A stretch of 62,520 nt of DNA, filler included, from Hausera hauseri (lineage: Eukaryota): assembly GCA_046269625.1 (NCBI GenBank). It is 10 parts of 10 records of this genome, joined end to end, with 100 filler letters (N's around TTAATTAATTAA, not from the genome) between each part and the next. Parts side by side here need not be neighbours in the genome. Positions count along the whole stretch, not along the records: positions 1 to 4,993 come from JBJURY010367593.1; 9 more parts are not named here. One strand, 5' to 3'. The notes under the pieces are model-generated. The model made no database searches, was not told the origin of the DNA, and was given only the letters and a program-made list of their open reading frames with translations. Shown piece by piece: positions 1 through 62,520 of the stretch. The position numbers were made by a program, and so were the translations under genes. Numbering within the stretch: position 1 is the stretch's first letter; each line of letters begins with the position of its first letter.

Positions 1-728
1 TTGCGGCATTAGAAAATCACATTGAAATAATAAAACTGCTTGTCGCCGAAGGAGTCATTGTAAATTTTCCCGATAAGGTTCGTCGAAAATATTTACGTAA
101 ATTTTAAAACGTTTTGTTCCGTTCACGAACAGCATGGCGATACTCCATTGCATTTAGCCGTTCGACAGAACAATGGTAAAGCGGCAAAAATTCTAATCAA
201 CAAAATGCACGAAATCGATCAGGTAAATGCCGAAAGAGACACAGCGTTACATTTGGCAGTATATCGGAAAATTTGCCGACAATTTCAGACTTACTGAAAC
301 GTGGAGCACAACCATTGGCCAGCAATATCAAACAGAAAACCCCGCTGAAGTTAGCCATAGATACGAACAATCCGGATGTTGTAAAATTGCTATTAGACAA
401 CATGAAACCGGTACATGTCGATAATTCGGTATGTTGAATTAATTGATTTTCCAATGGACTTTACCGTTAGCGTCATTTGTTGTTCACATCGGAAAAATGT
501 GATGTCGGTGCAATGAAATTGATATTGACGAAAATAACTGATGTAAATCAGACAAATGAAAATGGTGACACGGCGCTCCATATTGCTGTTCGAATGAACA
601 ACGAAAGAATTGTTGAATATTTAGTCAAACACGGTGCAGACATTCAGCAACGAAACAATGCCGGTGACAAACCAAGTGATTTGTCCAGAAATTCTAACAT
701 CGATAAACTTCTTGGCAGTGTAGATTAA
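1..728 (+). pseudogene. Ankyrin-repeat gene, copy 1 (3' part; one apparent frameshift near 261)
   Basis: Exons 1-77, 133-428 and 471-728 with GT-AG introns of 55 and 42 nt; motifs GDTPLHLAV, DTALHLAV, KTPLKLAI, NGDTALHIAV. The frame hits TGA at 295 unless shifted near 261-263. Confidence 0.8.
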
Positions 729-1313
729 TTTTCTTTTTTTTTGAAAAATAATTCAAACGGAAAACGTTGTATTTTTCGAAATTAATAAAACGAAGATTTT
801 AATGAATATCGATAACCATTTGATATCCACGAAGAGGAACGATGTGAACTTAGCACACATTTACAAAATTTTGTTTCTAGTGATTTTAATAAAAAATATT
901 TATACCTCGTATCAGTAGATCTTATAAATACAAAAATTGCGGCTATAATGAAATCATTTCAAACTATCTTAACCAAAAACGTGATATCTAGTGAAATATG
1001 ATATTTGACATTTATAGTGAATAATCAATACAATGGGACAAAAATTATATTCCCACAAAATTCTCCAATCTTAATGTTCCGCTTTATTTGTTTTCTTAAT
1101 GGAAAAATAAATTAAAAGGAGAACCAATAATGACCATTAAAGGTTCTTTGTCCACCTTTTACAATAATTACCATATTTTTGACTTTTCCAGAATTATTTA
1201 ACGAAATTAACGAAAATGACCTCAATAAAGTAAGGACAAGAATAAACGATGAATTGTTCAACGAATTTCCGGTAATGAAATTTAAATTTGGAAAAACTCG
1301 ATAAATTTCTCAG

Positions 1314-1857
1314 AAAATGGTAAATCCGTTGTCAAAAGCTGCCGATATCGGAAATAAAGATATGGTTGTTCTATTAGCATATAAATTTCCGAAATTGGTG
1401 AAAAAACCTGGCCAGGTTGAATCCTTATGTTTGAATATTCATATAATTCATGTCTCAGAATGGTATTCATCCATTTAACCAGGCTATCAAATGTGGTCAT
1501 TTGGAAGCTGCAGAAGCGTTAGAAAACTTTGGTGGTTTATCTAAAGCTAACGAACCAGACCAAGTACGTTTTTCGAAGAAGTGATTTTAGTTTTTATCAT
1601 TTTTTGCAGTCAGGAAGTTATCTCGTTCACTATGTCGTGATTAGAAATCGTGTAGATGTTTTAAAATATTTACATCCATATGTGGATAAAAACAAAAGCG
1701 ATGTAGTTAGTGTATTGAATTCTCATTGAGCACATTGAATTACCTTAATACAAAACAGAATGGCCGAACTCCGCTGCACATTGCGGCATTAGAAAATCAC
1801 ATTGAAATAATAAAACTGCTTGTCGCCGAAGGAGTCATTGTAAATTTTCCCGATAAG
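1314..1857 (+). pseudogene. Ankyrin-repeat gene, copy 2 (5' part, truncated at 1857)
   Basis: Phase-0 exons 1314-1415, 1459-1563, 1610-1705 and 1759-1857, each about one ankyrin repeat (NPLSKAA, HPFNQAI, YLVHYVV, GRTPLHIAA). 1781-1857 is identical to 1-77. Confidence 0.8.
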
Positions 1858-2226
1858 AAAAACAGTAGGTGCTTGAGAACCTTCCAAAATATCGTCAGAG
1901 TCATTAAGGTCAATCCCATCATCCTTGCAGCAAGACAACAAATCCTTCTCTAGGTGGTTCATAGAATACCCATCCGTTTTCTTCGTAGGAAGATCGTAGA
2001 ACGCCCGGTCCCAAGAATTCTGACATTTATTTTTGTTAAATATTGCAAGAGTGTGAGGGATACTTGTATCCGGCTTGCAGCAGATGAAGCACGGATTGGG
2101 TCTTTCGAGAGTTTGAACATTTTCATCAAGAATCAATCCATTTTGGAATGCATCCAAACATATGGTTTTTGCATCTTCTCTTTTCGTAGGCATAACAATG
2201 GGATCCGAAGTTAGATATCCATTCAT
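1858..2226 (-). CDS. Hypothetical Cys-rich protein downstream of Rep, 3' end cut at the element/host junction
   Basis: Part of ORF 1789..2226 (CFICC, SCC); its last codons read through antisense ankyrin sequence. No family recognised. Confidence 0.35.
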
Positions 2227-2247
2227 TTTGCATTGCGCTGATAGGGG

Positions 2248-2463
2248 TTAAATAATAGGATATAATGCGAGCAATTTGTCGTATTTCTGCATAATATTGT
2301 ATATTGTTACTTGGATATCACCGATGAAAACTGCGGCATGTACTAAATTGAGGTACTGTTCGTAATCTGTTGCATAGAGAGTCGCCATGAGGTTGTCTAA
2401 CAGTTTGCTTGTGCATATTGCTTTTGAATAAATCGAATTTAGATTGTAGCAAATATTTTCCAT
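2248..2463 (-). CDS. Hypothetical 71-aa protein downstream of Rep
   Basis: ATG-started ORF co-oriented with Rep; no recognisable motif. Confidence 0.3.
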   Translation of the reverse strand: MENICYNLNSIYSKAICTSKLLDNLMATLYATDYEQYLNLVHAAVFIGDIQVTIYNIMQKYDKLLALYPII

Positions 2464-2559
2464 TGAAATATAGACAGAAACCGAGACAAATAACTATGTA
2501 TTTAAACAACATATATACAAAGGCCAATCTATTTTTAGTAACATATTTGCTTCGTCACT

Positions 2560-3426
2560 TTAATCTGATTGGCTAGTTGATGCTGCAGCCCAGGCCTGAG
2601 TCACGGCGTCCTTTGTTATAGTCAGCCTTATGCGTTTTTTGGCTATTTTGGCCATGACATTAACATTGTTCTGTATGAGGAATTGATTTCTGGTTTCCGC
2701 AGATTCATATAACATCTGCTGGCAGCATTGATAAATTTTGAGGCGCTTTATGCAAGCCTCTTTCTGTACAGGGTCCATTTTTATCGGCCAGAAGTTAGCC
2801 TCGCTGTTGTAAGTAAAAATCAGTGGGACTTTTGAGAGAATCATAACCGATTTATATAAACCTCGAATAGACCTAATTTAAATTAAAAAGGAAGTATAAA
2901 ATTTTGATACCTGTTGTCGATTTCGTGGTTACACTGAATTATAGCCAAAAACAGGTCTGGTGCGAGGTCGTGGAATCCGATATCGTCGAAAACCACTAGA
3001 TCGTACTCTCCCGTCCACTCGTTAGGGCAATCATGAAGAGAGTGGAGCAGGAGAGGATTGTTCCCATGAAAGATAGGGAAACTGGTCTTCCCTATATTAC
3101 TTGAGCCGAACAGAATTGCACTGTTGATTCCTTTGTCCGGCTGGAATTGTATAGGTGGTAGAAGGAAGTTGAATTGTTTGTTAGGTATGAATCGTTCGCG
3201 GAATTTGTTTCTGATGTAGTTGTTAAGCAGGCGGTTTTTGGTGACATATTCCGCCCTGTCACCGTCCTTCATAATATCTAGCGCTTCCTGAGCTGTTGAA
3301 GCCTCGTCGAATAGCTGATAAACCGCCTTTCTGCTCGGATTATCTTTGTAGATATTGAGCGGCGCATTGCCCATACTTACAATGAGGGCATTTTCGAATG
3401 TATTTTTATGATGGTATTCATATACC

Positions 3427-3457
<31 letters not shown>

Positions 3458-3955
3458 AAGTAATACCTTCAGAACATCTGCTCTGAATGGAAGCACGTAC
3501 GCCCCCAATACTTTCCACATGAATGGCAGGCGGTACGGAATTTGCGTGTGTATGAGAACATGCAAATGATGAAAACCATTTGCGCTCATTTCTTCCTGTA
3601 GGCGTATATACCATCGCCTTTTGAGGTACATTGGCGTATAAACGCTTTCGAAATAGTAACGTGCATCGAAATCAGGAGTTAACTGGTGTACAAGCATAAA
3701 GTGCCTGAATGTGGCACCTTTTGGGGGCATAGCCATGGTTTTAATATCCTCAGGAAATTTTGATTGTAAAGCCGACCATGTATCTGCACTGAATGCATCA
3801 TTTTTGAATAGAGGCATGTCTTCGTTGGTTAGAATATGAAAATTACGTTTATATCTAAAGGGGGGATGAAAAATATTGAAATTTTATAATAAAAATTATA
3901 CTCACGTATTGCTTTTGTCATGGGGAGTAATAATTGGTATATTATTATCGGCCAT
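2560..3955 (-). CDS. rep: Rolling-circle replication initiator Rep (HUH endonuclease + SF3 helicase), 4 exons, 421 aa
   Basis: Exons 3955-3906, 3854-3467, 3425-2911 and 2872-2560 splice in frame (1266 nt). Motif I FMLVHQ, motif II HHLHVLIH, motif III YHHK, Walker A GSSNIGKTS, Walker B VVFDD, motif C LIFTYN. Confidence 0.88.
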
Positions 3956-4029
3956 TTTTAATATTTATAATATATATAACTATTTATATTTTTTGAGTTA
4001 AAAGTTAGTAGATAATTAATATGAAATAA

Positions 4030-4400
4030 ATTGAGCCGGCTCAATAGATATATAATTGTTTTAGGCTCAATGTGTGTGTGTTTATTCATTTGCTTAGTAA
4101 CTAGACAAATTTGTCTCAATGAGTGCGAGTGTAGACACGTTATGTGAAGTGTTTCTCGGCCTTTACATTCATTATCTGTCTGTCAATCAAGTGGCCACTT
4201 GAGATAGCGACCGCTGGTAATTACCCGACGTTGCTCGGGCAGTCAATGTAAATGTGCTACCGCTGTAATTAGCCGGTGTTCTCGGGCTTTGCATTACACT
4301 GTGTATTGTCCGAGCACTGATAAGCCCCGAGTGAATACATATGTAATGAGCCGGCCGAGACCCTATACGATCGGTCTTATATGAATTTGTATTGGCTCAA
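4030..4400. promoter_or_regulatory. Palindrome-rich intergenic region between divergent ORFs; candidate origin or bidirectional promoter
   Basis: Perfect palindromes ATTGAGCCGGCTCAAT (4030-4045), AGACAAATTTGTCT (4103-4116), TCAAGTGGCCACTTGA (4187-4202) and GGTAATTACC (4216-4225); GGCTCAA is repeated; locally GC-richer than flanks. Confidence 0.5.
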
Positions 4401-4590
4401 ATAGCTAATTTGTCAGCTTTAAATTATGGCTGAAAATAAATTCTTATTATTATTATATTTTTCAATTTTATTAAAGAAATAAAATCCCCGACGAAGGGTA
4501 AAATTTTTTAATTGTTTATTTAATTTTAATTGTAATGTAATGTATTATTATTATTATTATTAATATTTTGTAAATGATCAATATTGATAG

Positions 4591-4959
4591 ATGCGTTCAA
4601 TTGTTTTCAAAATGCAAGGCGCTGCTCAATCAGTGATTAATGATAATTTAGCTCGTAATGATGTCCAGGAGCGTGCAGTACGTGCGTTAAAAGAAAAATT
4701 TGAGGATAAATTAAATGAAATCATCAGGTGCAGTATTAGCGGAGAGCGTGAGGAGCTGAGCGATTTGAGGACTATTTGCGAAAACCAATTGCGGGAAACG
4801 ATGGCACTGCATGCCTCTATTATGGATTATAAGTGGAAGATGCTTGGCCTGCGCGATAAATATGTTCTCAAATATCAAGGAACTACGTATTACAATGAAA
4901 CCGTATATATATATATATATATTACTTTTATTTTTATTATTATTAATATTATTATATAG
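4591..4959 (+). CDS. Hypothetical helical protein divergent from Rep (tail probably intronic)
   Basis: 122-codon ORF with a charged, helical-looking sequence; from 4903 it runs into (TA)n and an intron-like tract ending in TATAG. Confidence 0.45.
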   Translation: MRSIVFKMQGAAQSVINDNLARNDVQERAVRALKEKFEDKLNEIIRCSISGEREELSDLRTICENQLRETMALHASIMDYKWKMLGLRDKYVLKYQGTTYYNETVYIYIYITFIFIIINIII

Positions 4960-4993
4960 GTATATGAATACCATCATAAAAAAACATTCGAAA

Positions 4994-5093
4994 NNNNNNN
5001 NNNNNNNNNNNNNNNNNNNNNNNNNNNNNNNNNNNNNTTAATTAATTAANNNNNNNNNNNNNNNNNNNNNNNNNNNNNNNNNNNNNNNNNNNN
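4994..5093. other. Artificial contig-joining spacer (first of nine identical ones)
   Basis: N44-TTAATTAATTAA-N44 with stops in all six frames; repeated at 11983, 17356, 24780, 30754, 41735, 46309, 52589 and 57037. A separate 10-N scaffold gap lies at 19995-20004. Confidence 0.99.
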
Positions 5094-8000
5094 CTCTCAC
5101 ATTGTCCTCAAAACTGATTTTGGCCAATGTAGCCCTTTGAACGCTTTTGGCTCTCTTTTTGATCTGACCACATACGTCTAGAGCATACATTTTGGACCTA
5201 AGGGCTATAAATCTTGAGATGATTGCCTTATTCACTTTGTCTTTGAATTTCCCAAGGAAATTTTTGTTGGATACTGAATAGTTGGGATGTTCTCTCGGAT
5301 AATCAGACGTATCCATATGCTGTGCCAGCTTAGCAAAGTTCTCATAAATGTCCACAGTATGGATCTGATAGACGAAACTATTAGTATACGTATACACCAG
5401 CTGTATGGACTTGAATCTGGGGATCATAATGTCATAGGGGAACTTGTACATCAGGGTCTTTGACAGGTCGAGGATTGTCATACCCATATATATGGGCTTG
5501 TTAAATTGCAAGGAGTTTTCAGCACATAGATGCTGACCAAGTTCTCGGCATATATGGTGCTGCTGTGGAAATTTGGCATGGAAATGAACTTCTTTACCAG
5601 GTTCCACGCAGAGACCAGTTCCATGTTGATCCTGTTGTGGATATTATCCATGGTCTTGCCAAAAACGCTGTTGTTGTACAGTTTGAATTGATCTTTCTCA
5701 AAGTCGTTCTTGGCATTGGTCTGCAGCTTCGTACTGAGGTATACGTAGGGCTGCAGCCACAAGGACTGGCTAAACTGCAGGGCTCTATGGATTTTAGTAA
5801 TGCGAAGTCTATGATTAACCGCCTGCTGGAGATTTATATAGTGGACTACATACCTCTCCTTAATACCCAAATGGCAGAGCAGCTTTCTATGCTTTCCATG
5901 GGGCGGAGGCTTGCTCTTAGGGACGAAGGGCAGCTGTTGATGCCTTGTGTGGATAGAAGCCGGATATTCCATATCTACCTTCAGTATGTATCCCGTATTT
6001 CCACCGGGATCCGGATTAAGTATAGGGATATGTTCAAAATGCTCGACCCACTTGAATTTATCATATGGCAATGGGACGCTCATTGCCCATCCATACAAGC
6101 TGTTGACATCCAGGTCTAATATATATGAGGATTTCTTGGATGGATCATACTGGTTCATATACTTGTTGTTTTTTTCACTGTACCGGTGGATGGCCTGGCA
6201 TATTCCGCCTCTAATGCCTCTCTCAATCATAAAGATAACGTCGTAATCCTTTATGATCTGCAGCCTGATAACTGTATGACTAATCCCTGAAGCCGTAAAG
6301 AAATGAGCCGGTTCCAATGCATGGCTCTTTATCGTAACATCCCTGAAGCTCTCAAATACATCCGTCAGCTGTAGCACCTCCGTCTTTAGGTATATGTCGC
6401 TGAATTCTCCTAATGTTGGGCATTGGAATACATCCCAGACGTTCTGAGCATGCTGGTAGTCCATATCATTGATATCGCAATCAGAGAGGATATTGTAAAA
6501 GTCCTTCTTGGCCGGCAATGAGGTCTCATCCAGTGTTTCCCATGAGGTTATGTAGTCATAAGGAAACACTCCTTTCCTCTTGACGAGATCAAATGTAGTG
6601 GGGAAGAACCGCTTCGTCTCCTTGAATTCTTCTCCCGGGAGGTTCTTCACTAAACTGTCAAGTGAAGACGACATAAAACGGAAACTGCCTACGAAGCCTG
6701 ATTCTTCCAAGATGCTTTTTAAATGTGATGTATTTTTCCTCACTGTTGGGTTCACATCAATGTTTCCTTCAGTGTTGCCCAGTTCCCGAATAATGAAATG
6801 GGAATCATAGCCACTGAGATTATGGAACACTATAGGCAAATATGTACATGTTTTGCAACGTAGATTGCAGTTGTTGCATGCCGCACCTCGATATGTGTCC
6901 GTGAAATGGCAATGATCCCTCACTTTATAATTCTCTTTAGTGAATGATTTGAAGCACAAGTAACATGCCGTTGCCTTGCGCTATTCTTCTTGCTGCTTCG
7001 ACATGCTCATTGTATCCTTATGCTACTGCTGCATATCCCCAATCCTATCAGCCATATCTTCAAGTCGTTTCATGAAATGAGCTGCTGCGCCTGGACCCCT
7101 GAATAAAAATGGTTCACTGTCCAGTCCTTTGGCGTACATGCAATATGATGAGAGCTCATAATATTGGTATGCCGTTGTGCTGCTATGTTGGGGATTAGGA
7201 TTTCAACTCTGAACTGGACGCAGGATCGCTTTAAAGTCGCAATAGATAACTATTGGGACTTTGATCTTCTTCTCGAACTCCTTAAATTCAATTTAATCCT
7301 CCTTGGGAAAATCTGGCCTGATACAATAATTGTTGATTCAGTACGTCTTGCGCTCCTTCAGATTCTCCACAGCCAACTTGCCCCTGAAATGGTACAAGCA
7401 TCGTTTGCATATTTCGATTCTTTCTTATGCTTCGTAATTTGGGATCTGACTAGACGTTCAAAGTTCTTTATCCAGATGAAATGCCTCTTTTCACCATCAT
7501 CTAGTAGGAGCAGATCCATATGGTCTTCCAATTCAGTATCACATATCTGCAGGGGATAGAATTTGTCCTCCTCATCCAATCCCAAGATATTGATTGATAT
7601 ATTGTTGAGTCGTCCGATTTTTTGACTTCATTTATGGATGGTGGGAACTTGATACATTGGAAATCATAGTTGTGCTGCACATCCTTATATAGCCAAACTC
7701 GTGAAGCACTATGCTCATCCCGTTCGAGTTTTGATAGAATGGCATACATGAAACACTTGTTGTCATCATTAAGGACATTGATACATGCCTTTTTCCTTAC
7801 GATTCATTCCGAGAGATGAATATAAGAACTGCCCCGCATTGGAGAGTACTTGTGCACATACACAAGCAATCTCTTGATGGTTGCCAGAGTCCATCCGCTC
7901 TTCTTATCTTGGCTCTCCCCGGATTCACGGATCAGCTTCTCGTGCGCCTCTTGCAGCCATTTTGCTATATTGGTGTTTTCCAATATGGGCCTATTTTTGG

Positions 8001-8582
8001 TTTTGAAGGCCCTATTGGATTCTTCGCCATCAACAGTGATGTATGTGGCCTCCAGTTTCATATTCACTTTAAGGACTTTGAGCTCCGCCATGTTGTCCTG
8101 AAGAATTCCCTCTGTTTCTTCCATTTTATATTCGAGGAACTCATGGAGCGTTGTTTGGCCAGTTCAATCAATAACAGCTGCGGCATTTTCTTTTTAATGC
8201 TGCAACATCAGCTGGCCACTGTCTGACTTTTTGTTGGATCAGCTGCTTCTGATGTAACTGCGCCGGACGTGGCTGTTCCTGATGCGGCTGAACGTTTCAA
8301 TTCTCTAATATGCTTCGCAGCTACTGCACGAGATCCAGCAGCATAATGCGAAGCATCATACTGCGAAGCAGATGCATCAAGATTATGTTGAGCATTGATC
8401 CGGCACACTACCTCGCATGCAGGACACACATAGTGTTGAGTCCTGTTGTATTGGTATTCAAAATAATGCTGAATCAAACTATGGCAATTCTGCTCCTCAT
8501 GTTTCTGCGCCATGCAAAATTTGTAGAATTTTGCAAATCTAAAAAATCAATTATTTGAGGAGCAGAAATAAAAACTCACCAT
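5094..8582 (-). pseudogene. polB: Polinton/Maverick-type protein-primed family B DNA polymerase, fragmented
   Basis: DHCHFTDTYRGAACNNCNL (endonuclease VII-like), FHNLSGYDSH (ExoII), RKGVFPYDY, YLKTEVLQLTDVFESFR (ExoIII), LDVNSLYGWAMS (motif A), KLYNNSVFGKT (motif B), decayed YTYTNS (motif C), LRSKMY. Several frameshifts and stops. Confidence 0.93.
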
Positions 8583-8989
8583 TCTTCGAAGTGAATTTGG
8601 AAATAATGAAATATGTAGCTATGTCAATGTGCACTGTCTATTTTTATTGAGTTTTATTATAGTTTGATAATTGATGCAGTAAAAAAGCACACATACTAAA
8701 AAATAAATAATTTTAATGGTAGAGTAAATTCAGCACTGCATATCGTTATCAACATGTTGCACTTCTATTGCCAAAATAATACACTTGTACATTTGTTTTA
8801 ATGCATCAAATGCATGAAAAATGTCACGTAATTATGCCATCGTATTGCATTTGTCTTGTCAATGTGTTGCATTTGTTTAAATGCATCAATTGAATAAATT
8901 TGTTATGCCCGCTAAATTTGATTCATCACCTTGAAATTCACAGTGAAACAACATATGCACACCTGATTTGAGCGATTTTCGAGTATTAT

Positions 8990-10880
8990 TCGAATATTCG
9001 ACTTGTGGACAGATATTCGAACTTCTAACGTCATAATTGGATTCCAAATACATGTTTTCCTATCTATCTAAGCTTAAAGATTTATCGATTCTTGCACCCT
9101 TCACCTTGAAAATGAAGTTAATTAAAGTATACACACTTGTGAATATTTCAATGTTAATTTACTCGGTAACGATTCATCGAACGGAGCCCATTTTATTTTT
9201 ATGCGAGGTTTTGGCATATGGGAAATCTATTGGACTGATCCGATTCTTCCAATAACATATGCTTGATCGAGCTTTCGAGTTCGAATCGATAATTATTCGA
9301 TTTCAATTAATGTATTTGAATATCTAACACCAAATTCAGATTCACTATTAGATTTATCAATTTTTGTGTGCTTTACCTTCAATTTCACCTCAATTGCGCA
9401 ATCAAAATAAGCACCGTTTAATTACTCAGTATTTTGATGTACTTTTCAACTGCTATTAAACCTTGTTTTAATACAGCGCGGGGCACTGCACTGCACAAAT
9501 ACTGATTGCCATATAGGCTTTCGCCAATACAGGTTCGAATGACGTCATTGGATTCTTCGAATAACGTACGATTGATCGAGTTTTCGAATTCAAATAGCTA
9601 AATATTCGAATTTTAGGCTGGAATTCAAATATCTGACGTCATATTCCTATTCTTCACATATGCCTTACTATCCGTGTGCGCTATTAGATTTATCGATTTT
9701 TGCTTCTCTGGGCTTTAAATGCACATTTTGCTTAATTCGAAATATTAATTTTGTACCTATATAGCACATTTTCATGGAATAACTTTATTGTGTAAGAGGG
9801 TAGTCGGACATGAGGAATCGAATGCCGTTGTTAGATTTTTTGAAAAGTTCGATATTCGACATTCGGGCTAAAAAATTTTCGAATTTCGAATATTCGACTC
9901 GATATTCGAGATCGCAATACACGACTTCCTATCTGTCCCACTAAATGTTGTATCGAATTTTGATTCCTTGGGACCTAAAATCCTATGGGAATTCTGCACC
10001 AGTCGCACTTTGGATCGATATTATTCGAAATCCACTCGATCGATTTAAATTCTAATTACACATTCACATAGTGCATCGTATGTCCAATCGATTGCACCTG
10101 GTCACATGTTCTAATCTTCAATATGGAAAATATCTGAAATCCGATAGTATTGATTTTTGCACACTTTCACATGTTCTGCGCACTTACACAGTGCATATCA
10201 AGATGCATCTCGATATGCTCTATACATTATCACTTGGTCCCGATCAATTCCATCAATCCTAGGCCGTAGAGCTGCAAAAGTGTGAAAAGTGCAAAAGTTC
10301 CATGGCAACAGTGCATAACGGCGCCTTCACAATGAGCATTTCCAGATCGGTAGTGCACCGGGTGCATTACCGACTAGTACATGTGACATGACGATTTTAT
10401 CGATTTTTATTTCCTATCGGAAAGGCCTGTGGGGAGTCTGTCTCAGTTGCCATTTATTCGAAATCCAATTGATCGATTTAAATTCTAATTGCATATTCAT
10501 ATAGAGGATCGATTTTGTACTCGATTGCACCCGGTGCCGAGTGCCAATCATCAATATTGGAAATATCGGAAATCCGATATTATTGATTTTTGAACACTTG
10601 CACATGTGCAGTGCACCTGCACTGTATACCAATCGATGTGCACTATGTATTAGCACTTTGTCCCGATCGATTCGATTAATACTGCACTGTGCAGCGATCG
10701 ATTTATGAAATGTGCAAAAATGTGCTTAGGAACGGTGCATAACGGCACGGTTGCCTAACACACTACCGATCGATAGTGCACCATGTGCACTATCGATTGG
10801 CACATGTGAATAATTGATTTATCGATTACACCCCCGCCCCCAGATGGGGGGGTGAGACAGACTCCACATTTCTCCTTACT
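8990..10880. repeat. Diverged direct-repeat arrays upstream of pPolB, possibly an element subterminal region
   Basis: Roughly 300-bp-period similarity (GATTCTTCCAATAAC at ~9242 vs GATTCTTCGAATAAC at ~9552) and a ~430-bp duplication (~10021-10405 vs ~10455-10825); rich in TCGA/ATCGAT. Confidence 0.65.
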
Positions 10881-12082
10881 GGTTCGTAATATGGTACATC
10901 AATTTGTGTCCCACTGACTGTCGGAGTTTACTCTGTTGTCTTCCGCATTTCGATTGTAAATTTATTCGTATTTTGCATTAATAAAAAATGACAAAATAGT
11001 TACAAACACTGCCTCATATACTTTGGCGTTCTCCTTTTTTCTAAGGACGTCATAATTAGTGTCGGCACAAATGATTTTAGGTATGCACATGCATGAAAAA
11101 TATAAAAGGACACATAATTTTCTGGATACACACATACATGATTTTTTTTACCATACACACATGCACACATATTTACAGTTTTACTATATTACGTTGCAGC
11201 TTATTATTTATTTACTAGGTTATTAGGCAACAGAGCGAAAACATAGAAATATTTTACGTTGCGGTATGTTATATAAATTGTTCAATAAAATTTCATGTTC
11301 TGGAAACAGTAATTGCGTTGAGTGAAAATTAATCTGTCAATATAAGTTATATAGTTTTATTTCATGAATCTTAATTAAACGATATAGCACAAAACTAAAT
11401 AACACACTAATACAGTTTTATTGTTATAAAATTTTATAAATCTTTAACAAAACTATGTAACATACACAATTATAATATTGCCACATTACATAAGTCTTAA
11501 TAAAACTATATAACACATATTAATCCTTAATATACCTTTATATCACACACGATTACAAATCATTAATAAAACTAAATAACACAAACTAATACATATTTAT
11601 TTTTACAAACCGTACATTCTATACATTTGCATTGCTTCTATATGCTCCACGGCTACCAATTGTCCATCTCCGCTGTAAATTGAGTAGTACAGACTAGATT
11701 AATCACATTGCGTACACTTTGTGTTTTCTTGTATCCACTGGCTTATGCACGGCAGGCAATACCTGTGGATACATCTGACTGGTCTAACATACGTGTATCG
11801 TATATTGTCTTGGCAGATGGCGCAGAAGTCACATTGAGACAAACTGTACATTGTTTAATAATGATTTATTGCAACATATTGCTAAGTTATATATATATAT
11901 ATATCTTACCCTGCAATTTGATTGGCTGAAATTTACTATAAATAAAGTGTTGATGTTGTTATTTTTGAAATATTCTACTTGANNNNNNNNNNNNNNNNNN
12001 NNNNNNNNNNNNNNNNNNNNNNNNNNTTAATTAATTAANNNNNNNNNNNNNNNNNNNNNNNNNNNNNNNNNNNNNNNNNNNN

Positions 12083-14242
12083 CCCAATGTTATGGAGAAA
12101 ATGACCAGTCAAATACAGGAAGAACTTCAGAAAAGTTATGGTGTAAAGTCAAGTGGAATATTCGTACAACTCATGTTACGCTTATTAGTGTTATTTTCAA
12201 CTTTTAAAAGAACCGAAACAATATTAGCTTATGATTGCAACCAAATATATGAAGGAAGTTACTACTCATTGATGGATCTTCAATCATGCCCAGGCGCTCT
12301 CCCGAGAAAATTAGAAACTCAAACGCAGAATTTATATATTTACTATGACAAAACTATGTTTCACATAAAAGGCCTGGAATGTTCTCTACGTGTATCCCGT
12401 ACTATTTCTCATTGCGGTCATCTACATCACGACGCTTACATTAAACCAACTACTATACCTAAATATGTGACGGTAAATCCCACATATTGTAGAGATGTGG
12501 GAGAAACCCAGCAATTAAAATGGGGAGAAATTATGTTAACCGCTATAAAAGGACAAATAACCCAACAAGAAAAATGGATTGCAGGTTATAAGAATGAAAA
12601 AGGAAATTGTAGAGGAGGAAATTTTGACACTGGGAAAGGAGTTGAAGCAGGTATCATAGTACATGATCAATATGAAGTTGAAATTAAGGATAATATCTAT
12701 GTTTTCGAAACCAGCACAAACACAATGGTAGATGCTTCCTTTTGCAAATTACAAACAGGACATTGCCATATTTGGACATAAACTATAGTGTGGACACCTC
12801 CCACTAGTTATGATTGTACATTAGTACAAATTACAAAAGCAGAATTCAATGTTACCACAGGAAAACGTTACGCCCGACATTATGAGACTAATTTTGAACA
12901 AACCAATATTCAAGTTATTCCGGAAGTATAAACTCCTAAGATCGTAATATCCAAAGAAATCAAAGGAAGAGTTAAATTTATACAATAAGATGCAATTACA
13001 AAATGTGGACAGCAAGTATTCAGTACAAATTACGACAATTATTTTATATTAAAAAGAGAAATTAAAGGTGCAGATAATTCTCCCACTAATAGAGCTCAGT
13101 TAGTGAATATTGCTGATTATATTGCAAATCGAGATGACTTCCTATTCTATCTAACTCACAAAACAATCGAAAAAATATATTCCGAAACAATCCAAAATTT
13201 TTGTAGAATGAATTTCGAAACTCTAAGAAATCGTCTGGCCATTTATACATCCAACCCAGAAATGATCACAATAACCCTCCCTTTCGGCGAAGGAATTCAA
13301 GGCAGAGTCCTAGGAGAAGTGTTATATACCTATAAATGTAAGCGATTAGAATTGTCATTAATTACCGGTACTCTATGTTACTCGGAAATACCAGTTAAGT
13401 ATAACGAGGAAATCCGATATGTTCAACCTATGACTAGAGTGCTCCTGGCACCACATACAATACCCACGGACATTCAGAATTGCTCCGCATTAAATAAGCC
13501 GTTTATCAAGTATGATAACCAGAGTCTTTGGGTTAGATTACCGGATCGTGATAGAGTCAAAGAAAAACCCAAGAAATTAACGATGACTAACTTAAAACAT
13601 GCAATTGAAACCAATATGTTTACCGACATGTCCAAATCAGCACTATATAGCAAAAAGGAGATTGATTCATTCGTGAAGTTTTTAGCATATCCCAGACAAA
13701 GAGAACAAATTGTAAATCGCGGACTACATCGAGTAATCGACGGCTCAGCCGGAGAAGGAAAGTGGGATCGGTTATGGACTCCAGATGCTTATACTAAAAT
13801 CGTTTCAAATCTGTGGTGTAAAATATGGGGAGGATTCCTGAAAATTAGCCAAGTAGCTTCAGGGTTTCTGGCCATATATTTCATTATACAGACCTTGAAA
13901 GTCTGTATCAATTCTGTATTAAACGTTTATGAGATCTATAATCTAACAGGATTATCGTTTAACATAATAGGAGCTCTATTTTCCCCACTTGGAAAATTTA
14001 TTAAGGCCTATCATGAGAAACAATGGCGAGGCAAATTAGCAAAGCATGTCGACTATAAATTAGAGAAACAATTCCCAAAGGACACTTCATCATGTTCAGA
14101 TGACAGCAATGCTCCTAAGTATTATCCTACGACAGGAGTTCCTAAGGATACGAGGAGAAAATTTAAGTTTATGAAACCAAAGAAAAAGGATAAACATAGA
14201 ATACCGGATGCACCATATGATAACAAAACAATGCCTATATAA
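12083..14242 (+). pseudogene. env: Chuvirus (Jingchuvirales)-like envelope/fusion glycoprotein with three in-frame TAA stops
   Basis: One frame from the contig edge to 14242 with TAA at 12779, 12929 and 12986. Hydrophobic signal then AYDC; CSLRVSRTISHCG, GNCRG, CGQQVFST, GEVLYTYKC, CYSEIPV...PMTRVL; C-terminal hydrophobic segments and a basic tail. Confidence 0.85.
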
Positions 14243-14472
14243 ACTACCAAATTTAACAGATTTAACGGATCCTTACGCAAAAAGAGAAGAATACATAAAA
14301 CTACGTAGCTTGCCAAAATACTTTCAGGAAGAGATACGTCAATCCATTATTACTCGGAATATGGAAAATAATCGCGTAACACTACCTGTTTCACTCAATG
14401 GGTACATTACCCTAAGTACCTTACCATCAAGTAACTAGGTCAATAGAAACTGAATCAAACAGAAATTCCCAT

Positions 14473-17355
14473 TTGGCTACTTCCGAACTTAATAATAACC
14501 CACAGACCACATTAAAACATACAAAACATACTAGTTGCTATCCAGACTTGATTGAACTCAAGGATAAGAACAAAATGTCAGAAATTGATACACATTCACT
14601 GGAGAATTTGACAGTTATTTTATCTAACAGTACCAACAGACATTGTTCGTCTAGTTATATACTGATGGAACCGCATATTGACAATCATAATGATGTATTA
14701 ACATTTCTTGAACTACTACGAGATAATAGACCATATACAACAGTTCATTTTGGTACTTTTGATTTGAACGCTATGGTGGATACAGGAGCTACTAAAGACT
14801 CACCTGGTACCACTTCGGCTTTTAAGCAATGCAGTAAACCTTATGGATACTGGAAAAGTAAACCATGGATTTGTGGACAGAGAGTCAAGATAACTTTTGA
14901 TGTGATGATTACTCTAGATGTATTTTGAGTATGTGTTACGAAAATTGAAAGGTGTGCACATAAACTTACAATCAGGATCAATTTGTCCAAATAATGAAGA
15001 TAAACCCTCTAGTTACAACAAAACAGACATCTGGTTAGGACATATTGAGAAAATACCACTTCATTCTCGAATGGTCATACACGCTAGAACAATTTTTCCA
15101 GACAACCGTGTCATTGAGTTTGTGCCAAAAACTCTTTGAAATGGGCTTATACTACTACACTATTGCGTTAATGTAGTCGGAGGCACTATTCCAGTAGAAG
15201 TTACAAATCCAACCCCGAAGTATGTCACGTTGTTCACAAAAACAAAAATTGGACAGGCTCTTGATACAACCCGTCGTGAGAATTACGATAATAAAGCCGC
15301 GACCGTTTCTCCCATCGAACAAGAAAATTCCGAAGATATATTAAAGGTTGTTCTCACGAAAGCTAAGAAAAACTTATCAGACGAATATTTAGAACACTTC
15401 TCAGATCTCATTTTTGAGTATCTCGACATTTTTGCAAGGAATGAAACAGATATCGGACGAACTGATCTAGTTAAATTCAAATTATCATTCATGATTGACC
15501 CGTTAACAGGAAAGGAAATAGACTTGGTACGACAACAAATACCAAAATGGTACCCTCCTCCAAAAGCACTCCAAAAGGAAGTCGAGGAGCAGATTCAAGC
15601 TGTGCTCGATAAAGGTATTATAAAGCCGAGTCAATCACCATGGCCTTTTCCCATAGTTATGGCTAAGAAAGCTAATACAACTAAACACCGTTTGTGTGTA
15701 AATTACGTTACTTTGAACCAGCATCTAATGAATCACGCTTATCCAATTCCATGAATTCGGAATATCATTGATGTATTAAAGATTGTAAATATTTTACCAC
15801 ATTGGATTTACAAAGTTGGTTTTGGCAAATCCCCGTAGCTGAAGAAGACCGATGGAAAACTGCCTTTAAGACGCATACCAGAGTCTATCAAATCACACGT
15901 ATGCCATTTGATCTAAAAACAGCGCCCACATTCTTTCAAAAATTTATTTGCCTGCTGCTAAAAGGAGTACGAGGCTTATCATACATTAATGATATTCTCA
16001 TCGCGTCTAAGACATGGTCTGCGCATTTAGCTGAATTAAAAGAAGTATTCGATCGAATTAGACTTGCTAAATTAAAGTTAAATCCGAAAAAAAGTGAATG
16101 GTGTAAGATAGAAGTTAGATATTTTGGGTTTGTTGTTTCCAACCAAGGAATTTCAACTAGTCTCGATTTAATATCCAAAATCTTAGAATATCCTCCACCT
16201 ACCAATGTCCACGAAATAAAAGCTTGGTTAGGGTTAGGAGGATTTTATGCTACATTTATACCTAATTTTGCGGAAATTAATCAGCCTGAATATAAATTAT
16301 TAAGAAAAGACCAAAAATGGGAATGGACAGAAGATAACCAAAACGCATTTGATGAGATTAAGAAACGAATAATATCAGCACATATATTGAGATACCCAGA
16401 TTTTTCGTTACCATTTATTTTGAAAACCGATGCCAGCATAAAAGTTATTAGTTATATATAAGCACAGCGAAATCCGGAAAAAACAACACAACACGTAATC
16501 GCCTATGGAGGACGTAGTTTGAATAATGCAGAACGAAAATACTCAACCACTAAATTAGAATTATTAGCTATTCGTGACGGATTGCTACATTATGAGTCTT
16601 ACGTTTACGGTCATAAAGTCATAATATTTACTGATAACAAGGCACTATTATCTTTACGTTCAGACAACAGACATGTATCAAGTCGACTCCAAAGATAAAA
16701 GTTGGAACTTTTGAATTATGATCTCGAATACCGATATCGTCCTAGCAAAGAAAACATAGACGCCGATGCACTTTCGAGAATGCCATATGATAAGATAGTA
16801 GCTGCTGTTTATAAACCATTATACAATGAGAATGGCAAACAACTGAATGAGAAAATAATTAAGGAAATGTTACAAGAACAACGCCAAATTCAAGTACGCA
16901 ATATCAAAACTTTACAAAATCAAGATCCCTTTATTGTTCAAGTCAAGCAATTAATCAACGGACAAGTGCATGACTCAATATCAAGTCGAATTCAGAAATT
17001 TCATGAAAAGATGCGAGAAAATCTTGAAATCGAAAATGGTATTTTACGACTAAGAGTCGGAGAGAGAAAACTAATTTTTGTACCCACACCGGCCATTAAA
17101 GCTGTCATGTTACAAGAACACAATTCACACTTAGCCGGACATCCATCCTTAAACAAGACATTGAAGCATATAACCGCAAAATACTATTGGCCTCAAATGA
17201 ATAAACATATTGAAGGATGGGTACGTTCGTGTAAAATATGTGCTACAAGAAAATATAGAGGATTTCGTGTAAAACCGTTTTTAGGAAGCTTACCTGAAGC
17301 ACGGAAGCCAATGGAAGTGTGTTCAATGGATATCTCCGGACCCTTCCCAGCTTCA
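14473..17355 (+). mobile_element. pol: Ty3/Gypsy pol (protease, RT, RNase H, start of integrase), decayed
   Basis: AMVDTGA; SQSPWPFPIV, RLCVNYVTLN, DLQSWFWQI, MPFDLKTAP, YIND (from YIDD); LKTDAS, AERKYSTTKLELLAI, DADALSR; H..LAGH...C..C zinc finger and SMDISGP. Confidence 0.93.
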
Positions 17356-17455
17356 NNNNNNNNNNNNNNNNNNNNNNNNNNNNNNNNNNNNNNNNNNNNT
17401 TAATTAATTAANNNNNNNNNNNNNNNNNNNNNNNNNNNNNNNNNNNNNNNNNNNN

Positions 17456-18230
17456 TTACCCAACATTAACATAATCGTCACAGTGATTATCATGAATCGT
17501 GTGCAAATGGTCTTATAAGCATCATCCAATTTTATTCTACGACACATATCGTATTTATTAAAAGGAAATTACAAAATTGGCAGTCTTTTGTTGCATTTGT
17601 TGTTGTGTCGAAAACGGAAGAGAGAACATGAAATGAAAAGGGTGGAGGGGATGGACAGCATAAGAGACAGGAAGGAAGAAGGTAAAACGGAAATATATCA
17701 GAGAGCAAGAGAAATAAGGAAGGTATTCCGGACGAAGGCAGTGTTTTGCAGGTATAGGGATGGAAATAATGAGGATATATTTATCAGCTACTTCGATTGA
17801 ACCAGTCATAAAAGAATAAAGCAAGCCTGAATTAGATGGGCAGGGCACAACTTATCAAAAGAATGTCATAGGACAAAGCAGTTATTGGAAATATGTAATG
17901 GAAGTCCGGATGGAGGAAGGTCATTAATCGGATCAGCGAGTATCCGGGTGCTGGGCATGAAATTGAGAAGGAGAGCACAGCACAGAGAGGAATGGAGGCA
18001 GATTGTACAGGAGGCTGAAGGCAATCATGGGCTATAGAGCCAATTGGAAGTTGCCTTTCTGATTGTGAAAGCATTTACGAGTTGAGACAGGAATTGAAAA
18101 GTTTTCTTTACACATTCTGAATTTACTTAATAAAAAAAATAATATTAAGTTTGTTAATATTATCAACAAACTTATTATTAATATTGAGTTTGTTTATTTG
18201 TATTAAATTATTTATTTACTGAATATTAAT
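17456..18230. repeat. Dispersed repeat, copy 1 (direct copy at ~23908-24779)
   Basis: Same start TTACCCAACATTAACATAATCGTCACAGTG and a long shared purine-rich body; diverged in the ~17590-17690 segment. Confidence 0.85.
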
Positions 18231-19630
18231 TATTTTCTTTAAATACAAAAGTGTAAGTTCTTATTTAGATAAATTTAGTTTAATGTTATTTTGGGTTTAT
18301 TTTCCCCGTCGTACTTTTGGCATGTATCCTATCTTCTTCAGCTGATTCGGTTGTTATGCTAAACAGTTATGTTTTGTATTTATGGTTTAATCTAGCGCTA
18401 ATGTAAACTTGTGTGGATGTTGTTGACATGTTATTGGTTTCTTTCAGTGTGTTGTTTCCTTAATTCATGTAATTTATTGTTTTAATATGTTTTAGTCATT
18501 TTGTTTGTCGTAATAGTTATAGTGTAGTAAGTGGGATCTGATTTGGACTGTTTTCTTCATAGTGGGGTTTTCATTGGGTCTATTTTGAATCTGTGAAATG
18601 TATTTAATATGAATTAATTGTATTTATATTTTGTTGAGTATATAACATTAATTTATTGTGTATTATTATTTAGTATTAGTTAATTTATGTGAATGTGAAG
18701 ATTATATGGAAATTGGCAACACCCCGCCCTACCTAAAATGGATTGTAGGTAAAATGGATTGGGTAGTTGGGATCGAATACATGATCTAAGAAAACTGATT
18801 TGATACTTGGATCGTATGGGGTTGATATGTTCTTTATTTAGTGTTAAGAATAGTCTTCCTATCTGTCCTAAGCAAAATTTATTTTGTACACTTAAAGTGA
18901 ATTTATCTTGTGTTGTGGGTTTTGGTTTTTGTAGTTGCTGTGTTTTTAATTTCTAGCGTGTCGTGAAGGCAACTTTATAATTATGTTTCTTGAAAAAGTT
19001 ATTTATGTTTTCGGCTTGTGGTTAAAAGTACGGGAAGGTAATATTATTTGAATAAATTATGTATATAAAAAATTAGAGTGCCAAAAATACAATGTATTAA
19101 GAGGAACCTGTTTTAGAAAAACGCTGCATGTGCAAAGTCAACAAAAGTTACAAATTCGAATCTTATTATACCATAACTCCAAAATATGTAGCTACTTTAT
19201 TAGGATGAGTTGCTCTCGAAACACGCGCATATGTAGGCATAAAGCCAACATCTTTTACAGACATGGCTCTTAATTAACCCTCTAAAAAAATTTCTTCTTA
19301 ATTTGATTTAACCAGCACCTATGAGACATACTCTCAAAAAAGTATGACTACAAAGAGAGAGCACCTCAAAATTTAATAGTTGCATACAAACGTTTGCATA
19401 TTGACTGGAGCAGTCTAAGGATAGCAGACCCCAACATCAGTGTAAGGAATGTAATGAAGATGACAGCATAGCTTCCTTTTTGGGGCCCAACAGTCCAAAA
19501 GTGTCGTTCGTTTCCTACTTCAACTCTTTCTTCATAAACTTTTTTGTTCAATTTGATTTGAAAGTACTTTTATCAAATTTTCATATCTGAATAAAATAAA
19601 TACGAAACCTCATCTGGGAAACATTAAAAT

Positions 19631-20590
19631 AAATATATTATAACCTGTATAGGAAGTAAATAAAAGATATTAGTTTCTTTACTAAGTAAAGAGGACTAAT
19701 GTTCTACTACAGGGCAGGTGTCGTGGACGAGGGACAACGATCAGAAACCTTACCTATTTTTTGTTGTTTTTTTTTTTTGTACAGGAATTTCTTCTCCGCT
19801 ACACCCTGATCTTTTTCCACCATTTGTTGTATTATTCCAAAAATACTTTTTTTGTTAAGTTTTCTATTGTGTGTGGTTTTATATATTCCTTTTTTGGTTG
19901 ATATATCATTCATTTTAAAAAAAACTTATATATATTTTTTTTTCGGGACGTTGGAACAGCAAGCTGAACTCAAGTGGCCCCAGCGATATCATTCNNNNNN
20001 NNNNTTTCTAATGTGTGTGGTTTTATATATTCCTTTTTTGGTTGATATATCATTCATTTTAAATAAACATATATATATATATTTTTTTTTTTCGGGACGT
20101 TGGAACAGCAAGCTGAACTCAAGTGGCCCCAGCGATATCATTCTTCTGCCTCAGCCCCCCATTACGGGGGGTCTGAGACAAAATATATTATAACCTGTAT
20201 AGGAAGTAAATAAAAGATATTAGTTTCATTACTAAGTAAAGTAAAGCGGACTAATGTTCTACTACAGGGCAGGTGTCGTGGACGAGGGACAACGATCAGA
20301 AACCTTACCTTCTTTTTGGAATTTTTCTTTTTTGGGAAAAAAATTTCTTCTCCCCCACAACCTGTTCTTTTTCCACCATTTTGTTTTATTATTGATAAAA
20401 TCATTGTCCTTTGTTTCATATTGTGTATGGTTTTATATATTCCTTTTTTGGTTGATATATAATTTTCATTTTAAATATATATTTTTTTTTTTCGGGACGT
20501 TGGAACAGCGAGCTGAACTCAAGTGGCCCCAGCGACATCATTCTTCTGAAAAAAATATATTATAACCTGTACAAGTAGTAAATAAAAGAA
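19631..20590. repeat. Tandem repeat with a ~365-bp unit (two full and two partial copies)
   Basis: AAATATATTATAACCTGTA at ~19631, ~20181 and ~20555; TTCGGGACGTTGGAACAGC...GTGGCCCCAGCGA occurs three times. Confidence 0.85.
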
Positions 20591-23500
20591 ATTATCAGAA
20601 ACCAAACTTAACTTATTTAGGTCGATTTCTAACGTAAGATGGCTCACCTTCATTTTGGCATTGTTCAAATGTTTTGGCACTATTTGGAAATTCTATATCC
20701 ACCAAATTAAATGTTGTTTTATTATTCGAAATCTTTTAATTAACTTTTTGTGTGTGAACTTAAGTTTATATAAAGAGGAAATGAATTATTATTGTATTCT
20801 TCTCCTCCTTTATCTCTTTTCGTCACCTCTTCCTCTTTCTCCTCCGCCTGCTGCCCCTTCCCCACCACTTTCTATTTTGTGCTCATTCCATTTCTTCTTC
20901 TTCTTCTTCTACTCCTTCTCCTATTTCTACTTCCCTTTCATCTTTTTCTCAATCCTCACTTCAAAACATTCCCCCAACTGAGTGGAGGTCGTTAATCCCT
21001 GAATGCTCCAATACAACAACTCCACCACCTAACCTAACCCCACACTCCTCCTAACTTAGCAAAAACAACGTAACGAGAAATTAATAATAAATAAAATTAC
21101 TCTAAAAAGCGTATCATGCACTTGGAATTCCCTATTTTTATCATATTCATCTATAAAAGCAGGTAAAGTGGTAACCAAATATGTATGGAGTATAAACTTT
21201 TAAATAATTGATATAATAATTAATAGATGGAATTTGGAGAGATGTGTTTGTCAAAACCCACTTTGAAGGCCAGAAGGGAGATGCTTTCCTTATGCTGTAC
21301 TCTTTAAGATCCTTGTGGATCATCTGATCACAGACTCATCAGATCAAATAGCTAAAATTAATTTTTATGTACCTCATTCCCATCAACGTTTCCTTGTTTC
21401 TCAGGCAAGGACGTTATATCATTTCAGCTCTCCGTTTTACTATTTTAAAATTATTTAATAGCATTGGTAGCTAAGAGTGGCTTACTTCATTTAAAAAATA
21501 CGTGTCTTTATTTCATTACTGTTGTTTAGTATCCTATTATTTTTATTTGTGTATGTAATCTTTTTTCGTGTGTGCAAATTTGCACTGTGTATTTTTATAG
21601 TTTACATTATGTAGTTTTATATATATTATGTATGTTTTACGATGATGCACCTCTGTTCAAGCTAGCAGGTTTTCTCTGCACTGTGGGACGTTATGTGTGT
21701 ATAAAGAAATTCACATTTAAATCTTTACTAAGTTTATGTAAACAGAATGGAATTATAAAAAATACATTAATGGCATAATTTATAGATAAATATTTATATA
21801 ACTTGGCAGACTATAATTAGATATAGTACTCCCCACTTTTTTATGTTTAGATTTTAGATGTTAAATAATAATATTATGGCACTAATCATTACATCTCTAT
21901 TTAGGGTATATTAAATTTTTACTGATATTTTGATTTGTTTCGGTTTTCATGGTCCGTAAGTTTCACAGTAATATTACCGATAATATATATATATATTTAT
22001 AGTTATTTTACCACTTATAAACATACATTATTTTCAAAATCGGTAGGTAGGTACATTGGTTACAAAATCTTTCTCAGCACTCTTATAATTTAGAGTATTC
22101 TCTTCCTAGCCAGAATGTTCGTAGAGGGCTGAGAAAGATGATTTTTTAGCATCAAAAGATCTTACAATTTTGGAAATTATGTAAGTTTATAGTGCTAAAA
22201 TAACTTATCACATTATCGGTAATGATATTTGGAATCTGTTATTGTGATATATTGCTAGTTTTGAGTATTTTAAATATATATATATATTTTTTTTTCATAT
22301 TTAATATGTTACAATTGGAAATTATATTTAACTTATAACTATAGTCAACATATACATTGTATAGCTACATGTACATTTAAATAGCATTTAGATGGTCTGA
22401 AATATGTTTTTAATTTTATATATTCCACAGTGTCTACTGAATATTTAAATTGATATAATAAATTGTGGTATCATTTTAAGTAATTAAAATGTTTATTTCA
22501 TATATTTTAATTAGATGTTTTTAATTGTATATAATTAAAATTTATATTTTGTATATTTTAATTAGAAATTAGATTGGAACTGTGCATAAATTATTTTGAT
22601 AATTAAACAGACCTCATCTTGTGATATTGTATTTAAATATTAGAAAAATTGTATTTTAATATTAGATTTTAAAAAGCATGTGCTTGTGTTTGTGTGTGCG
22701 TTTGCGTGTGCATGTGTATCATTACGGTATTTTATTGAAACCTGTTATATATATATATATTGGCAATATTTTAACTTGAGTAAATGGATTCTGTTTGGCG
22801 CAGTCTACAAAGAGAGATTGTATTTTTTATCTACAGTTTTCATGTATTCGGGTTTATTACACTACTGTATTATATTATATTATTTTATTATTACTGTATT
22901 ATAATTATATTTGTCCTAACTCATGAAAACACAATTATTTGACGGTCCTAATGTAATGTATGTCCAATTTAATAGGAAAAATTAATATTATTAAATACGT
23001 ATGATTTCCTCGGTTGGAATTAAGTAAGGCTAATTTTTTAAGTGGGCCTAAATACTCTCCAGACCTATAAAATACTATGGTGGTGGATGTGAATGGATGT
23101 GGTTGTCGACTGAATGATGTTGATGTGACTGAATGTTTTCAGTGTTACCATAGTGTTCTATGGTGGTGGATGTGAGTCTATGACTGTTGTGTTGTTAATA
23201 TTCCTGTTATGTTAAGATTGAGTTTGACTGAACGAATTTTCTCAGTATATGACTGGTGTTTAGTATGGTTACTTTTGTATAGTTTTGTATGTTATTGGGT
23301 GGATGCCTAATAGTGTTTAATAGGTGTGGATGTGGCACGTGCAGAGAGATGATTACAGGATTGATGACATCATTGTTATTTTTTTCTTCTGTGTCTCCCG
23401 GGTGTAACGATTTCTCATATGAAGGACAATATATATATGGGAATATACATTGAATATATATGGGATATATCTGGGATTTTCCTGATGCTTCTCATTAAAT

Positions 23501-23907
23501 AAATAACGACCATTGAAATCTCTTTTTTTGGAAGAAGGCTTCCTAGAATATTGTTTGGACTGAGCGAAAACGACCAAACGACAGACTCAGTAAATATCAA
23601 TGTGACGATGTCTGTTCTGGTATTGTATGAACCAGCGACAGGATAGACAACTTTGGGAGGATGAATTTGTGGCCGAACAAATCATCCTCCACTGAAGTAC
23701 ATCCGGTCGCACCCTAAGAGGTACGGATCAGAGATATGGACCCATCCCACGAACCGCCGCGTATTCCAATCGCCCCAACGTCAAGATAATTCCTAAATAC
23801 CGATCTCTGAGACCGTGCAACCCAGGAGCCATTAAGTTGTTACAAGCTGAGAATTTGAAGAACTATTCTACATTTCCTCAAGTTTGTAAGCTCCAAGCAA
23901 TCCAGAT

Positions 23908-24779
23908 TTACCCAACATTAACATAATCGTCACAGTGATTATCATGAATCGTGTGCAAATGGTCTTATAAGCATCATCCAATTTAATTATACTACACAAA
24001 CCGTATTTATTAAAAGGACATTACAGAATTGGCACACATTTGTTACATTTCAATTAATTACTTTTAACCAATAAGGATCAACTACTAGTAAAATAGAAAG
24101 TTACCATCAAGATGATGATGACGAGTGCGCGGAAGCCGTAGCTCGGCGGAGGAATATGGGATTGTGAGGAGGAGGAAAATGGTGCAGAGGAAGATAAGGA
24201 CATCGGTGGAAGGACGATTAGGGAAGAGAGGGTTTCGGATAGGAGGTGTAGATATATCAGAGAGCAAGAGAAATAAGGAAGGGATTCCGGACGAAGGCAG
24301 TGTTTTGCAGGTATAGGGATGGATATAATGAGGAAATTTATTAGCTATTTCGATTGAACCAGTCATAATAGAATAAAGCAAGCCTGAATTAGGTGGGCTG
24401 GGCACAACTTATCAAAAGAATGTCATAGGACAAAGCAGTTATTGGAAATATGTAATGGAAGTCCGGATGGAGAAAGGACATTACTCGGGTCAGGTTGTAT
24501 CCGGATACTGGGCATGAAATTGAGAAGGAGAGCACAGCATAGAGAGGAATGGAGGCAGATTGTACAGGAGGCCGACGCCCATCATGGGCTATAGAGCCAA
24601 TTGGAAGTTGCCTTTCTGACTGTGAAAGCATTTACGAGTTGAGACAGGAATTGAAAAATTTTCTTTACACATTCTGAATTTACTTAATAAAAAATAATAT
24701 TAAGTTTGTTAATATTATCAACGTATTATTAATATTAAGTTAGTTTATTTGTATTAAATTATTTATTTACTGAATATAA
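23908..24779. repeat. Dispersed repeat, copy 2
   Basis: Direct repeat of 17456-18230; ORFs 17832..18074 and 24389..24631 translate almost identically. Confidence 0.85.
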
Positions 24780-24879
24780 NNNNNNNNNNNNNNNNNNNNN
24801 NNNNNNNNNNNNNNNNNNNNNNNTTAATTAATTAANNNNNNNNNNNNNNNNNNNNNNNNNNNNNNNNNNNNNNNNNNNN

Positions 24880-49800: not shown

Positions 49801-52800
49801 TAACAAGTAGCGTTGGAAAACACCAGATAAAAATTAATGTATAAAGGTGGCAGAGTATTCAGTAGGTGTGTATACTCTAATGAGAGTGATAAATTGGTAG
49901 AAACATTATAATCCAACCAAGTTATACTGATTTTAACAGTTGCGAGAATAATTTCATGAAGAAACGTAGTGAGTCAGATTACCACAACAATCAAATTTCA
50001 CTGAGATACGGGGATAGAAAGTGAATCACATTTTTAGAACATACTAACATAAATTGCTATTCATTACGGCATAGCAAACCTTTTGTACGTAGGTTATTTA
50101 ATCTAAAACAAGACTTAGTTTAAATATTGTATCATTTTGTTTGATAGGGAATTGATAGTTAGAGAATCAATAGCAATCATTGTTAAAATCATGATTGTAG
50201 AGTATAATCTTATGTACAAATCAATGTGATAAATTACATATCCTAGGCTGGAGTATATAATTGGGGTTAGTTTAATATCCATGCAATGAAGATGGTGTTA
50301 GGATTGACTAAACTGATACACAAAAGTACCCGATATGGTCTTCGATTTGGTTTGATAACTTTGGACATTCGACATTGATTTGAAAATAACATTTGATTGA
50401 TTCAATTTTGACATTAACTTTGACTGTGGCATTAACTTTTCGAAACAACAATGAATAAATTATTTTATTTTCTCTTGTTCCTTTGTTTTTTGTTGAGCCC
50501 TTTTGATGGGTGTCTTTAAGAATAACTGTTTTTGTACAATAAATTGTTAACCAGATATTAAGAAGATACAAAACGGCTATTTTGCTAATTTAAAGAATTT
50601 AACAAAACTAATAATTAGAAAATGATTTTTCAAAATATAAACAGTTTGTTGAAAGGTTTGAAATTACTGAATAATCTAGGTTACAAGTCCATTATCGACA
50701 TATGACAGCATTTTACAAAAATCAATTAATGACTTGTTTCAATATACGTAATGGACTGACATATGCTCAGGTTTTATGAAATCATTAATGATTGTTAGCC
50801 AATGCACATCTCAGAATTGATTGACATTAGAGAAATGGATTTTGAAATCGATTTCAATAATTGAAATTAACAGGCAACACTGGTAAATGATTGTCATTAG
50901 GGAAATATGAATTACGGAATAAGTGACAGTAGTAGATTTCGAAATCGATTTCGATAATTAAAATCGACAAGCGACACTGGTATATAAACCAGTAATATTT
51001 AGAAGCAACCACCTCTACGACACAATAAAAATTTTTCAACTGAAAAACACTAAAATTCAGCAGTCAATTCGATTATTGCCTAGTAGTCATCTTGAAGTAA
51101 GTAGTACTATGCTATAAAAAGGTATTAGACAAATACATTCAGGAACCTATTGGAAAGGATTGTAAACAATTGGATAGAATTTGAAATTAGTAAAATAGAT
51201 ACTTGCCACTTGATAATAACCGACTCTAAAAGAAAATCCAAACATAGCCGAGGAGAGAATTTATGATGTAGAAAACTTAACAGAAGGTATTAAATATGTT
51301 TACGTAATAATGCTGCCGTTTTGTATTACCATGATTTGCATTTATATATTTTGTTATAAAATATAATTTTGTTCTATAATAATTACACCCATTTTATCCG
51401 GGTCATGGTTAAACCGAATGATCTAATCGTTTTAAATATGTAGGAAGAAGTTTATTATAATCGAAGATATAACCATGGAGTCATCGATAGCTCATTGTGG
51501 TCCAATCAGATTTCCGTATGTCACTGCCCATGGGAGAGGACTCATGAAAGGTTTTGCATGATTCGTGGTATGGAAACGATTCGATACTGAATCATTATTG
51601 GCGAGATTGACCATAGAAAATGGATTCATAGTCTTTTATGTTCGAACGATTAGCAACGCAGAGTGGATCAACTACGAATATGATAGCACAAGTGAATTTT
51701 ATGTGATAGACCTATATGGATGATTCGGACCGCCATGGAAAAGATTTCATAGTTTTTTCTTTGTATACATTTGATTTATAGACTCAGGTCGTGACCATGT
51801 TTTTGGTATACTTGTGTATGTTAAAGACATCAGACCCTTCCCTTATAGATTAAACAAAAATTTGAAAAATTTAGATTCGATGCAAGTAAGGTTTCCCGAA
51901 ATTAATTGACTAAATCGCGAATATTTTGCCTTGAACTGAATTAAAGACAAACCAATGGATAAACGTATGTGTATATCTATATATTTACGAGAGCAGTTAG
52001 AACTAAATCATGTCGCAGTTTCGAAATATGGATGCTGGCGAGGAACGTAATTGTTGACTGTGATGTCAAGGGTGATGTATTAATGAGTAAGTTAAATGGA
52101 CGAGAAGGTTATTAACATTCCCGGAGAGAATGCACTATACTTTCAAGTGCGGTGTCCATAATATAGGATAACGGTGCCAGTAGCTAATGCACAATTGTTA
52201 TACCCGAATTTGATCATTGTAAAAGTTGTTAGATGTATTCTCGATGGGTAAAAATGGATTCCAGGGAACCTGGTAATCTGATCTAAATAAAGCCTTAAAA
52301 ACATCCAAGGAATAATCGGGAGTTTTGGTGATATAGATTTCTTGTAGAAATAATTGTGATGAAAGATTAAATAAGTATTAAATTAGTATTCACACTTGTT
52401 GGTATGTAATATTTTTGGACATCGTTGATCAAGATTTTCTAACCAATACGTCTCCTGTGAACATATGGTACATTTGACGTATTGTTTCTCTTCTTTAGAT
52501 ATCAGTATTAGTCCTTCTTCGGCTAAATGTTCAATCTTTCTTTTTCCTTTAAAAGTTAATTTCCTCTTTTGTACTGTGTTTGAGATCCNNNNNNNNNNNN
52601 NNNNNNNNNNNNNNNNNNNNNNNNNNNNNNNNTTAATTAATTAANNNNNNNNNNNNNNNNNNNNNNNNNNNNNNNNNNNNNNNNNNNNATTTATTTGGAA
52701 CGGGTGTAGTTCTGTCATCATCTTTCTTAAATTTTTTGTTAGATATTATCGTTCTTTAAAAATTTTTATAGAAAAATATTTATTTAACTTTTATATTATA

Positions 52801-53173
52801 TCATTAACATATATTTACTCAAATTTCTTTTCAGATTGCCAATGCCAACATCAAAGTATGTTATTAATTTCCAACGGTTGTAACACATGTAATACTTACC
52901 CCATTTTGTAAATTTCCAATAACTTCCACAAAGAAACGGGGAAAAAAGAATTTTCATTTGAAAAATATTCAAAATCTGTGCCTACAAAGGGTATAAAAAT
53001 AATGAAACTATGGTAGTGTACAAAATACAACTATTTATATATCGTCTGAATCACAATATACAATCATGACATCTCGTAGAAAATTAATTTACAAACGGTG
53101 ACCAAACGAAAACGTGGAATTTCCATTGGAAATGCGCAAAAGCAAGAAAAGGAAATGAAACGAGAAGCGAAGG

Positions 53174-54160
53174 CTATTTACAATTATCGAGAATCCAAGT
53201 GAAGGCCTCATCGACTCGTTCCATATTCATCACTGTCGAATTCAACACCTGCCATTTGCCATTAAGACTATTCAATTCCAGAAAATTGATTATTTCCAAA
53301 CAGGAAACCTTCCGTGCCGAAATATCATTGACGGCCAATGACAGAACTAAAATTGGAATGTGCGGTTTCACCCACATGTGCTGGGTTATCGAATAGAGTT
53401 CGGTTTTGGCCAATTCCCACAATGCACCATCGACAATATTCGAGTCAACTGCGTAAACGAGAGCGTCCATCGTCAGAAAGAAATCACAGGCCTGTGATGT
53501 TAATTTGAACACGTCATTATTCGATAATTCAAACAATTTGTTGTTGCTTAGCCGATTTGGCGATTTGACCGATCGCGTTCGTTCGTCTTTCGACGACGAA
53601 TAAATTATGCTCAAATCGAATTTCCGTGAAAAGGTTTTCGTCGCATTTTTCATTTCGAATGTAAATCCGGATCCGATTCCACCTGCGTAACCCGGAAAAA
53701 TTCGGACAATTCTCAGCGGATTTATCGAACTGTTACACATCAAATTCGTGACAAAACAACTGGTATCGGACTCTAATCCTGGTCCGATTAATGCGACTCG
53801 TGGAATGAATTTATAGAAGAACGATTTCAGTCGAATCATCATGTCTTTCAAATTGAAATTGAAATTAACGGATGAAAAATATGTCTGCATTTCTGGACAA
53901 CATCGCAAATAAATCTCTTTACTCGACATTTGATTTGCGTACCGGTGCCGATACAATTCCGGATTGGCATCGCTGCTGAGTGATTTCCAACGGATACTAT
54001 CGTGAACTAATTTCCGTCTCCAGAGATATTCGTCATTACTGATATCGTACAATCTCGTACAGACACACGATAGACGACAGAGGTCCTTTACCGATAAATG
54101 TGAGAGTATATTAAATAGTATATCATCTGGTAAACTGAGGAAATTGATGTCAAACTCCAT
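53174..54160 (-). CDS. FBXO4: F-box only protein 4 homolog (single coding exon)
   Basis: F-box LSLPDDILFNILSHLSVKDLCRLS...LWR, then PRVALIGPGLE, GIGSG, IYSSSKDER, DALVYAVD, PILVLS, WQV, AFTWIL, collinear with FBXO4. Confidence 0.9.
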   Translation of the reverse strand: MEFDINFLSLPDDILFNILSHLSVKDLCRLSCVCTRLYDISNDEYLWRRKLVHDSIRWKSLSSDANPELYRHRYANQMSSKEIYLRCCPEMQTYFSSVNFNFNLKDMMIRLKSFFYKFIPRVALIGPGLESDTSCFVTNLMCNSSINPLRIVRIFPGYAGGIGSGFTFEMKNATKTFSRKFDLSIIYSSSKDERTRSVKSPNRLSNNKLFELSNNDVFKLTSQACDFFLTMDALVYAVDSNIVDGALWELAKTELYSITQHMWVKPHIPILVLSLAVNDISARKVSCLEIINFLELNSLNGKWQVLNSTVMNMERVDEAFTWILDNCK

Positions 54161-55643
54161 ATTTTGATAGATAATTACTTCTGTAAAAATGATCAAATAA
54201 AATAATCCAAATCTGATAGTTTAAAAGCAAATTTCTTTCACCACTGGCTTTTTTAACCTATAAAATTGTTCAAATACAACTGGATGATTAAATTACAATG
54301 CTTGATAAATCACAAACTCCAAAGTGTAATATTTGAAATTTGGGAATTTAAAATGACCGAGTGCATCTTAGATAAACAAAAATAAATAAATAAAAGAAAA
54401 TTGGCACTGGCTCATTTTACACAGTAACTAGGATAACAACAAACTGAGGTATTTATGTTGAAGAAACTTTGGAAATTCTACTCAAATTCTGGAAAGTAAT
54501 GTGTATGTCATTAGACATCATGTTCTTAAATGTAATCTACATAAAAATTTGCTATTTATGAATTGGTCGGGAAAATGTGCTGGCTTAAGTGTCTAAAGCA
54601 AATTTGAACAAATACATTTTAGTTGATTATAGGCTATGTGCAATTCTATCACAATTAATCTATTTATAAAACATTGGTCTTCGAAATTTCATGCACTTGA
54701 AAAGCGTCATTTTTTAATTAAAAAACTAGAATAAGATTTTAGGTATATGTACAGTAGTGATTAATTTAGAACGTAATTATATATAATATGTAGTTTTTTC
54801 TGATTAAAAAATGATACGTTTTTCAAGTGTATGAAATTTTGGCGATATATCGATTTCTATTACCAAAGGTACACAAATATTACATATGAAATATTTGGAA
54901 CTATGTGGTTACACTACTTTTCCAGTTTTACTGTGTATATTAATGAAATCATTTGAACATGACAGCGTGTTTGCGTGATATGGTTATACATGCAGAATAT
55001 TTGATGAGGAAGTAGATAAATTCAACTATTTTTTCCATAGGATCATTTAATTTTTGAGGATATTTAAAATTTGATGTCGGATACATTTAAAACGAAATAT
55101 TTTCATTGTTAAACATTTCCATCTGCATTTAAAATGTTATAAAGTTGGGAACACATGAAAGAAGCATCTAGTTTTATACAAAAACACCGAAAGAATTGAA
55201 AAATCATGGGTATTCTACTTTATTAAAGTGTGCTTTTTTCAAAATTCCCTCAGTATGCTTAAGAATTTTGAATTTTGGCAACATTTGTATACTTTCTCTA
55301 GTTTGTTACTCCAATTTTCGATTTATAATGTTTGGGGGACTGTTCTGTAATCTAAAATGCATTTATCCTATTTCAATCGCATATTCTCTCATGTATAAAT
55401 TTTGGCGCGCACACGACTGGCCACAGATTACAGACTATGTTTATGATAGATATTTTGGATTTCTGCAGAACATCAAAATACATATCGAATAATAATTCGA
55501 TAAAATAATCGAATATTTTATCTAAGTTCAAAAATCCCAAATGTAGTGGGGGAACTTGAACAAGTGTTAAGCTGAAAAAAATTAAACAGTAATAATCACA
55601 AATAAAAATACTGAAGAAGAAGCCGAATAGCATCACAAAAATT

Positions 55644-56940
55644 TCATTTATATCGATGACTCCTACTTGGTGTTCGATACATTTCAAACGAAATATTTTC
55701 ATTGTCAAACATTTCCCGCTGCAAACCGATATATTCAATTTCCAAATTGAACTCGCCTGTTATACCGTCCATCAACGAAATAGAAATATGGCGAATATGT
55801 TCTAAATCTATTCGACTCTGGATATCTTGACATCTGCCTTTACCGGTGAGGAAAAAACTATGAAACAGAATTTTGACCGTTTGCCAAAGAGGTCCACCGT
55901 GAGTGTACAACGGATGCATGTACATATTGTGCCATGCAAAATCCAGTGTGATTCATCTGAATGTTTATCGAATACGTTCGTCCATCGCCACGTAACCTGG
56001 AATTGTGTAATTTGCCAATGAAATGTTACAACTGTGTACTTAGATAAAATGAAGTTTGTAGTCTCATGTAAAAATACATGGCTTCTATAGACGTGAACAT
56101 GCTAATATTTCATTTATCGACTGCAATTTTAAATAAGATTCGTGAATATTAAGGCAACGTTTAATGCTGGATTTAAATATGCAAATTACTTGACAGTATT
56201 TCCGCAACAACAATAAAAAATAATTGTCATAACTTGTTTTAATTTAATACAATCATGAACTTGTCAAGGTCATCAATATTACTTAACCCTTACATCTTAA
56301 TTAACATAAACAGAATAATTCCCACCTCATCAACAAATAGTTGTTCGGGAAAAATGATACATCACGAACTTTACCAAAAAATATTTTATGAGGCGAACGA
56401 AAACTGGCCAAACCACTGCGAACATAGTTTCCTGTCTTTGGTACGGTTGTATCAAGATTCCCGGAAAACATTAATGTTCCTCTCTTCGGATGTTTTGAAA
56501 CGGTAGCTGTACTTCTGCCCTGGTCAACACTGTCAGTCGTTACGACCCATTCGTTGATTTCATCTGCTGACAATTCCCGAAAATTTGCAAAGTATTTGTA
56601 TGTCATATGCGAAACCATCTTAAAGGATACTGTTAAAAAAGACCTTAACAGAACTATTTATAACAGAAATAATTAACATCTATTACAATAACGAATAAAC
56701 CAAATTCGCACCAGATCCGATGAAAATGTATTTTTATACATCTCTTTGACTTCTTTCCATGCCATACGAAACACTGCTGGAATTTTCAAATGATTTTCGT
56801 ATGCCCGTTGTAAAACCGATTGTATATTTCTTTGTCGAGCCTGTTGACCGCGATGGGGATTGACGAAACAAAAAAATCGGGGTAAATTAACATGACAACG
56901 TGCAAACATGCACTCATTAAAAACCGATCTTTGCAGTGCC
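55644..56940 (-). CDS. NDUFAF1: Complex I assembly factor CIA30, multi-exon; apparent frameshift near 55950
   Basis: WVVTTD..QGRS, FSGNLDTTVP...RSG; intron 56325-55997 joins NYLLMR to LRGDGRTY; LYTHGGPLWQTVKI..F..GRCQD.Q; GEFNLEIEYIG. Confidence 0.88.
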
Positions 56941-57239
56941 TGAAAATAACATTTTTTACTATAATTGTTTACAAGTTAATTAATTCATTTGGTGCATTAA
57001 AACAATAAATGTCATACGAAGTGTACATAAATTTTTNNNNNNNNNNNNNNNNNNNNNNNNNNNNNNNNNNNNNNNNNNNNTTAATTAATTAANNNNNNNN
57101 NNNNNNNNNNNNNNNNNNNNNNNNNNNNNNNNNNNNTTAGTTATCATTATGGAAACAGTGTTTATACTACAGCTATATATATATATATGTAACACGATTA
57201 TAAATAAATCATGTGAGCAAAGGTTGTATTATTATTTAG

Positions 57240-57865
57240 GTGAAGCTGCAGAATGATGCAATTTTCCAGATTGTAGGCTCCACTGGAAGTGGCAAAACAC
57301 ACTTTGTCTGCAAATCTATTGCAGAACTACCGTGACATGTTCCATTCACGCGGTATAATCACATATGCTGGCATCAAGGTGTTGGTTATGATAAGTCAGG
57401 TTAAACACATCGGGAATTTTGTAAACTGAAATCGATAACGATAATTGATGGGTTTGATGAGAACTGGTTAGAGAGATTATTCAACGGTGACGTTATTGTC
57501 ATTGACGATTTATTTCAGGAAGCTGAAAAACAATTGGAATTCAACAACCTGTTCATGAAGATTGCATGACACCGTGGTGTGACGGTTATTTTCATTATGC
57601 AAAACATATTCCATCAGGCTAACAGCATCGAACAAGAAATCTCAACGTACACTATTTGGTGTTGTTCAACAGTCCCCATAATCAGACTATTATTGATTAT
57701 GTTTAACGACAAGCATTTCCTCACAAACGAGCCTACTTGATAGATGCATATCATGATGATACGACCGAGCCACACGGATACTTGTTCATCGACTTTACAC
57801 AACAATGCCCCGATGACATGCGTGTACGAACAGACATTTTCAATCAGAAAGGTGTATGTGTCAAT
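57240..57865 (+). pseudogene. Polinton A32-like packaging ATPase
   Basis: Walker A FQIVGSTGSGKTHFV, Walker B VIVIDDL, HRGVTVIFIMQNIF, HYLVLF, PHGYLFID, RVRTDIF; stops and frameshifts. Confidence 0.88.
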
Positions 57866-57888
57866 AAACAAATTCGAAAATTGACGAC

Positions 57889-58420
57889 ATGATTATAATA
57901 AAAATGAAGAATTTCCGAAAAACAATTGTTAAACGTAAACCTACCAAGCGGATGTCCGGCAAGAAACGTGTATCAAAACGAACCGCTATGGTCAAGCGAT
58001 TAATCAATTCTGTACTTCGAACAACAGCAGCAGCAACTAGACGCAAATTACCGTCACAGTGACAACGGTTATAAACAACTACGTCTCAGTATCAATACGT
58101 CCAAAATGCGATTCAAACGTAGTCTTCCGTACTTTATTGATTTGCTCAAGCATCTACGAGACTTAAGAGAAACGTACTGCGATCATTCCCACAATTTGTA
58201 GTAGACGATTTGATGGAAATTTTATACAATATCGATTTGGGTTACGTTGACATTGGTAGTGGAAAGCGGAATTTACTAAAGTATTGAAAACGACTCAATG
58301 GACTTGCCAACACCCGTAGTAAAGAGGTCATGTACCAGCAAGATGACAGATTCCTTGGTGCAATTCTACCGATTTTTACGTCATTACTGGGTGGACTCAT
58401 TGGTTCTGCAGCCTAGTATA
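57889..58420 (+). pseudogene. Two small Polinton genes (a very basic protein and a core-like protein), decayed
   Basis: KRKPTKRMSGKKRVSKR; LMEILYNI.LG.V...FLGAILPIFTSLLGG; located between the ATPase and the integrase. Confidence 0.45.
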
Positions 58421-58559
58421 AACAACGGCGGCAAGTATATTATGATTTCGCGATATGGATGCATGATTTTTATCTTTCTATCCCAGTTTACCGAATCTTT
58501 CATTTACGTTTCGTTCTAATTGCTGTAATACTAACAAAAACAACATCATCGACAACAAC

Positions 58560-59095
58560 TATTGGAGACGTGTGGTTCGACACGTGTCATCCTCTCAGGT
58601 ATACTGGCGTCGACAAACTGTCAAAGAATGTCAAACAGACTCGGAAACAGACCCAACATTGGCTCGGGACAGTTAGCATACAGCCTAAACAAACCGATAA
58701 GAAGGCGGTTTCCAACTCGTGCATACCGTGCCGCCGGTGTAAATAATGTATGGCAAATGGATCTGATGGGAATTATTCCGTACGCTAGCATCAACGACGG
58801 GTATCGGTACGTCCTTACATGTATTGATTGTTTAGTCGTTTTGCACGTGCAATTGCCGTAAAATCTAAATCCGGTAAAGAGACTGCCGACACTGTTCACA
58901 GATTAATTGAACAACAACAACCATCGAAACACGTACAAACAGACCTGGGTAAAGAATTTTACAACTCCTATGTCGCACTGGTCTTGAGGCAGTTCGGTGT
59001 AAACCACTACTCGGTGTTTTCACAATACTAGGCTGCACTCGTTGAACGATTTAATCGAACCTTACGCGGCCGACTGCACAAATTCTTTACCTTAG
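58560..59095 (+). pseudogene. Polinton retroviral-like DDE integrase, N-terminal and catalytic part
   Basis: AYSLNKPIRRRFP...WQMDL...GYRYVLTCID / FSRFA...VQTDLGKEFYN...VERFNRTL; frameshifts and a stop. Confidence 0.9.
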
Positions 59096-59184
59096 GCAGA
59101 TGTACTACCGGATATTAAAACTACTACTTAAAAAACGGATATTAAAACTACTACTTAAAAAACCAGATTTGAAAACTATAGTTT

Positions 59185-59980
59185 TCAATAGCTCTTGAAG
59201 TTTGAACCGGTGTTGAGCCTAGAGACAAAAATATTAGAACTCGAAATAGAAGCACTCGAACTGACTGCTGCTGGCGAGACAGATCCGCATAATCCGCCAG
59301 CTTGTGATGGAGATCCAAATAAATTCAATGTTGAAGTAACTTGGACTTTAGTTGTCGCTTCAGAGAGGCCAGTTATTGCTACACTAAATCTCGAATATGG
59401 AATTTCGAAGATGCTTGAAGTACTTACTGAAGTTTGATTTGAAATCAATCTTTCTATTTTTGACGTTGATAATACAATGTTAGAACTTGTTGTCACAGAG
59501 ACACCCGAACTTTTTGTGGACTTTTATGTCAATCCAAATATACCACAATCTTGAGCCTTAGAACCATTCAATACTGAAAGAGATTCACTGGCACTGCCAA
59601 TTGTTTGATTAATTGATCCAAATTGTACATTCTTTTGTAATGGAGTTTGGAGACCAGTTGCAATAGAAAAGCCGCTTTTCGAATTCACAGTTGTTTGATT
59701 TGTTGATTGGGTTAATCCAGCGGCAGAAGTGTAGAATTTACCCCATAATTGCTAGCAGTTGTCGAAGTTTGATCCTTCAAACCTAGAGCAACTTGACTTG
59801 GCGAAGAAAACAATGTTTGTTTATCAGCTGACGGTGCGTTAAAAATGGACGAAATACTAGTGTCTTTAAAGGTTTCAGAGTCAAGTTTAATGTCTAGAAT
59901 ACCTAAGTTTGGTTTATTTGAAACACCAAAAATGCTCAGTTTTGGTAATAGTTGTACTGATTGTTGTATTTGTAGCATTT
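59185..59980 (-). pseudogene. Ser/Thr-rich FG-nucleoporin-like fragment
   Basis: Low-complexity S/T/N sequence with spaced SIFG, QFG, GIFG and NLFG; interrupted by stops. Confidence 0.45.
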
Positions 59981-60014
59981 ACAGATATGTTTTCACGTAT
60001 TATCATATCCGTAT

Positions 60015-60455
60015 TATCATATGTATTACTTGGACTGACGATCAACGTATGAACGTGAGACAATTTATCATCTTTGCATTTAATGTCTTTTTTGTCAGTA
60101 AATTCTTTCTTTTATAATTGAAAATGACATGAACCTTTTTCGTAGAAATTCCACGAATATTCATACCAAGCATAATTTTATAAGGTTTTTCACCATGAAA
60201 ATGTTTCTGATCTATGTCAGAACCTAGTATTTTCAAATAACCACCGCCACAGTCGATATTCTGTTCATGTTTTACTTGGAACTGAATTGCAACCTTTTGC
60301 CGTCGTTACTGAAAGTCTGATCAAATTTTCGTGATATTCCGTAAAACCGTGCATCCTGACTCGGTTGAATACCTTTATCCTTTTCGGCATTATTGTAAAA
60401 TTTACCGGCGGTCCACGAAAATTTTCCTTGTTCGCTTCCTTTGTTTTCTTTCTGC
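60015..60455 (-). pseudogene. CALR: Calreticulin N-domain fragment, intronless and frameshifted
   Basis: GKFPWTAGKFYNNAEKDKGIQPSQDARFYGIS...FSNDGK / IQFQVKHEQNIDCGGGYLK...TKKVHVIFNYK.KN / KDIKCKDD..HVHTLIV.P.NTY. Confidence 0.92.
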
Positions 60456-60499
60456 GAATTTGATCGTTTATTAGCAAATCTTGGTGGTAAATCCTTTTC

Positions 60500-62220
60500 A
60501 AATTGCTCACGATTTGGATTATATGAATGATTCTTTAAGTTAGTGGATTATTTCACAGATTCAACAATATCGACGTCTAAATGATGAGTTTTCAACTGGA
60601 CTAGGTGGTTCGGTATTCAAAACAGTATCGTTGGTGGGCAAAACCGACATTGTTTTGTAATCGGGTGGAAGGTTACTTGATAAAATAAGACCAGGAGCCG
60701 GAGCAAAAGATCATTGTGTTGACATTTCTTGAATTTAAAATTCCATTGTTTGACACTTTTGACGTATCGCATACAATGTGCTCTAGAATGCATTTAGCTA
60801 TTTTAATATATGTAATACTGCTAGTTGGTATTTCCGTAGGCATTATATTGTTCATTGAAGGTTTTGGTTTATCGTTTGCTGTTATAATATTGCTTTCAAA
60901 TAGATTATCTCTCAAAGATGTTAAAGCTATGTTCACTGGCTTTCTATTGAAAATAGTTGGTTCGATTTTTGCCGTTTCTTCGCATGAGTTTTTGGAACAA
61001 TTGCTGGAGAAAATCTCTTTTCGGTAGTATTATAAATGAGTAAATGAATAGCTGTTTCAGCAGTTGTACATTTGTTACTCGTAAATAAGTACAATTTTTT
61101 GTACAGTACGTTTAAAGGATTAAAACCCTTTAAATAAGTTAATTCCTGCAAACAAATCGGTAACTCATCTGGAAATTCCTCACATATTCCCGATAAACCA
61201 TCATAATCATTCAACAAAATGTTCAGAAATTTAATATATTCATCACCAAAAGGAACTTTCAAAGGAGCTGAATCATTAAAAGATTTATGAAATTTTGTAT
61301 TTTCCTTCACATTGACAAATTGATGCATCCAACAAAGAAATACCAGAACAAAAATAATAGGTCCATTACTACTAATAAGTTCCTTATAAATTCTGGCGTC
61401 GTGAGACACAGATCAATCCACTACAAACAGTATTAATCATTAATTGAGTAAACTGTTGGAAATTCAAACTCCATAATTTATTCTTTGACGAATCCTGCTG
61501 ATCCAAATATGTCGATAATAAACTACACTGTAAAGCAACCATGCTAACAACGGTTCGCCTATGTTTGAAAAGATACGAATGTTTCGCTGCTAAATCCGTA
61601 ACCCAATCAACAATGCAATTGCTGACAACGCTGAATGTTTTTGTGCAAACGCAATTCGGCGTACACATGTAGCCATGCAACACCGAAATATGAAATTCCA
61701 TTTTCCTCATTTATAATATTGGATGTTAGCAATTCCAATACCGACTCATTATTCTTTGAGAAATGCTTTGGACAAGGTAATTGAATATCGCAGAGTAGAC
61801 TTAAAATATCGATAAATTTTGAGTAGAATCCAACAGCTTCATCAAGGAAAACAGAATACTACACTTGTGCAGATGAGGCTTCAGCTTTATCTTTACTTTT
61901 AATTTGGGTTTGCAATTCCGATATTGACTTTTTGAATAAATTGTTCCACATATCTTGTTCAACTTTGAGTAATGCTGTCTCTCAAACTGTAGAGAGTTAA
62001 CGTAAAATAATATTCCTCCAATTCTTGTCGCATTATAACTTTTTGCAATTATCCAAAGTTGCAACGTACTGTGCTAAAATCGTATTTGTCTTCTCCAGGT
62101 GTGACATAATCCGTATGTTCTGACTGAGAAGTATTACTTCCTTGAGGAATTTCCAAAAAGTCCTCTTGGTAATTTGTTCATTGTCGTGTTCATCAAATCC
62201 AACTTCTGACACCAATTTGC
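60500..62220 (-). pseudogene. Unidentified fragmented coding region
   Basis: Chain of overlapping minus-strand ORFs (62033..62215, 61801..62064, 61384..61710, 60933..61409, 60673..60936) consistent with one frameshifted gene. Confidence 0.4.
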
Positions 62221-62520
62221 ATCCAACATAAATTTAAGATTAGAGAAATACTTAGACTTAACAACAAGTATTGATTTTTTTATTCAATAACAAAAGTAAA
62301 AATATGTAGGAAAATGTGAACTACTTAAATGCAACACAAAATTAATAAAAATCTCTAACATTCTTATATAATAAAGCATTACAATTTCTTAATCTAATCA
62401 GTATTTTCTATACTCATTACAGAAGGCAAATTTTCTGACAGATCTTTCAACTGAACATTCACTAGAAATGCCTTTACTTCTTTAGACAATATCGTACTTT
62501 CACAAATAGCATTTCTCCTG

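Follow-up and report, generated by a model that had tools for sequence, protein, structure and literature searches.

Introduction

CRESS Reps nick the origin, stay bound through the tyrosine of motif III, unwind the DNA as hexamers and release single-stranded circles, and the Reps of mastreviruses and genomoviruses are known in a one-intron state. The Reps most similar to the protein described here belong to unclassified CRESS-DNA viruses and cruciviruses of the 'GKTxFALAHFxxPL' helicase lineage, a named member of which is Periparus ater CRESS-DNA-virus sp. (QTE03536.1). They share with it an HUH nuclease, an oligomerisation domain and an SF3 helicase with all motifs. Thirty-six crucivirus Reps were predicted to be spliced (PMC7468197), and two crucivirus Reps carry an intron between motifs I-II and motif III (PMC5822885), the same interval as intron 2 below. 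Background on CRESSV6 and pCRESS is given in PMC6668415.

The eukaryotic HUH transposons described in the literature consulted are Replitrons, without a helicase, and Helitrons, with an SF1 helicase (PMC10288648), in agreement with the first-pass annotation of the present locus. Replitrons are eukaryotic and capsid-less, encode a CRESS-related HUH protein in an intron-bearing gene and have non-autonomous partners; Replitron-1 has two introns and is a precedent for intron-bearing HUH transposases. However, their homology to CRESS Reps is limited to the Rep domain, and their reported hosts are plants, algae and protists (PMC10288648). Helitrons occur in animals, move by a rolling-circle mechanism and fuse an HUH nuclease to a helicase. 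In them, a Y2 Rep is joined to an SF1B (Pif1) helicase (PMC10288648). Viral Rep genes also reside in eukaryotic genomes as endogenous CRESS Rep elements, a geminivirus-like element of Tuber and parvovirus-like repeats of Saccoglossus and planarians, some expressed and some multicopy (PMC3198968). The Tuber element has separate transposases and terminal inverted repeats, the animal repeats are parvovirus-like, and the word 'intron' is absent from the main text of that paper (PMC3198968). Endogenous Reps were also reported in PMC6186406, where the screen for endogenous viruses retained only uninterrupted Reps.

The Rep locus described here was found in a window of 62,520 nucleotides from the Hausera hauseri assembly, comprising ten contigs joined by N-spacers, and lies on the first of these (1-4993). 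In contrast to Replitrons, its protein contains a full SF3 helicase and the genome is animal-like, which places it outside that group. In contrast to Helitrons, it is a Y1-type Rep with an SF3 helicase and about 420 residues, and no Rep exon matches the Pif1 family, which places it outside the Helitrons as well.

Results

Exon-intron structure of the Rep gene

The first-pass annotation had assembled a CRESS-type Rep from four exons by removing three small introns, and at the sequence level the four-exon model holds, with two or three predicted introns. All features lie on the minus strand; the three introns were located at the coordinates and with the ends proposed, and their lengths of 51, 41 and 38 nt were confirmed. 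The exons sum to 1266 nt, that is, 421 codons and a stop, each exon being in the predicted phase, so that the proposed stop-free frame of 421 residues stands. Putative exon 1 (3906-3955) has 16 codons, with an ATG at 3955 and TATAAA at 3988, and its phase keeps the frame. Intron 1 (3855-3905, 51 nt) begins with a GTGAGT donor, has a pyrimidine tract before its AG and introduces an in-frame stop if retained. Exon 2 (3467-3854) encodes the N-terminal extension and most of the HUH nuclease, with a motif I-like sequence at 3703-3686 and motif II at 3571-3551, and contains in-frame ATGs. Intron 2 (3426-3466, 41 nt, 93% AT) separates motifs II and III and has a near-identical second copy at 4920-4959. 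Exon 3 (2911-3425) carries the YxxK of motif III (3416-3405), the oligomerisation domain, Walker A (3107-3081) and Walker B (2996-2982). Intron 3 (2873-2910, 38 nt, 84% AT) separates Walker B and motif C, and exon 4 (2560-2872) encodes motif C (2823-2806), the arginine finger (2751-2740), a C-terminal tail and the stop. As had been proposed, removal of intron 2 places the YxxK in frame after motif II, and removal of intron 3 links Walker B to motif C, with the homologue profile alignment continuous over the junction.

Every GT-AG pair of 25-120 nt near each junction was scored with the homologue profile. At junction 2, five of 33 pairs keep the frame and the predicted intron 2 scores best, with a lead of only 2.4 bits over an alternative donor with the same acceptor. 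At junction 3, the predicted intron is the best of six frame-keeping pairs (30 in total) by a margin of 7.4 bits. At junction 1, two of ten pairs keep the frame and are tied, because the profile does not reach that part of the protein; the alternative acceptor gives an intron of 117 nt. Exon 1 lies outside the homologue profile, so exon 1 and intron 1 are without homology support, and intron 1 is a putative intron indicated by splice signals, the most canonical of the three. The AT contents of introns 1-3 are 0.76, 0.93 and 0.84, respectively, values reached by 0/1066, 0/1106 and 0/1118 exon windows of the same length. Three intron candidates in the ankyrin-repeat gene of the same contig, chosen by eye, measure about 42-55 nt, in line with the earlier proposal that the predicted introns (38-51 nt) are of host size. 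The Rep mRNA is probably made by the host spliceosome.

It is very improbable that the locus is a decayed viral fossil or an assembly artefact, in which two frameshifting AT-rich inserts are bounded by GT and AG by chance. Such an origin would suit the largely simple-repeat sequence of intron 2, the position of the gene B junction (below) in a (TA)n run, a place where mis-joins can arise in assembly, and the fact that splicing is predicted from DNA alone. However, the GT and AG bounds of both frame-restoring inserts fall exactly at points over which the alignment of homologues continues unbroken, and there are no stops in 421 codons.

Homology and conserved motifs of the Rep protein

Exon 3 retrieved 51 proteins with E<=1e-3 among 1.84 billion in a phmmer search (best E 6.3e-9, identity 24-40%). 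When a profile of these 51 homologues was compared with the 1412 six-frame segments of the window, the three Rep ORF pieces ranked as the top three, with E values of 1.5e-32, 2.1e-11 and 0.011, the next segment (0.019) being an unrelated P-loop. The profile scores are 106 bits for exon 3, 38 bits for exon 4 and 11.5 bits for exon 2; the exon 3 score is circular, the homologues having been found with this exon, whereas exons 2 and 4 are independent. The 38 bits of exon 4 were obtained against a profile built without exon 4, and the match is colinear with exon 3. With X placed at each junction, the read-through reaches 169 bits and aligns continuously over junctions 2 and 3. A profile of 43 of these homologues matches Reps of known structure from circoviruses, nanoviruses and geminiviruses (best E 4e-19). 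The HUH-SF3 assignment of the first-pass annotation is supported. Exon 3 also matches CRESS Reps in BFVD (best E 5.6e-7). Pfam matches with E<=0.01 were found in 26 of 30 scanned homologues, nearly all to Viral_Rep or Gemini_AL1/AL1_M, many of them below the curated cut-off.

Exon 2 is the weakest part of the Rep identification. Its hhalign match to the homologues (E 3e-5, probability 73%) spans motifs I and II, its ESM Atlas score to CRESS Rep clusters is 0.93 with recognition below the usual threshold, and its Pfam match to Gemini_AL1 (E 0.043) is below the cut-off. The exon 2 model has a pLDDT of 86 and its top six structural matches are all HUH Reps; however, their Z scores of 6.8-7.0 are not clearly higher than those of unrelated alpha/beta folds (ACT domain, 6.7), and the model was guided by the Rep alignment.

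Exons 2-4 are colinear with CRESS-virus Reps and the catalytic motifs are in place, as the description of an HUH-SF3 Rep with intact motifs had implied. HUH motifs I-III all occur, motif I being degenerate, and all SF3 elements (Walker A, Walker B, motif C and the arginine finger) are found; the protein also has an N-terminal extension of ~80 residues and a C-terminal tail. The planarian PEVE Rep gave only a weak fold match (rank 16, TM 0.28). With exon 3 as query, a word-seeded search for homologues among longer proteins and a plasmid search, the latter also run with one homologue, gave no usable match, and a PDB sequence search returned chance matches only. A PDB fold search with the exon 3 model, which covers half a helicase, and an Rfam search gave no usable match either. 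Two metagenome loci considered as relatives (L058 and L059) were rejected as bacterial ferredoxin-like chance matches.

Comparison with viral relatives

The same Rep lineage is encoded by 56 IMG/VR loci of 2-7 kb, and in all 56 the Rep ORF is unsplit: 42 are single, 12 are cut only at contig ends and 2 have terminal duplications, although in a few of them the profile does not reach the N-terminal part and one upstream intron is possible. The window Rep, with two or three predicted short introns, differs from all of them in this respect. Over the oligomerisation-helicase columns its identity to the 126 other sequences does not exceed 28%, and its terminal branch is the longest among 127 (1.72, against a median of 0.56) in a FastTree phylogeny that was midpoint-rooted, with 5 of 132 rows removed for gaps, local support of 0.64-0.87 and no named reference families. 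Second ORFs of the relatives (25 ORFs from 23 loci) match capsid families in ten cases: eight a tombus-like S domain, one the geminivirus/STNV coat and one a circovirus capsid below the cut-off. The tombusvirus-like capsid of cruciviruses was not recognised in the Rep contig; no capsid-like ORF was recognised in 1858-4993, and the contig stops inside gene B. The contig being ~5 kb and ending in gene B, a capsid gene could lie beyond its end. Searches of the viral contigs with exon 3, with the downstream ORF and with gene B for close relatives gave no usable match.

These comparisons bear on the proposal that the Rep comes from a CRESS virus lineage, so far undescribed and perhaps multipartite, whose Rep is rich in introns. 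Such a virus would be either integrated here or an accompaniment of the animal in the sequenced sample, wrongly joined to the ankyrin repeat. This explanation is somewhat unlikely. The nearest relatives are circular viruses that encode a capsid of tombus-, gemini- or circo-like type, and spliced viral Reps exist (PMC7468197, PMC5822885), both of which favour a virus. On the other hand, no capsid was recognised in the contig, the branch is the longest of the 127, and two or three introns are without viral precedent in the literature searched. In addition, a strict search of 1-4993 for the canonical NANTATTAC nonanucleotide stem-loop found none; of the 56 relatives, only 18 passed the same test.

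Sequences flanking the Rep gene

The region upstream of Rep (3956-4425) is non-coding and contains three perfect palindromes (4030-4045, 4103-4116 and 4187-4202) and a GC-richer structured block (4181-4400, 48% GC). Folding of single-stranded DNA gave z scores of -2.77 for 4020-4410 and -1.21 for 4180-4400 on the other strand. The region is a candidate origin or promoter. The 4030-4045 palindrome also turns up in 70 stretches of viral contigs, but none of 73 scanned loci has a related Rep or longer shared DNA and the matches were dismissed as coincidence; a sigma-70 promoter scan is not applicable to a eukaryote. One of the contigs scanned (2100-5187 of L057, the contig of L110 and L111) is bacterial and prophage-like, with 11 dispersed intergenic copies of a REP-like 14-nt palindrome, and is unrelated to the Rep finding.

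Beyond the upstream region lies gene B (4591-4993, plus strand), oriented head-to-head with Rep, with a 104-codon exon (4591-4902) and a 57-nt GT-AG intron (4903-4959), and cut by the contig end. The 3' part of this intron is a copy of intron 2 and is followed by a near-identical start of exon 3 in the same phase; together, the intron 2/exon 3 start and its gene B copy form a 74-nt inverted repeat (96%). The gene B exon has weak similarity to exon 2 (36/2000 shuffles score as well, about p 0.02), does not match the Rep homologue profile and has no HUH motif that could be seen. Gene B is either a derivative whose N-terminus differs or has decayed, or else the product of a mis-join at the (TA)n run. 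A possible first exon of gene B with a 93-nt GT-AG intron occurs at 4426-4590 (plus strand); its start resembles the Rep start, and its frame has a stop in a simple-repeat stretch.

On the other side, a downstream gene (1858-2463) lies on the same strand as Rep, with an in-frame stop at 2248-2250 across which candidate introns were found, and runs into the ankyrin unit. It has no Pfam match, no convincing PHROG match and no viral relative. The remainder of the contig (1-1857, plus strand) is a host-like ankyrin-repeat gene with short introns (Pfam Ank). Its unit of 1780 nt is arranged head-to-tail or in a circle, as 77/77 nt are repeated at 1781-1857. The 1857/1858 junction with the Rep-side sequence falls exactly at an exon end, at the GT donor of the ankyrin unit.

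Setting of the Rep contig

The host of the Rep contig looks like an invertebrate, with an animal-like genome. An FBXO4-like gene without introns (53174-54160, minus strand) has environmental relatives at 62-68% and is ~30% identical to nemertean, cnidarian and nematode relatives; the environmental relatives suggest a poorly sampled invertebrate group. The first contig and that of the FBXO4-like gene probably derive from one organism, because the ankyrin and FBXO4 genes share a dinucleotide bias (CpG 1.45 and 1.62, respectively). The CpG value of the Rep element is 0.96 and its dinucleotide profile differs from that of the host-like sequences, which fits a foreign origin rather than long residence and is a point in favour of a virus.

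The earlier description of the gene as standing amid otherwise decayed mobile DNA is misleading, as the decayed retrotransposon and polB pieces sit on contigs other than that of Rep. They include a broken Ty3/gypsy-like element (12083-17355, plus strand) with a Monjiviricetes (chuvirus-like) fusion glycoprotein (Pfam PF24664, E 1.7e-56 and 1.4e-16) and a broken protein-primed polB with an endonuclease VII domain (5094-8226, minus strand). Judged by eye, the latter and fragments at 24880-27245 and 57240-58800 resemble Polintons or adintoviruses. An open frame of ~3640 codons (30854-41734, minus strand; 52% GC) has long internal repeats and a composition unlike that of the other contigs, matched no Pfam family over 37000-41734 and possibly comes from a symbiont or contaminant.

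Diverged copies in two sequencing runs

The Rep locus was found in two runs, X1 and X2, of two studies, X1 possibly being the source sample, and in both the ankyrin unit is present with Rep. No RNA run was among those carrying the locus, an outcome that says nothing about expression. At 80% likeness, both runs hold further contigs that match parts of the Rep gene with many differences, which, judged by depth, would belong to separate copies. Of 48 difference rows, 40 formed the base of the substitution count, 30 of these 40 in Rep exons; four rows between compensating indels, one double-counted row and ten rows outside Rep exons were removed beforehand. Third positions take 20 of 26 changes among the counted rows (p 7e-6), of 22 codons that changed, 15 did so synonymously (p 2e-6 for an expectation of 0.205, p 0.002 for 0.35), and six of seven replacements are conservative. 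The synonymous excess is evidence for the reading frames as predicted, chiefly in exon 3, and speaks against a fossil or artefact, as does one X1 unitig (1837-3374) that spans intron 3 without any difference. The sequence data show what appears to be a multicopy Rep family subject to purifying selection.

Two upstream blocks (4021-4061 and 4255-4400) are found again, at varying spacing, in several contigs of both runs, as are the first 56 nt of the downstream gene in other contigs. One X2 contig of 1094 nt joins 2408-2463, the start of the downstream ORF, to 4021-4205 and has no room for Rep, as expected of a non-autonomous copy. The joints between blocks were called at low likeness, and repeats or other organisms can produce such joints. 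No joint closing the Rep region into a circle was found among the contig joints of the runs. In a low-depth record of X2 (record 13), 4038-4279 is joined to 4397 on the opposite strand, inside the structured upstream region; this strand switch hints at an inversion or a hairpin end.

In multipartite genomes, one non-coding block is shared in front of different genes. The recurrence of a shared non-coding block before different genes recalls this arrangement, so the locus is possibly part of a multipartite virus whose components share a common region, with the capsid on another component or past the contig end. Purifying selection is also expected among viral strains. However, a near-identical sequence occurs together with the ankyrin unit in a second study, which argues against a virus.

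The same copies bear on a further alternative, a domesticated host gene family, in which an old endogenous Rep gained introns, was duplicated and now serves the host. Its roles would be, for example, DNA processing, local gene amplification or antiviral interference, and gene B would be a derivative without the nuclease. We regard this as unlikely. Intron gain, the long branch and diverged copies under purifying selection agree with it, as do the N-terminal extension of ~80 residues and the C-terminal tail. Expressed endogenous Reps are known in eukaryotes (PMC3198968), and the Reps captured by avipoxviruses are single-domain derivatives under purifying selection (PMC10193959). Those captured Reps lost the HUH motif, however (PMC10193959), whereas all catalytic motifs are retained here, and the palindromic non-coding blocks shared with Rep-less loci seem to resemble the cis-acting sequences of an element more than ordinary promoters.

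The ankyrin unit contig closes on itself in X2, and the depth of the unit relative to the Rep unitig is about 680-760 against 21 in one run and 39 against about 3 in the other. As contig depth does not measure copy number and the values are uncalibrated against single-copy host genes, this contrast is a hint only. The X1 unitig overlaps the ankyrin unit by 21 nt, which is below a formal bridge. Since the ankyrin unit adjoins the Rep side, one may speculate that Rep has a role in its amplification.

Discussion

Tentatively, the Rep gene is best read as a working, predicted-spliced member of a multicopy family of capsid-less rolling-circle elements, derived from CRESS viruses and residing in invertebrate nuclear DNA. 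The first-pass annotation had offered an undescribed virus lineage, a Rep-driven transposon or a domesticated gene. A capsid-less element or a domesticated family fits somewhat better and a free virus less well, because the copies are diverged and selected, neither a capsid nor a canonical origin was recognised in the contig and the locus is linked to a host-like gene. New here are the diverged, mostly synonymous Rep copies with shared upstream blocks in two runs. The evidence for an element consists of several diverged copies and one Rep-less copy, all seen as contig fragments; that the copies are diverged rather than near-identical is unlike a recently active transposon.

In such an element, Rep would use its motif III tyrosine to nick the DNA at a site within the structured upstream region, and its hexameric SF3 motor would displace the strand. 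Once freed, the single-stranded circle would serve as a template for copying and may re-insert, and Rep would mobilise in trans those Rep-less copies that have the upstream block. The introns would have been acquired over long nuclear residence. A more specific proposal, possible but doubtful, is a group of animal rolling-circle transposons apart from Helitrons and Replitrons. Its members would be driven by a full HUH-SF3 Rep of the CRESS type with introns of host size, and would be accompanied by partners without Rep and by gene B as a head-to-head derivative sharing the helicase exon. They may amplify adjacent host DNA, for example the ankyrin unit of 1.78 kb, through rolling-circle replication. 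In the main texts searched, mostly of freely available papers, a multi-intron HUH-SF3 Rep was not reported from any animal genome.

Because tiny introns break the Rep ORF, endogenous-virus screens restricted to uninterrupted Reps would overlook such genes or take them for pseudogenes, and the class could be under-counted. The Rep lineage would also extend to an animal-like genome, and an HUH-SF3 family, if true, would represent a direct transition from virus to transposon, or from virus to host gene, in an animal.
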